Source of the DNA: Candidatus Ghiorseimicrobium undicola
GTDB taxonomy: Bacteria; Omnitrophota; Gorgyraeia; Ghiorseimicrobiales; Ghiorseimicrobiaceae
Assembly: GCA_002796125.1 (NCBI GenBank)
Contig: PCWA01000084.1
Location: 3,238 to 67,237 of the forward strand
DNA length: 64,000 bases
Direction: 5' to 3'
Shown here: positions 1-64,000 of the stretch, piece by piece
Layout of the letters: the number at the start of each line of letters is the position of its first letter
Numbering within the stretch: the first letter of the stretch is position 1
Position numbers and translations under genes: made by a program
Notes under the pieces: generated by a model
What the model was told of the DNA's origin: nothing
Database searches by the model: none
Seen by the model: the letters and a program-made list of their open reading frames with translations, nothing else

Positions 1-756
1 GCACATAATATTATCCAAAACTTTGGGATTAAAACTTTCTTTCAGTAATTTAAAATAGTTTTCATATTCTCCGTTTAAATTAAGATAATCTTTGAACCGG
101 TTTATGGGCACATTGGTAATGGTAATAAGCCGGCTAAATTCTATGCCGTATTTTCCTCTTAACATATGTTTATAATCTTTTTCCAATTTTTCCTGCTCAG
201 GCGGCAGATACGCCCCTTTAGGGTTATATACCAAGTCCAGGCTAAGCCCCTTTTCCAAGGCAAACCCCGCCTTATTTAAAACCTGCAACGCGGCTATGCT
301 CTTATCAAATACCCCCTCGCCTCTTTGATAATCAATATTTTCTTTTAAATAACAAGGAAGGGAACAAATAAGATGAACCCGGTATTTCTTAAAAAAGTCC
401 GGCAGGTGCTTTTTGCCTTCCTCAAATAGAACCGTCAAGTTCGAGCGCACTATAACCTCATCGGCCAATGGACGGGCCGAGGCAACAAAATAATCAAAAT
501 TTGGGTTGAGCTCGGGAGCGCCTCCGGTGATATCCAGCGTTTTTATTTTGTGCCGTGAAAGAAAAGACAGGACATCATCCACGATTTTTCTTGGCATTAT
601 CTTCGCCCCGCCCGGAGAAGCCCCGACATGGCAATGCAGGCAGCTCTGGTTACAAAGATTGCCCATATTTACCTGCAAGGTAGCAAGCTTGTCTCTTCTT
701 AATAATGAGCTATAATCCAAATCGTATTTTTCCATAGTTGATAAGAAGGCATTCAT
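1..756 (-). CDS. Radical SAM protein, ArsS-like (TIGR04167 family); N-terminal part only, C-terminus lies beyond the window start
   Basis: Minus-strand ORF starts at the ATG at 756-754, preceded by AGGAGG. The translation MNAFLSTMEKYDLDYSSLLRRDKLATLQVNMGNLCNQSCLHCHV carries a CxxxCxxC radical SAM motif. It is not in the ORF track because it runs off the window. Confidence 0.55.
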   Translation of the reverse strand, partial: MNAFLSTMEKYDLDYSSLLRRDKLATLQVNMGNLCNQSCLHCHVGASPGGAKIMPRKIVDDVLSFLSRHKIKTLDITGGAPELNPNFDYFVASARPLADEVIVRSNLTVLFEEGKKHLPDFFKKYRVHLICSLPCYLKENIDYQRGEGVFDKSIAALQVLNKAGFALEKGLSLDLVYNPKGAYLPPEQEKLEKDYKHMLRGKYGIEFSRLITITNVPINRFKDYLNLNGEYENYFKLLKESFNPKVLDNIMC

Positions 757-776
757 TTATTCCTCCTGCGTATTTA

Positions 777-1451
777 TCAAATTTTATTCTTCAATTTCTT
801 CTTTTGAAGATATTTTTGAAGATAAAACACGCCCGCGAACAATAAAATCGCAACACCTATCACCCAGAAATTTTTCGGGTTAAATAAAACCTTTATAAGA
901 GATGAGCCAAAAAAGACGAATGCAAAAGATACCGGCATTATGCCGAGCAATGTGGCAAAAAAATAATCGCGGAACTTAACACGGGTCAGGCCCAAGCTTA
1001 AATTCTGTATATCCCAAGCAACATTAGGGATGAGCCTGATTAAAAAAACAGTTAAAAACCCGTGTTTTTCTATTTTTTCATCAAGGCGGGCAATTCTTCC
1101 TTTAAAATACTTGCGGAGTAGTTCCCTGGCAAAATATCTGGCTAAGAAAAACTCAACCGTGGAAGAAATATTGGCGGCAATTTGAACGTATAAAAACCCT
1201 AAAGCCGCCCCCCAGACTACTCCAGCGGCAGCCGATAAAACCCCGGCAGGAAAAAATATCAATGGGCGCAATAAATATACCGCTATATAAACAACCGGAC
1301 CCCATGCCCCCAGCGATTCTACGTGGCGCCTGAATTCTTCTTCGGAAATATTGGAAAAATCTATATTAAGAAAACGGAGTAAAAAAAATACGCAAAACAA
1401 AACTGATAAAATAAGCGCAAATCTAAACCAAAGACTTTTTATTGGCTTCAT
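777..1451 (-). CDS. TVP38/TMEM64 (DedA-related) family membrane protein
   Basis: 224 aa with multiple TM helices; conserved LLRPLIFFPAGVLSAAAGVVWG and LIRLIPNV motifs typical of the family. Confidence 0.65.
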   Translation of the reverse strand: MKPIKSLWFRFALILSVLFCVFFLLRFLNIDFSNISEEEFRRHVESLGAWGPVVYIAVYLLRPLIFFPAGVLSAAAGVVWGAALGFLYVQIAANISSTVEFFLARYFARELLRKYFKGRIARLDEKIEKHGFLTVFLIRLIPNVAWDIQNLSLGLTRVKFRDYFFATLLGIMPVSFAFVFFGSSLIKVLFNPKNFWVIGVAILLFAGVFYLQKYLQKKKLKNKI

Positions 1452-1462
1452 GCGCTTTCTCC

Positions 1463-2896
1463 TTATCTTTTCTTTATTATATTAAGGACGAATTTTATCA
1501 ACGGATTATCAGCCATAGCTATTAACGGCTTAGCCGCGGTTTTCTTGACAATCTCAGAAAGCGTCGGGTATATAAAAAGTACTTCTGCTATCTTGGATAG
1601 CTTTATGTTGAAGGATTTGGCAATAAGCAGGCCTTGCATAATCTCAGAAGCAGAACTGCCTGTAATATGGGCGCCTAATATGTATCCTTTTTTATCGGTT
1701 ATAATTTTAATCAAGCCGTTTTTTTCCGAGTCCGTAACCGCGCGGTCCGATACGCCGTATTCAGATTTATATATTTTGATACCGCGGTATTTTTTTTGCG
1801 CCTCTTCTTGTATCAAGCCTAAATGCGCAACCTCAGGATCTGTAAATGTTGCCCATACAATATTATCATAGCTTACTCTCTGCCAGGCGATGCGCCTAAA
1901 AAGCGCGTTACGCACGCATATACCCGCCTGATAAGCCGCCACATGGCTGAATTGATAAGGGCCTGCTATATCGCCGCAGGCAAAAATATTTTTATTGGTT
2001 GTCTGAAGGTATTTATTTACAATCAGGCCTTTTTTGTCATGCTTAACATTGGCCTTGTCTAAAGATAATCCTTCTAAATTAGGGGCCCGGCCCACGGCTA
2101 CTAAAATATTTTCCGCAGATATTTCCTCTCTCCTCCCATCACCACTCTCAATAATAACCGTGACTAAGTTATCCTTTTTATATACTTTTACCGCCTTTTT
2201 ACCTGCCAATATTTCTACACCTTCTTGCTTCAAAGAATTTTCTAAAACTGACGCTATCTCTTTATCTTCGCGGAATAATATCCTCTCCAGCATTTCGACA
2301 ACATGTACTTTAACCCCTAACCTGTTTAAGGCCTGAGATAGCTCGATACCAATCGGCCCACCTCCCAAAACTATCAGGCTTTTCGGCAAAACATCCAAAT
2401 CAAAGATATTCTCGTTGGTAAGATATCCTGCCTTATCCAGCCCTTCTATCGGCGGTATAGCAGGATGGGAACCAGTGCAGATTATAAATTTTTTAGCGCT
2501 AAATTTTTGATTATTAACTTCAACGGTATTTTGATTTATGAATTTCACAGGCCCAATAACTACCTTAATCCCTCTTTTCTCAAAGAGCTCATTAGGGTGA
2601 TGTGTGGACACCTCATGGACTATATCCCGTACGTGCGGCATAACCCCTGCCGTATCCAATTTTATACCCTTAGATAAATTCAGCCCGAATAATTCAAACC
2701 TATTGATTAAATTAGCCACATGCGCTGACTTAAGGAGTGCCTTGGAGGGTACACAGCCAAACCAGGTGCAGTCTCCGCCAAGCCTGGTTTTTTCAATAAG
2801 GCAGGCTTTGGCTCCGAGGGCGCTGGCAACGCTTACGGCGAATAAACCTCCTGCCCCGCCGCCGATAACTATAATATCAAAATTTTCATGGCGCAT
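1463..2896 (-). CDS. Pyridine nucleotide-disulfide oxidoreductase (dihydrolipoamide dehydrogenase / mercuric reductase-like flavoprotein)
   Basis: 477 aa; N-terminal FAD fold IIVIGGGAGG; redox-active CTWFGCVPSK (Cx4C); C-terminal dimerisation domain. Confidence 0.75.
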   Translation of the reverse strand: MRHENFDIIVIGGGAGGLFAVSVASALGAKACLIEKTRLGGDCTWFGCVPSKALLKSAHVANLINRFELFGLNLSKGIKLDTAGVMPHVRDIVHEVSTHHPNELFEKRGIKVVIGPVKFINQNTVEVNNQKFSAKKFIICTGSHPAIPPIEGLDKAGYLTNENIFDLDVLPKSLIVLGGGPIGIELSQALNRLGVKVHVVEMLERILFREDKEIASVLENSLKQEGVEILAGKKAVKVYKKDNLVTVIIESGDGRREEISAENILVAVGRAPNLEGLSLDKANVKHDKKGLIVNKYLQTTNKNIFACGDIAGPYQFSHVAAYQAGICVRNALFRRIAWQRVSYDNIVWATFTDPEVAHLGLIQEEAQKKYRGIKIYKSEYGVSDRAVTDSEKNGLIKIITDKKGYILGAHITGSSASEIMQGLLIAKSFNIKLSKIAEVLFIYPTLSEIVKKTAAKPLIAMADNPLIKFVLNIIKKR

Positions 2897-2908
2897 TATT
2901 GATTCTTA

Positions 2909-4048
2909 TTAGTTTGCTATTACGCACAGCCGCTCTTTCTTCGCCTCAATCGCGCTTAAGAGCGCGTCAAAGGATTTTTCAAATGCGGCCAGGCCGCCTC
3001 TAAGCAAATCAGCGCACACATCATTTATTCCGATACCTGCCTTCTCCAGAGCGCTGATTATATTATCGGCACAGAAAACATCAGAAGTCAATGCTTCTTT
3101 AACACTGCCGTGCCCTAAAAACGCTTCCAGTGTATTCTGCGGCAGAGTATTTACCGTATTTTTGGCAATAAGCTCTATTACGTATTTGATGTCGCGATAA
3201 GCAGGGTTTTTGGTACTGGTAGAGGCCCATAAAACTCTTTGCGGGTTAGCGCCCTTGAGAGAGATATTTTTAAATTGCGCGGAAGAGAATATTTCAGAAT
3301 AATTTTTATAAATAAACGCGCAATTTGAAACCGCTGCCTTACCCTTAAGCTTTAGTAAATTATCCTTATCACTCCCGGCAGGCTTATCTCTTGCTAATTC
3401 GTCTAACCTGTCATCAATAACTGTATCAATACGGCTGACAAAACAGGAAGCAACAGAGCGTATCTTGTTTGCGTCTGAATTGCTCTTTAAGTATCTATTT
3501 ATGCCCCTGATATAAGCGTTGGCAGTATTCACATATTGCTTAAGTGAAAATATAAGCGTTGCGTTAACATTCATTCCGCAGGCAGTCAATTCTTCAATTG
3601 CGCTAAAACCTTCTTCGGTAGCAGGAACCTTTAACATTAAATTTGGCCGGGCGACTTCTCTCTGCAGTCTTTTCCCCTCTTCTATGGTCTGGCCTTTATC
3701 ATATGCCAATTTAGGATTGATTTCCAAGCTGACATACCCGTCAAGGCCTCCTGTATCTTTAAAAACAGGCATAAAGATATCCGCCGCATCCCGGATATCT
3801 TGAATAGTTAAACAATCATAAATCTCAAAAGCCGACTTGCCTGACCTGCAAAGATTATAGATCGCCTGATCATAGTCGCTTCCTGAATTTATGGCTTTTT
3901 CAAAGATCGCCGGGTTGGAAGTTAATCCCCTTAGCCCTAAGCCGATTAATTCCTCTAATTTCTTAGTCTCAATTAAAGAGCGGCTTATATAATCAAGCCA
4001 GGCGCTTTGGCCAAAATTTGCCAGTTGCGTAATTTTTGTATTATCCAT
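2909..4048 (-). CDS. tal: Transaldolase (long actinobacterial-type)
   Basis: 379 aa; LMLKVPATEEG active-site region and overall transaldolase architecture. Confidence 0.75.
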   Translation of the reverse strand: MDNTKITQLANFGQSAWLDYISRSLIETKKLEELIGLGLRGLTSNPAIFEKAINSGSDYDQAIYNLCRSGKSAFEIYDCLTIQDIRDAADIFMPVFKDTGGLDGYVSLEINPKLAYDKGQTIEEGKRLQREVARPNLMLKVPATEEGFSAIEELTACGMNVNATLIFSLKQYVNTANAYIRGINRYLKSNSDANKIRSVASCFVSRIDTVIDDRLDELARDKPAGSDKDNLLKLKGKAAVSNCAFIYKNYSEIFSSAQFKNISLKGANPQRVLWASTSTKNPAYRDIKYVIELIAKNTVNTLPQNTLEAFLGHGSVKEALTSDVFCADNIISALEKAGIGINDVCADLLRGGLAAFEKSFDALLSAIEAKKERLCVIAN

Positions 4049-4078
4049 TTCATCCTTCCTTTCAGATTTTTTGTTTTT

Positions 4079-4750
4079 CTATCTTAAATCATAATAAAAT
4101 TTCTTTAAGGCAACAGTAGAAAAACCTAAGATAAAACCCAGGCCTAACAGCCAGTTTATAAAGGTGGTTTTTAATATGCCCTGGCGTTCCCAGCGCCTGG
4201 GCGAAGAAAAAACCCTTTTATTCAAAAGGCATAACCTCCCCTGCCTTTTGAGTTTTCTCGAAAATAAAACATCCTCAAATAAATCCACCTTGTCAAAACC
4301 GCCGAGTTTTAAAAAAATATCCTTGCGCACAAAAACAGCCTGATCGCCATAAAATATTTTAAAAATCCCTGCCCGTAGGTTACCGGAAGACTCTATTAAC
4401 CGGTAAATAAGCTTACCAGAATTTATGCGCTGGGAAAAAGCCCCGCCGATAAAACCTTTAGCAATAGCCCGTTCGGCCGCCTCCAGTGCGCCAGCTTCCA
4501 ATGCACAATCAGCATGTAGGAATAATAATATCTCGCCTTGAGCAGACTCTCCACCTTTATTCATCTGCCCGGCCCTGTTCTTTTCTGATTTTATTATTGC
4601 AACGGGATAGGCGCCGGCAATTTTAATAGTATTATCGGGGCTTCCTCCATCTACCACAATAACTTCTATGTTCTTGTTTAATGAAATATTTTCGAGAACT
4701 GCTTTTGTGGCTGCTTCTTCATTGTATGTGGGAATAATAATGGAAATCAT
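4079..4750 (-). CDS. Family 2 glycosyltransferase (small, C-terminal membrane anchor)
   Basis: 223 aa; N-terminal MISIIIPTYNEE GT-A motif, DGGSPD, C-terminal hydrophobic segment. Confidence 0.65.
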   Translation of the reverse strand: MISIIIPTYNEEAATKAVLENISLNKNIEVIVVDGGSPDNTIKIAGAYPVAIIKSEKNRAGQMNKGGESAQGEILLFLHADCALEAGALEAAERAIAKGFIGGAFSQRINSGKLIYRLIESSGNLRAGIFKIFYGDQAVFVRKDIFLKLGGFDKVDLFEDVLFSRKLKRQGRLCLLNKRVFSSPRRWERQGILKTTFINWLLGLGFILGFSTVALKKFYYDLR

Positions 4751-4794
4751 TATTATTAAAGGCCTAATTTAGGATGATACGGCACAACTATTTA

Positions 4795-5835
4795 TTACCT
4801 GTCTTTTTTAATATAATTACTATAGTTAGTGCTCAACTCTTTAAGGCTGTCCGAGCCGAATTTCTCCAAGAAAGCATTGGCTAATTCAAAGGCAATTACC
4901 GCCTCGGCAACTACAGAACATGCTTCTACCGCGCATGTATCATAACGCTCAACAGCTGCTTTGGAGGCTTTTTTATTTAGCATATTTACGGAAGGAAGCG
5001 CGTTGCCTACCGTTGATATTGGTTTCATGCAGGCACGGATTACGAGCGGCTGGCCGTTAGTCACGCCGCCTTCTAACCCGCCCGCATTATTAGTTTTGCG
5101 GTAAAAATTATGTTTTTTATCATAATATATGGCATCATGGACGCCTGATCCAAACTGACCGGCATAGCCAAAGCCCAATCCGATCTCAACCGCTTTAACT
5201 GCCGGTATTGACATTACTGCCGCAGAAAGCCGCCCATCAAGACGCCTGTCACAATGAACATAAGAGCCTAGCCCTATAGGCAGATTGAATGCCCTAACTT
5301 CAAATACTCCGCCTAAAGTATCTTTGTTTTTTTTCGCTTCATTAATTTTACGCTTTATGTCCGAATAATTATAAACACCGCCGATCTGGCAAATACTGCT
5401 ATTTATTTTTATTTTAAACTCCGCAAGCAACATTTTGCATATTGCCCCTACCGCCGTGCGCGCGGCAGTTTCACGGGCGGACGCACGCTCCAAAACACAC
5501 CTTATATCATCAAAACCATACTTAAGAACACCTGCCAAATCAGCATGCCCCGGCCGGGGAGAATAAACAGCCGGTAGTTTTTCTATTTTATAATCCTTAT
5601 TTTTTATTAAAACCGCGATGGGGCTGCCTATAGTTTTATTCCCTTTTACGCCGGAGAGAATCTCCGCCCTATCCCTTTCTATTTTCATTCTGCCGCCGCG
5701 CCCTGCGCCGCCCTGCCTGCGAATAAGCTCTAAATCTATTTTTTTGACATCAAGGTTTAATCCGGAAACCATCCCTTCTAAAATAGCTACTAAACCTTTA
5801 CCGTGAGATTCGCCCGCGGTTAAAAATCTTAACAT
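4795..5835 (-). CDS. aroC: Chorismate synthase
   Basis: 346 aa; MLRFLTAGESHGKGLVAILEGMVSGL N-terminus and RSSARETAARTAVGAI signature. Confidence 0.9.
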   Translation of the reverse strand: MLRFLTAGESHGKGLVAILEGMVSGLNLDVKKIDLELIRRQGGAGRGGRMKIERDRAEILSGVKGNKTIGSPIAVLIKNKDYKIEKLPAVYSPRPGHADLAGVLKYGFDDIRCVLERASARETAARTAVGAICKMLLAEFKIKINSSICQIGGVYNYSDIKRKINEAKKNKDTLGGVFEVRAFNLPIGLGSYVHCDRRLDGRLSAAVMSIPAVKAVEIGLGFGYAGQFGSGVHDAIYYDKKHNFYRKTNNAGGLEGGVTNGQPLVIRACMKPISTVGNALPSVNMLNKKASKAAVERYDTCAVEACSVVAEAVIAFELANAFLEKFGSDSLKELSTNYSNYIKKDR

Positions 5836-5848
5836 AGCAACCCCTTTT

Positions 5849-6622
5849 TTAATATCCGTAAAATAACAATTTAATTATCGCGTTTCCATAAAAAAGCGAT
5901 AATACGGCTCCCAAAGACAAAAATGGACCATAGGGAATCAAATGGCCTTTCTTTTGAATTAAAACTATAATCCCGAATATGGCTCCGAAAAACGGCGCAA
6001 TAAAAAAAGCGACTATTGCCAATTTCCACCCTAAAAAGGCGCCAATTGCCGCCATCAGCTTAACGTCGCCGAAACCCATAGCATCTTTTCTAAACAACAG
6101 CGTCCCTATTAATCCAATAAGGTAAGTAAGCAGGCTGGCGGATAACGCCCCAATAAAAGAATAGAATATGCCTTCTATCCGCGAAACAACCCCATCCTGC
6201 ATTTCGGGAAAAATAAAACTCAAAATTAAGCCTAAGGCCAACCCGCCGAGAGAGACCTCATCGGGAATAATACGGTATTTAATATCAACGAAGCTGGCTA
6301 TCAAAAGCAGGCTGAAGAATAGCGCGTATATAAAAAAATCTGCCGTTAACCCGTAGTATCTAAACAGACCCAAAAAAACTGAGGCTGTTATCAATTCCAC
6401 GATAAAATACCTGGCAGGAATACTCATATTGCAATATCTGCATCTGGCGCGCAGTAAAATATAACTTACCAAAGGGATATTATCATACCACTGAATTTTA
6501 TTATTGCAGCATGGGCACCTCGAGCCGGGCATTACAATTGATTCCGCCTTGGGCATACGGTATATGCAAACATTCAGGAAACTACCCACGATAGAACCAA
6601 AAATAAATATAAAAATACTCAT
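5849..6622 (-). CDS. pilD: Prepilin peptidase (A24 family, type IV leader peptidase/N-methylase)
   Basis: 257 aa polytopic membrane protein; N-terminal Cys tetrad CPCCNNK...CRYC; GFGDVKL catalytic motif. Confidence 0.85.
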   Translation of the reverse strand: MSIFIFIFGSIVGSFLNVCIYRMPKAESIVMPGSRCPCCNNKIQWYDNIPLVSYILLRARCRYCNMSIPARYFIVELITASVFLGLFRYYGLTADFFIYALFFSLLLIASFVDIKYRIIPDEVSLGGLALGLILSFIFPEMQDGVVSRIEGIFYSFIGALSASLLTYLIGLIGTLLFRKDAMGFGDVKLMAAIGAFLGWKLAIVAFFIAPFFGAIFGIIVLIQKKGHLIPYGPFLSLGAVLSLFYGNAIIKLLFYGY

Positions 6623-6981
6623 GAATTAGAAGAAGAATTTACATATTGAGCGATTTTCTGCCTGTCCAGCTCTTCAATTTTTAAGAATTCAAATCCTATA
6701 TCAAACCTTTTTCTAGTTTCCGATTCAACCTTAAACTCATTTTTCCAGAGCGTCTTCGCCCAAGCTAAAATCGGCAAAGAGCTGCCGGGCAGATAAATTT
6801 TTAATTCCACCTGCGAGCCGATTTCTATATCCTCATAAACTATAAGGCAGATACCTCCGGCGCTGATGTTTTTAACCTGGCTTGCTTTCACCGCTTCGCT
6901 GTTTGCCAGCTTATAATCAGCAACAACCGCGTAATGGCGCGGAAATTTTCTGCGCTCTCTTTTAGAAGCATCATCAAGCAT
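6619..6981 (-). CDS. PilZ domain protein (c-di-GMP binding)
   Basis: 120 aa; RRKFPR (RxxxR) and NISAGGI (D/NxSxxG) motifs. Confidence 0.7.
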   Translation of the reverse strand: MLDDASKRERRKFPRHYAVVADYKLANSEAVKASQVKNISAGGICLIVYEDIEIGSQVELKIYLPGSSLPILAWAKTLWKNEFKVESETRKRFDIGFEFLKIEELDRQKIAQYVNSSSNS

Positions 6982-7023
6982 CCTTATCCTCCCCGAATTA
7001 ACTTTTTATCCGCTCTGAGTAAA

Positions 7024-7542
7024 TCAGGCGGAAAGATTGTTTCGCGCGCCGAATACGTAATTGGCTATTACCTGGCGGTCTCTTTCATCAATCTTTATAA
7101 ACTCAATACCTACTTCAAATCTAATGCGATTGTCATCCCCAACGATAAAATCATCCTTCCAGACAACCCGGCCTTCAGCAAGCAAAGGAAAATCCTGCTC
7201 AGGCAAATAAATATTCAGTTTTAATTGCGAGCCGATTTCTATATCCTCATAAACTATAAGGCAGATACCTCCGGCGCTGATGTTTTTAGTATTGCCTGAT
7301 TCGGACGAATCTTTATGCACAATCTTATAATCTACGAGCACTGACAAATTGAGGCGGGAAAATTTCCGCTTTTCTTTAAAATCATCAGCTGGCATATTTT
7401 CAACCTCCTTATTGACTTTTACTTTACCAATAGCATTAAGGTAGTCAATATTTCGCTTATGTTTTGCGGAATTTTTACCATTACCATTAGTTGTACAAAG
7501 CTCAGCAAGATTATCTTTGGCTTCGGCAAAACTTGGCACCAT
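7024..7542 (-). CDS. PilZ domain protein, paralog of the upstream gene with an N-terminal extension
   Basis: 172 aa; EKRKFSRL and NISAGGICLIVYEDIEIGSQ. A 62-bp DNA stretch is identical to the adjacent PilZ gene. Confidence 0.7.
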   Translation of the reverse strand: MVPSFAEAKDNLAELCTTNGNGKNSAKHKRNIDYLNAIGKVKVNKEVENMPADDFKEKRKFSRLNLSVLVDYKIVHKDSSESGNTKNISAGGICLIVYEDIEIGSQLKLNIYLPEQDFPLLAEGRVVWKDDFIVGDDNRIRFEVGIEFIKIDERDRQVIANYVFGARNNLSA

Positions 7543-7544
7543 AA

Positions 7545-8480
7545 CTATTTTTTATTCAACGCCGTATTTAATGCCCCGCGCATTATATCAATTGTGTCAA
7601 CGGACAGGCTCTTGCCTAGCCACAATGCAAAAGCATCCACCCCCTGATATAACAGCATACCATCCCCAGCCTTAGCAGGCAACCCTAAAGATTGGGCATC
7701 TTTAATTAATTGCGTCTTTCTATTATAGACCACATCATAGACATATAATTCTTTATGCAGCAAACTCTTATCTATCGGCGATGGATCAGCGTCTTTCATC
7801 CCGGTAGGCGTAGCGTTAACCAATAGCTGGCAAGATGTTATCTTTTCGGATATCCGGCTATTATCTCTGATGAATTCCAACTTTCCTTTTAGGTAAAAAA
7901 ATTGCGAAAAATGTTTTTCCGCCGCTTCTATCGCCGCTTGATTAATATCATTTACATATATTTTTTTAATTCCTCTCTGCTTCCAAGTTAATGCTGCGAT
8001 AATCGCCCGGCCTGCTCCTCCGCAGCCGATAAGCATTACGCTCCTGCCGCTTGTCTTAAACTTCAAATCCCTATCCAGAGATTTTAGGAATCCCGGGGCA
8101 TCCGTGTTCCAATAACGCAACATATGCTTATCTCTTCTGATGGTATTAACTGCTCCGGATAATCTAACATAGTGCAAATCTTCCTTTTTGGTCAGCTTAT
8201 CTACGGAGAATTTTTCTTCCAAAATCTCCCTAGCTCTTACTTTATACGGAATAGTAATATTAAAACCCGAGATGTCTCCTGCGCGAATGCTTCTACCCTC
8301 AACATCCTCAAATTCTTTATCCGGCTCCATCAGGAAACTAATTAATTCTTCCGGCTTTACTTCAAACAAACGGTATTCTGCATTGATGCCTAAATGCGCG
8401 AATGCCGCGTTATGCATTAGTGCCGATAAGCTGTGCTTCACCGGGTATCCGATTAATCCGTATATTTTATTCCTGGCCAT
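7545..8480 (-). CDS. aroE: Shikimate dehydrogenase (with an internal insertion)
   Basis: 311 aa; YGLIGYPVKHSLSALMHNAAF N-terminus; NTD and GxGGAGRAI NADP motif; LVNATPTGM. Confidence 0.8.
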   Translation of the reverse strand: MARNKIYGLIGYPVKHSLSALMHNAAFAHLGINAEYRLFEVKPEELISFLMEPDKEFEDVEGRSIRAGDISGFNITIPYKVRAREILEEKFSVDKLTKKEDLHYVRLSGAVNTIRRDKHMLRYWNTDAPGFLKSLDRDLKFKTSGRSVMLIGCGGAGRAIIAALTWKQRGIKKIYVNDINQAAIEAAEKHFSQFFYLKGKLEFIRDNSRISEKITSCQLLVNATPTGMKDADPSPIDKSLLHKELYVYDVVYNRKTQLIKDAQSLGLPAKAGDGMLLYQGVDAFALWLGKSLSVDTIDIMRGALNTALNKK

Positions 8481-8504
8481 CTTTATCTAATGGTTTAGCT
8501 TAAT

Positions 8505-8951
8505 TTATTTCTTTTTAATTCTTAATATCTTAAAAAACTGCTTCCAATGCCCGTCATCAAAATAGGTAAAAGGATAAGGAAAACGCATGCCGAGCGCTTC
8601 TTTGATTTCATCTATGGTAAGCTGGGTACTATACGGAGGGATTCTTTCTCCCTGGCTGAAAAGCTCAGGATATATTTTATAAATAATCTGCCAAAAATCC
8701 TGCCACTCATCAACAGTAAAATTATCAAAAACCGGAGCCAGCTTTACTTTTAACTCAATCTTTTTATTTTCAATTCCGTAAAATGCTGTCCGGTCGGGAA
8801 AAGCACTGTAGATAAGATTATCTCTTCTGACTTTTAAGTTTGTTGTGAGGTCAATATAGTCCTGCTTAAGATTTGCCCTGAAGAAAAAAATAAGGCAGGT
8901 GGCGAGAAAACCCAATAACAGCCATAGTCTAACAACTAATCTTTGGTTCAC
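8505..8951 (-). CDS. Hypothetical membrane-anchored protein
   Basis: 148 aa; GTG start; N-terminal TM helix; no recognisable domain. Confidence 0.4.
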   Translation of the reverse strand: MNQRLVVRLWLLLGFLATCLIFFFRANLKQDYIDLTTNLKVRRDNLIYSAFPDRTAFYGIENKKIELKVKLAPVFDNFTVDEWQDFWQIIYKIYPELFSQGERIPPYSTQLTIDEIKEALGMRFPYPFTYFDDGHWKQFFKILRIKKK

Positions 8952-9002
8952 CCCGCTCTTCCTTTCTTATGCTGCCCCATCCCTTAGGAAGGGCGGGGTT
9001 CA
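8947..9002 (-). repeat. Long-range hairpin pairing the leuA 3' end with the SD+GTG start of the downstream gene
   Basis: Minus strand AATGAACCCCGCCCTTCC TAA..24 nt..GGAAGAGCGGGGTGAACC. The arms are imperfect inverted repeats and the GTG is the start of ORF 8505..8951. Confidence 0.55.
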
Positions 9003-10516
9003 TTGCGGAACTCTTTCGAAGAAAACTTGTTTATCGCGTTTATATAAGCTTTTGCTGAAGCTTCTATTATATCGGTAGAAGCAGCCCTGGCGCTGATAAT
9101 ATCATTCTTTATGCGGATTTTAATAGCCACTTCCCCTTGCGCGTCTTTGCCTGCGGTAACGGAATGTATGGAATAATCAACCAGCCTGCCTTTAAGGCCG
9201 GTAATCTTATCTATCGCCTTATAACAGGCATCAACAGGGCCATCACCGGAAGATTCCGCCTGAAAATTTTTTCCTTTTCTTTTTAATCTTACCCAGGCTT
9301 CAGGCACTGCTCTAAAGCCGCTGTTTATCCTGAAATCATCCAGCTGCCAAATAGGGCTACTGACCCTAATTTCATCTTCAACTATGGCAATCAGGTCTTC
9401 ATCAAAAATCTGCTTTTTCTTGTCGGCCAAGCTTTTAAAAAGCTCAAAAGCGCGCGCGAGCTGCACCTCGCTTAACTTTATCCCTATTGCCTTGAGCCTC
9501 TCTTTTAACGCGTGCCTGCCGGAATGCTTTCCTAAAACAAGCCCTGTTTCATAAAACCCTACATCCTGCGGGCTGATAATCTCGTAAGTACTCCTCTTCT
9601 TCAAAACTCCATCCTGATGGATACCTGATTCATGCCTAAAAGCGTTTGCCCCCACGATTGCCTTGTTGGGAGCAACGGTAAAACCGGTAAGCTTACTTAC
9701 CAGGCGCGAGGTTTTATAAATCCTGGCACTCTTTATAGCGGTAGAAAGCCCGCCAAACAAATCCGGCCTGGTTTTTAAAGCCATCACTATTTCTTCCAGG
9801 GAGGCATTACCTGCTCTCTCGCCTATGCCGTTTATGGTACATTCAATTTGGCGGGCGCCATTTTTTACGGCAGAGAGCGAATTGGCTACAGCAAGCCCCA
9901 AGTCATCATGGCAATGCACCGATATAACCGCCTTATTTATATTAGGCACATTATTTTTTATTGCGGCTATTAAGGAACCGTACTCCTGCGGTTCTGAATA
10001 TCCCACAGTATCGGGGATATTAACGGTTTTAGCGCCCGCCTTAATTACTGTCTCTACCACGCGGAATAAAAATTCTGGATCGGTACGAGAAGCATCCTCA
10101 GGAGAAAACTCGACATCGCCTACCAGCTTAGAGGCATATTTAACGCTATCGCAAGAAAGACGGACAATCTCATCTTTGGCTTTTTTTAATTTATATTTCA
10201 TATGTATCTTAGATGTGGCAAGAAATACATGTATCCGCGGACGATGCGCCTTCTTTAATGCCTCATAAGCCGCGTCTATATCTTTTTTTAATGCGCGCGC
10301 CAGGCCGCATATGGAAGATTTTTTAACGGCGGCAGCCACGCTTTTAACCGACTGAAAATCCCCTTTTGAAGAAACAGGAAAACCTGCCTCAATTACATCT
10401 ACGCCTAATTCACTCAGGGCGCCTGCAATCTGAATTTTCTCTTCCTTATTAAGGCTTGCCCCGGGCGCCTGCTCACCGTCTCTTAATGTTGTGTCAAAAA
10501 TTATCACTTTATCCAT
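8984..10516 (-). CDS. leuA: 2-isopropylmalate synthase (LeuA/CimA family)
   Basis: MDKVIIFDTTLRDGEQ N-terminus (ATG at 10516 is the likely true start; the ORF track extends to a TTG at 10543). HxH metal motif and C-terminal LeuA dimerisation domain. Confidence 0.85.
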   Translation of the reverse strand: MDKVIIFDTTLRDGEQAPGASLNKEEKIQIAGALSELGVDVIEAGFPVSSKGDFQSVKSVAAAVKKSSICGLARALKKDIDAAYEALKKAHRPRIHVFLATSKIHMKYKLKKAKDEIVRLSCDSVKYASKLVGDVEFSPEDASRTDPEFLFRVVETVIKAGAKTVNIPDTVGYSEPQEYGSLIAAIKNNVPNINKAVISVHCHDDLGLAVANSLSAVKNGARQIECTINGIGERAGNASLEEIVMALKTRPDLFGGLSTAIKSARIYKTSRLVSKLTGFTVAPNKAIVGANAFRHESGIHQDGVLKKRSTYEIISPQDVGFYETGLVLGKHSGRHALKERLKAIGIKLSEVQLARAFELFKSLADKKKQIFDEDLIAIVEDEIRVSSPIWQLDDFRINSGFRAVPEAWVRLKRKGKNFQAESSGDGPVDACYKAIDKITGLKGRLVDYSIHSVTAGKDAQGEVAIKIRIKNDIISARAASTDIIEASAKAYINAINKFSSKEFRNEPRPS

Positions 10517-10529
10517 AATATTTTCAGCA

Positions 10530-10564
10530 ATTACACAAAACAAGCATTGCTTGTTTTGTGTAAT
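10530..10564 (-). repeat. 35-bp perfect palindrome between the hypothetical gene stop and the leuA start
   Basis: attacacaaaacaagca t tgcttgttttgtgtaat. A related copy lies upstream of metK. Confidence 0.6.
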
Positions 10565-10569
10565 TTTGA

Positions 10570-12501
10570 TTATAACCCTTCAACCGGGGTAAAAAAATCA
10601 AATTCGAAAAAACCATCCTCATACATGGAACTGGCGCCCATAACATTAACATCTTTTAAAACATTTAACACATCAACAGCATTCCGCATGTTTTTCCTGA
10701 TTTCTTTTTCTTTTAAATTATTCGCAAGAGAATTATTCATTGAACTAAATATTGCTATCATCGGCTCAATGTATTGCTTGGGATTAATATAAAAAAGCCC
10801 GTTAAACTCAGGATGCAATTTTGTTCTAATCTGGGAAAATTTTACGCTATCTACCAGGCTTAATAATTTCTTATTATACACGTTTATTATTTTTCTCAGA
10901 AGCGGTTGATTAGTACCTACTATCAAATAGTTGCCCAGGAAACAGTATGAGGGAGATAAAACATCATCGCTAAACATAGCCGGTAAAGTACCGGTATTCT
11001 GCATTTTTAACCCATGTATGCTAATGCCAGAATAGTCATCAACCGTATAAATAAGCATATCCGGAACTTTTTGTTCTTCTGTATCCGGCCCCGCCCCCTC
11101 CTGCACGGCCGGTAATTTTTGTTCCCTTGGCTTTGCCTGGCCACCCGCCTGAAGTTTCGCCTGGGCATTGGCTAAATCAGCTATTCTTTGCCAAAGTCCA
11201 GACAATAAAACATCTATCTTATCTTTGTCTTTTGTATCCGCATAAACAAATAATTCCGGAAAATTTAAATTAATCGGCCCGGCCCTGCCTTGCTCTAGCG
11301 CAAGCGGTATACTTATGGCTTTAAACCCGGCTAAAGTAAAACCGTAATCTTTCCCTAAAAAAGGCAAGAAATCATTTTCCAAATCAAAACCCAGGAATGA
11401 ATTCAATTGCTCAATAATCTTATCCGGGCTATACTCCTGCGCATTAATTTTTTCATTACTTGCGGCCTTATTAAGCACCGCCCCATTAATGACGCCTGAC
11501 ATACTCTTTTTAAAATAGGCAAACAATGATTTCGCCTGGCCGTAATTTCCTCCGGAAAATAAAGCAACATCTAAAGGGATAAATTTTAACGCCTCCAGAT
11601 TAGCATCGTTTATGCCTTCCCAAATAGTTTTTATCTCCGGGTCCTCTATGCTCTCGAGATCTAGATAAGCCCAGCCTTTTAAATAAATACCCTCATTAAA
11701 ATCAACCGTTAAAAAATAATTCTTAAACGGCGTGAGTTTCTCCTGAGCTTTATATATGGCTTTCATGTCCTGGCTTAAGTTTTTTGCCAGCTGATAAAAT
11801 TTACTCACATCATAATATAGCCATGCGCGCCAGCTGCCGGAAAACCTGCTTTTAACTCTTAAAAATCCTGGATCGCTGGAAATACTACCCTCAGAATCTG
11901 CGCCTATTAAATCTATGGCTTTTTCCAGCCTGCCCCTGGCATTACTTATTATAAGCACATCGCCTATGATGGAATAGGCAAACTCATGCCGTAAACCTTC
12001 ATGCTTAACAATAGAAACATCGAAACCTTTATATTTATTCCTTGTAATTAGTTTATCCTTCTGAATTTTGGAATTAATCTTTGCCAGCGACTCTTTAAGC
12101 GCAACCGAATTATCTATCCTGCTTAAGAGAACGATATCAACATCCGGCCTTTCAAACTTGGTATCTTCAGAATATACAGATAAAAAAACCTCCTTGCCTA
12201 AAACATCCATCAGGTCTTTTTCGCTAAGCCAATTTGCCTGCTCCTTTATTTTCCCAAAAGTATCATTATCCTTAAACATAAGAAGCTGCGCCAGGCCGGA
12301 GTAAACATCCGTGCCTTTTATCTTATCCCAGGAGCTTTTTAAATCATCCGCGGCAACATATATCAATCCTCCCGAAGGAGCTAAATCGGCAAGATTTTCC
12401 ACCTGAACCGGCGGCTTGGATAAACGCAGATAATAAAAAGCGGCTGTTAAAATTATAATAACGCCGCCGAGCAAAATGATAAGCTTTTTATTATTTCTCA
12501 T
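10570..12501 (-). CDS. Large hypothetical secreted/membrane-anchored protein (possibly DUF3352-like)
   Basis: 643 aa; N-terminal signal-anchor LIILLGGVIIILTAAFYYL; no catalytic motifs. Inserted between ilvC and leuA. Confidence 0.45.
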   Translation of the reverse strand: MRNNKKLIILLGGVIIILTAAFYYLRLSKPPVQVENLADLAPSGGLIYVAADDLKSSWDKIKGTDVYSGLAQLLMFKDNDTFGKIKEQANWLSEKDLMDVLGKEVFLSVYSEDTKFERPDVDIVLLSRIDNSVALKESLAKINSKIQKDKLITRNKYKGFDVSIVKHEGLRHEFAYSIIGDVLIISNARGRLEKAIDLIGADSEGSISSDPGFLRVKSRFSGSWRAWLYYDVSKFYQLAKNLSQDMKAIYKAQEKLTPFKNYFLTVDFNEGIYLKGWAYLDLESIEDPEIKTIWEGINDANLEALKFIPLDVALFSGGNYGQAKSLFAYFKKSMSGVINGAVLNKAASNEKINAQEYSPDKIIEQLNSFLGFDLENDFLPFLGKDYGFTLAGFKAISIPLALEQGRAGPINLNFPELFVYADTKDKDKIDVLLSGLWQRIADLANAQAKLQAGGQAKPREQKLPAVQEGAGPDTEEQKVPDMLIYTVDDYSGISIHGLKMQNTGTLPAMFSDDVLSPSYCFLGNYLIVGTNQPLLRKIINVYNKKLLSLVDSVKFSQIRTKLHPEFNGLFYINPKQYIEPMIAIFSSMNNSLANNLKEKEIRKNMRNAVDVLNVLKDVNVMGASSMYEDGFFEFDFFTPVEGL

Positions 12502-12552
12502 AGCCGTTCTCCTTATTCAGGCGAGGGAATCTAACGTTTCATCCAAGGCATC

Positions 12553-12647
12553 CAATTCGGCCGTAAAGGCCGAATTGTCCCGCAGCCTATCAGGGTAAAT
12601 TTCAAAGAAATTTACCCTGATGTTTAGGCAAGGGAATTTAGTGATTT
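12553..12647 (-). repeat. 5'-leader element, truncated variant copy D (leader of the 643-aa hypothetical gene), flanked by a 12-bp direct repeat
   Basis: Minus strand attcccttgcctaaacatcagggtaaatttctttgaaatttaccctgataggctgcgggacaattcggcctttacggccgaatt. The direct repeat atccaaggcatc occurs at 12541-12552 and 12648-12659. Confidence 0.7.
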
Positions 12648-13633
12648 ATCCAAGGCATCATCTCCCTCAGCCTCTTACCTACCTCCTCTATCGGGTGTTT
12701 ATCGCCCTCTTCCATCAATTTATTAAACAATGGCCTGCCCTGTTCGTTCTCATTAATCCACTCGCGGGCAAATTTACCGTTTTTAATTTCGCGAAGCATC
12801 TTCTGCATTTCTTTTCTCGTCTTTTGAGTTATTATTCTCGGTCCTCTGGTTAAATCCCCATAACATGCAGTGTTTGAAACACGCCTACGCATGCCTGATA
12901 TGCCGGTTTCCTGAATTAAATCAGTAATTAATTTTAATTCATGCAAAACTTCAAAATAGGCGATTTCCGGCTGATATCCCGCCTCTATCAAAGTATCAAA
13001 ACCTGCTTTGATAAGCTCGGTTACGCCGCCGCATAAAACCGCCTGTTCGCCGAAAAGATCCGTTTCTGTTTCTTCGTCAAATGTTGTTTCTATTACCCCC
13101 GCCTTTGTACCTTTTATTGCCTTGGCGTAAGCAAGCGCAACCGCTTTGGCATTACCGCTTGCATCCTGATGAATAGCCAAAAGGCATGGCACGCCCTTGT
13201 CTTCCTCATACATCCGCCTGACCAATGCACCCGGGCCTTTAGGCGCCACCATAATCACATCTACTTTTTTAGGCGGTTTAATCTGCTTAAAACGAATATT
13301 GAAACCGTGGGAAAAAACCAAAACTTTTCCTTTTTTAAGATAAGGCTTGATGGATTCGTTATAAACTTTTGCCTGGAGATGATCTTGAGTCAAAACCTGT
13401 ATAATATCCGCTTTTATTGCCGCCTCTTGAGCAGATACCGGGCTAAACCCGTCTTCTTCTGCCTGTTTAAAATTTTGCGTACCGGAAAGTTCAGAAACCA
13501 CCACATTAATACCGCTGTCGCGAAGGCACAGGCTCTGGCCCCTGCCCTGAATTCCGTAGCCGATAATCGCCACTGTCTTATCTTTTAATAAATTTAAATC
13601 CGCATCATTATCGTAGTAGATTTTTAAAGCCAT
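12638..13633 (-). CDS. ilvC: Ketol-acid reductoisomerase
   Basis: 331 aa; [17 protein letters not shown] Rossmann region and C-terminal KARI domain. Confidence 0.9.
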
Positions 13634-13676
13634 TGCTTTTCTCCTCCCGGTTGAAAAGTTTACAGTTAACTATGAA

Positions 13677-14150
13677 CTATTTTATAATCGCTATCCTGCC
13701 CGTCCTAACCAATTCCTTTATGCCGAAAGGCTTTATTTCTTTCAGGAAATTCAGGGCCGTATGCTGATCGCTGCATATTTCAATAACCGCGTAAGAATCC
13801 TTAGTTTCCAAAATTTTAGCGCCGAATTCCTTTGCTAATTTATCAATGTCTTTTTTATTTTCTTTTGTAAAATTAACTTTAAAAAGCATGAGTTCGCGGT
13901 CAAAGAAATCCTTGCCCGTTAAATCAACGACAGTAATAACATCTATTAATTTATTAAGCTGTTTCTTTATCTGGTCAAGAATTCTTTCGTCTTTTGCGTC
14001 AACCAGCAAAGTCATGCGCGAAACAGAAGGGTCTTCTGTTTCTCCAACGGCCAAAGATATAATATTAAAGCCGCGCGCGCTGAATAACCCGGAAATACGC
14101 GCCAAAACTCCAAACCTGTTTTCCACCAACGCCTGTATTGTATGCTTCAT
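13677..14150 (-). CDS. ilvN: Acetolactate synthase small (regulatory) subunit
   Basis: 157 aa ACT-domain protein; overlaps ilvB by 4 nt. Confidence 0.85.
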
Positions 14151-15808
14151 GCCATTCCACCCATCATTCTGTTTATTGCCTCCCCGGCAGGCACCATCGG
14201 AAAAACATTTTCTTCCGGCTCGACAATAAAATCAATCAAAACAGTGTTATCTATCGATATCGCCTTCTTTATCGCTGCAGCCACTTCTTCCTTTTTACTA
14301 ACACGGATACCAACCGCTCCATAGCTTTCAGCGAGCTTTACAAAATCAGGATTAATAAGTTTTGTTTGAGAATATCTGCGGTGATAAAATAACTGCTGCC
14401 ATTGTCTAACCATGCCCAGATATCCGTTATTCAATATTGCTATCTTAACCGGCAGCCTATTATTTACGGCTGTAGCCAACTCCTGGATATTCATTTGAAT
14501 AGAACCGTCCCCGGCTATATCAAACACCAATTTATCGGGCCTGCCGATTTGCGCTCCAATCGCGGCCGGAAAACCGTAACCCATAGTCCCCAAGCCTCCG
14601 CTTGAAATAAAAGTACGCGGTAAGCTGTATTTATACCACTGCGCCGCCCACATTTGGTTTTGGCCGACTTCCGTGGTAATTATAGCATCTCCTTTGGTTA
14701 ATTCATAAATCTTCTCCAATACAAATTGCGGCCGTATTTTATCGTCATTTTTATAACTTAACGGGTGTTTTTCTTTCCAATCAAAAACCTGCTTTAACCA
14801 ATCCTTACTCTCGCACGGATTAACCAGCTTATTTAGCTCGCTTAAAATATTTTTAGCATCCCCGACTATGGGAACATCAACTTTTACGTTTTTACTAATA
14901 GAAGAGGGGTCTATATCTATATGTATTATTTTCGCATGAGGCGCGAAAGCGTCAATACGCCCGGTCACCCTGTCGTCAAACCTTGCTCCTACGGCAATTA
15001 TCAAATCTGATTCCATTATGGCATAGTTGGCATAAGCCGTACCATGCATGCCGAGCATGCCTAAAGATAGATTATTTCTTTGATCAAAACCTCCCAAACC
15101 CATAAGGGTCGTCGTCACGGGAGCGTTTATTTTCTCAGACAGCTCTTTTAATTCATTATTCGCTCCGGAAATAATTATGCCTCCGCCTGCGTAAATTATA
15201 GGGCGCTTCGATTTGGCGATTAGCTTTACGGCTTTTTTAATCTGCCCGGGGTGCCCAAAATAAGTAGGATTGTAACTTCTGATGCGGCAAGTTTCAGGAT
15301 AGACGAAATCATGTTCAGCATTCTGTACATCAACAGGCAAGTCTATCAATACCGGCCCGGGCCTGCCGGTTGATGCGATATGAAAAGCCTCTTTTATGAT
15401 ACAAGCCAAATGCTTTACATCCTTTACCAAATAATTATGCTTGGTAATCGGCCGTGTTATGCCTGTAACATCCGCTTCCTGAAAAGCATCATTGCCTATT
15501 AACGTAGTCTTAACTTGCCCGGTAAAAGCAACCATGGGGATAGAATCCATGTATGCCGTCGCAATCCCCGTAATAAGATTGGTCGCTCCCGGGCCGCTTG
15601 TAGCAAGGCAAACGCCGGTTTTTCCGGTTACGCGGGCATAACCGTCTGCGGCATGGGCTGCCGCCTGTTCATGTCTGGTTAAAATAAACCTTATCTTCGC
15701 GTCATAAAGCTTATCGAATATAGGAAGGACAACCCCTCCCGGATAACCAAACATTACCTCAACATTTTCTTTAATTAAAGATTGTACGAATATCTCTGCG
15801 CCAGTCAT
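14147..15808 (-). CDS. ilvB: Acetolactate synthase large subunit (ThDP-dependent)
   Basis: 553 aa; [26 protein letters not shown]-terminus; GDG ThDP motif. Confidence 0.9.
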
Positions 15809-15811
15809 TTT

Positions 15812-15926
15812 AATGAGCCCACAACTTACGGAGGCGAAGCCGACGTAAGTTGTATGGGCGAATTAATCCCGCAGCCTATCGGGTAAATATCGAAGAGATT
15901 TACCCGATGCTTAGGCAAGGGATATT
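15812..15926 (-). repeat. 5'-leader structured repeat element, copy A (between ilvD stop and ilvB start)
   Basis: Minus strand atcccttgcctaagcatcgggtaaatctcttcgatatttacccgataggctgcgggattaattcgcccatacaacttacgtcggcttcgcctccgtaagttgtgggctcatt, followed by aaaATG of ilvB. Confidence 0.8.
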
Positions 15927-17579
15927 TTATTCCACAATCGCTCCCGTACTCGCCGAAGTCACCATTTTAGCATAACGGGCGAGATAACCGCCGGTTATCT
16001 TAGGAGGAATTATTTTAAAGGTTTTTCTGCGCTTCTTTATTTCTTCCTCGCTTAATAACAGGTTAAGTTTCCTATTGGGTATATCGATTTCTATTTCATC
16101 GCCTTCTTTTACCAAAGCAATAATTCCGCCGGCTGCAGCCTCCGGAGAAATATGCCCGATGCACGGGCCTTTTGTCCCGCCGGAAAATCTACCGTCCGTA
16201 ATTAAGGCGACGTCCTCTGCTAATCCCAAACCCACAATCGCGGATGTGGGTGCCAGCATCTCACGCATCCCAGGCCCGCCCTTTGGCCCCTCGTAGCGGA
16301 TAACCACACAATCGCCTTTCTTGATATTTTCGCCCAGTATATCCTTCATCGCCTCTTCTTCCGAATCGTAAACGCGGGCGCGCCCCTTGAATTTCATCAT
16401 TTTAGCGGATACGGCGGATTGTTTTACTACTGCGCCATCAGGCGCAAGATTACCGAATAATACCGCTATGCCCCCTTCTTTACGGTAAGCATTCTCTTGC
16501 CTACGTATGACATTATCATCAACAATAACAGCTTCATCGGCAATCTCTTTTATAGTCTTGCCGCTTAATGTCATGGCATTATGTAGCTTATTTTCTAATC
16601 TTTTTAATACCGCGGGTATTCCCCCGGCATACTCCAAATCTTCCATCATATGTTCTCCGGCGGGCTCTATACAGCAGATATTCGGAACTTTCTTGCTTAA
16701 CTTATCAAATGTTTCAAGCGGTAAATCTATGCCTGCTTCATGAGCTATCGCCTTAATATGCAAAACTGTATTGGTTGAACCCCCTAAAGCCATATCAACC
16801 ATTATGGCATTTTCAAAAGCCGCTTTTGTCATTATATCGCGCGGCTTTATGTTATTATGTACAAGCTCCACTATCTTTTCGCCTGATTCCTCGGCTATTC
16901 TTTTTTTCTTGGCAAGCACAGCTAATGAGGTAGCGCAGCCGGGCAAAGACATTCCCAGGCTTTCGGTAACGCATGCCATGGTATTTGCCGTATATAACCC
17001 TTGGCATGAACCGGCGCCGGGACAAGCTTCCTGTTCAAGGCAACTGAGTTCTTTCTCAGAAATTTCGCCTTTTTTTGCGCGCGCCAAAGCTTCAAATGTA
17101 TCATGCACAAAAGCAAGTTTTTTCTGCATCAGGCGGCCGGAAAGCATAGGGCCGGCGGTCACGACTATCGTCGGTATATTCAGCCGCGCCGATGCCATAA
17201 GCATACCGGGAGTAATTTTATCGCAATTCGTAAGGCATACCATCGCGTCAAAGGCATGAGCCTGCACCACTGTCTCAAGAGAATCGGCAATAAGCTCACG
17301 GGAAGCAAGCGAATAATGCATGCCCGCATGGCCCATGGCAATACCGTCGCATATACCGGGAATTCCCACAAAGAAAGGCGCGCCTCCGGCAGCGCAAATT
17401 CCCCGCTCTATAAACCTTTCCAAATCACGCATGCCTACATGGCCGGGAATTATATCGTTATAAGATGTCGCGACTAAAATAAACGGCTTATCAAGCGTTT
17501 TTTTTCTGATCCCCGTGGCATATAAAAGAGCGCGATGCGGAACCCGCTCTATGCCTTTTTTAATCCTGTCTGAACGCAT
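15927..17579 (-). CDS. ilvD: Dihydroxy-acid dehydratase
   Basis: 550 aa; ILVD/EDD family with CDKITPG Fe-S ligand region. Confidence 0.9.
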
Positions 17580-17712
17580 ATTTTTGCTCCTTAATCATCC
17601 CGCTTTCAACAGAAAGCCTAACTTACTCCTGGCGTAAACGCTTGTAGATTTCTTCTCGTAAGAGAAGAAATCTACTGCGCGCGCTTCGGAGCTAATCCCG
17701 CCTTCGGCGGGA

Positions 17713-19023
17713 TTAATCCGCCCCTGATGCGTCTATCTCTCCGGAATGAGAGTTGATATCCGGCTTTATATATACGGGCTTAATATATCTTTCGATAAGA
17801 TCTTTGCTGCCTGCAATGTTGAGCTTTTTAAATAAAAATTCAAATTTTTCTTCCAGCTCTTTCCCTATTCTTTCAAGTATATCATCGCCGAGATTCGTAA
17901 GTTCTTTTTTAAATGGCCCAAGCGCTTTTTTACGCGTTTTGTAAATAAATTGGTCTTCTGTTTCTGTCTCTTTTTTCTCAGACGCCAGATTCTCCTTAAG
18001 CCATGAATATATCTTATCTCTTAGACTTGCCGGAAAATGCCTGCTTTCAAAAATCATGTTCTGGAACTGAGTTGCTAAATGCACTTCCAGAGTCTCAACC
18101 TCCGGGAATTTACCAAAAGCATCGTCAGGCAAAGTTGATGCCCCGTGCTGTACCGCCCCGCCCATGCCGTATTTTGCGCGCGCGAGTTCCGATAGAGTTC
18201 TTAACGTTTCAAAATCAAGTTTAACCTTGGCGATACTGCCGTCAGGCAAAACCACCCCTCCGTGCGAAGTACCTGTCTGAACGCTTACCTTGCTAATGCC
18301 ATCAAGCCTGCCTGTCAACTCGTTATAACCAGACATAAAAGCTTCTAATTCTTCCGGGGTAGAGTTTGCGGTCCCTACTTCGCCTATCTCTCCTCCTATT
18401 GATACGGTAACACCCTTTGGCTGTATGCTCCGGATATATTTGGTAAGTTCAGCACACGACTCATAATTTAAGTGCTGTTCTTCTTTTTTATCCGGCTTGC
18501 TTAAATCTACCAAAGTAGAAGAATCTATGTCTATATTATAAAAACCTGAATCAACGGCTTCTTTGATTAACAGCTTAAGGCCATCTAATTCTTTTTTGGG
18601 GTTTTCTTTGTATTTTTTGGGATTTACTTGGGTATGGTCTGCCTGCACGAATATAGGCCCTCTATAACCCTCTTTTACGGCAGCGGCTAAACAAACCCCG
18701 CAATATTCTACCGGGCGCTGATCAGTATAGCCCATTTCGGATTTGGCAATTTCAAATATAAAAGCTCCGGCATTATTTTTCTTGGCGACCCTGATAATCG
18801 CACGCGCCAAAATATAAGTTAAGCCGCGTAGATTAATCGCCGGGACGGTAAATCCTGAAAATTCATTTCTGCCTCGCGCTTTATAAAAATCATGGATAGA
18901 AGCCGGATAAACCCCGGCATCTTTGGCCGCCTGCCAAATTTTTAAAAAATAATCTTTCTTTTTATTTATATCACCTTCTAAAATCAGATTTTTTACCAAA
19001 ACATCGATATTGTTACCTGCCAC
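17713..19023 (-). CDS. fba: Class II fructose-bisphosphate aldolase (long form)
   Basis: 436 aa; VQADHTQ and GTSHGGV class II aldolase motifs; GTG start preceded by GAGGAGG. Confidence 0.75.
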   Translation of the reverse strand: MAGNNIDVLVKNLILEGDINKKKDYFLKIWQAAKDAGVYPASIHDFYKARGRNEFSGFTVPAINLRGLTYILARAIIRVAKKNNAGAFIFEIAKSEMGYTDQRPVEYCGVCLAAAVKEGYRGPIFVQADHTQVNPKKYKENPKKELDGLKLLIKEAVDSGFYNIDIDSSTLVDLSKPDKKEEQHLNYESCAELTKYIRSIQPKGVTVSIGGEIGEVGTANSTPEELEAFMSGYNELTGRLDGISKVSVQTGTSHGGVVLPDGSIAKVKLDFETLRTLSELARAKYGMGGAVQHGASTLPDDAFGKFPEVETLEVHLATQFQNMIFESRHFPASLRDKIYSWLKENLASEKKETETEDQFIYKTRKKALGPFKKELTNLGDDILERIGKELEEKFEFLFKKLNIAGSKDLIERYIKPVYIKPDINSHSGEIDASGAD

Positions 19024-19037
19024 CTTAATACCTCCTC

Positions 19038-19160
19038 AATGAGCGCATAACTTACGGAAGCTCTGAAAGAGCGACGTAAGTTATTTGCGCGAATTGATCC
19101 CGCAGCCTATCGGGTAAATTTCGAATAAATTTACCCGATGCTTAGGCAAGGGATATATTT
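19038..19160 (-). repeat. 5'-leader structured repeat element, copy B (fba leader)
   Basis: Minus strand atcccttgcctaagcatcgggtaaatttattcgaaatttacccgataggctgcgggatcaattcgcgcaaataacttacgtcgctctttcagagcttccgtaagttatgcgctcatt, followed by gaggaggtattaaGGTG of fba. Confidence 0.8.
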
Positions 19161-19221
19161 TACAACTCAATGAGCACATCCGCCACAGGCGGATGAGTAC
19201 GAATTGATCTTCATTAATTAT

Positions 19222-20208
19222 TCAAGTTAGTATATTTATCAGACGGTAAAAATTATCTACTTTTAAATCCTTTTTCTTAATTGCCTCTCTAACCGGTATA
19301 ACGTTTATTTCACCGTTAACTATTCCCGCGGCCTTGTCATATTGGTTGTTGAGCAATAGATCTACCGCGGCAGAGCCAAGCCGGGTGGCTAAAATCCTGT
19401 CTTTAGCCGTAGGTATCCCGCCTCTCTGTATATGCCCCAATACCACCACGCGGGTTTCAAGCCTGGTAATCTTAGTGATTTTTGCTGCTATTGCCTGCGC
19501 CTTCGCCGCGCCTTCGGCCACAATGATTATCCAGCTTATCTTTCCCTTTAACCTTCCTTTTTTAATACGTTCACAGATTTTCCTAAGATCAAACTTCAGC
19601 TCGGGGACTAAAACATCTTCAGCGCCTCCGCCCAGAGCGGATTCTATGGCGATAAACCCGCAATCCCTACCCATGACTTCTATAACAAAAATCCGCTCCA
19701 TGGAAGTACAGGTATCGCGTATCTTATCTATCGCATCAAGGGCAGTGTTAACTGCTGTATCAGAACCAATAGTCGCATCCGTCCCCCTGATATCATTATC
19801 AATCGTTCCGGGAATGCAGGCGCAGGGGACTTTCCATTCGGAAAATAAAAGATGCGCGCCGTGATAAGAACCATTGCCGCCAATAACAACCAGCGCGTCT
19901 ATGCCATGCCTTTTTACAGTCGCGGCTGCTTTTTTTCTTCCTTCCCTAGTAAAGAACTCTTTGCATCTTGCGGTTTTTAAAAGCGTACCGCCCTTATTTA
20001 TAACATTAGATACCGAACGATGACTTAAAGAGATAATGTCATCGTCAATCAAGCCCTGATAGCCGCGCATAATACCGGCCACTTCCAACCCGTTATGCGA
20101 TGCATAACGCACCACGCTCCTTATTGCGGCATTCATGCCAGAGCCATCGCCGCCGGAAGTCAAAACCCCTATTTTTTTAATAGGCGTTTTTAATTTTGAA
20201 TTTTTCAT
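19222..20208 (-). CDS. pfkA: ATP-dependent 6-phosphofructokinase
   Basis: 328 aa; GVLTSGGDGSGMNAAIR, IGGNGS and GxxDND motifs. Confidence 0.85.
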   Translation of the reverse strand: MKNSKLKTPIKKIGVLTSGGDGSGMNAAIRSVVRYASHNGLEVAGIMRGYQGLIDDDIISLSHRSVSNVINKGGTLLKTARCKEFFTREGRKKAAATVKRHGIDALVVIGGNGSYHGAHLLFSEWKVPCACIPGTIDNDIRGTDATIGSDTAVNTALDAIDKIRDTCTSMERIFVIEVMGRDCGFIAIESALGGGAEDVLVPELKFDLRKICERIKKGRLKGKISWIIIVAEGAAKAQAIAAKITKITRLETRVVVLGHIQRGGIPTAKDRILATRLGSAAVDLLLNNQYDKAAGIVNGEINVIPVREAIKKKDLKVDNFYRLINILT

Positions 20209-20225
20209 TTTAACTTTTTAATTCT

Positions 20226-21503
<1,278 letters not shown>

Positions 21504-21595
21504 TTAAAATTAAAAATGCAAAACCAAAATTAAAAATTTAAATTTGATTTTTGAATTATAGTTTTACATTTTACACTTTAAATTTTATATTTCTA

Positions 21596-22759
21596 TTACG
21601 CTTCTTTGGCTAAAATCTTCGCTTTATCCGTCCTTTCCCAGGTAAAACCTTCGCCGCTTCTGCCAAAATGGCCGTAGGCGGCTGTTTTTTTATACCTCGG
21701 CTTAAGCAAATCAAGGCTGCTAATTATTCCCTTAGGAGTTAGCTGGAAATGCTTACGGATTAGTTTTATGAATTTTTCTTCCGATATATGGCTGGTACCG
21801 TAAGTTTCCACCATTATCGAAAGCGGATCGGCCTTGCCTATAACATAGGCCAGCTGTATTGAACAGGTTTTGGCTAATTTTGCCGCAACTATGTTTTTGG
21901 CTATATAACGGGCCATATAGGCGGCTGACCTATCAACTTTTGTCGGGTCCTTGCCGGAAAAAGCGCCTCCTCCATGAGAAACCGTTCCGCCATAGGTATC
22001 AACAATAATTTTTCTGCCGGTCATGCCCGTATCCGACTGCGGCCCTCCAATAACAAATTTACCCGTCTGGTTTATATAGTATTTGGTAGCTTTTGTTAGA
22101 TAATCCTTCAATACCGGTTTGGCCACTTTATCAATTATCTCCTGCCGCGCTTTTTGGGTAATAAACTGCCCTGACCTGTCCAGGACATCCTCTGTATGCT
22201 GGCTTGCGATAACAACCGAATCCACCATTTTTGGCTTATTGTTTTCGTATACTACAGTAACCTGGCTTTTACCGTCCGGGCCAAGATAATCCAAAATACC
22301 TTCCTTGCGTACCTGGGCAAGACGCTCGGAAAGCCTATGCGCTAAATATATAGGCAAGGGTATAAGTTCCGGCGTCTCATCACAGGCATAACCAAACATC
22401 ATTCCCTGATCTCCGGCTCCTCCGGTATCAACCCCCTGGGCGATATCCGGCGATTGGTTATGTATGGCATTTAGTATCGAACATGTCTCATAATCCAAGC
22501 CGTATTTGGGATGCGTGTACCCTATGTCCTTTAAAACGCCTCTTACTAAATTCTGAACATCCACGTAGCCGGTTGTCGTTATTTCACCGCCGACAATCGT
22601 AAGGCCCATGGTAATATATGTTTCGCAGGCCACTCTGCCTGTGGGATCCTGTTTTAAAACATCATCAAGCACCGCATCAGAAATCTGGTCGCAGACCTTA
22701 TCCGGATGCCCCTCGGTAACCGATTCCGAACTAAATAACCGTAAATGCGCTTTCTTCAT
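21596..22759 (-). CDS. metK: S-adenosylmethionine synthetase
   Basis: 387 aa; [24 protein letters not shown] and [16 protein letters not shown] signatures. Confidence 0.9.
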
Positions 22760-22795
22760 TCATTCCTCCCGTGAGTAGTGCTTTATTAAGCACGG

Positions 22796-22830
22796 ATTAC
22801 ACATTTTAAGCAATGCTTGTTTTGTGTAAT
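22796..22830 (-). repeat. Related imperfect palindrome between the nucleotidyltransferase stop and the metK start
   Basis: attacacattttaagca a tgcttgttttgtgtaat. The right arm is identical to that of the 10530-10564 copy. Confidence 0.55.
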
Positions 22831-22838
22831 TTTACTTG

Positions 22839-23633
22839 TTATTTCTTTTTTGCCCCGATTCTTAGAAAACGCGTAAATAAGCTATCAGCATCTTTATAAG
22901 AATCTATATCTCCTATATCATACCAATGACCGCGGAAAACATGAGCAAAAACTGATTCTTTTGGATAAAGCCATTTTATATAATTACCGGAGGCGTCTTT
23001 CTTATCCAAGCTTTTCATCTGGGTTAAATATTGGCGGATAAGCATTAATTTTTCTGCCGGCAAATAGTAAAGGCACATAGCAACTAATGTAGAGTTCGGA
23101 ATATTTGGTTTTTCCTGAAAATCAACCACCTCAGCCTTATTATCTATGGCTACTACGCCGTATTTTGCTGCCTGCGCGGAATTCTTAATATCAAACAAGC
23201 CGATAGTAACCTGCGGCTTATGACCTATAGAATAATTTATGAAATCTTCGAGGCCCCATGTAAAAAGGTTATCTCCTCCCAGTATCAAAAGGTCATTTTT
23301 AAGTTTTTGATTTTTTATAACAAATTCTATATCTCCTATAGCGCCTATGCGGGAACTTTCAGTTTTAGTGCCGTCATTTATAACCGTAATAACCAATCCA
23401 TTCTTTTTGAAATCACTATTTTGCTCTAAATCTTTTGCCCAGGATTTGAAGTGTCCGTAAAATTTATCATTAGTCACAACAAATATCTCATCAAGTAATT
23501 TGATTGATTTTAGATTATCAATTATATAATTAATTATCGGCCGGCCGGCTATCCTAAGCAGCGGTTTAGGAGTATTCTCTGTAAGCGGATACAGCCTTGT
23601 TGCGTAACCCGCCGCTAAAACTAATGCTTTCAT
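22839..23633 (-). CDS. Sugar-1-phosphate nucleotidyltransferase
   Basis: 264 aa; MKALVLAAGYATRLYPLTENTPKPLL nucleotidyltransferase N-terminus. Confidence 0.7.
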   Translation of the reverse strand: MKALVLAAGYATRLYPLTENTPKPLLRIAGRPIINYIIDNLKSIKLLDEIFVVTNDKFYGHFKSWAKDLEQNSDFKKNGLVITVINDGTKTESSRIGAIGDIEFVIKNQKLKNDLLILGGDNLFTWGLEDFINYSIGHKPQVTIGLFDIKNSAQAAKYGVVAIDNKAEVVDFQEKPNIPNSTLVAMCLYYLPAEKLMLIRQYLTQMKSLDKKDASGNYIKWLYPKESVFAHVFRGHWYDIGDIDSYKDADSLFTRFLRIGAKKK

Positions 23634-23668
23634 TCCGCTATTCCTCCCCTGTGCCGCTATTCATATCT

Positions 23669-24496
23669 CTATAAAGGTATCGCGGCTTTTAACTCTGCCT
23701 TATCTGCCATAAAACACGAATCATAATTATATCTATGCGGATCGTTAAGAAAACTTAACTTATTACTTTGCTCTATGGTATCGTATAATGGGATATCAAA
23801 CAATAAACCCAAATCTTTCATATCCAATCTAGGGCGCACAATTCTAACTTTTGGCAATTGTTTAAAAAATTCATTATTAACAAATCGGAATTCTCCCTCG
23901 TTATTGGTGATAAAATAGGCCGCGCCTCTTGACTGTTTATATTGGGAATAATCCGGCCTGCAGTCTGATGATATCCAATTAGCAACCACTAAAGGGAAAT
24001 CCGCAGAAGGATTTACCAGAATGTGGCCATAATCAGGCAAAACCATTATCTTCTCTTTCGCCTTAGCCTTAACCAATACGATATCTTCTATCTTAGAAAA
24101 ATCATCTTTTTGCGGCTTTTGCATCAGGCATAACGCTTCTCCCCAGAGAACTTCATAAATTTCAGGATAATGCTGATTATGGTAATGACCGCTGGTTTTG
24201 ATAAATTCATCACCAAGGAAGCCGCCTCTGATAATGGTTATATCGTATCGCAGGCGGTTGGCGGTAATTTTTTCTTTATCTTTTAACTTGCATAACCCCC
24301 GATACATATAATAAAGTTCCCGGGGCGCATCTATCTTTTTATCCAGGAGCACGCCTTTCATCTCTTGGATGGTGCGTATATCCGGCTCAATCTTTAAAAC
24401 ATCATCCGCGCATGTCAGCTTTAAGCTGTTTAAGTCTAATCTGACGCTTAAGCCGGAATTTTTAAACAAATTTATCATAACCCTATGACTGCTCAA
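23669..24496 (-). CDS. Cupin-fold sugar-phosphate isomerase (archaeal-type glucose-6-phosphate isomerase-like)
   Basis: 275 aa; TSGHYHNQHYPEIYEVLWGEA cupin metal-site-like motif. Functional call is tentative. Confidence 0.35.
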   Translation of the reverse strand: MSSHRVMINLFKNSGLSVRLDLNSLKLTCADDVLKIEPDIRTIQEMKGVLLDKKIDAPRELYYMYRGLCKLKDKEKITANRLRYDITIIRGGFLGDEFIKTSGHYHNQHYPEIYEVLWGEALCLMQKPQKDDFSKIEDIVLVKAKAKEKIMVLPDYGHILVNPSADFPLVVANWISSDCRPDYSQYKQSRGAAYFITNNEGEFRFVNNEFFKQLPKVRIVRPRLDMKDLGLLFDIPLYDTIEQSNKLSFLNDPHRYNYDSCFMADKAELKAAIPL

Positions 24497-26243
24497 TAAT
24501 CTTATATACCTCAGGGGCTAATTCTTTTAATTTTTTATTGCTGAACTCATCGACCTCCTTGCCGGTAGAAAGATCCAAAGCCGCCTCTGTTATTTTTCTC
24601 GCGTCATCCATATTGATACAACGGACTAATTGTTTTATCGGCAAGATCATCCTTGACGGCATACTGAATTCATCCAGCCCCATACCTAAAAGAATTAAAG
24701 CGAACATCGGATCTCCGGACATTTCTCCGCACATCCCCACCCAAATATTATTACGATGCCCGGAGTCTATTATATTCTTAATCAGGCGCAATACCGCAGG
24801 ATGAGACGGCTCGTAAAGATAAGCCACTTTCTCATTAGTCCTGTCAACAGCAATAGAATATTGTATAAGGTCATTGGTTCCTATACTAAAAAAGTCAGCT
24901 TCTTTAGCAATTAAATCTGCGGTTATCGCAGCTGAAGGAACTTCAATCATCGCGCCGACTTCCATATCTTCATCGAAAGCGATTTTCTTCGCGCGCAATT
25001 CATTTTTTACGTCTTCAAGCATCTGGTTGGCCTGGCGCATTTCCTCAACCCCGGAAATCATAGGATACATTATCTTAATCTTGCCGTGGATAGATGCGCG
25101 TAACAATGCCCTGAGCTGCACTTTAAATATATCCGGGCGGGCAAGGCAAAATCTTATAGCCCGCCAGCCTAAAAAGGGAAGCATATCACGCGGTACTTGC
25201 AGCTGTGAAATAAATTTGTCCCCCCCTAAATCCAGCGTCCTGATAATAACAGGATAAGGCTGCATCTTCTGCGCAACAAACTTATACGCCTCATAATGCT
25301 CTTCCTCGGAAGGAAGATCCCGCCTGTTCATATAAAAATACTCTGTCCTGTATAAACCTATTCCTTCCGCCCCATGCTCCAGGACAAAAGGTATTTCTTC
25401 CGGCAGCTCTATATTTGCCGCCAATTCTACGAGCCTGCCGTCTATCGTCTGAGCAGACAAGCTTTTTAAAGATATAAACGCTTCATCCTGGGCCTTGATT
25501 TTTTGTCTTGCCTGGTTATATTGGGCGATTGTTTTTTCGTCCGGGTTAATGATTACTACCCCGGAAATGCCGTCAATAATTATCGTGTCGTCTTCGCCTA
25601 TCTTGGAAGTTGCCACTTCCACGCCGACGACAGCGGGAATCTCAAATGATTTAGCCATAATCGCCGTATGAGAAGTCTTGCCTCCTACATCTGTTACAAA
25701 CCCAATAATATTCTTACGGTGCATCGCGGCCGTATCAGAAGGAGAAAGGTCGTGAGCGACCACGATAACCGGCTCCTGAAAGTCAGACAAGCTTTTTTTC
25801 TTCTTCCCGCAAAGGATCCTCATTACTCTTTTACTAACATCATTAATATCGGCTATGCGCTCCCTTAAATATTCATCCTCCATGCGGGAGAAAACATTGA
25901 TGTATTTTTTGATAACTTCATGAAAAATATATTCAACGTTAACTTTTTCTTTTTTAACGCGGGATATAACTTCTTCAATAAGCATCCTATCCTCAAGGAC
26001 TAAAAGATGCGCGTCAAATATCTGGGCCTGCTCCTGATTAAGCTCAGCAGAAACCTTTTTCTGGAGAGCTATCAATTCCTTATGTGTCTGTATCAGGGCT
26101 TCTTCAAAACGTACGATTTCACCGGCAATATCAGCTTCTGAAATGCTCCTTTTGGAAACACTGATTTCCTCCCTGCCCAAAATATGAACCGGCCCTATAG
26201 AAATACCGCTGGAAGCCGGGATACCTTTTAATATTTCATTCAT
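24483..26243 (-). CDS. ptsI: Phosphoenolpyruvate-protein phosphotransferase (PTS Enzyme I)
   Basis: 586 aa; GGKTSHTAIMA phospho-His region and PEP-utilising domain. Confidence 0.9.
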   Translation of the reverse strand: MNEILKGIPASSGISIGPVHILGREEISVSKRSISEADIAGEIVRFEEALIQTHKELIALQKKVSAELNQEQAQIFDAHLLVLEDRMLIEEVISRVKKEKVNVEYIFHEVIKKYINVFSRMEDEYLRERIADINDVSKRVMRILCGKKKKSLSDFQEPVIVVAHDLSPSDTAAMHRKNIIGFVTDVGGKTSHTAIMAKSFEIPAVVGVEVATSKIGEDDTIIIDGISGVVIINPDEKTIAQYNQARQKIKAQDEAFISLKSLSAQTIDGRLVELAANIELPEEIPFVLEHGAEGIGLYRTEYFYMNRRDLPSEEEHYEAYKFVAQKMQPYPVIIRTLDLGGDKFISQLQVPRDMLPFLGWRAIRFCLARPDIFKVQLRALLRASIHGKIKIMYPMISGVEEMRQANQMLEDVKNELRAKKIAFDEDMEVGAMIEVPSAAITADLIAKEADFFSIGTNDLIQYSIAVDRTNEKVAYLYEPSHPAVLRLIKNIIDSGHRNNIWVGMCGEMSGDPMFALILLGMGLDEFSMPSRMILPIKQLVRCINMDDARKITEAALDLSTGKEVDEFSNKKLKELAPEVYKIIEQS

Positions 26244-26499
26244 TATTGCTCACAATCTTTTCCAGTTCTAAAATTGCCTCTTGGCAATCGCGGCCTACCG
26301 CCTCAACAATAATTTCTGAATTCTTAGTCGCGCCTAAGGTAAGAATGCCCATAATAGACTTGCCGTTTACAGTTTCGCCTTCTCTCGATACTGTTATTTG
26401 GGAATCAAATTTATTGGCGATCTGCACGAAAAGCGCCGCAGGCCTAGCGTGTAAACCCTGCTTATTCTTAACTACAATTGTTTTTTTTACTGATTTCAT
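26236..26499 (-). CDS. ptsH: Phosphocarrier protein HPr
   Basis: 87 aa; GLHARPA with His15 and GKSIMGI Ser46 region. Confidence 0.85.
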   Translation of the reverse strand: MKSVKKTIVVKNKQGLHARPAALFVQIANKFDSQITVSREGETVNGKSIMGILTLGATKNSEIIVEAVGRDCQEAILELEKIVSNNE

Positions 26500-26503
26500 A
26501 TTC

Positions 26504-26600
26504 GTAGGTTACGAACACCCGCCCATTCCATTAAGGGCGGGGTGTAGTAGGTTACGAACACCCGCCCATTCCGCTAAGGGCGGGGTGTACGTAGATTACT
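26504..26600 (-). repeat. Tandem 43-nt GC-stem hairpin repeat (2.2 copies) between yvcK stop and ptsH start
   Basis: gtaggttacgaacacccgcccattccNNtaagggcggggtgta occurs twice in tandem plus a partial third unit. Each unit folds as cacccgccc / gggcggggtg. Confidence 0.7.
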
Positions 26601-26603
26601 TTT

Positions 26604-27926
26604 TTATTTTTGTTCGGCAAGGGCTATGATCATTTTAGCAAGTTTTTTGGAATCATGTCTAACCAAATCCCCCAACTCAGCCATATCATCTTCTATAACC
26701 TTAAAGCCGGCCCTTCTAATCCTCTCAGAATCGTTTTTTATAGCGAATGATTCTTCTTCTTTATACTTTTCCAATAAATCCGCTGGTATTGGAGCGGTAT
26801 TCATAATGCAATAATCAACTATGCGCGCTTTTGAATGTGTAATTACGGCATTTAAATGGTCAAAGGCAGAATAATTGTCTGTTTCGCCACGCTGGGTCAT
26901 AATATTACATACATACACTTTTAAAGCGCTGGAGGCGACAAGCGCATCCTTAATCTCTTTAATTAAAAGATTCGGTATTATGCTTGTATACAGGCTGCCC
27001 GGGCCCAAAATGATAATTTCGGCTTCAAGAATCGCTTTCACTGCCTCGGGAGTAGCCCTAACATCGGAAGGTTTTAAAAATACGTTTCTAATAGGAACGC
27101 CTTTTTTAGGAATCTGCGCCTCGCCTTCTTCGTGAGTACCGTCCTTATAATTGGCCGCCAAACTAACCCTGTTTAAGGTGGAAGGAATAACCTGCCCGCG
27201 GATTGCCAATATTTTACTGGATTCCTTCACCGCTTTCTCAAAATCCCCTGTTAATCTGGTCATTGCCGTAATAAATAAATTTCCAAAACTATGCCCCTCT
27301 AATTCAGAGCCTTCTTCAAACCTAAACTGGAATAAATCCCGCATCATAGGTTCGGCTTCAGCCAAAGCAACCAAACAGTTGCGTATATCCCCTGGGGGCA
27401 GAATCCCAAACTGCTGCCTTATCCTGCCCGAACTTCCCCCGTCATCGGCAACCGTCACTATAGCAGATATATTGTTTGTATATTCCTTAAGCCCATGCAA
27501 AAGCGTGGACAGCCCGGTCCCGCCGCCTACAGCCGTAATCTTTGGCCCGTGCGTTAAATATTTTTTTTCATAAATTATATCTACTAAACCTTTTCCTTCC
27601 CCTTTATCTTTCTGAGGTAAAAATAATCTTATAATAAAAACAAATAATTCTTTTACGCCTCTAAAAATTAGATATATTCCCAAGGCAATAATTAAAGTAT
27701 CGGTCGTTTTCCCCAAAGTTAATTTCTCCGTAAAAAATCTTGCCGCCCCCAGGCGGGATGCGCCAAAAATAGTCAGAATAACGCCAATGGCAGATAAAAC
27801 AACCCAACGCTTTATTCCCATGCCTGGGAAAAGCCATTTTAAAAATGTATTGCGTATCCCCTGCCTTACTGGAGAAAATACCAAAGTTAAATAACTACGG
27901 AAAAGCGCCCTAAACTTTTTTTTCAT
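26604..27926 (-). CDS. YvcK/GlmR-like gluconeogenesis factor (UPF0052, CofD-like) with N-terminal membrane anchor
   Basis: 440 aa; AVGGGTGLSTLLHGLK P-loop-like motif of the YvcK family, preceded by a ~110-aa extension with two predicted TM helices. Confidence 0.7.
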   Translation of the reverse strand: MKKKFRALFRSYLTLVFSPVRQGIRNTFLKWLFPGMGIKRWVVLSAIGVILTIFGASRLGAARFFTEKLTLGKTTDTLIIALGIYLIFRGVKELFVFIIRLFLPQKDKGEGKGLVDIIYEKKYLTHGPKITAVGGGTGLSTLLHGLKEYTNNISAIVTVADDGGSSGRIRQQFGILPPGDIRNCLVALAEAEPMMRDLFQFRFEEGSELEGHSFGNLFITAMTRLTGDFEKAVKESSKILAIRGQVIPSTLNRVSLAANYKDGTHEEGEAQIPKKGVPIRNVFLKPSDVRATPEAVKAILEAEIIILGPGSLYTSIIPNLLIKEIKDALVASSALKVYVCNIMTQRGETDNYSAFDHLNAVITHSKARIVDYCIMNTAPIPADLLEKYKEEESFAIKNDSERIRRAGFKVIEDDMAELGDLVRHDSKKLAKMIIALAEQK

Positions 27927-28380
27927 CTTCTTGTTGTATAATTTTTAGAATTGCCTTTTCATCTTCCGCTGATTTTAAATTATCGCGGAAATATTTATCC
28001 TTTAAAAGGCGGGAAATACGCGCAAGCGCCTTAAGATGAGGCCCGGCCGAATCCTGAGGAGCTAAAAGCAAAAAGAATATGTAAACCAACTCTCCATCCA
28101 GCGATTCAAAATCTACGCCACGTTTAGAGATGCCAATGGCGGCTATAAGCTTATTAACGCAATCGCTTTTTGCGTGAGGGATACCAACCCCCTGTCCGAT
28201 AGCGGTAGAACCTAATGCCTCCCTGTTTTTCAATAATTCAATAAGCTTATTCTTATGTTTTTTATCTACTTCCTGGCTATTAATCAATAAATCTACAAGT
28301 TCTTTTATGACACTGTTTTTATCCGTGGATTTTATATTGGCTGTTATCGCTTTACTTGAAAGAAAATCCATAATCTTCAT
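27910..28380 (-). CDS. ptsN: PTS EIIA (fructose/nitrogen-type, PtsN-like)
   Basis: 156 aa; GVGIPHAKSD phospho-His motif of EIIA-Ntr/Fru. Confidence 0.75.
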   Translation of the reverse strand: MKIMDFLSSKAITANIKSTDKNSVIKELVDLLINSQEVDKKHKNKLIELLKNREALGSTAIGQGVGIPHAKSDCVNKLIAAIGISKRGVDFESLDGELVYIFFLLLAPQDSAGPHLKALARISRLLKDKYFRDNLKSAEDEKAILKIIQQEDEKKV

Positions 28381-28446
28381 TATTGCTCCTCCCTGAAAAA
28401 TGTAGAATTATGCTTTTAATTCTGCATTTTAGATTCTTAATTTTAA

Positions 28447-28519
28447 AGCGGGAGACGGGCTTCGAACCCGCGACAACAACGTTGGCAACGTTGTGCTCTA
28501 CCAACTGAGCTACTCCCGC
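28447..28519 (-). tRNA. tRNA-Gly (anticodon GCC)
   Basis: Minus-strand GCGGGAGTAGCTCAGTTGGTAGAGCACAACGTTGCCAACGTTGTTGTCGCGGGTTCGAAGCCCGTCTCCCGCT. Cloverleaf with GTTCGAAG T-loop; no encoded CCA. Confidence 0.85.
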
Positions 28520-28631
28520 AAATTATTAAAAAGAGAAATTCTGACAAATCAAAAATTTATTGCCACCTAATTTCTAATCTCGATTTTCCAGTAAAATTCG
28601 CCTTAGATTCAATACAGCTTCAACCATCTAA

Positions 28632-28715
28632 TGCCGCGAGAGAGAGTTGAACTCTCAAGTCCTTGCGGACATTAGGTCCTAAGCCTAACGCGTATGCCAA
28701 TTCCGCCACCGCGGC
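28632..28715 (-). tRNA. tRNA-Leu (anticodon TAG), long variable arm
   Basis: Minus-strand GCCGCGGTGGCGGAATTGGCATACGCGTTAGGCTTAGGACCTAATGTCCGCAAGGACTTGAGAGTTCAACTCTCTCTCGCGGCA. The D-arm matches the canonical Leu GGCGGAATTGG; the ORF 28620..28808 is spurious. Confidence 0.8.
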
Positions 28716-28881
28716 AAATTTTTTAAAATCGCGTATGCCAATTCCGCCATCCGCCATTTTGTCAATAGCGCATAACGCATTGAAAATAGAAAATTGAGTA
28801 GACCGCAATTAAACTTATTATCTATTTTTTAATTTCTATTGCTCAATTGCTCTACAAATTTTTGCAGAGCAAAAATTTATG

Positions 28882-28954
28882 TGAGCCACCCGCGACTCGA
28901 ACGCGGCACACCCACCTTAAAAGGGTGGTGCTCTACCGGATGAGCTAGTGGCTC
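28882..28954 (-). tRNA. tRNA-Lys (anticodon TTT)
   Basis: Minus-strand GAGCCACTAGCTCATCCGGTAGAGCACCACCCTTTTAAGGTGGGTGTGCCGCGTTCGAGTCGCGGGTGGCTCA. Confidence 0.85.
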
Positions 28955-28993
28955 TTTAATAAACTTAAAAATTTAGAATAATTCCCCGCTTAC

Positions 28994-29554
28994 TCAAGAC
29001 CCGGATAACTCTTTTTCTTTTTCTTCGAGAATTTCATCTATACTGGCGATATATTTATCGGTCAATTTTTGAATATTGTCCTGGGCCGCAAACCTCTCAT
29101 CTTCAGAAATAACTTTATCTGCCTCTAATTTTTTGATTGCTTCATTGGCGTCGCGCCGTATGGTGCGTAGTGAAATCCTGCCGTCCTCAGCCATTTTTTT
29201 AACTACTTTTGCCAATTCTTCACGCCTCTCTCTAGATAACGGCGGGAAAGACAAGCGGATAAGCTTGCCATCATTAGAAGGCGTAATGCCCAAATTTGAT
29301 TTAAGCACTTCTTTTTCTATTTCCGGTATTACGGAAACATCCCATGGCTGTATCGTCAAAAGATGCGCCTCAGGCACCGAAATGGTAGCAAGCTGTTTAA
29401 GCATGGTAGGGGCATCATAATAATTAATTCTTATTCCTTCTACTAAAGCGGCTGTGGCACGGCCTGTCCTTACTTCGTTAAAATATCTCTTGGTGGATTC
29501 CAAAGCTTTCTTCATCTTATCTTCCGCATTATGAATTGTTTCCTTCAGTCTCAT
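28994..29554 (-). CDS. frr: Ribosome recycling factor
   Basis: 186 aa; RRF family. Confidence 0.9.
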   Translation of the reverse strand: MRLKETIHNAEDKMKKALESTKRYFNEVRTGRATAALVEGIRINYYDAPTMLKQLATISVPEAHLLTIQPWDVSVIPEIEKEVLKSNLGITPSNDGKLIRLSFPPLSRERREELAKVVKKMAEDGRISLRTIRRDANEAIKKLEADKVISEDERFAAQDNIQKLTDKYIASIDEILEEKEKELSGS

Positions 29555-29574
29555 ATACGCCTCGCTTTCCCCCC

Positions 29575-30288
29575 TTATTTAATAACCGTTCCTACCCTAT
29601 CCCCTAAAATGACCTTCTTAATATTGCCGGTTTTAGTCAAATTAAATATAATTATGGGCAAATTATGATCCATGCATAAGCTTATCGAAGTGGCATCCAT
29701 GACCTTAAGGCCTTTTCGTAAAACGTCTATATATTTTAATGAGCCGTATTTTTTCGCGGACTTATCTTTTAACGGATCAGCTGAATATACCCCGTCAACT
29801 TTTGTGGCTTTAAGTATCGCATCTGCGTGTATCTCCATCGCCCTGAGTGCCGCGGCAGTATCGGTAGTAAAATAGGGATTGCCCGTACCGGCTACAAATA
29901 TTACAACGCGCTTTTTTTCCAAATGTCTTATAGCTTTTCGTTTTATGTAGGGCTCGGCAACTTGATGCATCGCGATAGCTGTTTGTACCCGCGTAGGAAC
30001 ACCTGTCTTCTCTAGCGTATCTTGCAAGGCAAGGCCGTTTATAACCGTAGCAAGCATGCCCATATAGTCTGCTACCGACCTATCCATATTAAAAATTTTT
30101 GAATCTGTCCCCCCACGAAAAATATTCCCGCCGCCCACAACCAAGGCAACCTCTACGCCTAAGTCAACTATGTCTTTTATCTGCCTGGCAATAGAAAAAC
30201 AAATACCCTGATCTATCCCGTGGTGCTTATCTCCCTGGAGGGCTTCTCCGCTAAGCTTTAATACTATTCTTTTATATTTAGCTTTCAT
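29575..30288 (-). CDS. pyrH: UMP kinase
   Basis: 237 aa; [12 protein letters not shown]-terminus and amino-acid kinase fold. Confidence 0.9.
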
Positions 30289-30338
30289 AAACCCATTTTT
30301 AAAGTTTAAAACCGGTATATTGAAATTCTAACTTTATC

Positions 30339-30854
30339 TTATTCTCCCAGCTGATATCTGGTAAACCTGCGAATAACTATATTCTCGCCTATTTTACCGA
30401 TAAGAGAAGCAAGATAATCGTTAATTGTCATGCTTTGGTCTTTGATAAACGACTGCTCCAGTAAACACATGTGCTTATGAAGCTCCCTTGCTTCCTCTTC
30501 CGGAATATCCTGGTGCATTTCTTCTTTCTTTATATATTTCGGGTCCATGGCAGCTATCTGCATAGCCACATCTTTTACAAACTTTTGAAACTCTTCATTC
30601 TTGGCTACGAAATCAGTTTCGCAGTTAACCTCAACTAAAACCCCGATTTTACCCTGCGCGTGTATATAAGATTCAACCTTACCCTGCCTGGCGGCTCTGC
30701 TTGCTTTCTTAGCCGCTAATTTCGCTCCTTTTTGGCGCAGCAGATCCAAAGCCCGTTTCATATCGCCTTTGGCTTCCTCCAACGCCTTCTTGCAATCAAT
30801 AACCCCGGCAGATGTAGCCTGCCGTAACTCTTTTATTAAATCATTTAAACTCAT
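30339..30854 (-). CDS. tsf: Elongation factor Ts (short form)
   Basis: 171 aa; N-terminal UBA-like LIKELRQATSAGVIDCKKALEEAKGDMKRALDLLRQKG. Shorter than the typical 200-280 aa. Confidence 0.8.
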   Translation of the reverse strand: MSLNDLIKELRQATSAGVIDCKKALEEAKGDMKRALDLLRQKGAKLAAKKASRAARQGKVESYIHAQGKIGVLVEVNCETDFVAKNEEFQKFVKDVAMQIAAMDPKYIKKEEMHQDIPEEEARELHKHMCLLEQSFIKDQSMTINDYLASLIGKIGENIVIRRFTRYQLGE

Positions 30855-31756
30855 TTCTTTGCTCTCCGTTTCGTATCATCACTCTTGCCCGGCTTTTCTT
30901 CTTGCGGCTTAAGGCGCCCTTTGGGTTTCAGGCTACGGGTATCTTTCTTGTCCTCAAGCTCAATTTTCTCTTCGTATTCTTCTACTGTTTCTTCTTCTGC
31001 TTCCACAGGCGCGCTGCTTCCAAGGGCCTTATCTTTTTCTTCCTTAACCAGCTCCTTACCCAAATAATCCAGGAAACGTTTCCTTCCCTCTATAACACTA
31101 TCTGCCACAACAGCAGTGATAAATTTAATGGATTTTACAGCATCATCATTGCCCGGGATCGGGTAAGAGATATTATCCGGATTAGAATTAGTATCCACGA
31201 TGGCGCATATGGGTATGGACAATTTGCTTGCTTCTTTTACAGCAATTTCTTCCGATTTGACATCTATGATAAATAACGCCTTAGGCAGGCGTTCCATATT
31301 TAAAATACCCTCAAAATTCTTTTTTAACTTCTCCATTTCTTTCTCCAGGCGGAATACCTCCTTTTTCTTGAACTTAGAAAAGGTCCCGTCTGTCTTCATG
31401 GTTTCCAGATCTTTATAGCGCTTTATGCTCTTTTTTACAGTCTCGAAATTGGTAAGCAATCCTCCCAGCCAGCGATGAGTAATATAAAACGTGCCCGCCC
31501 TCTCAGCTTCGCTTTTTATTACATCGCGGGCCTGCCGTTTTGTGCCTATAAAAAGAACACTTCCGCCGCCAGCCGCAAGATCGGTAAAAAAATCCTGCGC
31601 CTGTTTTATGGCCTCCGAAGTCTTCTCTAAATCAATTATATGTATACCGCTTTTTTTACCAAAGATATACTTCTCCATTTTGGGATTCCAACGCCTTGTC
31701 TGATGCCCGAAATGAACCCCAGCTTCCAGCAACTTTTTAATTAACTCCATTGACAA
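30851..31756 (-). CDS. rpsB: 30S ribosomal protein S2
   Basis: LLEAGVHFGHQTRRWNPKM signature. The ORF-track start is a TTG; an ATG two codons downstream (31750) is an alternative start. Confidence 0.9.
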   Translation of the reverse strand: MSMELIKKLLEAGVHFGHQTRRWNPKMEKYIFGKKSGIHIIDLEKTSEAIKQAQDFFTDLAAGGGSVLFIGTKRQARDVIKSEAERAGTFYITHRWLGGLLTNFETVKKSIKRYKDLETMKTDGTFSKFKKKEVFRLEKEMEKLKKNFEGILNMERLPKALFIIDVKSEEIAVKEASKLSIPICAIVDTNSNPDNISYPIPGNDDAVKSIKFITAVVADSVIEGRKRFLDYLGKELVKEEKDKALGSSAPVEAEEETVEEYEEKIELEDKKDTRSLKPKGRLKPQEEKPGKSDDTKRRAKK

Positions 31757-31931
31757 CTTATTTTCCCCCTTTCAATCGCTACAATATGCTTGGCTATCAG
31801 TAGATTATTAAAATTGCCGAGAGCGGCAATTGTTGGCCGTATAAGCCCGGAAAGAATAAACAATAATAATTCTTTTTTAATCGTTATTTTCTGTGCCTCG
31901 CACTGTATCTATATAAAAATTCTGAAGTTAT

Positions 31932-31959
31932 ATTTTAACATAAATTCAATTTCTTGCAA
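31932..31959 (-). promoter_or_regulatory. Candidate sigma70-type promoter for rpsB-tsf-pyrH-frr
   Basis: Minus-strand TTGCAA-16 nt-TAAAAT, ~170 nt upstream of rpsB. Confidence 0.35.
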
Positions 31960-31971
31960 GAATTTTTACTG

Positions 31972-33771
31972 TTATTCGGCTTGCGCGTTCTGCAGGCTGT
32001 ACATCTTGCGATACAGGCCGTCACGGGAGAGTAATTCCTCGTGCCTGCCGGATTCAACTATCTCACCGCCGCTTACGACAACAATTTTTGAGACGTTCTT
32101 TACGGTGGAAAGCCTGTGCGCTACCACAAAAACCGTCCTATCGCGCATCAGCACATCTATGGCTTCCTGTACTATTTTTTCCGCATGCGAGTCCAGCTGA
32201 GAAGTCGCCTCATCTAAAAGTAAAATAGGCGGATTCTTCAGTATCGCCCGGGCGATAGCTATCCTTTGCTTCTCGCCTCCGGAAAGCTTAAAACCCCTAT
32301 CGCCTATTATCGTCTCGTATTTATCAGGCATGTTCATAATGAAATCATGAGCGAAGGCCTGCCTGGCAGCCCGTTCAATTGCTTCTATGCCCAAATTAAT
32401 ATTACCGTAAGCTATATTAGCTTTTACGCTATCATTGAATAGAATGGTTTCCTGAGTTACTATGCCTATTTTATTACGCAAAGAGGAAATTTTTAAATCT
32501 TTTATATCTATGCCGTCTATTAAAATCCTGCCTTTATATGGGTCGTAAAAACGCAAAAGCAAATCAAGGAATGTGCTTTTTCCTGCTCCTGAGGGCCCCA
32601 CAATAGCCGCGATTTCTCCGCTTTTTACTTTTAAGCTTATATTTTTCAAAATATCCCTATCCTCATACTTAAACCACACGTTCTCAAATTCAACACCTGT
32701 TTTTATCCCGGCCAGTTCCAGCGCGTCTTTTTTTTCCGTTATGATTGGAACCGTATCCAGCACTTCATAAATACGCCCGTTGGCAGCGAGCGCCTGCTGC
32801 AATAAGCTGTTTACCTGGCTAAGTTTTTTAAACGGACGGATTGTAGATAAAATTGAACCTAAAAACAAAGCAAAGACACCGAAAGATAGCTCACCCTTAA
32901 TTACTTCCTGGCCGGCAAAATAAAAAACAAACAAACCGGCAGCCGCTCCCACAAGCTCTGTGCCCGGGCTGAGTAAAAGCATCCGCTTGGCCGATTTCAT
33001 CGTAAGCTTATAAAAATCCCTGTTCTGGCTGGTAAACTTATTCAGTTCATAATCTTCCATGGCGAAAGCTTTAACAATGCGCACTCCGGAAATCGTTTCA
33101 AATAATAAAGAATTTATATCCGCCATTTTTTCCTGCGATTTTAGGGATATTTTACGTAATTTCTTTCCTACTTTTAATATCGGCAGTATAATCAAAGGCA
33201 GCACCACGAAAGATAAAATCGCCAGCTTTAAATATATAAAAAAGGCGACGCTTACAAAAACTATTACCTGAAACATCTGGTAAACCAAGTCGTAAATTCC
33301 GTATGAAAGCGCATTTTCCACCATTTTTACATCATTGGTAATCCGCGAAATGAGTTCACCGCTGCGCTTCTTACTGTAATAATCTAAAGAAAACGTCTGA
33401 AGTTTAGCGTATATCTTTCCGCGTATATCTTTTATGACTTTCTGGCCCACGTCAGTCATTAAATAAGACTGCAGGAAGCCGAATATTGCTTTAAGAACCA
33501 GCAGAATCAATACTATCGGTACCATTATATTAAGCAAAGCAAGCGGTTCAAGGTTGTTTATTTTTCCTATGAAATCATTGAGGAACGGGGGGATTTTAGC
33601 CGGAATTATTATCGGCTTATTTGTCATAACCTTATCGGACAAAGGCACAAGCATGCCTAATGAAACCCCGTCAAACAAGGCTGAGACAACCATGCAAACA
33701 ACAGCCGCGCCGAATATGCCAAGGTGCGGCTTTAAGAATTTCAGCAATCTTTTATATTCATTGCAAAACAT
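31972..33771 (-). CDS. ABC exporter, fused permease/ATPase (MsbA-like lipid/multidrug exporter)
   Basis: 599 aa; six-TM domain, then GPSGAGKST Walker A, LSGGEKQRIAIARA signature, ILLLDEATS Walker B. Confidence 0.8.
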   Translation of the reverse strand: MFCNEYKRLLKFLKPHLGIFGAAVVCMVVSALFDGVSLGMLVPLSDKVMTNKPIIIPAKIPPFLNDFIGKINNLEPLALLNIMVPIVLILLVLKAIFGFLQSYLMTDVGQKVIKDIRGKIYAKLQTFSLDYYSKKRSGELISRITNDVKMVENALSYGIYDLVYQMFQVIVFVSVAFFIYLKLAILSFVVLPLIILPILKVGKKLRKISLKSQEKMADINSLLFETISGVRIVKAFAMEDYELNKFTSQNRDFYKLTMKSAKRMLLLSPGTELVGAAAGLFVFYFAGQEVIKGELSFGVFALFLGSILSTIRPFKKLSQVNSLLQQALAANGRIYEVLDTVPIITEKKDALELAGIKTGVEFENVWFKYEDRDILKNISLKVKSGEIAAIVGPSGAGKSTFLDLLLRFYDPYKGRILIDGIDIKDLKISSLRNKIGIVTQETILFNDSVKANIAYGNINLGIEAIERAARQAFAHDFIMNMPDKYETIIGDRGFKLSGGEKQRIAIARAILKNPPILLLDEATSQLDSHAEKIVQEAIDVLMRDRTVFVVAHRLSTVKNVSKIVVVSGGEIVESGRHEELLSRDGLYRKMYSLQNAQAE

Positions 33772-33901
33772 GAAATAGCCCTCTCCAGAATTAAACTTTC
33801 CCTCTTAAAATAACAATATAAGTTTTATACTATAGCACCGCCTTATTATATAGTCAAGGAAAGTTTCCTGAGCGGTATCCTGCTGGATACGCAACCTTAA
33901 G

Positions 33902-33930
33902 TTGACTTTTGCATAACCATCTGATATCAT
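33902..33930 (+). promoter_or_regulatory. Candidate sigma70 promoter giving a near-leaderless mRNA for the Gfo/Idh/MocA gene
   Basis: TTGACT (33902-33907), 17-nt spacer, TATCAT (33925-33930); the ATG lies 8 nt downstream (33938) and there is no SD. Confidence 0.4.
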
Positions 33931-33937
33931 TTTAGCT

Positions 33938-34855
33938 ATGGATAAAATTAAAGTCGCGGTTATCGGGGCAGGCAGGCTTGGCGTAATACATGCCCGCATA
34001 TATAAAGAAATACCCCGGACGGAGTTAACCGGCATATGCGATATAGACCGCCTGCGCGCAGATAGCGCGGCAAGAACTTTCGGCGTAGCGGCATACTACG
34101 GCCATCAGGAGCTTTTCGGCAAGGTAGATGCCGTAAGTATTGCTGTTCCCACAGAGCTTCATTATAAAATAGGCCGTGATTTTTTAAATAGTAATATCCA
34201 TACGCTGATAGAAAAACCTTTTACCATTAATGTCAGGCAGGCGGATTCTCTCATAAAAACCGCAAAACATAAGAAACTTATCCTTCAAGTAGGCCATGTC
34301 GAGAGGTTTAATTCTGTGTTTGCCGCCACGCGCCAAATTATAAAAGAAGCGAAATTCATAGAATGCCACCGGCTGAGCCCGTTTCCCAACCGCTCGCTTG
34401 ACGTAGGCGTAGTGTTAGACCTAATGATACACGATATTGATATAGTGCTCGGCCTGGTAAACTCAGGCATAAAACACATTGAAGCCGTAGGAGTAAAAGT
34501 ACTCACTAAATTTGAAGACATTGCCAACGCCAGAATCACCTTTAAAAACGGCTGCGTCGCCAATTTAACCGCGAGCAGGATTTCCGATGAAGTAATGAGA
34601 AAAATCAGGATATTCCAAAAAAACACATATATATCGCTTGATTATAAAGACGCCCAGGCATCGGTGTATAAAAAAGAGGCCTCTCAAATAATCAAACAAG
34701 ACCTGCCTATAGAAAAAGAACAGCCGCTACAAAAAGAACTTGCGGCTTTTATTGATTGCATTATCACTAAAAAAGAGCCTCTGGTTTCCGGCGAAGTCGC
34801 CCGCGAAGCATTAGCCGTTGCTTTAAAAATCCAGAAACAAATATGGCGCAGATAA
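33938..34855 (+). CDS. Gfo/Idh/MocA family NAD(P)-dependent oxidoreductase
   Basis: 305 aa; MDKIKVAVIGAGRLGVIHARIY Rossmann N-terminus and EKP motif; overlaps lpxB by 13 nt. Confidence 0.75.
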   Translation: MDKIKVAVIGAGRLGVIHARIYKEIPRTELTGICDIDRLRADSAARTFGVAAYYGHQELFGKVDAVSIAVPTELHYKIGRDFLNSNIHTLIEKPFTINVRQADSLIKTAKHKKLILQVGHVERFNSVFAATRQIIKEAKFIECHRLSPFPNRSLDVGVVLDLMIHDIDIVLGLVNSGIKHIEAVGVKVLTKFEDIANARITFKNGCVANLTASRISDEVMRKIRIFQKNTYISLDYKDAQASVYKKEASQIIKQDLPIEKEQPLQKELAAFIDCIITKKEPLVSGEVAREALAVALKIQKQIWRR

Positions 34856-36003
34856 ACTCAATACTCAATACTCAATACTCAAAACACATTATTGTCGTTT
34901 GTGGCGAGCCGTCCGGTGATTTAAACGCCTCCCTTTTAGCTGAAGGCTTGAAAAAACTTAACCCCGAAATCAAAATCAGCGCGATAGGCGGCGAGCTCTT
35001 GCGCAAAGCGGGCGCTGAAATATTCTTTGATATCGCCGGGATCTCGGTAATGGGCATATTTGACGTTATAAGAAGACTTCCAAAATTCTTCGCTTTAAAA
35101 AAGCTCATCTTAAAAAAAATTGCTGAAGAAAAAATTGACGCGATAATACTGTTAGATTTTTCCGGTTTTAACCTGCGCCTTGCCAAAGCAATCAATAAAA
35201 AAATACCGGTCATATATTATATCAGCCCACAGGTCTGGGCATCGCGTCCGGGAAGAATCGCAACAATAAAAAAATATATCTCAAGAATAATTGTGATTTT
35301 TAAATTTGAGAAGGAATTTTATAAGAAATACGGCGTGGACGCGGAATTTGTCGGCCATCCGCTACTAGATATCGTAAAACCTATTCAAGAGAAAAATGAA
35401 TTTCTGAAGCGCTGCGGACTCTATGAAAACAAAGCCACTATAGCCCTCCTGCCGGGATCCCGTAAATCCGAAGTAAAAAATATTCTGCCCATAATGGCAA
35501 AAAGCGCCGAACTCATCAACCAGAAAATGCCTAATCTACAATTCGTTATCGCCCGCTCGCATAATGTTGAACTAAATATTTATAAAGAAATTATTGATAA
35601 TTTTAAAATAGATGCCGCTATTATTGAAGGCAGGACTTATGATTGTTTAAATATCGCGGATTTTGCGCTGGTCTGCTCAGGCACAGCCACACTAGAAACT
35701 GCTATAATGCAAAAACCTTTTGTGATAGTTTACAGAATGAATTTGCTTAATTACTTACTCTACCGCCCACAGGTAAAACTACCCTATATCGGAATGGTAA
35801 ATATCGTAGCGGGTAAAAAAATCATCCCTGAATTTATCCAGTTTAACACTAATCCGGAAAAAATTGCCGAAACCGTTTTAGGCATTTTGTCCGATGAAAC
35901 AAAACTCTCCCAAATAAAAAAGGGCCTAAGCGAAACCTCTTTTCTTTTAGGCCCTTCAAATGCCGCGGCAAGCGCGGCAGGGATAATATTAAACCAATTC
36001 TAG
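34843..36003 (+). CDS. lpxB: Lipid-A-disaccharide synthase
   Basis: 386 aa; IIVVCGEPSGDLNASLLAEGLKKL aligns to the LpxB N-terminus. GT-B fold. Confidence 0.85.
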   Translation: MAQINSILNTQYSKHIIVVCGEPSGDLNASLLAEGLKKLNPEIKISAIGGELLRKAGAEIFFDIAGISVMGIFDVIRRLPKFFALKKLILKKIAEEKIDAIILLDFSGFNLRLAKAINKKIPVIYYISPQVWASRPGRIATIKKYISRIIVIFKFEKEFYKKYGVDAEFVGHPLLDIVKPIQEKNEFLKRCGLYENKATIALLPGSRKSEVKNILPIMAKSAELINQKMPNLQFVIARSHNVELNIYKEIIDNFKIDAAIIEGRTYDCLNIADFALVCSGTATLETAIMQKPFVIVYRMNLLNYLLYRPQVKLPYIGMVNIVAGKKIIPEFIQFNTNPEKIAETVLGILSDETKLSQIKKGLSETSFLLGPSNAAASAAGIILNQF

Positions 36004-36042
36004 TTTAGAACCGATCCCGACCCCGCGTCGGAACAGGTCAAA

Positions 36043-38076
36043 TCAATATTCTCTTAACCGGCGGTAAAAAGAAGATTTGGTATAAGAGGGGCAATTTTCA
36101 TCTGGATTATCATCGTAGTTATAATCGCGGTTATCATCCGCGTCAGGTAAAAGGCGCGATAAATCCGTATCCAGCTTAGAAAATACACTTGTAGGGGTTA
36201 AAAAGCGCGAAAGCTTATTAAAGGTGGATATGCCGTGGTTATGCGATTCGTTATGCATAGACAGGTAGAGATTTGTTTTTGCGCGCGTAACTGCCACATA
36301 AAGAAGCCGGCATTCTTCTTCAATCGCTTCTTCATCGTCTAAGGCATAGCTTACGGGCAGGCTGCCGTCACATAAACCTATAATAAAAACATTTTCCCAT
36401 TCCAAGCCCTTGGCAGAATGGATAGTGGATAAAACAACTGGCAGCTCATCATTGGCCTGCTTGGCGCCCATCTCAGACATTGAGCGCTGCGGCGGCTCAA
36501 GAGCGACAAAATCGGCCAGGAATTCCGAAAGATCTCTGTATTCTTCGGCTATCTGTGAAAGCACCTTTAAATCATCCGCCCTTCTCTGATAATCATCAAA
36601 CTTTTTTTTCATAAATGGATAATAGAAATCTACCGCCTCATCCACCATGTTAGAGACAGTCTTATCGGAACTGATAACGCCGATTAGGTCTAAGAGGCTT
36701 TTTAAATCAGAGTAAAATTTTTTCTTTTTAAAATATTCAAGGTCCGGATTAAGATTACCGCTCTTTAACAATTGTGCCAAAACTTTCTCCGCCGTAACAG
36801 GCCCAATACCTTCAAAAAACGATAAAACCCTGTGCCATGACAAATCATCGCGAAAATTGTAAGCTATCCTTAAAAAAGCCAAAGTATCCTTTACGTGCGC
36901 TGTTTCAATAAAGCGTATGCCGCCGTAAACTATAAAAGGTATATTTAATTTAGCCAGCTCCACCTGCAGCGGCAGTGATAAATGATTAGAGCGGTATAAT
37001 ACGCCGATTCTGTTTAAAGACATCCCCTCATCGTAAAGCTGTTTAATCCGACGGGCTACCCAAGAAGCCTCATCGTAGGCATCCCTGAAAAATAAAAGCT
37101 TCGGCTTATCCAACCCTTTACGTACAGCATAAAGAACCTTGGTATATTTTTGATGTTCTTCTTCTATTATACCGTTGGCAAGATCCAATATCGGCTGAGT
37201 AGAACGATAATTTTCCTCTAAAGTTATTATCTTGGTATGCCTAAACTGCTTGGGGAAATTAAACATATTTTTATAATACGCCCCCCTGAAGCTGTATATG
37301 CTCTGGGTGTCATCGCCCACCACTAAAACATTCTCGTGTTCTTTGGATAAAAGATATACGATTTCCCCCTGTATCTTATTTGTATCCTGAAATTCATCTA
37401 CCATTATGTATCTGTACTTAGAAGAAAGGTCCCGCCTTATAGTTTCTTCTTCCAGGGCAATTTTTAAATAGAGAAGCATGTCGTCATAATCAATCAGCCC
37501 CCGCTCTATTTTATATTTTATGTAGGCATCTTTTAATTCTTCGATATCCCTGTAAATATTTAAAAATTGCGCGTATTCCCGCTCGATAACTTCAAAGATT
37601 TTTTCCGACCGGTTAAATGACATGCTTATAATTGCCCGTAAAGTATCTTTTTTGGGGAAACGCTCTTTCTTGTCGCGGAAACCCAGCTTTGATGCCAGCA
37701 ACGACAACGCTTCCTCGGCATCCGACTCGTCAATAAAAGAAAATACCTTACTAAAGCCTAATTTTTTATGATAACGCTGTATTACTTTGTAAGCGAAAGA
37801 ATGGAAAGTCCCTCCATCTACTTTTTTACATTTTATATTATGCGTGGATGCGCGCTCAAGCATTGAGCGGGCGGCCTTACGAGTAAAGGTAAGAAGAAGA
37901 ATTTTTTCCGGCTCAACATTATTAAGCACTAAATTTAAAACACGGTATTCAATAACGCGCGTTTTACCCGTACCGGCGCCTGCAACCACCAAAACAGGGC
38001 CATCCAAAGTAGTCACCGCCTCTTTCTGCGCGTTATTTAAGGGCAATTCGTTTGTATTAATCAGGTCTCTTTTCAT
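36043..38076 (-). CDS. UvrD/PcrA/Rep-family ATP-dependent DNA helicase
   Basis: 677 aa; [10 protein letters not shown] Walker A, DEFQDTN motif II, VTRAK motif VI region. Confidence 0.8.
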   Translation of the reverse strand: MKRDLINTNELPLNNAQKEAVTTLDGPVLVVAGAGTGKTRVIEYRVLNLVLNNVEPEKILLLTFTRKAARSMLERASTHNIKCKKVDGGTFHSFAYKVIQRYHKKLGFSKVFSFIDESDAEEALSLLASKLGFRDKKERFPKKDTLRAIISMSFNRSEKIFEVIEREYAQFLNIYRDIEELKDAYIKYKIERGLIDYDDMLLYLKIALEEETIRRDLSSKYRYIMVDEFQDTNKIQGEIVYLLSKEHENVLVVGDDTQSIYSFRGAYYKNMFNFPKQFRHTKIITLEENYRSTQPILDLANGIIEEEHQKYTKVLYAVRKGLDKPKLLFFRDAYDEASWVARRIKQLYDEGMSLNRIGVLYRSNHLSLPLQVELAKLNIPFIVYGGIRFIETAHVKDTLAFLRIAYNFRDDLSWHRVLSFFEGIGPVTAEKVLAQLLKSGNLNPDLEYFKKKKFYSDLKSLLDLIGVISSDKTVSNMVDEAVDFYYPFMKKKFDDYQRRADDLKVLSQIAEEYRDLSEFLADFVALEPPQRSMSEMGAKQANDELPVVLSTIHSAKGLEWENVFIIGLCDGSLPVSYALDDEEAIEEECRLLYVAVTRAKTNLYLSMHNESHNHGISTFNKLSRFLTPTSVFSKLDTDLSRLLPDADDNRDYNYDDNPDENCPSYTKSSFYRRLREY

Positions 38077-38624
38077 GAATTTGAAGCCGCGTAGCGGGCA
38101 AGGGTATCTACTTCTATGTTTACGAATGAACCGGTATTTTTGTACTTAAGAATTGTATTTTTAAGAGTGTAGGGAATAATATATACGGAAAATACGCTTG
38201 TCCGAACCTCAACCACGGTGAGGCTTATGCCGTCAATGGCTATAGAGCCCTTGCGCGCGATATATTTGCTTAAACCTTTTGGGATAGTAATTTCAAAGCA
38301 TAAATTATTGCCGGTGAAGGTTTTCTTGCGGATTAAACCCTTTGCATCAATATGCCCCAAAACAAAATGGCCAGAGAGCCTATCGCCTATTTTCAACGAA
38401 CGCTCAAGGTTTACGGCATCGCTTATTCCCAGCTCCCCCAGATTGCTGACATCCATTGTCTCCTGCATAACTTCAAAAGATAAATAATCTTTATCTTTTT
38501 TAATTACGGTAAGGCAGGCGCCGTTTACGGCGATGCTATCCCCTGGCTTTGTATTTTCTAAGACGGCTTTAGCCGTTACTTCCAAAAGAGTAAAATCCCC
38601 TCTTCTGCTTATTTTCTTAACCAC
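38073..38624 (-). CDS. ribE: Riboflavin synthase alpha subunit
   Basis: 183 aa; two lumazine-binding repeats (SIAVNGACLTV, SIAIDGISLTV). Confidence 0.85.
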   Translation of the reverse strand: MVKKISRRGDFTLLEVTAKAVLENTKPGDSIAVNGACLTVIKKDKDYLSFEVMQETMDVSNLGELGISDAVNLERSLKIGDRLSGHFVLGHIDAKGLIRKKTFTGNNLCFEITIPKGLSKYIARKGSIAIDGISLTVVEVRTSVFSVYIIPYTLKNTILKYKNTGSFVNIEVDTLARYAASNS

Positions 38625-38638
38625 GCCTAATTCTTCGA

Positions 38639-39736
38639 TTATGCCGGTAAAAATTTTACATCTCCCTCTATTAATAAATCTTCTCCGATTTTTTTCGTTT
38701 CAATATTATTTAATTTTATAACTTCATCTATGCCGCCGACTCCTTTACCGGACACCGAACTAACCGCATTTTTTCCTCCGATAATTTTTGGAGCGGTAAA
38801 AAACATCGCGTAATCCACAAGCTTTTCGTCAAACAATGAGCCGATTAATTCTCCTCCGCCCTCAACCAATATCTTAGATATTTCTAGCGCCGCAAGCTCC
38901 CTCATCATCTGCCGCAGATGAACTTTTCCCGACTTTCGCTCTACGGTTATGACCTGCGCGCCTTTTTTTATTAATTTTACCGCTTTATTATCCGTTATTT
39001 TCTTAGCCGTTACAATAATTATTTTACCGTCAATAAAAATATTTGAATTAATTGGTATTTTAAGCTTGGTATCCGCGATTATTTTTATATTCTTGCTTGT
39101 ACCGGAAAGACGGGGGTTATCTTTTAAAATAGTATTAACCCCTACCATAATCGCGTCAAAATTGCTTCGCAATTTATGGGAAAAATCACGCGCGGGTTTC
39201 CCAGTAATCCATTGAGAATTAAAATTACGCGTAGCAATCTTTCCATCAAGGCTTTGGCCAGCCTTAACGCAAATATAAGGCATTTTTTGCCTGGTATATT
39301 TCATAAAAACTTTATTCATTTTCCGGCATTCAGTTTGGCGGATACCTGTTTTTACCTTAATCCCTGCCCTGCGCAATAAATTAATGCCTTTGCCGTTATT
39401 TAACGGATTCGGATCCCTCATCCCCACGATGACTTCTTTGACTCCGCTTTCTATAATCTTATCAGTACACGGCGGGGTTCGCCCAAAATGACTGCATGGT
39501 TCAAGGGTTATGTATAAAGTCGCGCCTTGTACCCGTCCGGCGGCTTTATTTAAAGCAACAATCTCCGCATGGGCTGCGCCTGTTTTTTTGTGAAAACCTG
39601 TAGCAATAATTTTATTGTTTTTTACGACGACTGCGCCGACATAAGGATTAGGGCGCGGATCTTTAGCTTTTAAGGCAAGGCTAAGCGCCTTACGCATATA
39701 AAATGAATCAGGCCCCTTTTTAACTGGGTTTAGCAT
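38639..39736 (-). CDS. ribD: Bifunctional diaminohydroxyphosphoribosylaminopyrimidine deaminase / 5-amino-6-(5-phosphoribosylamino)uracil reductase
   Basis: 365 aa; HAEIVAL and PCxxC CMP/dCMP-type deaminase zinc motifs; C-terminal RibD reductase domain. Confidence 0.9.
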   Translation of the reverse strand: MLNPVKKGPDSFYMRKALSLALKAKDPRPNPYVGAVVVKNNKIIATGFHKKTGAAHAEIVALNKAAGRVQGATLYITLEPCSHFGRTPPCTDKIIESGVKEVIVGMRDPNPLNNGKGINLLRRAGIKVKTGIRQTECRKMNKVFMKYTRQKMPYICVKAGQSLDGKIATRNFNSQWITGKPARDFSHKLRSNFDAIMVGVNTILKDNPRLSGTSKNIKIIADTKLKIPINSNIFIDGKIIIVTAKKITDNKAVKLIKKGAQVITVERKSGKVHLRQMMRELAALEISKILVEGGGELIGSLFDEKLVDYAMFFTAPKIIGGKNAVSSVSGKGVGGIDEVIKLNNIETKKIGEDLLIEGDVKFLPA

Positions 39737-40565
39737 CTTTTAATTGTTCAACCGTAGAATAGGGGACTTTTACTTTTCCTAATGGATTCTGCGGCTTAAT
39801 ACTACCGTGATAATCCGAACCGCCTGTTTTTATCAAACCGAATTTATCGGCTATTGCCCGGTAATGTTCAATGGCCGAAGGTGAATATTCAGGATAATAC
39901 ACCTCAAGCCCGCCTAATCCAAAGAGACTAAAATCACCTATTAAATCATCATTATTTAAAGTATGCGGATGGGCAAGCACCGGCACTCCTTTTGCTTCTA
40001 AAATCAATTCTATTGCGCCTTTAGGATCAAGTTTAAATCTGGATACGTAGGCAGGGCAATTTTCGCCTATATATTTATCAAAAGCTTCATAGAAACTGGA
40101 AACGTATCCTTGAGAATGCAATGCCCTTGCCAGATGCATCCTGCCAACAGTTGCCGCACCGGCTATCTCAAATACTTTATCGGCTTCAATAGGAATATTT
40201 AAAGAATTAAGTTTTTTTACCATTTCCAGCATCCGAACTACCCTGTCCTGGCGGATCTCTGCCAACTTATCTATAAGGTATCCGTTATTGTAATCAATAA
40301 AAAAACCTAAAATATGCACCTCGATATTATTTCCTTCGGCGCTTAGCTCCAAAGAAGGCACTATCTCAACACCGCTGGCGCCTGCCTCTTTCGTCACCGG
40401 TAACACTCCATCAACGGTATCATGGTCGCATATGGCTATAGCTGAAAGCCCGCAGGATTTAGCAACCTTTACTATCCTCTCGGGGGTATCAGTACCGTCG
40501 GAAAAAACAGTATGGGTATGAAGATCGGCGAATTTCAATCTGTTCTCGCTTTCCAAAGAGTTCAT
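39720..40565 (-). CDS. PHP-domain metal-dependent phosphoesterase embedded in the rib operon
   Basis: 281 aa; FADLHTHTVFSDGTD...ICDHDTVDG PHP motifs. Overlaps ribD by 17 nt and nusB by 4 nt. Confidence 0.7.
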   Translation of the reverse strand: MNSLESENRLKFADLHTHTVFSDGTDTPERIVKVAKSCGLSAIAICDHDTVDGVLPVTKEAGASGVEIVPSLELSAEGNNIEVHILGFFIDYNNGYLIDKLAEIRQDRVVRMLEMVKKLNSLNIPIEADKVFEIAGAATVGRMHLARALHSQGYVSSFYEAFDKYIGENCPAYVSRFKLDPKGAIELILEAKGVPVLAHPHTLNNDDLIGDFSLFGLGGLEVYYPEYSPSAIEHYRAIADKFGLIKTGGSDYHGSIKPQNPLGKVKVPYSTVEQLKDAKPS

Positions 40566-40981
40566 TTATCTTTAGGGGATTCTTTTTTAATCTTATCCAA
40601 AATGCCGTTAACGAACTTTCCGGAATCTTTATCACCGTACTTTTTGGCAAGCTCTATTGCTTCGTTTATGGAAACTTTGGGGGGGATATCTTCTAAAAAC
40701 AAAAGCTCAAAAGTAGCCAGGCGTAAAATATTTCTGTCAATTACCGCCATCCTGCTTATCTGCCAATTCTTGGCAAAAGATATGATTTTTGCATCTATCG
40801 CCTGTAAATTCTCAGCAACTCCTTTAACTAAAATATCTACAAAATCAACCAGGCTTTTATCGCTGTCGGCTTCAAAATTTAACCAGAAGCTATCAACTGC
40901 ATCCTTTAGGTTTTGCCCTGCTATATCAACCTGATAAAGAATCTTTAAGGCGCACTCACGCGCCTGAGTTCGCTTTCTCAA
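40562..40981 (-). CDS. nusB: Transcription antitermination factor NusB
   Basis: 139 aa; [20 protein letters not shown] NusB N-terminus. Confidence 0.85.
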
Positions 40982-41442
40982 ATCAACTCCATCACATTCG
41001 CCATTTCTATGGCATTAAGCGCGGCCTGCGCGCCTTTGTTGCCGTCTTTTGTACCGGCGCGTTCAATGGCCTGTTCAATGGTGTCGGCGGTAATTATGCC
41101 GAATGTAACCGGAAGGCCGCTGTTTAAAGAAACACTGGCTATCCCTTTGGTTGCTTCTGAAGCGATATATTCAAAATGCGGCGTCGCGCCTCTTATAACC
41201 GCCCCCAAACATATCAATGCATCAAATCCTTTTGATTTGGTTAATTTTGCCGCCGCCACAGGTATTTCAAAACAGCCCGGAACCCACACAACTTCAATGC
41301 CGGATTCTTTCGCGCCATGCCTTAAAAGCGTATCCAAACACCCGCTTAAAAGCTCCTTGGTAATAAAATCGTTAAAACGAGATATAACTATAGCAAATTT
41401 TTTATCTTTTGCCAATAGTTGTCCTGAAATTGTCTTTACCAT
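40978..41442 (-). CDS. ribH: 6,7-dimethyl-8-ribityllumazine synthase
   Basis: 154 aa; [14 protein letters not shown] and [15 protein letters not shown] motifs. Confidence 0.9.
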
Positions 41443-41509
41443 ATACCCCCCCTTCTATTTTTTAACATATTGCCCTCTGCAGGGAACGGTCGCGACCGCT
41501 CCCTACCCC

Positions 41510-42703
41510 TCACAACAAATGCCCCAGCTTATCTTTCTTCGTCTGTAGGTACTTTTTATTTATCGGATTCGGCTTGATATCTATCGGCACCCTCTCTGCA
41601 ATTTTAATGCCGTATCCCTCCAGGCCGACTATCTTCCTGGGATTATTTGTCAGAAGCCGTACTTCATGTATGCCTAAATCTACCAGCATTTGAGCGCCTA
41701 TCCCATACTCGCGTAAATCAGCCGCCAAACCTAACGCGTAATTGGCATCTACCGTATCCAGCCCTTTGTCCTGCAAAGAATACGCGCGTATTTTATTTAC
41801 AAGGCCAATGCCTCTGCCTTCCTGGTTCATGTATAAAATAACGCCGCATCCTTCCGCGTTTATTTTCTGCATAGCATATTTCAACTGCAGGCCGCAGTCA
41901 CATCTTTGGGAAGCAAATACATCACCGGTAAGACACTGGGAATGTACCCTGACTAAAACTTTTTTATCTTTGACTTCTCCCATAACCAATGCCAGATGAT
42001 GGCTGTTATCGATCAGGGACTCATAAGCAACAAGTTTAAAATTACCGTATCCCGTAGGCAGAACGGTTTCAGCCGTATGCGCGATTAATTTTTCCGATTT
42101 TCTGCGGTATTCTATTAAAGAAGCGATGGTGCCGATTTTGAGATTAAATCTTTTGGCAAATTCTATTAATTGCGGTGTCCGCGCCATCGTGCCGTCATCA
42201 TTCATGATTTCGCATATTACCCCGGATGGATAGAGGCCGGCAAGCTTTGCCAGGTCCACGCTTGCCTCGGTATGGCCGGCCCTTACTAATACACCGCCCT
42301 TTCTTGCCTTTAAAGGAAAAAGATGCCCGGGACGTGATAAATCTTCCGGCTTTGTTTTAGGGTTGATTAAAGTTTGTATGGTTTTAGCCCGGTCGTATGC
42401 GGAAATCCCTGTGGTAATCCCGTGTTTGGCATCGGTCGAGATCATCCAGGCGGTTGAATATGCATCAGGAGCGTGGGAAGAAGAATGCATAGGGTGAAGA
42501 TTTAATTCATGTAATCGCTCTTCTTCCATGGCAATACAAATCAGGCCGCGGGCATGCTTAGTCATAAAATTAATGTCGTCCGGCCTGACTGAAGATGCCG
42601 CGATAATTAAATCTCCTTCATTTTCGCGGTCTTCATCATCAATAAGTACAGCCATCCCACCCTGTTTTATATCTTCTATTATTTCCGGAATAGCGTTAAG
42701 CAT
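41510..42703 (-). CDS. ribBA: Bifunctional 3,4-dihydroxy-2-butanone 4-phosphate synthase / GTP cyclohydrolase II
   Basis: 397 aa; N-terminal DHBP synthase (DREDENEGDL) and C-terminal GCHII with the CxC...C zinc site. Confidence 0.9.
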   Translation of the reverse strand: MLNAIPEIIEDIKQGGMAVLIDDEDRENEGDLIIAASSVRPDDINFMTKHARGLICIAMEEERLHELNLHPMHSSSHAPDAYSTAWMISTDAKHGITTGISAYDRAKTIQTLINPKTKPEDLSRPGHLFPLKARKGGVLVRAGHTEASVDLAKLAGLYPSGVICEIMNDDGTMARTPQLIEFAKRFNLKIGTIASLIEYRRKSEKLIAHTAETVLPTGYGNFKLVAYESLIDNSHHLALVMGEVKDKKVLVRVHSQCLTGDVFASQRCDCGLQLKYAMQKINAEGCGVILYMNQEGRGIGLVNKIRAYSLQDKGLDTVDANYALGLAADLREYGIGAQMLVDLGIHEVRLLTNNPRKIVGLEGYGIKIAERVPIDIKPNPINKKYLQTKKDKLGHLL

Positions 42704-42712
42704 AGTTTACCT

Positions 42713-42962
42713 CAAAAAAAAATCCCGAAGATTCTCTTCGGGATTAAACAAATAAAGCTCTCTAAAATATTCCTCTGGCTTATGCCAAACCGATGGCTTT
42801 ATCTTCTCTCATCTAGACTTTACTATTGGCTCTGGAATCGCACCAGCTCTGTCCTGCTTTTTTAGCAAGACTCGTAGGCTTTCATCCGGCGTTAAAGGAA
42901 GCGCCGATGTGCGCATGCTGCGCAACTACCAGTCGGGAATTACACCCTGCCCCGAAGATTCA
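42713..42962 (-). promoter_or_regulatory. FMN riboswitch (RFN element) with intrinsic terminator, controlling the ribBA operon
   Basis: The minus-strand leader reads ...TCTTCGGGGCAGGGTGTAATTCCCGACTGGTAGT...GCCAATAGTAAAGTCTAGATGAGAGAAGATAA, a match to the conserved FMN aptamer core. It is followed by the hairpin AATCCCGAAGAGAATCTTCGGGATT plus T9 (42713-42745), then GAGG and the ribBA ATG. Confidence 0.85.
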
Positions 42963-42965
42963 ATA

Positions 42966-42993
42966 ATTATACCGCAAATATAAAATTAGTCAA
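42966..42993 (-). promoter_or_regulatory. Sigma70 promoter of the riboflavin operon
   Basis: Minus-strand TTGACT-16 nt-TATAAT immediately upstream of the riboswitch 5' end. Confidence 0.55.
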
Positions 42994-43020
42994 GAAAAAC
43001 ATATTAGGTCAATAAAAATA

Positions 43021-43029
43021 TGTTATAAT
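43021..43029 (+). promoter_or_regulatory. Extended -10 promoter (TGtTATAAT) giving a leaderless mRNA for the CinA-CTD gene
   Basis: TGTTATAAT ends 6 nt before the ATG at 43036; no SD. Confidence 0.4.
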
Positions 43030-43035
43030 ATTTTC

Positions 43036-43512
43036 ATGAAAGCAGAAAAGCAAATCGCGCAAATTATGACAAAAAGACAAAAAACCATTGCTGTGGCAGA
43101 ATCCTGTACCGGCGGGCTGCTCTCCGATTTCCTAACCAATATTCCGGGAAGCTCTAAATTTTTTTATCTAGGCATTACAGCATATAATAATAAATTTAAA
43201 ACATCGCTCTTGAGAGTGCCTTCAGGCACCCTTACAACTAAAGGTGCTGTATCCAAAGAAACAGCCACGGCTATGAGTAAAAATATCCGCGCTATTGCAG
43301 GCACCTCATTAGGCTTAAGCATTACCGGCATAGCAGGCCCGGCTGGCGCCAGCAAAACAAAACCAGTAGGGTTAGTATACATAAGCTTATCTTCGCAAAG
43401 TAAAAACATTTGCAAAAGGTTCCTCTTTAAGGGAAACAGAATTTCCATAAAAAAACAGGCGGCCTACGCCGCCCTAAATTTGCTATTAGCTGAAATCAAG
43501 CAATCCGTGTAA
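43036..43512 (+). CDS. CinA C-terminal domain protein (PncC-like nicotinamide-nucleotide amidohydrolase family)
   Basis: 158 aa; AVAESCTGGLLS motif of the CinA C-terminal domain. Confidence 0.75.
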   Translation: MKAEKQIAQIMTKRQKTIAVAESCTGGLLSDFLTNIPGSSKFFYLGITAYNNKFKTSLLRVPSGTLTTKGAVSKETATAMSKNIRAIAGTSLGLSITGIAGPAGASKTKPVGLVYISLSSQSKNICKRFLFKGNRISIKKQAAYAALNLLLAEIKQSV

Positions 43513-43544
43513 TCATTTTTAAAATCTGTGTAATCATATTTAAA

Positions 43545-44111
43545 ATGCGTACTTTTATCGCCATTGAACTTTCCAAAGAACTACAGAATAAACTTAACTT
43601 CTTGGAGGATAAGCTAAAGCATAACTCTGCCGATGTCAAATGGGTAAAACCTGAAAATATCCATCTTACCTTAAAATTCTTGGGGAACACCGGTGAAGAA
43701 AAATTAGAACCCATTAAAAAAATACTTGATAATTTAGCGGTAAGATTTAAAAAATTTAGCCTAGAAATATCCGGCTTGGGGGCCTTCCCCGGTTTAAAAT
43801 CTCCTCGCGTAATCTGGATAGGATCAAATGTTATAAATGATAATCAGAATATTATCTTAAATATGGTTAAAATACTAGATGAGGAATTAGAAAAATTGGG
43901 CTTTCCCAAAGAAAAAAAACGTTTTCATGCGCATGCCACTATAGGAAGGGTGCGCTCATCAAAAAACATGCAAATATTAAAGGAAAGCCTTGAGAAAAAT
44001 ATTAAATTTAAGGCGGGAATCTTGGAAGCAAATAAAATCTCTCTTATTCAAAGCACCCTTACGCCTTCGGGATCAATCTATACCCCTATCCATACCGTAA
44101 AATTAACCTAA
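43545..44111 (+). CDS. thpR: RNA 2',3'-cyclic phosphodiesterase (2H family, LigT/ThpR)
   Basis: 188 aa; two HxT/S motifs (HLTLKFLG and HAHATIGRV). Confidence 0.8.
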   Translation: MRTFIAIELSKELQNKLNFLEDKLKHNSADVKWVKPENIHLTLKFLGNTGEEKLEPIKKILDNLAVRFKKFSLEISGLGAFPGLKSPRVIWIGSNVINDNQNIILNMVKILDEELEKLGFPKEKKRFHAHATIGRVRSSKNMQILKESLEKNIKFKAGILEANKISLIQSTLTPSGSIYTPIHTVKLT

Positions 44112-44561
44112 AATATTTGCTGCCGATAGCAGCTGTAAAATAACATTCGTATATAGGGCGGCAAGCACGTCATCCAAAACGACACCCGCGCTGCCTCCCA
44201 AAGCTTCGACTTTTCTCATCGGCCATACCTTTACTATATCAAAAAACCTGAAGAGAATAAATCCTGAAACAACATAAGCCCATTTAAAAGGCAGAAACAT
44301 AAATGCAATAAACATCCCCGCCATTTCATCCAGGACTATATGCGAAGAATCTTTTTTGCCTAACAGCTTCTCGGCTTTGCCGGAAACCAAAAAAGCCGCC
44401 AGTAGAAAAAGTAATGTTGCAAGAATGTAGCATAAATAATTGCCGCGGATAAAAAGATAAATTATTAAAGCAACGATGCTTGCCGCAGTCCCCGAAGCCG
44501 GTAAATGCCCCAGGCCGAAAAAAATCGCCGAGTATTTAATCAGTTTTTCTTTGGAATTCAT
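44103..44561 (-). CDS. pgpA: Phosphatidylglycerophosphatase A
   Basis: 152 aa membrane protein of the PgpA family. Confidence 0.7.
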   Translation of the reverse strand: MNSKEKLIKYSAIFFGLGHLPASGTAASIVALIIYLFIRGNYLCYILATLLFLLAAFLVSGKAEKLLGKKDSSHIVLDEMAGMFIAFMFLPFKWAYVVSGFILFRFFDIVKVWPMRKVEALGGSAGVVLDDVLAALYTNVILQLLSAANILG

Positions 44562-45154
44562 TATAATTTCATGAGGTTTTTATTTCTTGAAATAAAAGAC
44601 AACCCGGAAATCACTGTCAAGCTGAGAGTAATACCCATAAGAATAGTTATGCCGCAATAGCTGTAAAACTCTATATCATTATTCCATGCTGAATGTTCCA
44701 GCATAAGCTCTTTAGCTATCAAAAATAACAATATTACAAATATTGTCACCATCTGGGAAACCGTTTTGTATTTACCGGCTTCTTCGGCGGCAAGCACCCT
44801 GCCTTGTTTTAAGGCAATGAGCCGGAATCCGGTAATAAATGACTCCCTTGCGACAATAATTATAACCATCCATGCCGGTATGAGCTGCATCCCCACAAAA
44901 GCCATAAAAGCGCCCAGCACCAATATCTTATCCGCGATTGGATCCATGAGCTTTCCGAAATCCGAAACTATATTGTATTTTCTGGCAAGCCTGCCGTCGT
45001 AGAGATCAGTCAAAGAAGCCAAGGTGAATAATAAAAACGCGCTAATTCTGGGGAGCAAACCCTCCAGAAAAAGAAATATCATAAAAATAAAAGTGAGTAT
45101 TATTCTTAAAGTCGTCAACTGATTAGGAAGCCGCTTTTTCTCCCACAAGGTCAT
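44561..45154 (-). CDS. pgsA: CDP-diacylglycerol-glycerol-3-phosphate 3-phosphatidyltransferase (CDP-alcohol phosphatidyltransferase)
   Basis: 197 aa; LPNQLTTLRI N-terminus and DGxxAR...G...D...D CDP-OH transferase motif (DLYDGRLAR...DPIADK). Confidence 0.75.
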   Translation of the reverse strand: MTLWEKKRLPNQLTTLRIILTFIFMIFLFLEGLLPRISAFLLFTLASLTDLYDGRLARKYNIVSDFGKLMDPIADKILVLGAFMAFVGMQLIPAWMVIIIVARESFITGFRLIALKQGRVLAAEEAGKYKTVSQMVTIFVILLFLIAKELMLEHSAWNNDIEFYSYCGITILMGITLSLTVISGLSFISRNKNLMKL

Positions 45155-46379
45155 ATTCGTATCCTTCGCTTATCTTAGCTCTCATTATATCCCCCGGCCT
45201 TAGCCGGTCTTTTGATTTTATAAAAACAGCGCCGTCTACTTCCGGCGCGTCAAACCTTGACCTGGCAAGATAAATATTATCTTTTTCTTTTTCATCTATG
45301 ATTACCTCCATAGTGCTTCCGACTAACTTCCGGTTAACCCCTTTGGCTATCTCTTGCTGCTTACTCATTAAAATATCAAAACGCTTTTTTTTGAGCGCTG
45401 ACGGGATTTGGCCCGAAAAATCATAAGCTGCCGTGCCTTCTTCGCGGGAATAGATAAACGCCCCAAGCCTTTCAAAACGCGCCAGTTCCATAAAATCAAG
45501 CAGCTCATCGAATTCTTTATCCGTCTCTGAAGGAAAACCTACAATGACCGCGCTACGTATGGCTGCGTTGGGGATTTTTCTTCTTATGCGTTTTAGCAAA
45601 GAAATAATATCCCGTTTGCTTATACGCCTGTTCATAAGTCTCAAGATTCTATCATTAATATGCTGTATCGGCATATCAATATAGCTGCAGATTCTCTCTT
45701 CGTTATTAATTAACTCCAGTAATTCGTTACTGATGCGCGATGGATTTAAATAGAGAAGGCGCAGCCACCTTATATTTTTTGTTTCGCTTAAAATTCTGCG
45801 GATCAGGCGCAAAAGGCCAAGGTTATCATTTTTATCCAAGCCGTAACAGGTAATATCTTGTCCGATAATATTCAGTTCTTTTACGTTTTTCTCATCCAGA
45901 ATACGCGCCTCATTTAGAATATCCTCTTCATTCCTGCTTATAAACTTACCTTTTATTTTAGGGATGACGCAAAAACTGCAATGATTAAAACATCCTTCGC
46001 ATATTTTAAGGTAGGCATAATGAAACGGAGTCAACAGGGTATCGCCGTAAATACCCTCTAACCCAATACGCCCCATAAAAGCATCTACCTCTTTAAATTC
46101 TTTTATGAGTTCCTTAGAGTAGCGTTGAACAAGACACCCGTAAACAAGTATCTTTTTGAGGCTCCCCTTCTTTTTAAGCTCTATAGCATCCAGAATAAAA
46201 CCGATCGACTCTTCTTTTGCCTCCTCTATAAAAGCACAGCTATTTATAATGAGTATCTCGGCGTCTTTAATATTATCTACAAATCTTACGGATTTTTTCT
46301 TTAATGCATTGGCTATGGCTTGCGAATCCACCAGATTGCGCGGGCAACCTAAAGTTAAAATATGTACTTTGGAGGACAT
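45123..46379 (-). CDS. rimO: Ribosomal protein S12 methylthiotransferase RimO (MiaB family radical SAM)
   Basis: 418 aa; N-terminal MTTase domain ILTLGCPRNLVDSQ, radical SAM CEGCFNHCSFC, C-terminal TRAM. Confidence 0.8.
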   Translation of the reverse strand: MSSKVHILTLGCPRNLVDSQAIANALKKKSVRFVDNIKDAEILIINSCAFIEEAKEESIGFILDAIELKKKGSLKKILVYGCLVQRYSKELIKEFKEVDAFMGRIGLEGIYGDTLLTPFHYAYLKICEGCFNHCSFCVIPKIKGKFISRNEEDILNEARILDEKNVKELNIIGQDITCYGLDKNDNLGLLRLIRRILSETKNIRWLRLLYLNPSRISNELLELINNEERICSYIDMPIQHINDRILRLMNRRISKRDIISLLKRIRRKIPNAAIRSAVIVGFPSETDKEFDELLDFMELARFERLGAFIYSREEGTAAYDFSGQIPSALKKKRFDILMSKQQEIAKGVNRKLVGSTMEVIIDEKEKDNIYLARSRFDAPEVDGAVFIKSKDRLRPGDIMRAKISEGYEYDLVGEKAAS

Positions 46380-46380
46380 A

Positions 46381-47145
46381 TTACTTTATCTTAATAGAGC
46401 CGTCTTTGCTGATAACCATGCTTTTGATAGGTTGTTTCTTTTTACCAAGGGGAGGAAGGGCTTTACCGTTTACTTCTAAATCTACGCTTCCGGCGCTGCC
46501 TAAAGATAATTCAATCTCATTTTTTGCAGACCAGCTTTCCACATAATCTTTCTTCAGGCGCCTCTGGAACACCAAAATGCCATCAACTTTAACCTGAACA
46601 TAAGTGGCTTCCTTTGCTTTTATGGTTAATTTTATGCCGTCGGCGCTTAGGGCTTTTTTATGCTCAATGATTCCGGCCTGAGCCGGCTCATTAGCTGCGG
46701 CCTTTGGTTCTAACGCCTTAGAATCCGCAACAGCTTCGACAGGGGGCCTTTCTTTGTTTTTAGCGCCAAAATGTTTTACAAGCGCGGAAAAAGAAAAAAT
46801 AATCACAACACCTATAAATACAGCGGATATAACACCTACGTTTAAGCGCGGCAAGGCCATGGGTTGTTTCTGTCTAATCTCCGAAGCTAACGCGCCTGCC
46901 GCTTTTTTTTCCTGGGAAGGAAAAATATTTCTATAGGCATCCAATATTTGCCCGGCATCAAGATTTAAATATTTCGAATAAATTTTAAGATAACCCTTAA
47001 GATATACGGGATTTATTTTACTTATCCTATCCGATTCTATGTCTATCAGGATTTCTTTGCATATTTTTGTTGCCTGATGCGCTAAATCCAAAGTTATGCC
47101 TTTTTTTTCGCGTGTCTGTTTTAATAACGTACCTAAATATTCCAT
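46381..47145 (-). CDS. RodZ-like cytoskeleton protein (HTH_XRE + TM + DUF4115)
   Basis: 254 aa; N-terminal helix-turn-helix, a single TM helix, C-terminal beta-rich domain. Confidence 0.6.
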   Translation of the reverse strand: MEYLGTLLKQTREKKGITLDLAHQATKICKEILIDIESDRISKINPVYLKGYLKIYSKYLNLDAGQILDAYRNIFPSQEKKAAGALASEIRQKQPMALPRLNVGVISAVFIGVVIIFSFSALVKHFGAKNKERPPVEAVADSKALEPKAAANEPAQAGIIEHKKALSADGIKLTIKAKEATYVQVKVDGILVFQRRLKKDYVESWSAKNEIELSLGSAGSVDLEVNGKALPPLGKKKQPIKSMVISKDGSIKIK

Positions 47146-47160
47146 ATATAATACCGGTTA

Positions 47161-49380
47161 TTATTCACCTGATTCTTCCGCGCCGATCCCTAAATTTTTC
47201 TTAAGATATTCATTCCTATCAACCAGTATTTTACGCGGCCTGCTGCCCTCATACGGCCCTACAAGGCCTTCCTGTTCCATGGCGTCAATAATCCGGGCGG
47301 CGCGAGTATAACCCAGCCGCATACGCCTCTGCAAAATTGAAACGGACGCCTGATTGCTTTCCATAATAACCCGCACTGCATCATCAAAAAGTTCATCTTT
47401 TTCTATATCGCCATACGCTCCTGATGCTTTATCCTGCCCCCTGAGAATATCTTCGCTGTATACCGGTTCGCTCTGTGATTTTATAAAACTGACTACGCGA
47501 TCTATCTCCGAATCTTTCAAATATCCACCCTGGATTCTGATTAATTTTGCCTGGCCGGGTTTTAAAAAGAGCATATCTCCGTTACCCAAAAGCTTATCCG
47601 CTCCGTTTGCATCAAGCACGGTGCGGGAATCTACCTTGGAAGCAACCTTAAAAGAAATACGCGCGGGAAAATTCGCTTTAATTACACCGGTAATTACATC
47701 TACAGACGGCCTTTGTGTCGCTAATATAAGGTGGATTCCTACGGCACGCGATAACTGCGCAAGGCGGGTTATGGCATTCTCAATCTGATTCTGCGCAACC
47801 GCCATAAGATCGGCTAATTCATCTACAACCACTATAATATAAGGAAGTTTATCCGCGCCCCGCGAATTATAAGATTCTATATTACGCACCCCTTCTTTAG
47901 CTAAAATCCTGTAGCGCTCTTCCATTTCAGATACTACCCAGTTAAGCGCGGCAGATACTCTCTTGGCATCGGTAACAACCGGAGATAATAAATGCGGCAG
48001 GCCGTTATAGCATGCCAGCTCCACCATCTTTGGATCAATCATTAATAACTTCAATTCATTCGGCGCAAGGCGGTACAACAAAGACATAATAAGACAATTA
48101 ACACATACGGTCTTTCCCGAGCCTGTGGCTCCGGCTATCAAAAGATGCGGCATCTCCCCTAAGTTGGCGACTATGGGCTTTCCCGCCGTATCCTTGCCTA
48201 AAGCCAGCATAAGCTTGGAAGACGGCTTTAAGAATTCGCCGGATTGGATTACCTCCTTAAAATATACCGAGCCTATCTGCACGTTGGGAACCTCAATGCC
48301 CACCCGGCTCTTGCCCGGTATAGGAGCAACAATTCTAACGGATTGCGCTTTCATCGTAAGCGCGATATCATCCGACAAGGCTACGATTTTCTGAACTTTA
48401 ACTCCGGGCGCCGGCTCAAGCTCATAGCGTGTTATTGCAGGGCCACGCTCTATGTCCGTAACACGTACCGAGATACCAAAATCGGATAAAGTTTCCTCCA
48501 GGATTCTGGCGTTGGCAGTCAAATCCTCCTTTATAGTTTTATCTTTACTTATCAGCGGCGGCTCCTCCAGCAAATCTAAAGAAGGGAGCTGATAGTTTTC
48601 GTCTTCTGTTTTAATAACTTTAATTTCCTGTTTGGGTTTTACTTTTTCTTTATCGCGGTTTATGATAGAAAGCCGGGGATGAGAACTTTCAACAGGCGCC
48701 TGTTTTTGCGGCTTAGGCATATCCGGCTTTTTCTCCATAGCCGGCTTCGACTGCTTAAGAGGCTGCCTGACTTTAATTTCTCTTGGTTTTCTGCCTAAAT
48801 CGATATTTCTTAGTTTTTTAAAACCGTTGGCGAATGATTCTTTGAACGCGCGCGACGATTTGTTCAGCTTATCAAAAAAACCTACCAGTATCGGATATAA
48901 TAAAAATTCACCCAGCAAAAGGCCGGACAAAAGCATAAAAGTAAACATTATTACATACGCGCCCACATTGCCGAAATAAAGGCGGGTAAAATGAGCTATC
49001 CTGTCGCCTATCACCCCTCCTGCCTCAAATGATTTTGCGGAAAATATAAGGCCGAGTAAAGAGCTCACAGATATAATCAAAATACAAAAAGCCACAATCT
49101 TAGCGCTATTAAAAAAATGTTTCCTATGGCGCATCTTGCTTATACCGAAGAAAGCCAACACAAGGGCCAAAAGATAACTTGCCCAGCCGACGACTGAAAG
49201 CAGGCCAAAGGCAAGATAAGCGCCTGCGCCGCGAATAAGATTTTTAGGAGGTATATTAGGATGTGAAGTTAAAAATGGCAGGTCTTCTTTATGGTAGGAA
49301 AAAAGGCTTGCTAAAATAAGAATTACACCGGCAAATATCGCTATTGCCAATATTTCATCCAGTAGGTCGTTCTTTTTCAC
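47161..49380 (-). CDS. ftsK: DNA translocase FtsK
   Basis: 739 aa; N-terminal TM helices, GATGSGKT Walker A, C-terminal gamma winged-helix domain. GTG start. Confidence 0.9.
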   Translation of the reverse strand: MKKNDLLDEILAIAIFAGVILILASLFSYHKEDLPFLTSHPNIPPKNLIRGAGAYLAFGLLSVVGWASYLLALVLAFFGISKMRHRKHFFNSAKIVAFCILIISVSSLLGLIFSAKSFEAGGVIGDRIAHFTRLYFGNVGAYVIMFTFMLLSGLLLGEFLLYPILVGFFDKLNKSSRAFKESFANGFKKLRNIDLGRKPREIKVRQPLKQSKPAMEKKPDMPKPQKQAPVESSHPRLSIINRDKEKVKPKQEIKVIKTEDENYQLPSLDLLEEPPLISKDKTIKEDLTANARILEETLSDFGISVRVTDIERGPAITRYELEPAPGVKVQKIVALSDDIALTMKAQSVRIVAPIPGKSRVGIEVPNVQIGSVYFKEVIQSGEFLKPSSKLMLALGKDTAGKPIVANLGEMPHLLIAGATGSGKTVCVNCLIMSLLYRLAPNELKLLMIDPKMVELACYNGLPHLLSPVVTDAKRVSAALNWVVSEMEERYRILAKEGVRNIESYNSRGADKLPYIIVVVDELADLMAVAQNQIENAITRLAQLSRAVGIHLILATQRPSVDVITGVIKANFPARISFKVASKVDSRTVLDANGADKLLGNGDMLFLKPGQAKLIRIQGGYLKDSEIDRVVSFIKSQSEPVYSEDILRGQDKASGAYGDIEKDELFDDAVRVIMESNQASVSILQRRMRLGYTRAARIIDAMEQEGLVGPYEGSRPRKILVDRNEYLKKNLGIGAEESGE

Positions 49381-49466
49381 CCCGCTCTTCCTTTTTTTAT
49401 AACAATAATCCCTATCTCTTCTTAACAGCTTAAGTTATCTAATAATAAACAGGAGAGCGGGGTTCA
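49376..49466 (-). repeat. Long-range hairpin pairing the pnp stop region with the SD+GTG start of ftsK
   Basis: Minus strand AAATGAACCCCGCTCTCC..66 nt AT-rich..GGAAGAGCGGGGTGAAAAAG. Same motif pair as at 8947-9002. Confidence 0.55.
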
Positions 49467-51551
49467 TTTCTCAGCTTGCTTTTTACTTAAATTTACCCTA
49501 CCTAACTCGTCTATTTTTATAACTTTTACTTGTATCTTATCTCCGACCTTAACCACCTCATTTGGATCTTTTATGAACTTGTCGGAAAGCTCGGATACAT
49601 GCACAAGCCCCTCTTTATTAGGCAATATTTCGCAAAAAGCTCCGAAATTCATAATACGTTTTACTACACCGCTATAAATTTTACCTACCTCGGGCACTGC
49701 GGTTATCCCTTTTATCTTCTCTATGGCTCTTTCAGATGCCTGCGCGTCTACTGAACTTACCAGTACCCTGCCGTCATCTTCTATATCAATGGTAACGCCG
49801 GTTTCTTCAATTATCTTCCTGATAGTTTTACCTCCCGGGCCTATCAATTCACCTCTTTTTTCCGGATCAATCTGCAAAACATGAATACGGGGGGCAAATT
49901 CCGAAAGATTCTCCCTGGGCTTGTCAATTGCCTGCTTCATTTTGTCCAGGATGACAAAACGAGCTTTCTTTGCCTGCATAATAGATTTCTCCAATATTTC
50001 AAACGAAATCTCTCTTATTTTCAAATCCAACTGCACGGCAGAAATGCCTGCCTTGGTTCCGGCTATTTTAAAATCCATATCGCCGAAATGATCCTCCAGG
50101 CCATTGAGGTCAGTAAGAATAGCATACTTATCATTTTCGGTTACCAAGCCCATGGCGATACCGGCTACAATATCCCTTATGGGCACTCCGGCATCCATTA
50201 AAGATAAGGCAGAAGCGCATACGGTCGCCATGCTTGAAGAACCGTTAGATTCAAGTATTTCGGATACCACCCTTACGGTATAAGGAAATTCATCTTTCGA
50301 AGGCATTAAAAATTTAAGCGCTTTTTCTGCTAACGCGCCATGCCCTATCTCGCGCCTGCCGGGGCCTCTCACAGGCTTAACCTCGCCTACGCTGAAAGGA
50401 GGAAAACTATAATGAAGCATAAATGATTTGGATGTTTCTCCTTCCAAAGACTCAATCATCTGCTCATCAGAGGCCGTACCCAATGTAGTTATGGCAAGAC
50501 CTTGAGTCTGCCCCCTGGTAAAAAGCCCTGAACCGTGCGTGCGCGGCAGGACTCCCACCTCGCAGCTAATCGGCCTTATGTCTTCATAATTCCTGCCGTC
50601 TACGCGCTTGCCCTCTTTTAATATAAATCTCCTGACTTGTTCCTTTTCCGACTCGATAAGCGCGAGCTTCACGTCACCGACTGCTACCTCCGGCGCCTCT
50701 TGAGCGAACTTTTCCACCAACGATTTAGAAAGGAGGCTTATTTCCTCTTCCCTCTTTTCTTTATCTGGGATAGAACACACTTCAATTAATTTATTATATG
50801 AAAGCTCTTTTACCTCATCCACAAGGGCAGTATCTATCTTTTTTAGGCTAAATTCACCTTGGGGCCTGCCGAGGCGTTTCTTAAACTCTTCCTGCAGAGC
50901 TATTATGCTCTGGATATGTTTATGTCCAAATTTTATGCCTTCAATAATTTTTTCCTCGCTTAACTCCTTCGCTTGTGTTTCAAGCATAATAATACCGGTT
51001 TTAGTACCGGCTACCACCAAATCTAACTCGCTTTTTTCCAACTCCTTATATGTCGGGTTTATGATAAAATTATCATCTATAAGGCCTACGCGCGCCGCGC
51101 CTATAGGGCCCAAGAAGGGAATCCCTGAAATAGACAAAGCGGATGATGCGCCGATAACCGCCAGTATATCCGGGTCATTTTCACCGTCACTGGAAAGAAC
51201 CAGCCCCATAACCTGTATCTCATTAACAAAGCCTTTAGGAAAAAGCGGGCGTATCGGCCTGTCTATCAAGCGGCAAGTAAGAATTTCGCTTTCAGACGGC
51301 CTGCCTTCTCTTTTGAAAAAACCACCCGGGATCTTTCCGGCGGCATAGGTTTTTTCTTTATATTCCACTGTCAAAGGCAGAAAATCTATGCCTTCCCTTG
51401 CCTCTTTGGAAACACAAGCAGTAACAAGCACGACTGTGCCGCCGTATGTAACGATAACGGCGCCGTCTGCCTGCTTGGCTAATTTACCTGTTTCTAAAAA
51501 TAAGTTCTGGCGGCCAAAAGATGTTTGGACGCTTACAATATCGCTATGCAT
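49464..51551 (-). CDS. pnp: Polyribonucleotide nucleotidyltransferase (PNPase)
   Basis: 695 aa; two RNase PH domains plus KH and S1. Confidence 0.9.
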   Translation of the reverse strand: MHSDIVSVQTSFGRQNLFLETGKLAKQADGAVIVTYGGTVVLVTACVSKEAREGIDFLPLTVEYKEKTYAAGKIPGGFFKREGRPSESEILTCRLIDRPIRPLFPKGFVNEIQVMGLVLSSDGENDPDILAVIGASSALSISGIPFLGPIGAARVGLIDDNFIINPTYKELEKSELDLVVAGTKTGIIMLETQAKELSEEKIIEGIKFGHKHIQSIIALQEEFKKRLGRPQGEFSLKKIDTALVDEVKELSYNKLIEVCSIPDKEKREEEISLLSKSLVEKFAQEAPEVAVGDVKLALIESEKEQVRRFILKEGKRVDGRNYEDIRPISCEVGVLPRTHGSGLFTRGQTQGLAITTLGTASDEQMIESLEGETSKSFMLHYSFPPFSVGEVKPVRGPGRREIGHGALAEKALKFLMPSKDEFPYTVRVVSEILESNGSSSMATVCASALSLMDAGVPIRDIVAGIAMGLVTENDKYAILTDLNGLEDHFGDMDFKIAGTKAGISAVQLDLKIREISFEILEKSIMQAKKARFVILDKMKQAIDKPRENLSEFAPRIHVLQIDPEKRGELIGPGGKTIRKIIEETGVTIDIEDDGRVLVSSVDAQASERAIEKIKGITAVPEVGKIYSGVVKRIMNFGAFCEILPNKEGLVHVSELSDKFIKDPNEVVKVGDKIQVKVIKIDELGRVNLSKKQAEK

Positions 51552-51557
51552 TAAGCC

Positions 51558-51836
51558 TCACTTTCGTAGATTAAGTTTCTGGATGGTTTCTTCGTATTTT
51601 TTGCTATCAGATTTTTTGAGGTAATCAAGGAGCCTGCGGCGCTTGCCTACCAGAGTCAGCAGTCCTCGGCGGGAACTATGGTCTTTCCCATGTTGTTTAA
51701 AATGGTCGGAAAGGCTGTTTATCCTTTCCGTAAGAAGAGCTATCTGCACAGAAGCCGAACCAGTATCTTTTGCATGTACCTTAAAATCACTTATTACTTT
51801 TTGTTTTTTATCTTTTGTTACAGTCAAAATATTCAC
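51558..51836 (-). CDS. rpsO: 30S ribosomal protein S15
   Basis: 92 aa; [26 protein letters not shown] signature. Confidence 0.9.
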
Positions 51837-51854
51837 CTCCTCATTAATTTTATT

Positions 51855-51883
51855 AGTATACCGCTGCTGGCGCTTAAAGTCAA
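51855..51883 (-). promoter_or_regulatory. Candidate sigma70 promoter for rpsO-pnp
   Basis: Minus-strand TTGACT-17 nt-TATACT, followed by GAGGAGG and the rpsO start. Confidence 0.45.
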
Positions 51884-51900
51884 GCGAAAAGGCAACAAAC

Positions 51901-54831
51901 CTAACGGCTAACCCTGATTATTGCCGAAGGACATATTTGGTTATAAGCGCAATAACTGCATGTCAAATATTTTGGCTTGGCGGTAAAATCAACCCCGCGT
52001 ATGCCGCCGGCCGCCTCTTTTATTATATCTATTGTTTTTTCAAGGTCTTCGTCTGTCTTTTTCGCGCGCCCTATCAGGGCTGATTCCAGAAAATATAATT
52101 CTACGGCTTGAGGAAGTACGCCGTTAATACTTTTATACGCTAAAGCATAAATAGAAAGCTGAAGGCTTTCTTTTGCTTTTTTATCCGCGTCTTTCTGTTT
52201 TTTGACTTCCGAGGTTTTAAAATCAATAATTACCGCTTCGCCTGTTTCCAGGATATCAACCCTATCCCACCTGCCGTTTACTTTGTTATTATCTACAAAA
52301 AACGAAAATTCCTTTTCCATATAAGTTGGTAATATTGTTTTTTTAGATTCCTGGCTAAAAAACCTCCTGAGGGCAAGATATGCCGAGTTTCTTCGTTCTT
52401 CTATATGCTTACGGGAAAAAAATCCTTCCGGCCTGAAAGCGTTATCGAAAATATTCAACAAATCGCTTTCGGTTATTGCTATGTTATTAGACCTTGACTG
52501 ATAATATCTAAGCACGGCATCATGCATGGCTTTTCCGTAAAGTACCGTGTGATGCTCCATTATTGGCACGCGTAAAATATGCACGTATTTATATTTCAAG
52601 GGGCAACTCATGTAATCATCTATCTGGTAATAGCTTAAATTAAGAATTGCTTCTTTTCTTACGGCTTTCGCCAAGGGAAGCGGCTTTATTCTCGCTAAAG
52701 GAGCATTGCGCTTTATCGCTTCAAGTGAAGATGCCTTTTTAACCTCTATTTTAGCTTTCTCTTCTGTGCCTAATGCCTCAAAAATAAACCGGCTTATTTT
52801 TCTCGTCTTTTTACCGCCGTAGTCCTGGCTTGAGGTAAGGAATAATTCTTTCCTTGCCCGGGTCATGCCGACATAAAAAAGCCTGCGTTCTTCCTGAGCA
52901 TGAAAGTCGCCGCTAGGTAATATATCCTTGATTAATTCATCCGGTAATTCTATTGTCTGCGCCCGCTTCGGCCAAGGGAAACGCCCCTGCACCAGGCCCA
53001 CCATAAATACTACGTTAAATTCCAGGCCCTTTGCCTTGTGCACAGTTAAAACCGCTACCGCCGGTACATCCAAATCCGGCTCGGCCATCGCCGGGTCATC
53101 TCCCACCTCCATCAGTAAACTCAAGTGCTCGACGAAATTAACCACCCTGTCTTCCCGGGTTAATATTTCGTAGTTGCTTACGATATCGAAAAATTTGGCA
53201 ATATTACTGATTTTTTCCTCATTTTCTAAACTGGGATTTTTGGTAAGCGAAGAGATAAAACCGGTTTGCGTAAGAAATAAATAAAGCAGGCGCCCGGTAG
53301 GCATATTCTTTGAATGTTCAAGATATCTTTCTATGTCCTGCATGAACTTATTTATCGTTTCTTTTGTCTGATTGCTTAAGCCGTTGAATTGTTCATTTCC
53401 CAAATCATAGCGTAATGCCGCAAATAACGATATATTCTTACGTTTTGCATAATGCATCAGCAGGCTTAAATCCGCCATATCCACAGAATAAATTTCTGAA
53501 CTTAGAAGATAATACAAGCTTAAACTATCCTCTATATTGGCTGTTAACTTCAGAAAAGATATGCAAAGGCGTATTTCCTTGCGGGAATAAAGCCCCTGAC
53601 TGCCGCTAAAACGCCATGGAACACCCAGCATATTTAAAGATCTTAAAAATGGATCGGCATCGCTATTAGAGCGTACAAGTATGGCAAAATCCGAATATTT
53701 ATATTTTTTCTTTTCCGATTTTTCTTTTATTAATCTCGCCACATAATCAGCTTCTGATGAAAGCGTATCAAAGTTAAAATGTTCTACCGCTTTTCCTTTT
53801 TTCGCCAGCCCTATCAGGCGCTTATTTATATCGCTCTGCACCTCAAAACGGTCGGGATTATTGTGCTGAATAAGCTGATAGGCCGAATCAAGAATTTTCT
53901 GTGTCGAGCGGTAATTTTTTATTAAGGTAATTTTCTCTGATTCTGGGTATGTTTTGATAAAATTAATTATATTGCTGTAGGCAGCGCCCCGGAAGCGATA
54001 AATGCATTGGTCATCGTCTGCAACGACGGTAATATTTTTCGCTTCCCCGGCTAATAATTCCAGCATTTTAAACTGCGCGAAATTTGTATCCTGAAATTCA
54101 TCGATTAATATATATTTAAACTTGTCACGGTAGCGCCCCAAAACAGACGGGCGTTTTCTTAAAAGCTCCAAGGCCATATAAAACTGGTTACCGAAATCAA
54201 TTTTTCCTTCCTGTATTAATAATTCCTGGTATTTTTTGAAACATGAAGAAAGTTCTGTGTGCTTAAGCGCTTCTTCTCTTAATATACCGTCATTTGATTC
54301 ACCGGCTTTTTCGCGCAGGCGCGCCGTATAAGCCGTATATTCATCCACGGAAATATCTTCATCCTTTAGCCGGCTGAAATAAGTTAAAATCGCCTCAATA
54401 AACTTGGTGGGATTACCCAGCGGCCGAAAATAAGAAATATCGAACTCGAAAAGATGTTCTCTGAAAAATATAGCCGCCTCCGGCCGCGTTAACACCTTAA
54501 AATCAGGGCTAAGACCCAATGTTAGAGCGTTATCCCGCAAAATCCTGTCGCCGAAAGAATGAAAAGTAGATATCCAGATATCGGTATAGCCGTAAGGAAC
54601 AAGTAAATCCACCCTTTCTTCCATTTCATTGGCTGCTTTATCCGTAAAAGTAAGGGCCAGAATTTCATCTTGCCGTGTTTTTTCCCTATCCAGAAGATAA
54701 GCAATTCTTCGCGTAATAACCGAGGTTTTGCCTGTGCCGGCCCCAGCGATTATCAAAAGAGGGCCTTTATCATGTGTAACCGCCTGTTTTTGCTGGGGAT
54801 TTAAACCTTTAAGAATATCTGCCATAATCAA
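51901..54831 (-). CDS. UvrD-family helicase fused to a C-terminal PD-(D/E)XK (RecB/Cas4-like, Fe-S) nuclease domain (AddA-like)
   Basis: 976 aa; [10 protein letters not shown] Walker A and DEFQDTN, then a nuclease domain ending with the Cys cluster [10 protein letters not shown]. Confidence 0.75.
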
Positions 54832-54967
54832 TTAATTAGTTAACGCTGAAAAAGCTATCCTATGCATTACGTATTGTAGTTGCTTGATTTATCAAGCCCA
54901 ATAAATTGGGCAACTACAGAGGTTTTTCAGTAAAAACTAAGGTTGCGTAAAATAAATTGTGTAAATT

Positions 54968-55145
54968 GCGGCGGATTAGCATGGCCGGCTTGGCCCGATT
55001 TCTCGCAGGGGCGCGCAATTTTCCCCGGTGTGGAAAATCGCGCTCCGCTACTCGGCCTCGCTCTGGCCGACAGGTAATCAAAGGCCAACCATGCCCGCTC
55101 GGCCTGCGTTAGGCCCTGCTCAAAATCAGGCCAAGGCGGCAGGTG
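54968..55145. other. GC-rich (~60% GC) structured non-coding block; candidate ncRNA or long structured 5' leader
   Basis: No ORF of 60 aa or more in any frame across 54832-55359. Stacked hairpins include gcgcgcaattttcc/ggaaaatcgcgc, cggcc-tcgctct-ggccg, ggccaacc..cggcc and gccctg..caggc. Confidence 0.35.
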
Positions 55146-55187
55146 AATTTAGGCAATTTTTAGTATACTACAAAAACTAATTATATC

Positions 55188-55215
55188 TTGACAATCTTTT
55201 GTTTTCAAGTATACT
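55188..55215 (+). promoter_or_regulatory. Sigma70 promoter upstream of rpmB
   Basis: TTGACA (55188-55193), 16-nt spacer, TATACT (55210-55215). A divergent TTGTCA / TAGTAT pair sits on the other strand. Confidence 0.45.
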
Positions 55216-55244
55216 GTTACAAATAAAATTAACAATATAATTGT

Positions 55245-55356
55245 ATCCCTTGCCTAAACATCGGGTAAATCTCTTCGATATTTACCCGATAGGCTGCGGG
55301 ATTAATTCGGCCATAAAACTTACGTCGGCTCCGCCTCCGTAAGTTGTGGCCTCATT
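55245..55356 (+). repeat. 5'-leader structured repeat element, copy C (rpmB leader)
   Basis: atcccttgcctaaacatcgggtaaatctcttcgatatttacccgataggctgcgggattaattcggccataaaacttacgtcggctccgcctccgtaagttgtggcctcatt, followed by aaaATG of rpmB. Confidence 0.8.
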
Positions 55357-55359
55357 AAA

Positions 55360-55590
55360 ATGCCTAAAAGTTGCAAAATATGCGGAAAAACAGCAGTCTA
55401 CGGTAATAAAATTACCAGGCGAGGTATGGCAAGAAAAAAAGGCGGTGCCGGCCGTAAAATTACCGGTATAGCCCGCCGCTGTTTTACGCCAAACCTACAG
55501 AGAATAAAAGCCGTAATCTCAGGGAAAACCGAAAGAATTTACGCCTGCACAAAATGCATCAAAGCAGGCCTGGTCAGTAAAAAAATATAA
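55360..55590 (+). CDS. rpmB: 50S ribosomal protein L28
   Basis: 76 aa; bL28 zinc-ribbon type (CKICGK...CTKC). Confidence 0.85.
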   Translation: MPKSCKICGKTAVYGNKITRRGMARKKGGAGRKITGIARRCFTPNLQRIKAVISGKTERIYACTKCIKAGLVSKKI

Positions 55591-55656
55591 TCCTGCCAAG
55601 ACTAACCATTGAGATTCCCGCTATATTCAAAATAGCCCAGATCTATACGAATAGGC

Positions 55657-57366
55657 TTAGATAGACGGCTTAATGCTGACTAATTTAAGCTGTATGGCAC
55701 GCCTATCATCGCAAGATATCCCGTTGGCACGCATCCCCCAGGAATCTATAGACGGGGTATAGGCCAAATCTAATCTTTCGGAATTTTCCACAAGATCAGC
55801 CATATTGCTCATTCCAAACCCAACTACCGGATAGGTAATTTTACCGTCAGAGGCCCAAAATTTGATTGTACCCTTGCCTAAAATTTTCGGCCTGCCCTTA
55901 ACAATAAGATTACAGGAAGAAAATACCGGCAGGGGATTTCCTCTGCCAAAGGGCATAAGGCCTTCGAGAGCGGATACAAATTTAAAATCTAATTCCTCCA
56001 AACCGAGTTCTGCTTCAATATCTAAAACCGGAACCATCTCGCAGGAAGCCAGTTCTTCTCTGGCTATTTTATTTATTGCCAGGCGGAATTTATCAATATT
56101 TTCTTTTGATATTGTAAGCCCCGCGGCATAAGCATGCCCGCCGTAAAACTCAAGCATATCCTCGCATCTTGATAGAGCGTTTAATATATGAAAATCCCTG
56201 ATAGAACGCGCTGAACCCTTACCCAATGCATCATTGGTTGAAATAATTATTGTCGGCCGGTAAAACCTGTCGCTTATCCGCGATGCTACTATACCCAAAA
56301 CCCCTTCATGCCAGCCCTGATTATCTAAAACTATAACCGTATGTTCTTTAAAATTTATTTCTCTTTGCGCCTTGGCCAGCGCCTCCTCCAATATGCCGGA
56401 TTCTATTGCCTGGCGCTTTTTATTTTCATTATGCAGCCTGACCGCCAGGCCTTCAGCCTGAGAATGAGAAGAGCTAAACAAAAGTTCAAAAGACATATCC
56501 GCTGAGTTCACCCTTCCTGCGGCATTCAATCTCGGCCCTAACATAAAACCTATCATATGCGTATTTATATCTTTGCCTTTAAGCCCGCAAACCTTAATTA
56601 ATTCTTTTATACCCGGCCTCTTAGCCCGGCTTAATATGCCAAGCCCTTCTTTTACGAATATCCTGTTTTCATCTATCAGCGGTACAACATCACAAACCGT
56701 TCCCAGAGAAACCAGGTCTAAATCATCAACAAGATTATCGGCACATAAAAGCCGGCATAACTTATATACCACCCCTACCGCCGCCAGTTCCTTAAATGGA
56801 TAAAGAGAATTCTTTATTTTGGGATTAACTATTATCTTGGCCTTAGGTAAAGTATCCAGCGGTTCGTGATGATCCACGATCATTGTATCTACTCCCAGAT
56901 GATTAAGCATTTCTATCTCGGAAAAATCAGTCATGCCGCAATCAAGGCTCACAAACAAATCTGCTCCCTGCTCTTTGGCTAAAGATACCGCCTCCTTATT
57001 TATCCCGTATCCGTCTTTTACGCGGTGCGGGATATAATGTGTTGGCTCTAATCCAAGCCGCTTAAGAACAGACTTAAAAAGTACACAGGAAGTCACCCCG
57101 TCAACATCATAATCACCGGATATAAATACCTTCTCTTTTTTTGCGGCTGCTTCTTTTAGGCGCCGCACCGCTTTTTCCATGCCGGGGATAAGTAAAGGAT
57201 CATGCATGTCGCTCATTTTAGGCTTTAGAAAAATCTCCGCCTCTTTTACGTTGGTTATGCCCCGATTAATAAACACCTGGGCTAAAACAGGAGAAATATT
57301 CAAAGAATCAGCAAGTGCCTGCCGTAGCAAAAAATCCGGCTTAGCTATGTTCCATTTTTTTTGCAT
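55657..57366 (-). CDS. recJ: Single-stranded-DNA-specific exonuclease RecJ
   Basis: 569 aa; DHH (DYDVDGVTS...DHH) and DHHA1 domains. Confidence 0.9.
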   Translation of the reverse strand: MQKKWNIAKPDFLLRQALADSLNISPVLAQVFINRGITNVKEAEIFLKPKMSDMHDPLLIPGMEKAVRRLKEAAAKKEKVFISGDYDVDGVTSCVLFKSVLKRLGLEPTHYIPHRVKDGYGINKEAVSLAKEQGADLFVSLDCGMTDFSEIEMLNHLGVDTMIVDHHEPLDTLPKAKIIVNPKIKNSLYPFKELAAVGVVYKLCRLLCADNLVDDLDLVSLGTVCDVVPLIDENRIFVKEGLGILSRAKRPGIKELIKVCGLKGKDINTHMIGFMLGPRLNAAGRVNSADMSFELLFSSSHSQAEGLAVRLHNENKKRQAIESGILEEALAKAQREINFKEHTVIVLDNQGWHEGVLGIVASRISDRFYRPTIIISTNDALGKGSARSIRDFHILNALSRCEDMLEFYGGHAYAAGLTISKENIDKFRLAINKIAREELASCEMVPVLDIEAELGLEELDFKFVSALEGLMPFGRGNPLPVFSSCNLIVKGRPKILGKGTIKFWASDGKITYPVVGFGMSNMADLVENSERLDLAYTPSIDSWGMRANGISCDDRRAIQLKLVSIKPSI

Positions 57367-57419
57367 CTAAATTTATTTATCCGTTTTATTAGAATAATTT
57401 TGCCGGAGAAATAAATTTA

Positions 57420-57500
57420 CTCCGAAGCCTACGCAGTAAATTTCGAACCCTCTGGAGTTTTTTAAACTTTAGGAAGAAATTTACAAGTGTTTAGGCAAGG
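57420..57500 (-). repeat. Degenerate copy E of the 5'-leader element in the recJ leader
   Basis: Minus strand ..actccttgcctaaacacttgtaaatttcttcc...ttcgaaatttactgcgtaggcttcggagtaaattt. The ccttgcctaaaca start and gtaaat arms are retained. Confidence 0.4.
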
Positions 57501-57664
57501 AGTTAACTTATATCCTCGGCAACAAACCGTCGGAATGATTTTACCCCGTTAGAGATAAACTGCCGTAGGCGGCTGTCTAATAAAGAATAGTTTATTATCG
57601 CCTTTTGCTTTCATAAACTGCTTTTGCCGCAAATTAAACGCCTCACCGCCATCTCTAACGGGGT

Positions 57665-59314
57665 TCACATCTTTTCCGGCGCCGATAATCCTAAAAGCGA
57701 AAGGCCGTTTTTAAACACTATTTTACAGGCATTGATTAAATCAATGCGCGCGCGGCTTAACTCTAAATTTTCTTCGTCTAAAACTTTATATTTATCATAA
57801 AACTTATGGAATTCGGCGGATAAATCCAATAGATAAGGAACCAGGGGATAGGGATCTAATACAGCAACAGCCGCCTTTAGAATATGAGGGAATTGAACCA
57901 GCTTGCGCATAAGAAATAATTCTTCAGGCTTATCCAATAAAGATAAGCTGCATGTCTTGGAAGCGTAATTCTTGTCCTTTTTTTGCATTATACTGCAAAT
58001 ACGGGCGAAGGCGTATTGTATATAATAAACCGGATTTTCACTAGAGTGCTTTTTAGCCAATTCCAAATCAAAATCAAGATGGCTGGAAAGCCTGCGGTTT
58101 ACAAGAAAGAACCTTGCCGCGTCCTTACCCACTTCGTCAATTACCTGGCGCAGCGTAACATAACTACCCTTCCTGGTTGACATCGGTATGAGCTCACCAT
58201 CACGATATAGAGTAACGAGCTGCGCAATAAGTATAGACAGGCTCTTGCTGTCGTGGCCCAGAGCCGAAACAGCCGCTTTTATCCTGGGAATATAACCATG
58301 ATGGTCGGGGCCCCAGATATTGATAATTTTTTTAAACCCGCGCTGATATTTATCCCTGTGATAAGCGATGTCGGGAGCAAGATAAGTATAAGATTTATCG
58401 CTTTTGATAATCACTCTATCTTTATCATCGGAAAATTCGCTTGATTTAAACCAGGCAGCGCCGTCTTTTTCGTAAATGAAGCCCTTCTTTTTTAGATATT
58501 CTATCGCTTTTTCTATTTTGCCGCTCTTTTCTAACTCGCCTTGAGAATACCATATATCAAATTCAACATTAAAATCCTGCAGGTCTTTTTTTATCCCCTT
58601 AAGTATGGAGTTTACGCCATACTCAGAAATATTTTTGATTTTTGATTTTTGATTTTTGATTTCTTCAGCTATTTCCTTGACATAATCACCCTGATAGCAA
58701 TCCTCCGGAAATTCTACCTGCTCATCGCATAATTCTCTCATGCGCAGTTCGATAGAACGGCCTAATATATTTATCTGATTACCTTCGTCATTAAGATAAT
58801 ATTCCTTTGCTATCTTAAATCCTAAAAATTCCATTATCCGCGAAAGACTATCGCCGACAGCCGCCTGCCGCGCGTGCGCGATACTCAACGGCCCGGTAGG
58901 ATTTGCGCTTACAAATTCAATCTGTACTTTCTCGCCTTTGCCTATATCAAGCTTGCCGTAATTATTGCCTTTCTTTATTATTTCGGATATTTCCGAATAA
59001 AAGTACGAGTTCTTGATAAAAAAGTTTATAAATCCCGGCCCGTCTATCTGAATTTTTTCTATAACAGGAAAAATCCGCAAACTCTTGATTTCTTCTTCTA
59101 TCGCCTTCTTCATTGATTCGGCTATAACACGGGGATTTTTTTTGAAAGCCTTGCTAAGCCGTAAAGCCAGGTTGGAAGATAAATCTCCATGGGCCGGTAT
59201 TTGCGGTATGTCAAGATAGATTTCGCCCAAAATGGATTCGGCGCCTGAAGGAACCTCCCGCGAGGCGGCATGCCTTAAGCATAAAACTATCTCTTCTTCA
59301 AGATTAAACCTCAT
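57665..59314 (-). CDS. argS: Arginine--tRNA ligase
   Basis: 549 aa; class I HIGH-like SANPTGPLSIAHAR and the DALR anticodon-binding domain. Confidence 0.9.
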   Translation of the reverse strand: MRFNLEEEIVLCLRHAASREVPSGAESILGEIYLDIPQIPAHGDLSSNLALRLSKAFKKNPRVIAESMKKAIEEEIKSLRIFPVIEKIQIDGPGFINFFIKNSYFYSEISEIIKKGNNYGKLDIGKGEKVQIEFVSANPTGPLSIAHARQAAVGDSLSRIMEFLGFKIAKEYYLNDEGNQINILGRSIELRMRELCDEQVEFPEDCYQGDYVKEIAEEIKNQKSKIKNISEYGVNSILKGIKKDLQDFNVEFDIWYSQGELEKSGKIEKAIEYLKKKGFIYEKDGAAWFKSSEFSDDKDRVIIKSDKSYTYLAPDIAYHRDKYQRGFKKIINIWGPDHHGYIPRIKAAVSALGHDSKSLSILIAQLVTLYRDGELIPMSTRKGSYVTLRQVIDEVGKDAARFFLVNRRLSSHLDFDLELAKKHSSENPVYYIQYAFARICSIMQKKDKNYASKTCSLSLLDKPEELFLMRKLVQFPHILKAAVAVLDPYPLVPYLLDLSAEFHKFYDKYKVLDEENLELSRARIDLINACKIVFKNGLSLLGLSAPEKM

Positions 59315-59655
59315 AACTTTACCTGTTCCGCGCTTGACCAGAGGCGTTCTAAAGCGTAAAACTCGCGCATATCAGAACGAAAAATATGTAATATAACATC
59401 GGAGGCGTCAAGTAAAACCCAAAGACAGTCATTAAAGCCCTCAAAATGCACAATCGACAATTTGTTTTTTTTAAATTCCTCTGCTATGGCCTCGGCTATC
59501 GTCTCTACCCTTTTTGACGATTCCGCGCTCACAATAACAAAATAATCCGTTATATTAGAAACTTTACCTATATTTAATATAATTATATTCTCGCCCTTTT
59601 TGTCATTGGCGATTTTAGCGGCTAACCTTGCCTTGCCTAACCCATTGATGTCCAA
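59311..59655 (-). CDS. rsfS: Ribosome silencing factor RsfS (Iojap family)
   Basis: 114 aa; DYFVIVSAESSKRV Iojap core. Confidence 0.8.
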   Translation of the reverse strand: MDINGLGKARLAAKIANDKKGENIIILNIGKVSNITDYFVIVSAESSKRVETIAEAIAEEFKKNKLSIVHFEGFNDCLWVLLDASDVILHIFRSDMREFYALERLWSSAEQVKL

Positions 59656-59735
59656 TTCCCCCCCTACAAATAAAAAACAGCGGACAGAATTCCTTTACAA
59701 CTTAATCTGTCCGCTGCCTGAAATCATGCTCAAAA

Positions 59736-59927
59736 TTATTTTTTGCCTAAAATCTTATACATCCCCGTGCCGCAGTCCGGGCATTTACCCTTTACCGCCG
59801 GGCGCCCGTTTTTCATTGTGACTTTCTGCTCATCTTTCATTGTTTTTTTACCTTTGCATTTTACGCAATACCCTTCTTCCATGTTACATCCTCCTTTCAA
59901 ATGCTCATTGCATTTACACTTTATCAC
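59736..59927 (-). CDS. Small zinc-ribbon protein (hypothetical)
   Basis: 63 aa, Lys-rich; CVKCKGKK...KGKCPDCGT gives two CxxC pairs. Confidence 0.4.
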   Translation of the reverse strand: MIKCKCNEHLKGGCNMEEGYCVKCKGKKTMKDEQKVTMKNGRPAVKGKCPDCGTGMYKILGKK

Positions 59928-59936
59928 ACTTTAAGA

Positions 59937-61202
59937 TCAAAGTAAACACTTCTTTTTTATGCCGGATTTATCTTTATCGGAAACCGGCCCTATTACAGCT
60001 AAATTTATTTTTTCATCGCTAAAAATTTTTCCTGCCAGGCGTTTTATATCATCAACATCAACCTTTTCCAATTCTCTGATTATTTCCGCGTGCGTCCTGA
60101 CTTTATCCAGCGAAATCGTCTGCTCCCCCATATAAAACATTTCTTCCATCGTCTGCTCTAAGGCGAAAGTCAGCTGCCCTAGATAAAAATCCTTTGCCCG
60201 CTGAAATTCCGAATCGCTGACATATTCGCTTTTTATCTTATTGAGCTCTTTAAAAATTATTTCTAATGCCTGGCATAATTTATTATTATCAACTCCGGCA
60301 TGAACAATAAAAGCTCCCGTATCGGCCAACTGTTTGAGGTGGCTGCTAATTGCATAAGCCAGGCCTCTTTTTTCCCTCAATTCATCAAAAAGGCGGCTGG
60401 ACATATTAGCCCCTAAAATGATATGAATAAGCATAAGCGCGTGCCTGTCGGGATGGCCGCGCCGCAACGCCTCAAAACCCAGGGCGATATGGCTCTGCTC
60501 GGTATTTTTGAAAAATAAATTAAAAGATTTTTTGCTTTGCTGATTAAATGCGCTAAAGCTATTTTTACTGCCCTTTGACAGCCTGCTTAAATGCCTGGTA
60601 CAAATATTTAAGAATTCTTCATGACTAACATTTCCGGATGCAACCGCCACAATATTAGGCGAAGAATAAAATTTATTGTTAAACGACAGTATATCTTCCT
60701 GTTTTATTTTTTTCACAGTATCAAATGTGCCGGCCAAATTCATGCCCAAGGGATGCCCCGGCCAAAGAAGCTCATCCAGCAATTCATAGACATAGCTCTG
60801 AGGCTGATCACGATACATGCGTATTTCTTCCAGTATAACAAACCGTTCTTTTTCCAGCTCCTTCTTATCTACTAAAGGATTCACCGCCATATCGGAGATT
60901 ATTTCAAAAGATTGCTCCAGATACTTGGGAAGAACCTTGGCCAAATAACAGGTGAATTCTTCTGCCGTAAAAGCATTGAGCGAGCCCCCCACGCCTTCGA
61001 TTAATTGCTTGATTTGCTCGCCGCTAAAACGTTTTGACCCCTTAAAGCACATATGCTCAAGAAAATGCGAGATGCCATTGTTCTTTTTGGTCTCAAACCT
61101 GCCGCCCACACCGAACCATAAACCAAAAGATGCCGACCGCATATTCGGCATATGGCAGGTCACAACCCGTACTCCGTTATCCAATACTGTTTTTTTATAC
61201 AT
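59937..61202 (-). CDS. M16 family zinc peptidase (insulinase-like)
   Basis: True start MYKKTVLDNGVRVV at the ATG 61202-61200; HFLEHMCFKGS inverted zinc motif HxxEH. The ORF-track N-terminal extension to 61385 is read-through of a repeat region. Confidence 0.75.
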   Translation of the reverse strand: MYKKTVLDNGVRVVTCHMPNMRSASFGLWFGVGGRFETKKNNGISHFLEHMCFKGSKRFSGEQIKQLIEGVGGSLNAFTAEEFTCYLAKVLPKYLEQSFEIISDMAVNPLVDKKELEKERFVILEEIRMYRDQPQSYVYELLDELLWPGHPLGMNLAGTFDTVKKIKQEDILSFNNKFYSSPNIVAVASGNVSHEEFLNICTRHLSRLSKGSKNSFSAFNQQSKKSFNLFFKNTEQSHIALGFEALRRGHPDRHALMLIHIILGANMSSRLFDELREKRGLAYAISSHLKQLADTGAFIVHAGVDNNKLCQALEIIFKELNKIKSEYVSDSEFQRAKDFYLGQLTFALEQTMEEMFYMGEQTISLDKVRTHAEIIRELEKVDVDDIKRLAGKIFSDEKINLAVIGPVSDKDKSGIKKKCLL

Positions 61203-61205
61203 TTT

Positions 61206-61479
61206 GTCAGTTAGACAACACTTGCGCAATACCTTATAAGCGCAAGGTGTATCAGTTAGGCAACACTTGCGCAATTTGCCGATCAGGCAACACCGGCGCA
61301 ATTCCTTTAAGCGCCGGGTGACATATAAGCGCGAGATGTAAAAACCCTCAAGGCACGGCGGCGCAATTTCCCAGCACGGAAACACTGGCGCAATACAATT
61401 AAGCGCCAGGTGTTAATTAAGCGCCGGCCGCCTTATAAGCGCGGGGTGTGTCAGTTAGGCGCTATTTATTTAAGCGCTT
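61206..61479 (-). repeat. Array of 4 or more GC-stem/AT-loop hairpins of identical architecture, between trpA stop and the M16 peptidase start
   Basis: Units of the form cacNNgcgc-aatNNNNNttaa-gcgcN'N'ggtg. Stems are acacttgcgc/gcgcaaggtgt (61218-61250), caccggcgc/gcgccgggtg (61290-61320) and cactggcgc/gcgccaggtgt (61382-61413), plus gcgc-tatttatttaa-gcgc (61459-61477). The direct-repeat heads (g/a)caacacNNgcgcaat occur four times. Confidence 0.7.
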
Positions 61480-62260
61480 TTGACAAACCGGCTGCAAAAC
61501 GCCCCGTAACTTTAACTAAATCTTTCTTCCGCGAATTAACGGCTATTACCTTGACAATAGCGCTGCCTACTATAACACCGTCACAAAAAGAAGATAAATA
61601 CCTGACATGCCCGGGTTTTGATATTCCAAAGCCAACGCATACCGGTTTTTTAGTATGCCGTTTAATCAGAGAAATTCTTTTCTTTAAATCGGAGGAGATT
61701 TTTTTCCGCGCCCCGGTTACGCCGGCCAGAGAAACATAATAAATAAATCCGCTGGAAAAAGCAGCTGCCATTTTTATTCTTTTAACATCGCTGGTAGGAG
61801 AAATAAAAAAAATGGTATCCAATTTATTTCCCCTGCTGTATTGCATAAACTCCTTAGCTTCTTCCGGAGGTAAATCAGGAATGATAACGCCGTCTACGCC
61901 CGCGTAAGCCGCTTTTTCCGTAAATAAAGGCAACCCCATTTTGTATATGGGGTTATAATAAGACATAAGGCATAGTGGTATATTAACCTCTTTACGTATA
62001 GATTTTACCAAAGCAATGATCTTTCTAAGGCTTGTTCCTTTGCCTAACGCGCGCTTAGATGCCGCCTGTATCACCGGCCCATCTGCCAAGGGATCTGAAA
62101 AAGGAACCCCCAGCTCGATTATATCAACGCCCTGACGTTCCAGCTCAAATATTAATTTCTTGGTAACCCTAAGGTCGGGGTCTCCTGCGGTAATATAAGC
62201 AATAAAAGCACACCTGCCCTTTTTCTTTAATTCATTGAATTTTCTATCAAGGCGCTTCAT
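61466..62260 (-). CDS. trpA: Tryptophan synthase alpha chain
   Basis: 264 aa; TrpA family ([22 protein letters not shown]). Confidence 0.9.
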
Positions 62261-63441
62261 AGTTTTATTCCCAAAACATCTGCCACCGTATTTACGTCTT
62301 TATCGCCTCTGCCGGAAAGGCAAACTATAATCAAATCGTTTTTCTTAAACCCGCGCCCTGCCCTAACAACATAAGCAAGCGCATGTGCGGACTCCAAGGC
62401 AGGAATTATACCCTCGGTTTTAGATAAAAGCTTAAAAGCTTCAAGCGCCTCCTTATCCGTGGCCGAGGTATATTCAGCCCGTTTTATCTTTTTAAATAAG
62501 CTATGCTCAGGGCCAACCCCGGGATAATCAAGGCCGGCTGATATAGAATGCGCTATCTCAACCTGTCCGTCTTTATCCTGCAGCATATAGCTTAAAGACC
62601 CGTGCAAAACTCCTTTTGAACCGCGGCATAAAGCGGCCGCGTGCTTACCGCTTGATAAACCCAGGCCAGCGGCTTCCACCCCCACAAATTTTGTTTTATC
62701 TTCCAGGAAGGGGTAAAATAGCCCCATGGAATTACTGCCCCCGCCCACACAAGCAACTAAATATGTAGGCAGCTTTCTTTCTTGTTTCAAAATCTGTTTT
62801 TTTGCTTCAATTCCTATTACGCATTGAAAATCCCTTACAATCACCGGATAAGGGTGAGGGCCGGCGGTTGAGCCGATAAGATAATAGGTGTTGTCCACAT
62901 TTGTAACCCAATCCCTTATTGCTTCATTCATAGCGTCCTTAAGCGTGCGGCTGCCTGAAGTAACAGGTAGAACATCAGCGCCAAGCATCTTCATGCGGAA
63001 AACATTTAACGACTGCCGCTTTATATCTTCCTCGCCCATATAAATACAGCATTGAAAATTAAACATGGCGCAGACTGTGGCCACTGCCACTCCATGCTGT
63101 CCGGCCCCTGTTTCGGCAATAATCCTTGCCTTCTTCATATGCTTAGCCAATATAATCTGGCCCAATGTATTATTTATTTTATGCGCCCCGGTGTGCAACA
63201 AGTCTTCCCTTTTTAAGTATATTTTAGCAAGGCCCAATTTTTTGCTTAAATTAGCGGCAAAATATAACGGCGTGGGACGGCCGGCATAATGGGATAGATA
63301 ATAATTTAATTCGCCGCGGAAAGATTTATCTTTCTTGATTTTTCTATATTTTTTTTCCAAATCATCAAGCATCCCCATTAATGTCTCAGGGACAAACCTG
63401 CCGCCGAATTCCTGGAAGTGCCCATATTTATCAGGAAGCAT
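62257..63441 (-). CDS. trpB: Tryptophan synthase beta chain
   Basis: 394 aa; PLP Lys region HTGAHKINN and GGGSNSMG motif. Overlaps trpA by 4 nt. Confidence 0.9.
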
Positions 63442-63464
63442 TTTTCTACCTCGTTAATAAAAGA

Positions 63465-63971
63465 CTACTCGCTTGTATACTCATTCATAACCATATTTAT
63501 ATCACCGAGAAAAAACGGCCCGGATATTTTTACCGGAATGCCTTTATTGGAATTTTCAAACCATATCTTATGCCCCTTTGGAAAACTCTCGGCCAAATAA
63601 GCCATATATTCGCCGGAAGGAACGCTAACAGAAACTTCTTTCGTAAAACGCATAATTAATTTAGATAAAGGCAATGTGACCGTAAAATCACTGCCGATTT
63701 CAAAACCCCCTATTTTACGGAAAAGATAAGTCAATAAAATAACATTTTGAATATTATCATCCTGCTTTATTTTGCGCACGCTGGTACGCTTACCGTTTAC
63801 CCGCGTAATTTTAACAGCATTGTTATCCTGGTCGTATTCTTCCACTATATATATCTTCTTACCCCAATTCTTTATATCCCTTTCTATTCTCAGGGGCAAA
63901 AAAGTATCAATATCGGCAAACATTGTTTCGCGGTCTTTAAAATTGGCTGTGTTTGTTTCAAAAATTATCAA
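63465..63971 (-). CDS. Hypothetical protein
   Basis: 168 aa ORF with a TTG start; no recognisable motifs. The true start may be an internal Met. Confidence 0.3.
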   Translation of the reverse strand: MIIFETNTANFKDRETMFADIDTFLPLRIERDIKNWGKKIYIVEEYDQDNNAVKITRVNGKRTSVRKIKQDDNIQNVILLTYLFRKIGGFEIGSDFTVTLPLSKLIMRFTKEVSVSVPSGEYMAYLAESFPKGHKIWFENSNKGIPVKISGPFFLGDINMVMNEYTSE

Positions 63972-64000
63972 ATGCGCATCTTTATCATTTAGCCTTGTCC

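Follow-up and report, generated by a model that had tools for sequence, protein, structure and literature searches.

The end of ilvC in Candidatus Ghiorseimicrobium undicola (Omnitrophota) carries a 12-bp direct repeat on either side of a short structured element, which raises the question whether a small mobile element has inserted itself there by target-site duplication. We analysed 64,000 nt of contig PCWA01000084.1 (hereafter the window), for which the original prediction had described a truncated, possibly mobile leader element between two copies of atccaaggcatc. Both copies are present on the plus strand, at 12541-12552 and 12648-12659 and 95 nt apart, and the second one encodes, on the minus strand, the C terminus of ilvC (...MPWINH*), as had been proposed.

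Nevertheless, the 12-mer does not represent a clean target-site duplication, since it is only the perfectly matching part of a longer, imperfect direct repeat of 37 nt (copies A and B in Table 1; 30/37 positions identical, 81 %; spacing 107 nt), which contains the element's own invariant 5' core. The repeat spans the final six codons of ilvC together with its stop and then takes in the element's first 15 nt, which read ATTCCCTTGCCTAAA in copy A and ATTCCCTCGCCTGAA in copy B. Six of the seven mismatches are transitions, and they are spread unevenly along the repeat (0/12, then 5/10, then 2/15), a pattern that duplication in situ followed by drift does not predict. An exact flanking repeat as long as the 12-mer was found in 0/300 shuffles, and the local-alignment score of the flanking repeat was reached in 0/400. 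Moreover, six independent assemblies of this species (ENA, Logan, JGI) show one and the same junction, which is therefore not an assembly artefact.

Copy A is the working end of ilvC, whereas copy B reads as an in-frame relic with the family-typical tail MPWMKR*, stranded between the second hairpin of the element (HP2) and the Shine-Dalgarno sequence of the downstream DUF3352 gene. Among 204 IlvC homologues, 200 have a tail of the form MPWM..., with MKR in three and INH in the window only. The junction of copy B, TAG followed by ATTCCCTCGCC, resembles the native junction between ilvC and the element in the related locus L035, i.e. TAG followed by ATTCCTCGTC, and removing copy B plus 1 nt would set the AAGGAG directly behind HP2, as in canonical copies of the element with a short HP2.

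Table 1. Features of the window considered here (positions within the window)
Feature	Position	Strand	Remarks
643-aa DUF3352 gene, between ilvC and leuA	10570..12501	-	same position in motif-free L029, L031 and L041
Shine-Dalgarno AAGGAG of the DUF3352 gene	12509..12514	-	ATG of the gene at 12501-12499
Repeat copy B, probable displaced relic	12516..12552	-	GATGCCTTGGATGAAACGTTAG + ATTCCCTCGCCTGAA (degenerate P1 5' strand)
Six-codon mini-ORF in copy B	12531..12551	-	ATG CCT TGG ATG AAA CGT TAG (MPWMKR*); begins 2 nt past HP2
Short second hairpin HP2, ilvC copy	12553..12577	-	CAAUUCGGCC-UUUAC-GGCCGAAUUG; inverted repeat, fold and comparison with short-HP2 copies
First hairpin HP1 of the Omnitrophota RNA motif, ilvC copy	12578..12637	-	P1 CCC..GCCUA / UAGGC...GGG; AACA bulge; 15-bp distal helix P2
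Repeat copy A, functional	12623..12659	-	last six ilvC codons, TAA stop, first 15 nt of the motif ATTCCCTTGCCTAAA (P1 5' strand)
ilvC (ketol-acid reductoisomerase, 331 aa)	12638..13633	-	ORF; Pfam KARI_N + KARI_C; ends ...MMPWINH*
ilvC codons AGGCUGAGGGA (R-L-R-E)	12663..12673	-	match the P1 3' strand 10/11; complementary to copy B
Motif copy between ilvD and ilvB	15859..15926	-	R1 87.2 bits; long HP2 extends to 15809
Motif copy between pfk and a class-II FBA-like gene	19090..19157	-	R1 83.2 bits; same position in relative L026
Motif copy upstream of rpmB (L28, 55360-55590)	55242..55309	+	R1 87.3 bits; after TTGACA-17-TATACT (read by eye)
Diverged motif copy between argS and recJ	57412..57506	-	R1 63.9 bits; compensatory P1 changes; 29-nt P2 insertion

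The element itself is a conserved, unnamed two-hairpin RNA motif with strong covariation and is not specific for branched-chain amino acid (BCAA) genes. Model R1 finds the ilvC copy at 12571-12639 with 70.2 bits (E = 6e-18), and its HP1 is also supported by the predicted fold and by an inverted repeat. The core pattern of the motif matches five times in the window versus none expected, and at 22 loci, around 20 of them from Omnitrophota, in species-representative genomes, with additional copies detected by R1. Both sides of a pair had changed in 56 cells versus 18.9 in shuffles (0/500 reached the observed value), paired cells made up 85.6 % versus at most 54 % in slid controls, and the covariation score was 0.303 versus 0.122 in shuffles (0/500) and at most 0.147 in slid controls. 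No match to Rfam was obtained for any motif copy, whether the whole window was searched at the gathering score, two sub-regions with a relaxed cutoff of E <= 10, or eight related loci, and the literature search for an Omnitrophota RNA motif returned only a paper that ran Rfam. Subfamilies of the motif are common to copies both within and between genomes, e.g. the window copies share 95 % identity over 122 nt and P2 is identical in L008 and L012. A partial motif adjoins the copy between pfk and the FBA-like gene.

Considering this motif, the ilvC copy is not truncated: copies whose second hairpin is short occur as a regular variant in other Omnitrophota (L007, L011, L016, L020, L025, L026 and L028). 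Of the prediction that P2 had been deleted and P3 extended, the short second hairpin (CAATTCGGCC/GGCCGAATTG) can be retained, but the first hairpin is intact, scoring 70 bits with R1. Nor is the motif a leader of the BCAA genes, as it precedes many unrelated housekeeping genes, i.e. rpmB (L28), rplN (L14), rpsP (S16), ileS, gap (GAPDH), fba (FBA), metK, glnA, dapA, gyrA, recJ and others. Across the Omnitrophota it follows a stop codon or a promoter and leads up to the next start codon, and all copies that precede a called gene lie in sense orientation and abut its start codon or Shine-Dalgarno sequence. The comparison with known BCAA leaders and riboswitches (T-box, Leu/ilv leader peptides, ppGpp riboswitch) yielded neither a covariance-model match nor a coherent BCAA gene set. 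Leader-peptide attenuation was considered and rejected, the mini-ORF MPWMKR having no Leu, Ile or Val codons, as was a role of the short HP2 as an intrinsic terminator; neither a promoter nor a terminator above chance was found in the spacer between ilvC and the DUF3352 gene.

Since a homologue search with the 643-aa DUF3352 protein returned itself only, relatives were found through IlvC instead. The comparison of related ilvC-leuA junctions, which the original prediction had proposed, showed that the closest relatives with the gene order ilvC-DUF3352-leuA have a single ilvC end and no element. These are L029 and L031, with IlvC 89-90 % identical to that of the window, and L041 (84 %), all with a spacer of 65-67 nt; the motif is also absent from L032, L034 and L039, in which ilvC is followed by leuA. 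At ilvC, the filled site of the window stands against empty sites in L029, L031 and L041, and the filled sites of L033, L035 and L038 against empty ones in L034 and L039. The 643-aa gene had been described as interrupting the ilvDBNC-leuA cluster, and it does lie between ilvC and leuA; since it holds this position also in element-free relatives, it was not brought in by the element. An exact empty allele of the window species was not found, and the spacer is unalignable with those of the nearest relatives (IlvC <=90 % identical), so that gain in this lineage and loss in the relatives are not strictly separable.

The arrangement is not confined to the window. In six other lineages, too, a structured insert is followed by another ilvC end; the insert is the motif in five of these, in which the second end adjoins the 3' tail of the motif at an in-frame ATG or GTG. 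In L033 the duplication measures 24 nt (20/24 identical; the sequence past the second ilvC end covers 24 nt) and both copies read MMPWMRK*, while in L038, again with 24 nt and 20/24, the second copy is followed by a T and then by the leuA ATG. L035 has a duplication of 12 nt (MKK*), followed by AT and the leuA ATG, L042 carries MMPWMRTER* versus VMPWMRSERK*, the second being the clade-typical tail as in L041, and L036 harbours two tandem units of motif plus MPWMRK*. In the sixth lineage, L043, the duplication (21 nt, 20/21) surrounds a different hairpin element. The tails of the second copies are lineage-specific, which argues for independent events. Furthermore, the downstream tails are family- or clade-typical (MKR in the window, MRSERK in L042), whereas the upstream tails are derived (INH and MRTER, respectively). 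A comparison of mismatches per 90 nt between the ilvC genes of L033 and L034 revealed no clear step that would mark a foreign 3' segment. A further pair of filled and empty sites is found between aroE and pilD, with the motif in L035 and without it in L034, and with a short imperfect duplication of about 8 nt. The ilvC-like tail that precedes this L035 motif is not a transported ilvC end, as L034 shows the native aroE stop and pilD Shine-Dalgarno sequence.

Taken together, our data suggest, with a probability of roughly 0.55, that the repeat was left as a scar by a duplicative rearrangement, which placed or re-placed a conserved Omnitrophota RNA cassette right after the ilvC stop codon. Copy B would then be the older ilvC terminus, and copy A, which both ends ilvC and provides the P1 5' strand of the cassette, would have arrived, or been rebuilt, together with it. 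The event would have been copy-choice or short-homology recombination rather than cutting by a transposase, candidates being a template switch with the stop codon and an ATG as its anchors, or the integration and unequal exchange of a unit already bearing an ilvC-like end. Since copy B already holds a motif-like 15-mer, one clean insertion into a naive site is insufficient, and at least two events, or a donor with an ilvC-like end, are needed. With its three ATG codons just before the stop, the MMPWM tail may make ilvC a recurrent site for such gene-end duplications. Copy B itself would be a relic that is not needed, as the DUF3352 gene comes with a Shine-Dalgarno sequence of its own, but it may still be translated as a six-codon mini-ORF, since it occupies the spot at which a start codon usually follows the cassette. 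The empty allele is predicted to read ...GAGATGATGCCTTGGATGAAACGTTAGATTCCCTCGCCTGAATAAGGAG.

As to mobility, the rearrangement footprint, the empty sites in relatives, the recurrence in other lineages and the shared subfamilies are all in keeping with an element that is or was mobile, but terminal inverted repeats are absent from its ends, with only the internal hairpins inverted in 12500-12680. The search for other copies with flanking repeats, suggested together with the original prediction, had a mixed outcome: among 33 copies tested by local alignment, a few reached 0/400 shuffles (ilvC and pfk>fba in the window, L019 and L033), but most have no such repeat. The repeat of L035 was not significant in this test and was spotted by reading the sequence. 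Across sites, the duplications measure about 8, 12, 21, 24, 33, 37 and about 70 nt, i.e. there is no fixed length. Given the lack of terminal inverted repeats, the range of duplication lengths (about 8-70 nt) and the lack of any duplication at most copies, we conclude that this is the footprint of a duplicative installation of a dispersed RNA cassette and not of classical transposition. It is tempting to speculate further that the motif might be a portable leader, i.e. an undescribed mobile cis-acting RNA cassette that is copied and pasted within and between Omnitrophota genomes, landing between a stop codon and an ATG and duplicating the sequence between these anchors, with the ilvC tail, due to its three ATGs by the stop, recording the events; we regard this as possible and put it forward tentatively.

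Rather unlikely, in our view, is that copy B has been kept as a functional short ORF, passing ribosomes onward from ATG to stop by termination-reinitiation or protecting the mRNA. Such a role would fit the observation that 8/8 second copies open with ATG or GTG directly behind the cassette tail, with their frame and stop preserved, that no more than 1-2 nt separate the stop from the leuA ATG in L038 and L035, that in L033 and L038 all differences between the two copies are at synonymous or stop positions and leave the peptide unchanged, and that the change from ATG to GTG in L042 still leaves a start codon. In the window, however, the stop lies 29 nt before the ATG of the DUF3352 gene, which has its own AAGGAG, and in L043 it is about 280 nt away from leuA; in addition, the short and apparently young copies make intactness weak evidence. 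The pooled ratio of nine synonymous to six non-synonymous differences is as expected for one constrained and one neutral copy. Together with the start codon, frame and stop kept by every second copy, the same ratio also fits a retained function.

Equally in the realm of the unlikely, and a little further into it, is a classical target-site duplication, according to which a 95-nt non-autonomous transposable element entered the ilvC tail and the staggered cut of a transposase duplicated exactly 12 bp. A perfect 12-mer does flank the element, which is present or absent among relatives and has near-identical copies within one genome, and variable duplications of 8-514 bp are made by IS1634 and IS1549 (PMC2266710). 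Yet the similarity extends 25 nt further (18/25, transition-biased), into an invariant core that no target site would hold, and neither the missing terminal inverted repeats, nor the absence of a flanking repeat at most of the 33 copies, nor the uniform sense orientation next to a start codon or Shine-Dalgarno sequence agree with such an insertion. IS1634 and IS1549 resemble the Omnitrophota element in the direct repeats that flank their insertions and differ in length from copy to copy, but they are 1.5-2 kb long, with inverted ends and a DDE transposase.

We consider it very unlikely that the repeat forms an RNA switch, in which the ilvC codons AGGCUGAGGGAG pair with copy B (UUCCCUCGCCU) in an outer helix of 11 bp, or else the two compete with the strands of P1, so that translation of the ilvC 3' end controls the folding of the motif and the next gene. 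The minimum-free-energy fold of 12685-12495 (-69.9 kcal/mol) has exactly this helix around both hairpins, and the ilvC codons, which match the P1 3' strand at 10/11 positions, end in G where L032 has synonymous codons ending in A or T. Then again, chance alone would give about 0.1 matches of 10/11 within 180 nt, and this one may be due to chance. Comparing resemblance only, by eye, the codons just before the repeats of L033 and L038 are unlike the P1 3' strand of their own motif; moreover, this version is carried by one species only, and the Shine-Dalgarno sequence is free in both folds. Finally, a chance match or an assembly artefact, for which nothing but the small size of the 12-mer speaks, is effectively refuted by the shuffles, the six assemblies and the same architecture in other lineages.

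Known systems share single traits with this duplicative installation at ilvC. REP/BIME, ERIC and Correia elements are short, structured, multi-copy intergenic repeats in operons, which vary in presence between strains and probably affect mRNA fate. The motif resembles them in being short, structured, multi-copy, located between operon genes and present or absent, but it differs in its invariant core and covarying helices, kept phylum-wide, in its sense orientation before every called downstream gene and in its 3' end, which is fused to the next gene's Shine-Dalgarno sequence or start codon; by this analogy it seems closer to a portable leader than to a palindromic unit. In programmed translational bypass, known from T4 gene 60 and the 'byp' elements of yeast mitochondria, matching codons likewise stand on either side of a structured, stop-containing gap. 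At ilvC, in contrast, the upstream copy already provides the full C terminus and the stop, and a bypass would alter nothing, or three residues in the window.

Integrative elements can also bring a replacement 3' end of their target gene, e.g. e14 in the icd gene of Escherichia coli (with icdC as C-terminal pseudogene), where a second 3' end keeps the gene intact, the native end is displaced to the far side as a short fragment and the two ends differ chiefly at synonymous positions. Similarly, two ilvC 3' ends flank the insert, the upstream one completing the gene. However, e14 is a 15-kb prophage that uses site-specific recombination, whereas the Omnitrophota insert is a structured non-coding RNA of about 95-155 nt, and the duplicated segment measures 12-70 nt, varying by lineage. 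No integrase or recombinase is encoded by the element, the 95 nt between the repeats holding two hairpins only. For e14, recombination between the two gene ends can remove the insert (PMC13626634). Core sites of integron attC type (RYYYAAC ... GTTRRRY) were not found either: the motif core reads GCCUAA-N-CA ... UAGGCU, and the base preceding UAGGC varies (A, G, C or U), so that the motif has no conserved GTT.

On the narrow question, the 12-bp repeat should not be read as the target-site duplication of a transposon. For annotators, the IlvC C terminus and the short ORFs behind it call for caution, as they may be products of cassette turnover. In addition, a new RNA motif is available for characterization, with a covariance model in hand, and dated filled and empty sites would provide a handle on the movement of non-coding cassettes without an obvious transposase. 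If the proposed installation is true, a phylum of uncultivated, ultra-small bacteria would supply its housekeeping operons with a ready-made, structured 5' leader, and the ilvC stop codon would serve as a natural recorder of cassette events.

The direct repeat at the end of ilvC lies within a minus-strand run of pfk, a class-II FBA-like gene, ilvD, ilvB, ilvN, ilvC, a DUF3352 gene and leuA, and was read in the original prediction as a perfect 12-bp target-site duplication around a truncated leader element. The 12-mer is indeed present at both positions, and translation confirms that the C-terminal MPWINH* of ilvC is partly encoded by its second occurrence, but the full repeat is 37 nt long with 81 % identity between copy A, which ends ilvC, and the downstream copy B, which reads MPWMKR*. 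Both copies have the same layout, in which in-frame tail codons run up to a stop and the next 15 nt match the element start; six of the seven mismatches are transitions, and mismatches are unevenly distributed along the repeat (0/12, 5/10 and 2/15). None of 300 shuffles, and none of 400 in a second test, matched this repeat, and the junction is identical across six independent assemblies of the same species. Since the repeat includes the element's own invariant core, it is not a target site merely flanking the element, and a perfect 12-bp target-site duplication is not supported.

Coordinates of features in the window
Feature	Position	Strand	Detail
Repeat copy A	12623-12659		coding-strand sequence GATGCCTTGGATAAATCACTAAATTCCCTTGCCTAAA
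Repeat copy B	12516-12552		coding-strand sequence GATGCCTTGGATGAAACGTTAGATTCCCTCGCCTGAA
Motif copy after ilvC	12571-12639		
Motif copy, ilvD>ilvB	15859-15926		
Motif copy, pfk>fba	19090-19157		
Motif copy, rpmB	55242-55309		
Motif copy	57412-57506		
FMN riboswitch	42797-42963	minus	Rfam, 95.6 bits
Three tRNA genes	28447-28954	minus	Rfam
pfk	19222-20208	minus	
Class-II FBA-like gene	17713-19023	minus	
ilvC	12638-13633	minus	
DUF3352 gene	10570-12501	minus	643 aa

The element is a two-hairpin RNA motif (HP1, with helices P1 and P2, then HP2), of which the window holds five copies, all sense-oriented. Each of them contains the core pattern CCTTGCCTAANCA-N27-57-TAGGCTNCGG, with none expected by chance, and the same pattern occurs at 22 loci in species-representative genomes, around 20 of them Omnitrophota MAGs of different species. 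The HP1 outer helix covaries (UCCC/GGGA, CUCC/GGAG, CCCC/GGGG), the inner helix GCCUA/UAGGC is invariant, the bulge is A-N-C-A, and the distal helix P2 changes freely in sequence while retaining its pairing. Covariation is strong, with 56 both-sides-changed cells versus 18.9 in shuffles (0/500 as high) and 85.6 % paired cells versus at most 54 % with partners slid. HP2, located 3' of HP1, has a long form, ending in GCUCAUU plus a Shine-Dalgarno sequence or ATG, and a short form, UUAAUUUUGC...GCAAAAUUAA followed by GGAG; the ilvC copy carries the short form and so belongs to the regular variants, not to truncated elements. Nor is the motif a branched-chain amino acid leader, because the downstream genes are diverse (L28, L14, S16, IleRS, GAPDH, FBA, MetK, GlnA, DapA, GyrA, RecJ, IlvB and others). 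No Rfam family matching the motif was found, the Rfam matches within the window being solely the FMN riboswitch and the three tRNA genes, and a literature search on the motif returned nothing relevant.

Subfamilies defined by P2 are common to copies within and between genomes: the ilvD>ilvB and rpmB copies share 95 % identity over 122 nt, and the copies at the related loci L008 and L012 have an identical P2. The pfk>fba position is shared with a distant relative (L026). At three loci (L007 5466-5533, L015 3465-3556 and L010 566-643) the motif is followed by a convergent tRNA gene in place of an ORF, and at L023 (820-887) by a hairpin resembling a terminator; the motif might also occur as a small RNA in its own right. 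The FBA-like/ilvD spacer contains, on the strand opposite to the operon, a diverged element similar to the motif (17622-17699, plus strand; 32.2 bits, E ~1e-6 with R1, the covariance model of the first hairpin), with core GGCGUAAAC...CGCGCUUCGG and then a short second hairpin. It has a counterpart in the same place in L026 (1633-1702, 30.7 bits); an antisense RNA is one possible reading of the element, a bidirectional structure another.

Flanking repeats not matched in any of 400 shuffles were found at four of the 33 motif copies tested, i.e. window ilvC, window pfk>fba, L019 and L033, those at pfk>fba and L019 being partial elements beside complete ones. The pfk>fba motif is immediately preceded by a partial element (19166-19213, minus strand) that lacks the first hairpin and consists of the linker GATCAATTCG, a short hairpin of different sequence, CATCCGCC/GGCGGATG, and the tail GCTCATTGAG; it shares with the tail of the full copy a 14-nt repeat, ATGYGCTCATTGAG (0/400 shuffles). 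A similar partial copy adjoins the L019 motif at 2422-2492. Between aroE and pilD, the empty site in L034 reads TGA-GGGAGTAA-AAAATTATG and the filled site in L035 TGA-GGAAGTAA-[motif]-GGAGTTAA-AAAATTATG, an imperfect duplication of around 8 nt. Empty ilvD|ilvB sites overlap as ATGA, and no significant duplication was found at the filled ones.

Duplication of the ilvC end recurs in related loci. L033, which emerged when metagenomes were scanned for ilvC ends with the motif behind them, has the ilvC end ATGATGCCATGGATGCGAAAGTAA, a full motif with tail GCGCTCATTA and directly thereafter ATGATGCCTTGGATGAGGAAATAA, so that both copies encode MMPWMRK*; beyond the second, at the locus end, lies an apparently decayed 3' strand of a motif. 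Wider sampling of IlvC contexts added L035 (ATGAAGAAGTAA, then AT and the leuA ATG), L038 (24 nt, 20/24 identical; second copy, then T and the leuA ATG), L042 (MMPWMRTER* versus VMPWMRSERK*, the repeat extending around 35-45 nt beyond the stop codon), L036 (the motif plus MPWMRK* unit twice in tandem) and L043 (20/21, around a different hairpin element). In motif-bearing loci an in-frame ATG from the MMPWM tail (GTG in L042) opens the second copy, which adjoins the cassette tail, where other motif copies place the start codon of the next gene; in L043 it likewise starts from an in-frame ATG, after the different hairpin. Because the tail of the L042 second copy is the extended one that characterises its clade and is also seen in L041, the sequences indicate lineage-specific events and not a single ancient one.

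The L036 ilvC-leuA interval (1300-3275) looks like an insertion hotspot, containing a 188-aa ORF, the two tandem units, a 21-codon leuA 5' fragment (MDKIIIFDTTLRDGGSLEVER*), a 62-aa ORF and then a DUF6036 ORF. L043 harbours three tandem copies of an around 80-nt unit (GTTAAATATCCGTAGTTTAAGT...) in its ilvN-ilvC spacer (2677-3003) and a string of hairpins with CCAGAGG loops in its 377-nt ilvC-leuA spacer (3994-4370), a structured intergenic family different from the motif in another Omnitrophota genome.

Two arrangements are seen among the closest IlvC relatives: L029, L030, L031 (89-90 % IlvC identity) and L041 (84 %) have the order ilvC-DUF3352-leuA with a 65-67 nt spacer, a single ilvC end and no motif, while L032 has ilvC-18 nt-leuA. 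Because these motif-less relatives keep ilvC-DUF3352-leuA, gene order indicates that the DUF3352 gene is older than the motif at this site and independent of it. L034 (96 % IlvC identity to L033) and L039 also have a single ilvC end and no motif. A GAF and HD-domain gene of around 470-480 aa lies between ilvB and ilvN in L029, L031, L034 and L035; L041 carries two such genes, the first upstream of ilvN and the other in the ilvN-ilvC interval, and the window ilv operon has none.

The window contains further repeats. A near-perfect palindrome of 36-38 nt, AATTACACAAAACAAGCAATGCTTGTTTTGTGTAATT, occurs at 10529-10567 and 22796-22833, one copy separating the DUF3352 stop codon from the leuA start; the palindrome represents a second family of repeated hairpins and may be a terminator. 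At 26504-26589 two tandem copies of a 43-nt unit, GTAGGTTACGAACACCCGCCCATTCC..TAAGGGCGGGGTGTA, share 95 % identity, with a GC-rich hairpin per unit, and related 30-33 nt repeats (TTAAGCGCCGG..., CCTTATAAGCGC..GGTGT.TCAGTTAGGC) cluster at 61232-61460, overlapping the start of a 482-aa ORF.

HP2 lies directly on one side of copy B and the DUF3352 Shine-Dalgarno sequence on the other, and deletion of copy B would give back the canonical order GGCCGAAUU|AAGGAG-N6-AUG. IlvC ends in MPWM... in 200 of 204 homologues, most commonly with the tails MKK, MRK and MKH; MKR occurs three times and INH in the window only, which makes copy B look like the older terminus and copy A the derived one. Since the motif-like 15-mer already within copy B is akin to the native L035 junction, TAG+ATTCCTCGTC, the motif probably occupied the window ilvC site before.

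Taken together, the sequences fit a dispersed RNA cassette installed by a duplicative, recombination-type process, so that the predicted insertion footprint stands in part, as an installation by duplication and not by transposase cutting. Candidate events would be a template switch anchored at the stop codon and ATG, integration of a unit already bearing an ilvC-like end, or tandem duplication followed by deletion; the copy B 15-mer, the uneven mismatches and the decayed-looking 3' strand of L033 complicate simple models. In outcome, the nearest analogue is prophage e14, flanked by icd on one side and the icdC C-terminal fragment on the other (PMC13626634), while IS1634/IS1549 offer the nearest precedent for variable-length repeats (PMC2266710).

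Alternatively, the second copy could act as a mini-ORF that couples translation to the next gene: every one of the eight second copies is intact, and those in L035 and L038 stop 1-2 nt from the leuA ATG, but the window copy stops 29 nt short of a gene that has a Shine-Dalgarno sequence of its own, and the pooled codon differences (9 synonymous : 6 non-synonymous) would equally result from one constrained and one neutral copy. The predicted minimum-free-energy fold pairs ilvC codons (AGGCUGAGGGAG, 12674-12663) with copy B in a long-range helix, but the underlying 10/11 match is in itself not significant, and this version is seen in one species only. These R-L-R-E codons (12663-12674, minus strand) are G-ending, AGG CTG AGG GAG versus AGA CTT AGA GAG in L032; the sequence that they form agrees with the motif P1 3' strand at 10 of 11 positions and is itself complementary to copy B. 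Transposase cutting does not fit the data because the repeat and inverted-repeat search at the ilvC copy found no terminal inverted repeats, duplication lengths vary and part of the cassette lies inside the repeat.

Gain of a structured RNA cassette between stop and start codons across the phylum, with repeated duplication of the ilvC end, appears to be undescribed, and we consider the phenomenon to be of moderate to high interest.

Follow-up and report, generated by a model that had tools for sequence, protein, structure and literature searches.

Structured ~115-nt elements of an uncultivated Omnitrophota bacterium are best read as a spreading family of two-hairpin repeats

The ~115-nt structured elements found upstream of several genes in a 64,000-nt stretch of Candidatus Ghiorseimicrobium undicola DNA (the window, meaning this whole stretch) are real: they occur in multiple copies and are built from two conserved, covarying hairpins. 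They are best read as a spreading two-hairpin repeat family of this uncultivated Omnitrophota bacterium, similar in kind to BIME, BOX and ERIC repeats and co-transcribed as leader or intercistronic RNA, and not as a dedicated riboswitch-like leader. We think it probable, if by no means certain, that they represent a family of small, modular, non-coding repeats, interspersed in genomes of Candidatus Omnitrophota, that has not been described before. The riboswitch-type and transcription-start readings of the element are not supported. In line with the original prediction, which had recognised no named family, an Rfam search at gathering and permissive thresholds matched no family (best E-values ~1), and a literature search found no prior description; a similarity to the algC motif of Rfam was dropped at 15.8 bits against a cut-off of 33.8.

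The basic unit of the family consists of two irregular hairpins. P1 has the consensus (T)ATCCC-TT-GCCT-AAAC-(variable stem, triloop)-(G/A)T-AGGC-TGC-GGGAT, and the second hairpin in this lineage is the H module, in which helices P3, P2 and P2b stand between AATTCG and CTCATT. The ends of the element, TATCCCTTGCC... and ...GGCCTCATT, are not inverted repeats, each hairpin being internal to its own half, and the bases that precede P1 vary (..caa, ..aaa, ..ata and ..ttg). The rrn boxA antitermination signal is GCUCUUUAA; a possible resemblance of the element to boxB/boxA antitermination sites ('hairpin + GCUCAUUAA') was considered, but CTCATT forms the foot of the H stem by pairing with AATTCG, and what comes before it varies. 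A CCUCC in the P2 loop, once thought to resemble an anti-Shine-Dalgarno sequence, proved to be a by-product of the small covarying apical helix P2b (GGC/GCC), which is flanked by a UC/UC internal loop, and is absent from copy B and from the orthologous copy at locus L058.

Six copies of the 60-nt P1 module are present in the window, three of them followed by an H module, together with one H-only copy. All five copies listed in the original prediction were found at, or within a few nucleotides of, their claimed coordinates, and a sixth P1 copy and the H-only module can now be added. On the minus strand, the P1 module of copy A (15865–15924; 87.9 bits with covariance model R1) starts 2 nt after the ilvD stop codon, and its H module (15812–15864) is followed by aaa and the ilvB ATG (15806–15808) with no Shine-Dalgarno sequence; the ilvB N-terminus aligns from residue 1. 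Copy B, also on the minus strand (P1 at 19096–19155, 82.6 bits; H at 19038–19095), leads into a Shine-Dalgarno sequence, gaggagg, and the GTG start (19021–19023) of a class II aldolase-like gene, while the H-only module F (19169–19205, minus strand; AATTCG-tac..atccgcc-tgtg-gcggat..gtg-CTCATT) stands in tandem upstream of copy B, after pfkA. On the plus strand, copy C lies within the rpmB 5' leader (P1 at 55244–55303, 89.2 bits; H module with its aaa tail at 55304–55359) and abuts the rpmB ATG at 55360, again without a Shine-Dalgarno sequence; the location first proposed for it was right, and its bounds are corrected here to 55244–55359 by the position of that ATG. The tail ctcattaaaATG is indeed identical at ilvB and rpmB, and copies A and C are 95–96% identical across ~120 nt.

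The remaining copies depart further from this layout. Copy D (P1 at 12576–12637, minus strand, 75.1 bits), the caggg/ccctg variant, begins directly after the ilvC stop codon and carries, in place of H, a tail (12516–12575) with the short hairpin aattcggcc-tttac-ggccgaatt, followed by a duplicated fragment (the ilvC 3' end and the first 15 nt of a P1), aaggag and an ATG at 12501. Copy E (57418–57504, minus strand, 54.7 bits), in the argS–recJ spacer, is a P1 of the CTCC/GGAG subtype with an apical insertion of ~31 nt and no H module. The new copy G (17624–17693, plus strand; 35.7 bits, E 8e-8, with filters off) is of the same subtype and runs antisense to its two neighbours, the aldolase-like gene and ilvD; after it comes a short GC hairpin, ATCCCGCC-TTCG-GCGGGAT (17695–17713, plus strand), whose end overlaps the aldolase-like gene's stop codon on the opposite strand. 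The helix variants originally described (cggg/cccg and caggg/ccctg; gccca/tgggc, ggcca/tggcc and gcgca/tgcgc) are correct, as are the gene names ilvB, L28 and recJ, whereas 'fba' is a weak class II aldolase match here (its orthologues carry PF01116) and the 'hypothetical' gene is DUF3352 in relatives. The window contains four occurrences of the outer-P1 pattern CCTTGCCTAA-N25-45-TAGGCTGCGG, where shuffles predict 0.00, and three of the P2 pattern AACTTACG-N-CGTAAGTT, again with 0.00 expected.

Modules recombine, and both modules and whole units duplicate, nest and get lost. Besides P1 with H, the arrangements include H alone (module F), P1 with a short hairpin (copy D), P1 alone (copy E), composites such as H-P1-H and P1-S-P1(inverted)-H, the latter at loci L016, L026, L032 and L036, and nested P1-H'-P1-H'', with nested units at L031 and L040.

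Both helices stay paired through many double substitutions. Among 41 distinct P1 copies, 92.6% of cells are paired, compared with 31–53% when the partners are slid, and both-side changes are seen in 18 of 23 pairs; the corresponding figures for 18 H copies are 94.4% paired, compared with 25–43% when slid, and double changes in 10 of 20 pairs. These covariation counts, like the orientation counts given below, include copies related by descent and do not represent independent events. Compensatory change had been taken as the signature of selection on an RNA fold, and the covariation itself holds across the 41 P1 and 18 H copies, but it cannot separate an RNA fold from a DNA palindrome. The pairs are almost wholly Watson-Crick, with wobbles at ~1% and equally frequent on both strands, and because 918 cells contain 9 G-U and 8 A-C, RNA and DNA hairpins are indistinguishable by this measure; an assignment of strand by wobble pairs (9 vs 8) was set aside as giving no signal. 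The sense RNA of copy C is predicted to fold at -49.8 kcal/mol (z -6.4), and the fold predicted for the antisense strand is no weaker (-54.7 kcal/mol). L058 and L036:1806 have inverted hairpin tips, and 21 of the 31 copies with short apical loops carry C-TNC-G there (C-GNA-G when read from the opposite strand). Almost pure Watson-Crick pairing, inverted tips and the C-TNC-G loop are together more easily reconciled with a DNA palindrome than with an RNA-only fold; the loop taken by itself hints at a DNA hairpin, the two copies with inverted tips making it non-decisive.

A search of 185,579 species genomes returned structured matches limited to Omnitrophota; metagenomes yielded 20 structured matches, and the viral contigs searched contained no copies. 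The 42 P1 matches in 212 kb of Omnitrophota loci describe loci picked for carrying the pattern, most of them retrieved via the repeat itself, and the unbiased density is that of the window, six copies per 64 kb; a further 20 kb of flanks from the same strain contained no more. The family is expanded in particular lineages, reaching ~1 copy per 14 kb in this genome, with 0 matches in 58 kb of four rpmB-syntenic relatives and 1 match in 70 kb of four ilv-syntenic relatives. Assemblies break inside the element, two same-strain contigs terminating within P1.

Comparison with relatives revealed gain and loss of units. Loci L013 and L032, with flanks that are 99–100% identical, differ by an exact 85-nt S+P1 unit, located between GCTGCGGG and AT(T)AATTCG with neither target duplication nor terminal inverted repeats. 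The element is absent upstream of rpmB in four relatives, where the leader keeps a promoter and a Shine-Dalgarno sequence. It is also missing from the recJ–argS (2–4 nt) and ilvC–DUF3352 (0–36 nt) spacers of relatives, and at the ilvD–ilvB site it is present in L058, represented by H alone in L060 and absent in L059. From these patterns of presence and absence, the repeat appears to be mobile. The neighbouring genes are core genes in conserved synteny across eight relatives. Paralogous copies A and C are 95.8% identical, compared with 73% for copy A and its L058 orthologue. This L058 copy occupies the same position (IlvB identity 84%) and preserves all helices via compensatory changes; because it stands in the same place in a relative with its structure kept, some copies are old and possibly functional. 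A phmmer search with an approximate IS200 TnpA query detected no Y1-like ORF in 340 kb of Omnitrophota DNA, a weak test that covers a small part of the genomes, and neither a transposase, TnpA and TnpB included, nor another mobilising gene was found there.

The genes downstream are unrelated: ilvB, aldolase, L28, DUF3352, recJ, L22, S10, groES, groEL, gap, tpi, pheT, phoU and moxR. Relative to genes, 32 of the 41 copies are sense and nine are antisense (binomial p = 4e-4, with copies related by descent counted), and P1 lies 45–75 nt from the start codon. The H end abuts the start codon in sense copies and the 3' end of a tRNA or protein gene in antisense ones, the H ends of antisense copies lying 0–35 nt from tRNA 3' ends. 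The claim that every copy is sense and directly upstream of a start codon thus describes most copies, copy G being antisense to both the fba-like gene and ilvD. Random orientation, which was to have pointed to a MITE or REP element, was not what we found, and because orientation is non-random (32:9), a pure 'decayed MITE' reading is too simple. The window is part of one replichore in which the minus strand is leading; four of the six copies are on the minus strand, and five follow the direction of their genes (all but G), with copy C following its gene against the strand trend, and these six copies are too small a sample to settle whether replication strand explains the bias.

The repeats settle in short intergenic spacers and are therefore transcribed within 5' leaders or intercistronic RNA. 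A scan of the elements identified no terminator-like and no consistent promoter-like site, the sole promoter match being weak (9/12) and antisense-facing. Copy C is situated 28 nt downstream of the rpmB promoter TTGACA-16-TATACT (55188–55215, plus strand), which lies outside the repeat and is conserved in relatives without the element; with this promoter located upstream, we rejected both a promoter within the repeat and a transcription start at the repeat's 5' boundary. Copies A and D begin 0–3 nt past the stop codon of the preceding operon gene, and the A/T hexamers in front of them, previously proposed as marks of a transcription start, overlap the stop-codon region of that upstream gene of the same operon.

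One option raised in the original prediction was a dedicated cis-regulatory RNA leader, a riboswitch or the site of one global RNA-binding regulator in the 5' UTR, controlling translation of a biosynthetic, glycolytic, ribosomal and repair regulon. The sense orientation of 32 of 41 copies, the 45–75 nt between P1 and the start codon, the conserved internal loops beside covarying stems, the strong predicted fold (z -6.4) and the retention of all helices by compensatory changes in the orthologous ilvD–ilvB copy of L058 would be in line with such a leader. We nevertheless consider it improbable, because the downstream genes share no function and the element is missing from the same leaders and spacers of relatives, even where promoter and Shine-Dalgarno sequence are kept. 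Unit indels separate near-identical strains, antisense copies sit beside tRNA genes and within an operon, and paralogues are more similar than orthologues; in addition, wobbles at ~1% show no strand asymmetry, the fold predicted for the antisense strand is no less stable (-54.7 kcal/mol), and no Rfam family matches. The second option of that prediction, a structured mobile cassette, fits the data.

We judge with similar doubt the proposal that the element is a domesticated repeat serving as a portable leader, in which the H tail (hairpin and CUCAUUAAA-AUG) gives Shine-Dalgarno-independent initiation, or else an RNase processing site yielding near-leaderless mRNAs and trimmed tRNA trailers. At least 10 independent genes start 2–3 nt past CTCATT without a Shine-Dalgarno sequence, the N-termini of ilvB, L28, S10 and L22 having been verified by homology; the rpmB and ilvB orthologues of element-free relatives have such a sequence, L058 shares the Shine-Dalgarno-less ilvB arrangement, and the closeness of antisense H ends to tRNA 3' ends would suit a role in trailer trimming. 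However, a Shine-Dalgarno-like tetramer precedes just 21 of 55 long ORFs of this genome, so starts of this kind are common anyway, and one H module in three has a normal Shine-Dalgarno sequence after it. That the hairpins are transcription terminators or insulators, ending or separating transcription units bidirectionally with the bias reflecting which strand terminates, seems very improbable: antisense copies do come directly after tRNA genes and the aldolase-like gene, the second hairpin of some species lies between A- and T-runs (AAAATTTT...AAAATTTT), and TATTTTATT comes after the P1 of copy A in the antisense direction, but the terminator scan flags no element on either strand, tRNA-adjacent copies have no U-tract after P1, and sense copies lie inside operons (ilvD–ilvB, S19–L22, groES–groEL) and between the rpmB promoter and start codon, where termination would be lethal or polar. 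For the sense orientation this reading was dropped on the scan. It is scarcely credible, finally, that these are integron attC-like or other site-specific recombination sites folding as single-stranded DNA, with the neighbouring genes as cassettes. The attC cores are R'' RYYYAAC and R' GTTRRRY, which GCCTAAAC ... GTAGGC resembles, and P1 shares with attC an imperfect hairpin with conserved outer boxes (outer stem, unpaired spacer bases, inner conserved stem, variable terminal stem) and almost pure Watson-Crick pairing. Each core is nonetheless one nucleotide off, the 5' core GCCTAA(A/G)C having an extra A and (G/A)TAGGC lacking the crossover-point TT; core genes surround the copies, in a synteny kept across relatives, the window contains no integrase, and the element lies upstream of genes and not in a cassette array next to attI.

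On the preferred reading, that of a spreading repeat family, spread would take place at the level of DNA, with hairpins or cruciforms as the substrate, and an indel lacking terminal inverted repeats and target duplication is the pattern that might be expected of HUH/Y1 enzymes (RAYT, IS200/IS605 TnpA). Homologous recombination or gene conversion could then homogenise copies within a genome. The orientation bias may reflect selection on the effect of transcribed hairpins upon the mRNA: in the tolerated orientation, the hairpins would not terminate transcription and would leave an A/U-rich, unstructured CUCAUUAAA-AUG start region able to work without a Shine-Dalgarno sequence. By analogy with REP/BIME, ERIC, Correia and BOX repeats, the elements probably also serve, in a secondary role, as stabilisers or processing sites at 5' or intercistronic positions. 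The orientation bias, tight start-codon abutment and phylum-wide conservation of internal loops exceed what would be expected of a purely selfish repeat and would allow for a conserved partner, either a protein or an RNA, that acts in trans. A bolder and rather unlikely version of this idea is that the repeat is a mobile, self-spreading leader cassette of Omnitrophota, more than a passenger, whose two conserved hairpins would be bound by a phylum-specific factor (either a transposase or recombinase of some unknown type that acts on hairpin DNA, or a protein that binds or processes RNA), whose H tail would replace the Shine-Dalgarno sequence and set translation or processing of any gene downstream, and whose reversed unit would mark tRNA gene 3' ends.

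Omnitrophota are uncultivated, mostly ultra-small bacteria, and to our knowledge nothing is known of their non-coding DNA. The present data indicate that their small, streamlined-looking genomes carry an actively turning-over mosaic repeat. Essential leaders are among its sites (rpmB, rpsJ, groESL, ilvB), and there it can take the place of an essential gene's Shine-Dalgarno sequence. Should function underlie the orientation bias and the close contact with start codons, the element would be a portable 5' leader of natural origin, and would offer a way to study how translation starts and mRNA is processed in a phylum that lacks genetics. In practical terms, the repeat breaks metagenome assemblies, and its strong covariation could lead to mis-annotation as a riboswitch-like motif.

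Among known systems, the riboswitches and cis-regulatory RNAs of Rfam differ from the family in that no coherent gene set conserved at orthologous loci is found here, intrinsic terminators in that a GC-rich hairpin with a U-tract was flagged on neither strand, and classical MITEs in that both terminal inverted repeats and target-site duplication are lacking. Closer are the IS200/IS605-derived miniature elements (PATEs), which likewise have a different subterminal hairpin at each end (here P1 versus H or S), no terminal inverted repeats, no target duplication and strand-specific behaviour; unlike them, the family has no evident conserved target tetranucleotide beside its left end and no TnpA/TnpB partner in the 340 kb searched, a weak test. 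ERIC/IRU and Correia (NEMIS) elements are also 100–150-nt intergenic repeats with long imperfect hairpins, inserted in operons, and exert orientation-dependent effects on mRNA via RNase E or RNase III cleavage (PMC3049150). They are, however, single long palindromes with inverted-repeat ends, and Correia elements duplicate TA on insertion, whereas here two distinct, non-complementary hairpin modules are joined without inverted-repeat ends.

The BOX elements of Streptococcus pneumoniae (boxA/boxB/boxC) resemble the family in their separable modules of variable number and order, their place near gene starts, their transcription as untranslated regions and their stable stem-loops, and their modules stimulate or inhibit downstream expression by orientation; similar effects at the RNA level are described for known repeats of this type (PMC3049150). 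BOX belongs to a different phylum, with no sequence similarity noted. Terminal inverted repeats and target duplications, both features of BOX (PMC3049150), were not seen here. The REP/BIME elements of Enterobacteria and Pseudomonas (RAYT-associated; REPINs) differ from the family in that P1 is a 60-nt three-tier hairpin rather than a 20–40-nt imperfect palindrome, in that GTAG (ATAG in the window copies) lies inside the P1 3' arm rather than 5' of the stem, in the strong sense bias and start-codon abutment seen here, and in that no RAYT was found in 340 kb with an approximate query. They are alike in being high-copy extragenic hairpins of intercistronic and 3' regions that are co-transcribed, in having neither terminal inverted repeats nor target duplication, in carrying a GTAG-containing motif beside the stem and in the homogenisation of paralogues within a genome. 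Like BIMEs, the Omnitrophota repeats form extragenic mosaic clusters in which module orientation alternates, as in P1-S-P1(inverted)-H.

A covariance-model scan of the kind proposed with the original prediction, run for the 60-nt hairpin module P1 with filters off, recovered the five reported copies, whose sequences match their earlier description, and added a sixth. The five are copies A (15812-15924, minus strand, ilvD/ilvB), B (19038-19155, minus strand, pfkA/class II aldolase-like gene), C (55244-55359, plus strand, rpmB), D (12516-12637, minus strand, ilvC/DUF3352) and E (57418-57504, minus strand, argS/recJ). The new copy, G, lies at 17624-17693 on the plus strand, antisense to the surrounding aldolase-like gene and ilvD; the claim that all copies run in sense orientation thus holds for the five reported ones and fails for this one. 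The window contains four occurrences of the outer-arm pattern of P1, CCTTGCCTAA-N25-45-TAGGCTGCGG, and three of the arms of the P2 helix, versus 0.00 in shuffles in both cases. Copies A and C align over 122 nt at 95% identity (95.8% in a second comparison), and a module consisting of the second hairpin, H, alone was found beside the P1-bearing copies at 19169-19205 on the minus strand. Copy D is bracketed by a 37-nt direct duplication (12516-12552 and 12623-12659) comprising the last ilvC codons and the first ~15 nt of P1, which looks like a scar left when two P1 copies recombined or a segment was duplicated in tandem.

P1 is a hairpin in three tiers topped by a small apical stem and triloop: an outer stem (TA)TCCC/GGGA(TA), an internal loop TT/TGC, a middle stem GCCT/AGGC, an internal loop AAAC/(G or A)T and a variable 11-bp stem. 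H reads AATTCG-[P3, A-rich internal loop, P2 ACTTACG/CGTAAGT, UC/UC loop, P2b, triloop]-CTCATT, its flanks AATTCG and CTCATT pairing as an interrupted stem base. The helix-preserving compensatory changes noticed originally are borne out by larger sets. In the alignment of 41 distinct P1 copies drawn from several species, standard pairs fill 92.6% of cells, versus 31-53% with slid partners, 18 of 23 pairs show two-sided changes, and no shuffle reached the observed covariation score, although these counts overstate the number of independent events because the alignment was made to fit the model and the copies share descent. The middle stem GCCT/AGGC varies to GCGT/ACGC, GCTT/AAGC and GCAT/ATGC, the outer stem TCCC/GGGA to CTCC/GGAG and CCCC/GGGG, and the inner stem exists in more than 10 versions. 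For H (18 copies), 94.4% of cells are paired versus 25-43% when slid, with double changes in 10 of 20 pairs.

Several features bear on the level at which these hairpins act. Predicted RNA folding is equally good on both strands (sense, -49.8 kcal/mol, z -6.4; antisense, -54.7 kcal/mol, z -8.6). P1 pairs are almost purely Watson-Crick, with 9 G-U and 8 A-C among 918 cells, in which we found neither strand asymmetry of wobbles nor the wobble excess usual for transcribed RNA structures; one-sided changes amount to 7 cells in total versus 134 double changes. Hairpin tips are inverted in two loci from other Omnitrophota (L058 and L036:1806). Of 31 short-loop copies, 21 have the apical loop C-TNC-G (N = T in 13, A in 4, C in 3 and G in 1), which on the complementary strand reads C-GNA-G, and d(C-GNA-G) is a DNA mini-hairpin of unusual stability. 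Together, the Watson-Crick purity, the equal G-U and A-C counts, the inverted tips and the loop, in an element lacking inverted-repeat ends or target duplication, point to a putative hairpin-DNA mechanism of the REP/RAYT or IS200/IS605 kind. A weak query of 340 kb of Omnitrophota DNA found no candidate mobilising enzyme.

The element is narrowly distributed. Nine matches came from a scan of one genome for each of 185,579 species, and the three whose arms enclose a hairpin are all from Candidatus Omnitrophota MAGs; metagenomes yielded 40 matches, half of them (20/40) structured, and viral contigs none. The original failure to recognise a named family is matched by an Rfam search without a hit, and a full-text literature search turned up no account of elements like these in Omnitrophota. 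The six P1 copies in the 64-kb window compare with none in 20 kb of its flanks and one in 128 kb of syntenic loci from eight relatives. The L28 proteins of the window and of 'Candidatus Omnitrophica bacterium CG11_big_fil_rev_8_21_14_0_20...' are identical. Two metagenome contigs of the window's strain (L052:1 and L053:1) end inside P1 of the rpmB copy; short-read assemblies of this organism break at the repeat.

Comparison among loci revealed modules in many combinations: P1 joined to H, H by itself, P1 joined to another short hairpin, P1 by itself, H-spacer-P1-H and, at four loci, a composite P1-S-P1(inverted, GCTT/AAGC subtype)-H, in which S is a hairpin, with units nested inside another unit's H in L031 and L040. 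In one S19-L22 spacer seen in two strains, with flanks 99-100% identical, L032 carries an extra 85-nt S+P1 unit relative to L013, exactly between GCTGCGGG and AT(T)AATTCG and with no target duplication. The rpmB leader of four relatives (L28 identity 61-75%) still has a Shine-Dalgarno sequence and the TTGACA-N16/17-TATACT promoter, and 58 kb of their rpmB loci contain no P1. The argS-recJ spacer measures 2-4 nt in three relatives versus ~300 nt with copy E, and the ilvC-DUF3352 spacer 0-36 nt in relatives versus 136 nt with copy D. Among the ilv-syntenic relatives, the pfkA-aldolase spacer of L058 and L059 is occupied by a response-regulator gene. The ilvD-ilvB spacer of L058 (84% IlvB identity) holds a P1-H element in which the middle stem is GCAT/ATGC, the inner stem differs and the hairpin tip is inverted; that of L060 holds a simple hairpin followed by an H module, and that of L059 A/T-rich filler only. 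Copy A is 95.8% identical to its paralogue C versus 73% to its positional orthologue in L058. Other lineage-specific fillers occur in these same spacers of relatives, namely A/T-rich 'aaagtaaaaag' low-complexity runs (L059, 8062-8214 and 9866-10001), 'aaattcgaaat' hairpins (L061, 5688-5889) and a long 'accagataccag' hairpin (L058, 8117-8230); such spacers seem to serve generally as places where material lands or expands.

P1 copies are not oriented at random with respect to genes: 32 non-redundant copies run along the downstream protein gene and 9 do not (p = 4e-4). Five of the nine are the inverted P1 of composites that open with a sense P1, three others directly follow tRNA genes (L001, tRNA-Lys; L041, tRNA-Ser; L048, between tRNA-Pro and tRNA-Arg), and the last is copy G, which has a small hairpin overlapping the aldolase-like gene's stop codon; a P1 converging on tRNA-Leu (L025) was scored as ambiguous. 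In both orientations contact with the gene is made through the second-hairpin end, at the start codon if sense and the 3' end if antisense. The window lies in one replichore with the minus strand leading, and copy C is on the plus strand, as is its gene; because of this copy, in a small sample, the direction of the gene is a slightly better predictor of orientation than that of replication. At least 10 genes have their ATG 2-3 nt past CTCATT without a Shine-Dalgarno sequence, the N-termini of ilvB, L28, S10 and L22 being verified by homology; in the remaining H-adjacent genes CTCATT is followed by a normal AAGGAGG. Since rpmB and ilvB of relatives without the element have a Shine-Dalgarno sequence, insertion displaced it. 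Such starts are less exceptional than they look, given that a Shine-Dalgarno-like tetramer precedes just 21 of the window's 55 long ORFs (4% background).

The original prediction offered two readings, a novel cis-regulatory leader shared by biosynthetic, glycolytic, ribosomal and repair genes, or a structured mobile promoter/leader cassette, and suggested that the element may begin at or near a transcription start. Copies A and D begin 0-3 nt past the stop codon of the preceding ilv operon gene and copy C 28 nt past the -10 box of the conserved rpmB promoter, and the transcription-start idea is therefore unsupported; from these positions the copies must, we infer, be transcribed as internal parts of mRNAs. 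Two scans found no terminator-like site in any element, and the sole promoter-like matches within elements score a weak 9/12, lie on the antisense strand and point outward. The downstream genes (ilvB, aldolase, L28, DUF3352, recJ, L22, S10, groES, groEL, gap, tpi, pheT, phoU and moxR) are unrelated to one another. The mosaic modules, the strain-level indel, the empty orthologous spacers, the contrast between paralogue and orthologue, the contigs ending inside P1, the copy density and these unrelated genes leave a riboswitch-like leader without support; they are evidence for a mosaic repeat that proliferates, and against a leader tied to particular genes. The cassette reading is borne out in outline, and a purely selfish repeat does not explain the orientation and start-context features.

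Other features were noted as well. Upstream of groES on a different Omnitrophota contig (L010, 656-785), a CIRCE-like inverted repeat (ttagcactc-N9-gagtgctaa) precedes P1, so that a known heat-shock operator and the repeat occupy one leader; a second P1 lies between groES and groEL. In the window, a ~200-nt GC-rich non-coding block (54941-55141; ~60% G+C by eye versus 41% for the window) between a pcrA-like gene and the rpmB promoter adjoins a strong divergent promoter-like site (55208-55180, minus strand, 11/12 matches). It is 85% identical to L027:1-204, located there after pheT, is absent from the corresponding spacer in three relatives and has no Rfam match; it may represent a small RNA of unknown type, or else another mobile segment. 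Two loci, 10529-10567 and 22796-22833, carry copies (87-89% alike) of a 36-nt near-perfect palindrome, AATTACACAAAACAAGCATTGCTTGTTTTGTGTAATT; each copy comes right after a gene end, with A/T runs on both sides, and so has the look of a bidirectional terminator. Four or five similar hairpin units in a row at 61215-61460, CACYKGCGCAAT-N5-7-TAAGCGC..GTG, form another local repeat family, and two tandem 43-nt intergenic units at 26504-26589, GTAGGTTACGAACACCCGCCC-loop-GGGCGGGGTGTA, look REP-like, with a GTAG motif followed by a GC-rich hairpin. An FMN riboswitch (42797-42963, minus strand, 95.6 bits) and three tRNA genes (28447-28954, minus strand) found by the Rfam scan are ordinary features.

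The nearest known analogues are the REP/BIME, BOX, ERIC and Correia repeats, whose lifestyle the element shares. Documented effects of these families include transcription attenuation, mRNA stabilisation and orientation-dependent RNase E or RNase III cleavage, and they can stimulate or inhibit downstream genes (PMC3049150). However, unlike REP, the element has no 5' GTAG before a short palindrome; it has neither the inverted-repeat ends nor the target duplication of other repeats, and it lacks the cores of integron attC sites. Because it fails the defining sequence features of each named family, we regard it as a new family belonging to a known kind of element. Present evidence does not make it a system of a new kind, but rather a clean and undescribed family of repeats from an uncultivated phylum, with some unusual positional rules.

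What the first reader, a model, noticed from the sequence alone, without database searches (positions are those of the whole stretch)
39720..40565. PHP-family phosphoesterase translationally coupled inside the riboflavin operon: candidate for the missing ARPP phosphatase step
The operon ribBA-ribH-nusB-PHP-ribD-ribE lies behind one FMN riboswitch. The PHP gene overlaps both neighbours (17 nt with ribD, 4 nt with nusB), so it is co-regulated by FMN. Riboflavin synthesis needs dephosphorylation of 5-amino-6-ribitylamino-pyrimidinedione 5'-phosphate. The known enzymes for that step are HAD-family proteins and are not conserved across bacteria. A metal-dependent PHP phosphatase under riboswitch control is a plausible non-orthologous replacement.
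Basis: inference. Interest (0 to 1): 0.55.

Follow-up and report, generated by a model that had tools for sequence, protein, structure and literature searches.

The report
Nucleotide-type PHP phosphoesterase inside riboflavin operon
A metal-dependent phosphoesterase gene really does sit inside an FMN-riboswitch riboflavin operon and recurs next to riboflavin genes in other bacteria, but its active site matches enzymes that act on nucleotides and short RNA, so its proposed role as the missing riboflavin phosphatase is unproven though testable.

Summary
On the minus strand a promoter-like site, an FMN riboswitch and a terminator hairpin precede ribBA-ribH-nusB-PHP-ribD-ribE. A UvrD-like helicase is also coupled to ribE. 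The window is from a Candidatus Omnitrophica MAG.

The 281-aa protein belongs to the COG0613 TrpH/YciV family (RNase AM, Cv1693 pAp phosphatase, B. adolescentis BAD_1165), with TM 0.85-0.87 to all three. It is not a histidinol-phosphatase-type PHP.

All nine metal ligands, the 5'-phosphate-binding Arg triad (R108, R111, R142) and the stacking Phe162 are invariant in 101 subfamily members, whether linked to rib genes or not. No substitution is shared by the rib-linked clades.

The rib context does recur. The same operon appears in 17 Omnitrophota-type loci, 9 of 10 with the riboswitch. A Verrucomicrobiia MAG has ribBA-ribH-nusB-PHP. An Ignavibacteria-type clade has PHP immediately upstream of ribH. 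RibH is the only neighbour shared across clades.

Best reading (about 0.5): a family-typical 5'-phosphate-anchored 3'-phosphoesterase (pAp phosphatase or 5'-3' nanoRNase), carried in the operon as nusB is. ARPP phosphatase remains possible (about 0.25). No paper in the searched library links this family to riboflavin genes.

The parts
42966..42993 (-). Promoter-like site (TTGACT-16 nt-TATAAT, 11 of 12) directly upstream of the riboswitch
   Evidence: This is a consensus match only.
42797..42963 (-). FMN riboswitch aptamer (RFN element)
   Evidence: RF00050, 95.6 bits (gathering score 66.2), E 8.6e-21, full model 1-138.
42721..42745 (-). Terminator-like hairpin (11 pairs, then a T-run) between the aptamer and ribBA. 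Probably the expression platform of a transcription-attenuating riboswitch.
   Evidence: Its role as expression platform is inferred from position.
41510..42703 (-). ribBA (bifunctional DHBP synthase / GTP cyclohydrolase II)
   Evidence: PF00926 plus PF00925; NF006803 603 bits (cut-off 569).
40978..41442 (-). ribH (lumazine synthase)
   Evidence: PF00885; TIGR00114 182 bits.
40562..40981 (-). nusB (transcription antitermination factor). Overlaps ribH by 4 nt.
   Evidence: PF01029; TIGR01951 151 bits (cut-off 88).
39720..40565 (-). PHP phosphoesterase of the COG0613 TrpH/YciV family (281 aa). An alternative TTG start at 40538 would give 272 aa.
38639..39736 (-). ribD (deaminase/reductase). Overlaps the PHP gene by 17 nt.
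   Evidence: TIGR00326 349 bits (cut-off 156).
38073..38624 (-). ribE (riboflavin synthase)
   Evidence: PF00677; NF006767 200 bits (cut-off 155).
36043..38076 (-). UvrD/PcrA-like SF1 helicase. Overlaps ribE by 4 nt and is the last gene of the co-directional run, before convergent lpxB.
   Evidence: Same position in L001 and L007. Other Omnitrophota loci have a tRNA after ribE instead.

Best explanation
The gene encodes a trinuclear-metal phosphoesterase of the TrpH/YciV (RNase AM) / Cv1693 family.

Proposed mechanism:
- A (beta/alpha)7 PHP barrel holds three metal ions on nine His/Asp/Glu ligands.
- A helical insertion domain contributes an arginine triad (R108, R111, R142) that buries the 5'-phosphate of a nucleotide. 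Phe162 stacks on the base.
- The phosphoester on the 3' side is then presented to the metals and hydrolysed.

The expected reactions are pAp (or pNp) to NMP plus phosphate, and stepwise 5'-to-3' removal of nucleotides from short 5'-phosphorylated RNA. These are housekeeping reactions of nucleotide and RNA turnover, possibly including rRNA 5'-end trimming, which would suit its neighbour nusB.

On this reading the gene is a passenger in the operon, as nusB and the helicase are. It is co-transcribed with rib genes in Omnitrophota because it sits in the old ribH-nusB housekeeping block, not because it acts in riboflavin synthesis.

Shown: fold, ligands, pocket residues, gene order and its conservation. 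Inferred: substrate, co-transcription, passenger status.
For: Family assignment:
- Best NCBIfam models are 3',5'-nucleoside bisphosphate phosphatase (155.5 bits) and RNase RNM (137.5 bits).
- Best PDB sequence matches are 3e0f, 7ug9 (RNase AM), 9etk and 2yb1 (Cv1693).
- The AlphaFold model (pLDDT 94.7) gives full-length TM 0.85-0.87 to 3e0f/3o0f, 9etk and 2yb1 (the last solved with Mn, AMP and phosphate). HisJ/HisK-type histidinol phosphatases reach only TM 0.28-0.35.

Residues:
- RNase AM metal ligands H13, H15, D20, H45, E72, H83, H198, D255, H257 correspond to query H16, H18, D23, H48, E73, H84, H199, D251, H253.
- The 5'-phosphate cavity R107/R110/R141 and stacking F161 (PMC9410882) correspond to R108/R111/R142/F162.
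- All of these are invariant in 17 rib-operon, 14 Ignavibacteria-type and 70 other subfamily sequences.
- The only T1-specific change at an otherwise conserved site is P143 to L/M/V. None is shared with the second rib-linked clade.

Passenger precedent:
- nusB (and nrdR, thiL, pgpA) are known non-riboflavin genes in rib operons (PMC5312566).
- Here nusB and a helicase are embedded by the same overlaps.
- pgsA-pgpA lie just upstream, as pgpA does near nusB in V. cholerae.

Most subfamily members are not rib-linked: 40 of the 67 loci with enough flank to judge sit in diverse contexts.
Against: - RibH is the only neighbour shared by separate clades of this subfamily.
- In the Ignavibacteria-type clade PHP is directly upstream of ribH without nusB, so a link to nusB alone does not explain the pattern.
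- By a rough estimate, chance adjacency to ribH in two or three of about 28 independent contexts is unlikely (expected about 0.05).
- The gene lies between ribH-nusB and ribD-ribE, so riboswitch-controlled transcripts must cross it to reach ribD and ribE. This order has been kept down to 41% protein identity.
- RNase AM R201, which contacts the scissile phosphate, is replaced here (HPHT). The scores are far below both NCBIfam equivalog cut-offs, so this is a distinct, uncharacterised subfamily.
- At least one such genome (L106) also has an NrnA-like DHH/DHHA1 gene that could cover pAp and nanoRNA turnover.
Confidence: 0.5

Rival explanations
1. ARPP phosphatase. The PHP enzyme removes the 5'-phosphate of 5-amino-6-ribitylamino-2,4-pyrimidinedione 5'-phosphate made by RibD and hands the product to RibH. 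It would do so either as its main job or as a second activity of a broader phosphatase. A wider version would have it act on GTP-derived, ring-opened ribose 5'-phosphates in general, including dihydroneopterin monophosphate.
For: - The recurrent context is centred on the enzyme that consumes the dephosphorylated product.
  - ribBA-ribH-nusB-PHP-ribD-ribE occurs in 17 loci of one clade. An FMN riboswitch is present in 9 of the 10 related loci where the upstream region was searched, and in the window.
  - ribBA-ribH-nusB-PHP occurs in a Verrucomicrobiia MAG (L013).
  - PHP directly upstream of ribH occurs in 9 loci of a separate clade, with gaps of 12 to 185 nt and no nusB.
  - RibH is the top cross-clade neighbour.
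- The step has no universal enzyme, and three unrelated folds are already known to do it (PMC12051542, PMC13151069).
- The PHP superfamily includes true phosphomonoesterases.
- In another clade the PHP gene is translationally coupled to a FolB-containing gene. FolB is the consumer of another orphan dephosphorylation step.
- L106 carries an NrnA-like gene that could cover the nucleotide role.
Against: - The nucleotide 5'-phosphate anchor (R108/R111/R142) and the stacking Phe are invariant in rib-linked and unlinked members alike. No specialising substitution is shared by the rib-linked clades.
- Characterised relatives cleave the 3'-side ester while holding the 5'-phosphate (PMC9410882). ARPP has only the 5'-type phosphate and no second anionic group.
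- The fold is far from HisJ-type monoesterases.
- No riboswitch was found at any of the eight PHP-ribH loci searched.
- Five of 14 members of that clade lack a detectable ribH next door (four with adequate flank, one on a short contig), while 12 loci of the clade keep a Crp-family regulator upstream.
- The same operon logic would make nusB and the helicase riboflavin genes.
Confidence: 0.25
2. Flavin-nucleotide-related nuclease. Like E. coli RNase AM, the enzyme would remove FAD caps from RNA (releasing intact FAD) or otherwise hydrolyse flavin dinucleotides. That would tie it to flavin economy when the riboswitch is open.
For: - E. coli RNase AM, from the same family, binds FAD and degrades FAD-capped but not NAD-capped RNA in vitro and in cells, releasing intact FAD (PMC9410882).
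- The gene lies in an FMN-controlled operon.
- In L009 the run is PHP, ribH, then an Old Yellow Enzyme-type flavoprotein.
Against: - The amount of FAD on RNA caps is small (stated in PMC9410882), so the physiological gain is doubtful.
- In RNase AM, deFADding could not be separated from ordinary 5'-phosphate RNA decay.
- Most subfamily members are not near flavin genes.
Confidence: 0.07
3. Other substrate class of the same fold. In the Ignavibacteria-type clade the most conserved neighbour is a cNMP-binding Crp-family regulator, and one family model is a ribose 1,2-cyclic phosphate diphosphodiesterase. A cyclic-phosphate or cyclic-nucleotide phosphodiesterase role is therefore conceivable.
For: - Crp-family gene directly upstream in 12 loci.
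- NF041661 (cyclic phosphate dihydrolase) matches at 117 bits.
Against: - The score is far below the cut-off of 500.
- The Crp link is confined to one clade.
- There is no such regulator in the window's operon.
Confidence: 0.05

Closest known systems
Cv1693 of Chromobacterium violaceum (PDB 2yb1), a 3',5'-nucleoside bisphosphate phosphatase of the PHP/amidohydrolase superfamily
   Same: - Two-domain fold: TM 0.85, 28% identity.
- All metal ligands, the Arg triad for the 5'-phosphate and the stacking Phe are shared.
- Best-scoring NCBIfam model.
   Different: - 155.5 bits against a cut-off of 400.
- The HPGR arginine next to the scissile phosphate is replaced (HPHT).
- The loop after that motif is shorter, and there is an extra conserved C-terminal helix (G263...V272...L275).
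- The genomic context differs.
RNase AM (YciV/TrpH) of E. coli, V. cholerae and P. aeruginosa (PDB 7ug9, 9etk), a 5'-to-3' exoribonuclease, diribonuclease and deFADding enzyme
   Same: - Same family and active-site residues: TM 0.86 to 9etk, rmsd 1.7.
- Its rRNA 5'-end maturation role (PMC7261194) would fit a gene next to nusB.
   Different: - 137.5 bits against a cut-off of 375, and 23-29% identity.
- R201 is absent.
- Proteobacterial yciV clusters with yciO (bioRxiv 10.1101/2023.12.18.571875), not with rib genes.
BAD_1165 of Bifidobacterium adolescentis (PDB 3e0f/3o0f), a PHP phosphoesterase of undefined physiological substrate
   Same: - Closest solved relative: E 1.7e-33, 32-33% identity, TM 0.85-0.87.
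- It also lacks the HPGR arginine.
   Different: - It branches outside the subfamily that contains the window protein.
- The paper describing it is not in the library, so its substrates could not be checked here.
Known ARPP phosphatases: HAD enzymes (YigB, YbjI, YcsE, YwtE, YitU, PyrP2) and the Aquifex histidine-family phosphatase and IMPase
   Same: Only the proposed reaction and, for this gene, the physical link to rib genes.
   Different: - Unrelated folds.
- Per the 2026 review (PMC13151069), even in B. subtilis the ARPP phosphatase lies outside the rib operon.
rib operons that carry nusB (E. coli, V. cholerae: nrdR-ribD-ribE-ribA-ribH-nusB-thiL-pgpA)
   Same: ribH-nusB adjacency with unrelated housekeeping genes in the same transcript, and pgpA nearby (PMC5312566).
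   Different: - Those operons lack an FMN riboswitch. Only 5 of 651 riboswitch-bearing units held nusB (PMC5312566).
- Here a riboswitch precedes an operon in which nusB and PHP lie between ribH and ribD.

Membership tests
COG0613 TrpH/YciV/Cv1693 PHP phosphoesterases | PHP (beta/alpha)7 barrel with nine ligands for a trinuclear metal centre | tested here: met
   H16, H18, D23, H48, E73, H84, H199, D251, H253 align with the RNase AM ligands and are invariant. PF02811 scores 44 bits.
COG0613 TrpH/YciV/Cv1693 PHP phosphoesterases | Helical insertion domain carrying the 5'-phosphate-binding Arg triad and a base-stacking Phe | tested here: met
   R108, R111, R142 and F162 correspond to R107, R110, R141 and F161 of RNase AM (PMC9410882). 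They are invariant in 101 sequences. Helices 95-166 are modelled at high confidence.
COG0613 TrpH/YciV/Cv1693 PHP phosphoesterases | Full-length structural similarity to solved members | tested here: met
   TM 0.85-0.87 to 3e0f, 3o0f, 9etk and 2yb1.
RNase AM / Cv1693 equivalogs (NF047791, NF041577) | Score above the NCBIfam equivalog cut-off | tested here: not met
   137.5 against 375, and 155.5 against 400.
RNase AM / Cv1693 equivalogs (NF047791, NF041577) | HPGR arginine (RNase AM R201) contacting the scissile phosphate | tested here: not met
   The query has HPHT. Omnitrophota relatives have HP[HYF]x, and the Ignavibacteria-type clade has HPGY.
RNase AM / Cv1693 equivalogs (NF047791, NF041577) | Hydrolysis of pAp or 5'-phosphorylated oligoribonucleotides | not testable with these tools
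   Needs an enzyme assay.
ARPP (ARAPDP) phosphatase, defined by function | Dephosphorylates ARPP and supports riboflavin formation with RibBA, RibD, RibH and RibE | not testable with these tools
   An assay exists (PMC12051542).
ARPP (ARAPDP) phosphatase, defined by function | Recurrent genomic association with riboflavin genes across lineages | tested here: met
   - 17 loci with nusB-PHP-ribD, one with ribBA-ribH-nusB-PHP, and 9 with PHP upstream of ribH, in separate clades.
- 40 of the 67 loci with adequate flank have no rib neighbour.
ARPP (ARAPDP) phosphatase, defined by function | Absence of another ARPP phosphatase (HAD, histidine-family) in the genome | tested here: inconclusive
   - A motif scan of the window's 57 ORFs found no HAD or RHG signature.
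- Pfam on ten mid-size or unassigned ORFs also found none.
- However, 64 kb is a small part of the genome.
HisJ/HisK-type histidinol phosphate phosphatase (PHP monoesterases) | Sequence and fold similarity to HisJ/HisK | tested here: not met
   NF004981 scores 31.6 bits (cut-off 117), over residues 14-49 only. TM is 0.35 to 2yxo and 0.28 to 4gyf.
FMN riboswitch (RF00050) | Full-length aptamer above the gathering score, followed by an expression platform upstream of rib genes | tested here: met
   - 95.6 bits against 66.2, model positions 1-138.
- Terminator hairpin at 42745..42721 before ribBA.
- Orthologous aptamers in 9 of 10 related operons.

The most novel reading that the evidence does not exclude
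This widespread, uncharacterised branch of the TrpH-type PHP phosphoesterases would be the dedicated phosphatase of riboflavin synthesis (ARPP to ARP, 'RibZ') in Omnitrophota, Ignavibacteria-type bacteria and some Verrucomicrobia. More broadly, it could be a phosphatase for GTP-derived intermediates that also serves the orphan dihydroneopterin-monophosphate step upstream of FolB. That would make it the first such enzyme encoded inside an FMN-riboswitch rib operon, and a fourth unrelated fold for the step.
Probability: 0.22. Interest if true: 0.75.

Novelty: new member of a known kind. Interest (0 to 1): 0.42.

Why it matters
The dephosphorylation of ARPP is the one riboflavin step without a dedicated, conserved enzyme. 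It is still an active topic: a 2025 JBC paper on Aquifex and a 2026 review (PMC12051542, PMC13151069).

A phosphoesterase conserved inside riboswitch-controlled rib operons, and independently next to lumazine synthase in another phylum, is a concrete and cheap candidate to test with an existing one-pot assay.

If it fails the test, the locus is still useful for three reasons:
- It is a warning that operon membership, even behind a riboswitch, is weak evidence in the ribH-nusB block.
- It is a rare case of nusB, a nuclease-type phosphoesterase and a helicase placed behind an FMN riboswitch.
- It defines an uncharacterised subfamily of RNase AM relatives common in uncultured phyla that probably lack oligoribonuclease.

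Tried and rejected
- **HisJ-like monoesterase.** Rejected: weak N-terminal-only sequence match and TM no higher than 0.35.
- **Specialised rib-linked paralogue.** I looked for substitutions that separate rib-linked from unlinked sequences. There is one T1-specific site (143), three T2-specific sites (174, 196, 275), and none shared. I therefore dropped the idea of a shared neofunctionalised paralogue.
- **Association only through nusB.** Not sufficient, because the Ignavibacteria-type loci have PHP directly upstream of ribH with no nusB.
- **Riboswitch at PHP-ribH loci.** None found in the eight loci searched.
- **HAD or histidine-phosphatase genes in the window.** None seen by motif scan of the 57 ORFs or by Pfam on ten mid-size or unassigned ORFs. 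Uninformative for the genome as a whole.
- **Literature.** Searches for PHP or COG0613 together with riboflavin, ARPP or lumazine synthase found nothing relevant. The primary papers on Cv1693, TrpH and BAD_1165 are not held, so their substrate screens are cited only through PMC9410882 or from memory.
- **Structure job with locus-derived sequences.** Redone with database homologues.
- **Whole-genome questions.** A second COG0613 copy, CysQ, or a phylogenetic profile against the rib pathway could not be addressed.
Full report
**1. What is there**

The window matches a Candidatus Omnitrophica MAG (CG11_big_fil_rev_8_21_14_0_20_42_13). The 281-aa product of 40565..39720 is identical to its annotated 'phosphatase'.

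On the minus strand the ORFs run as follows:
- ribBA 42703..41510
- ribH 41442..40978
- nusB 40981..40562
- PHP 40565..39720
- ribD 39736..38639
- ribE 38624..38073
- a UvrD/PcrA-like helicase 38076..36043

All are identified by Pfam and NCBIfam.

Rfam finds a single, full-length FMN riboswitch aptamer at 42963..42797 (95.6 bits; gathering score 66.2). A TTGACT-16-TATAAT match lies just upstream (42993..42966). An 11-bp hairpin with a T-run (42745..42721) lies between the aptamer and ribBA. That is the usual layout of a transcription-attenuating riboswitch.

ribH/nusB and ribE/helicase also overlap by 4 nt.
- Homologues almost all begin MKFADLH, which is window residue 10, a TTG at 40538. AlphaFold finds residues 1-7 disordered. 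The nusB/PHP overlap may really be a 24-nt gap.

**2. What the protein is**

It is not a generic PHP protein.
- The best NCBIfam models are 3',5'-nucleoside bisphosphate phosphatase (155.5 bits) and RNase RNM/AM (137.5 bits). Both are far below their equivalog cut-offs.
- The best solved relatives by sequence are BAD_1165 of B. adolescentis (3e0f), E. coli RNase AM (7ug9), V. cholerae RNase AM (9etk) and Cv1693 (2yb1).
- A high-confidence model (pLDDT 94.7, pTM 0.91) superposes over its full length on 3e0f/3o0f, 9etk and 2yb1 with TM 0.85-0.87. Histidinol phosphate phosphatases of the same superfamily reach only 0.28-0.35.

The RNase AM structure paper (PMC9410882) names three sets of residues:
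- the metal ligands;
- a buried positively charged cavity (R107, R110, R141) that holds the 5'-phosphate of the first nucleotide;
- F161, which stacks on its base.

All have exact counterparts here (R108, R111, R142, F162, plus nine ligands). They are invariant in every one of 101 subfamily sequences I aligned. One feature is missing: the arginine of the HPGR motif (R201), which touches the scissile phosphate, is HPHT here.

The protein thus belongs to a distinct, uncharacterised branch of COG0613. That branch is widespread in Omnitrophota, Ignavibacteria-type, Wallbacteria, Nitrospinota and other uncultured lineages.

**3. Is the rib context recurrent?**

I examined 25 genome loci, 80 metagenome loci and one long Omnitrophota contig.
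- **Omnitrophota type.** The order nusB-PHP-ribD (with ribBA-ribH upstream and ribE downstream where the contig allows) occurs in 17 loci besides the window. PHP identity falls as low as 41%. In a neighbour-joining tree these form one clade. Nine of the ten that include the upstream region carry the FMN riboswitch.
- **Verrucomicrobiia.** One MAG (L013) has ribBA-ribH-nusB-PHP and then a convergent gene.
- **Ignavibacteria type.** In a separate clade the order is Crp-family regulator, PHP, ribH. There is no nusB, the gaps are 12-185 nt, and no riboswitch was found. Nine of 14 clade members have ribH there. Twelve loci of the clade keep the Crp gene.

When all genes within three positions of PHP are clustered, RibH is the only neighbour shared by separate clades.

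The other contexts are unrelated to one another: NadA-DUF523-PHP-TPR-PilZ, a Ser/Thr kinase, SpoVS, a sugar nucleotidyltransferase and lpxB, and so on. Of the 67 loci with enough flank to judge, 40 have no rib neighbour.

A rough estimate puts chance proximity to ribH across about 28 independent contexts at about 0.05 events. Two or three events were seen. This estimate is my inference, not a formal test.

**4. Why I do not adopt the ARPP reading as the best explanation**

Four points weigh against it.
1. The enzymes this protein resembles hold the nucleotide 5'-phosphate in the arginine cavity and cut the ester on the 3' side. ARPP has only the 5'-type phosphate. By analogy with AMP in the Cv1693 complex it would bind as a product analogue, with its phosphate away from the metals.
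2. The cavity is invariant in rib-linked and unlinked members alike, and no substitution is shared by the two rib-linked clades. The rib-linked genes look like plain orthologues doing whatever the subfamily does everywhere.
3. Operon membership is weak evidence in this particular block.
   - nusB, nrdR, thiL and pgpA are classic non-riboflavin passengers of rib operons (PMC5312566).
   - Here nusB and a helicase are embedded by the same overlaps.
   - pgsA-pgpA lie just upstream.
   - A family member that trims rRNA 5' ends (PMC7261194) next to the rRNA antitermination factor NusB is at least as coherent a pairing.
4. 'Co-regulated by FMN' is not established. NusB is a general transcription factor, so I infer that such genes need riboswitch-independent expression. 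PMC5312566 found nusB in only 5 of 651 riboswitch-bearing units. The promoter-like matches inside the operon are no more frequent than in shuffled sequence.

**5. Why I do not dismiss it either**

- The convergence on ribH in an unrelated phylum, without nusB, is not explained by the passenger model.
- The step is known to be filled by unrelated folds: HAD enzymes, a histidine-family phosphatase and an IMPase (PMC12051542, PMC13151069).
- No paper in the library connects PHP/COG0613 with riboflavin genes.
- An Omnitrophota genome with the same operon also has an NrnA-like DHH/DHHA1 gene that could cover pAp and nanoRNA turnover.
- In yet another clade the PHP gene is translationally coupled to a FolB-containing gene. 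FolB, like RibH, consumes the product of an orphan dephosphorylation of a GTP-derived intermediate.
- E. coli RNase AM binds FAD and removes FAD caps (PMC9410882). So a flavin connection for the family exists, although its physiological weight is small.

**6. Verdict**

| Reading | Probability |
|---|---|
| Family-typical, 5'-phosphate-anchored 3'-phosphoesterase (pAp phosphatase / 5'-3' nanoRNase, possibly rRNA 5'-end trimming), carried in the ribH-nusB block | about 0.5 |
| ARPP phosphatase, alone or as a second activity | about 0.25 |
| Flavin-nucleotide or FAD-cap role | about 0.07 |
| Other phosphodiesterase role | about 0.05 |
| Unassigned | remainder |

The protein is a new member of a known family in an unusual, conserved context. 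The functional claim is open and can be tested directly with a published assay. Interest is moderate: the candidate addresses a real gap, but the active-site evidence points away from it.

Noticed in passing
window 36043-38076 (-), junction with ribE at 38073-38076: A 677-aa UvrD/PcrA-like helicase overlaps ribE by 4 nt, so it is as tightly coupled to the rib operon as the PHP gene. The same holds in L001 and L007. More distant Omnitrophota operons end with a tRNA after ribE instead.
   Followed up: partly
window 40562-40981 with riboswitch 42797-42963: nusB lies behind an FMN riboswitch. This is reported as rare (5 of 651 riboswitch-bearing transcription units, PMC5312566), yet it is conserved across Omnitrophota loci. 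It raises the question of how NusB is expressed when FMN is plentiful.
   Followed up: partly
L098 4007-5802; also L104, L092, L052: In another clade of the same PHP subfamily, the gene is overlapped at its start (4 nt) by a FolB (dihydroneopterin aldolase) plus methyltransferase fusion, with a MoaC-like ORF nearby. FolB also uses the product of an orphan phosphatase step on a GTP-derived intermediate.
   Followed up: no
L005, L006, L009, L012, L017, L020, L021, L053, L061, L067, L094, L096 (gene at position -1 of PHP): A cNMP-binding Crp/Fnr-family regulator sits directly upstream of PHP in 12 Ignavibacteria-type loci. It is more constant than the ribH gene downstream.
   Followed up: no
L106 19508-20482: An Omnitrophota contig with the same rib-nusB-PHP operon carries a 324-aa DHH/DHHA1 (NrnA-like) gene next to rbfA. 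This is a second candidate for pAp and nanoRNA turnover.
   Followed up: no
window 40538 (TTG) versus 40565 (ATG): The PHP start codon is uncertain. Homologues begin at the residue encoded by the TTG, a GGAAAGCGAG stretch precedes it, and residues 1-7 are predicted disordered.
   Followed up: partly
window 43036-45154: Upstream of the riboswitch lie a divergent CinA-domain gene and a LigT/ThpR-type 2',3'-cyclic phosphodiesterase, then pgpA and pgsA on the operon strand. This block is syntenic in Omnitrophota loci. The nearness of pgpA to the rib-nusB block recalls the enterobacterial nusB-thiL-pgpA arrangement.
   Followed up: partly
window 41387-41415 (-): A promoter-like match with an extended -10 (TTGGCA-17-TATAGT, TG) lies inside ribH, upstream of nusB. 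It is a possible riboswitch-independent promoter, but such matches are no more frequent here than in shuffled sequence.
   Followed up: no
window 28447-28954 (-): Three tRNA genes in a cluster.
   Followed up: no
window 51901-54831 (-) and 55657-57366 (-): A second, 976-aa ORF has a UvrD-like N-terminal Walker A region, and a 569-aa ORF resembles RecJ. Both were judged from the N-terminal sequence only and were not scanned.
   Followed up: no
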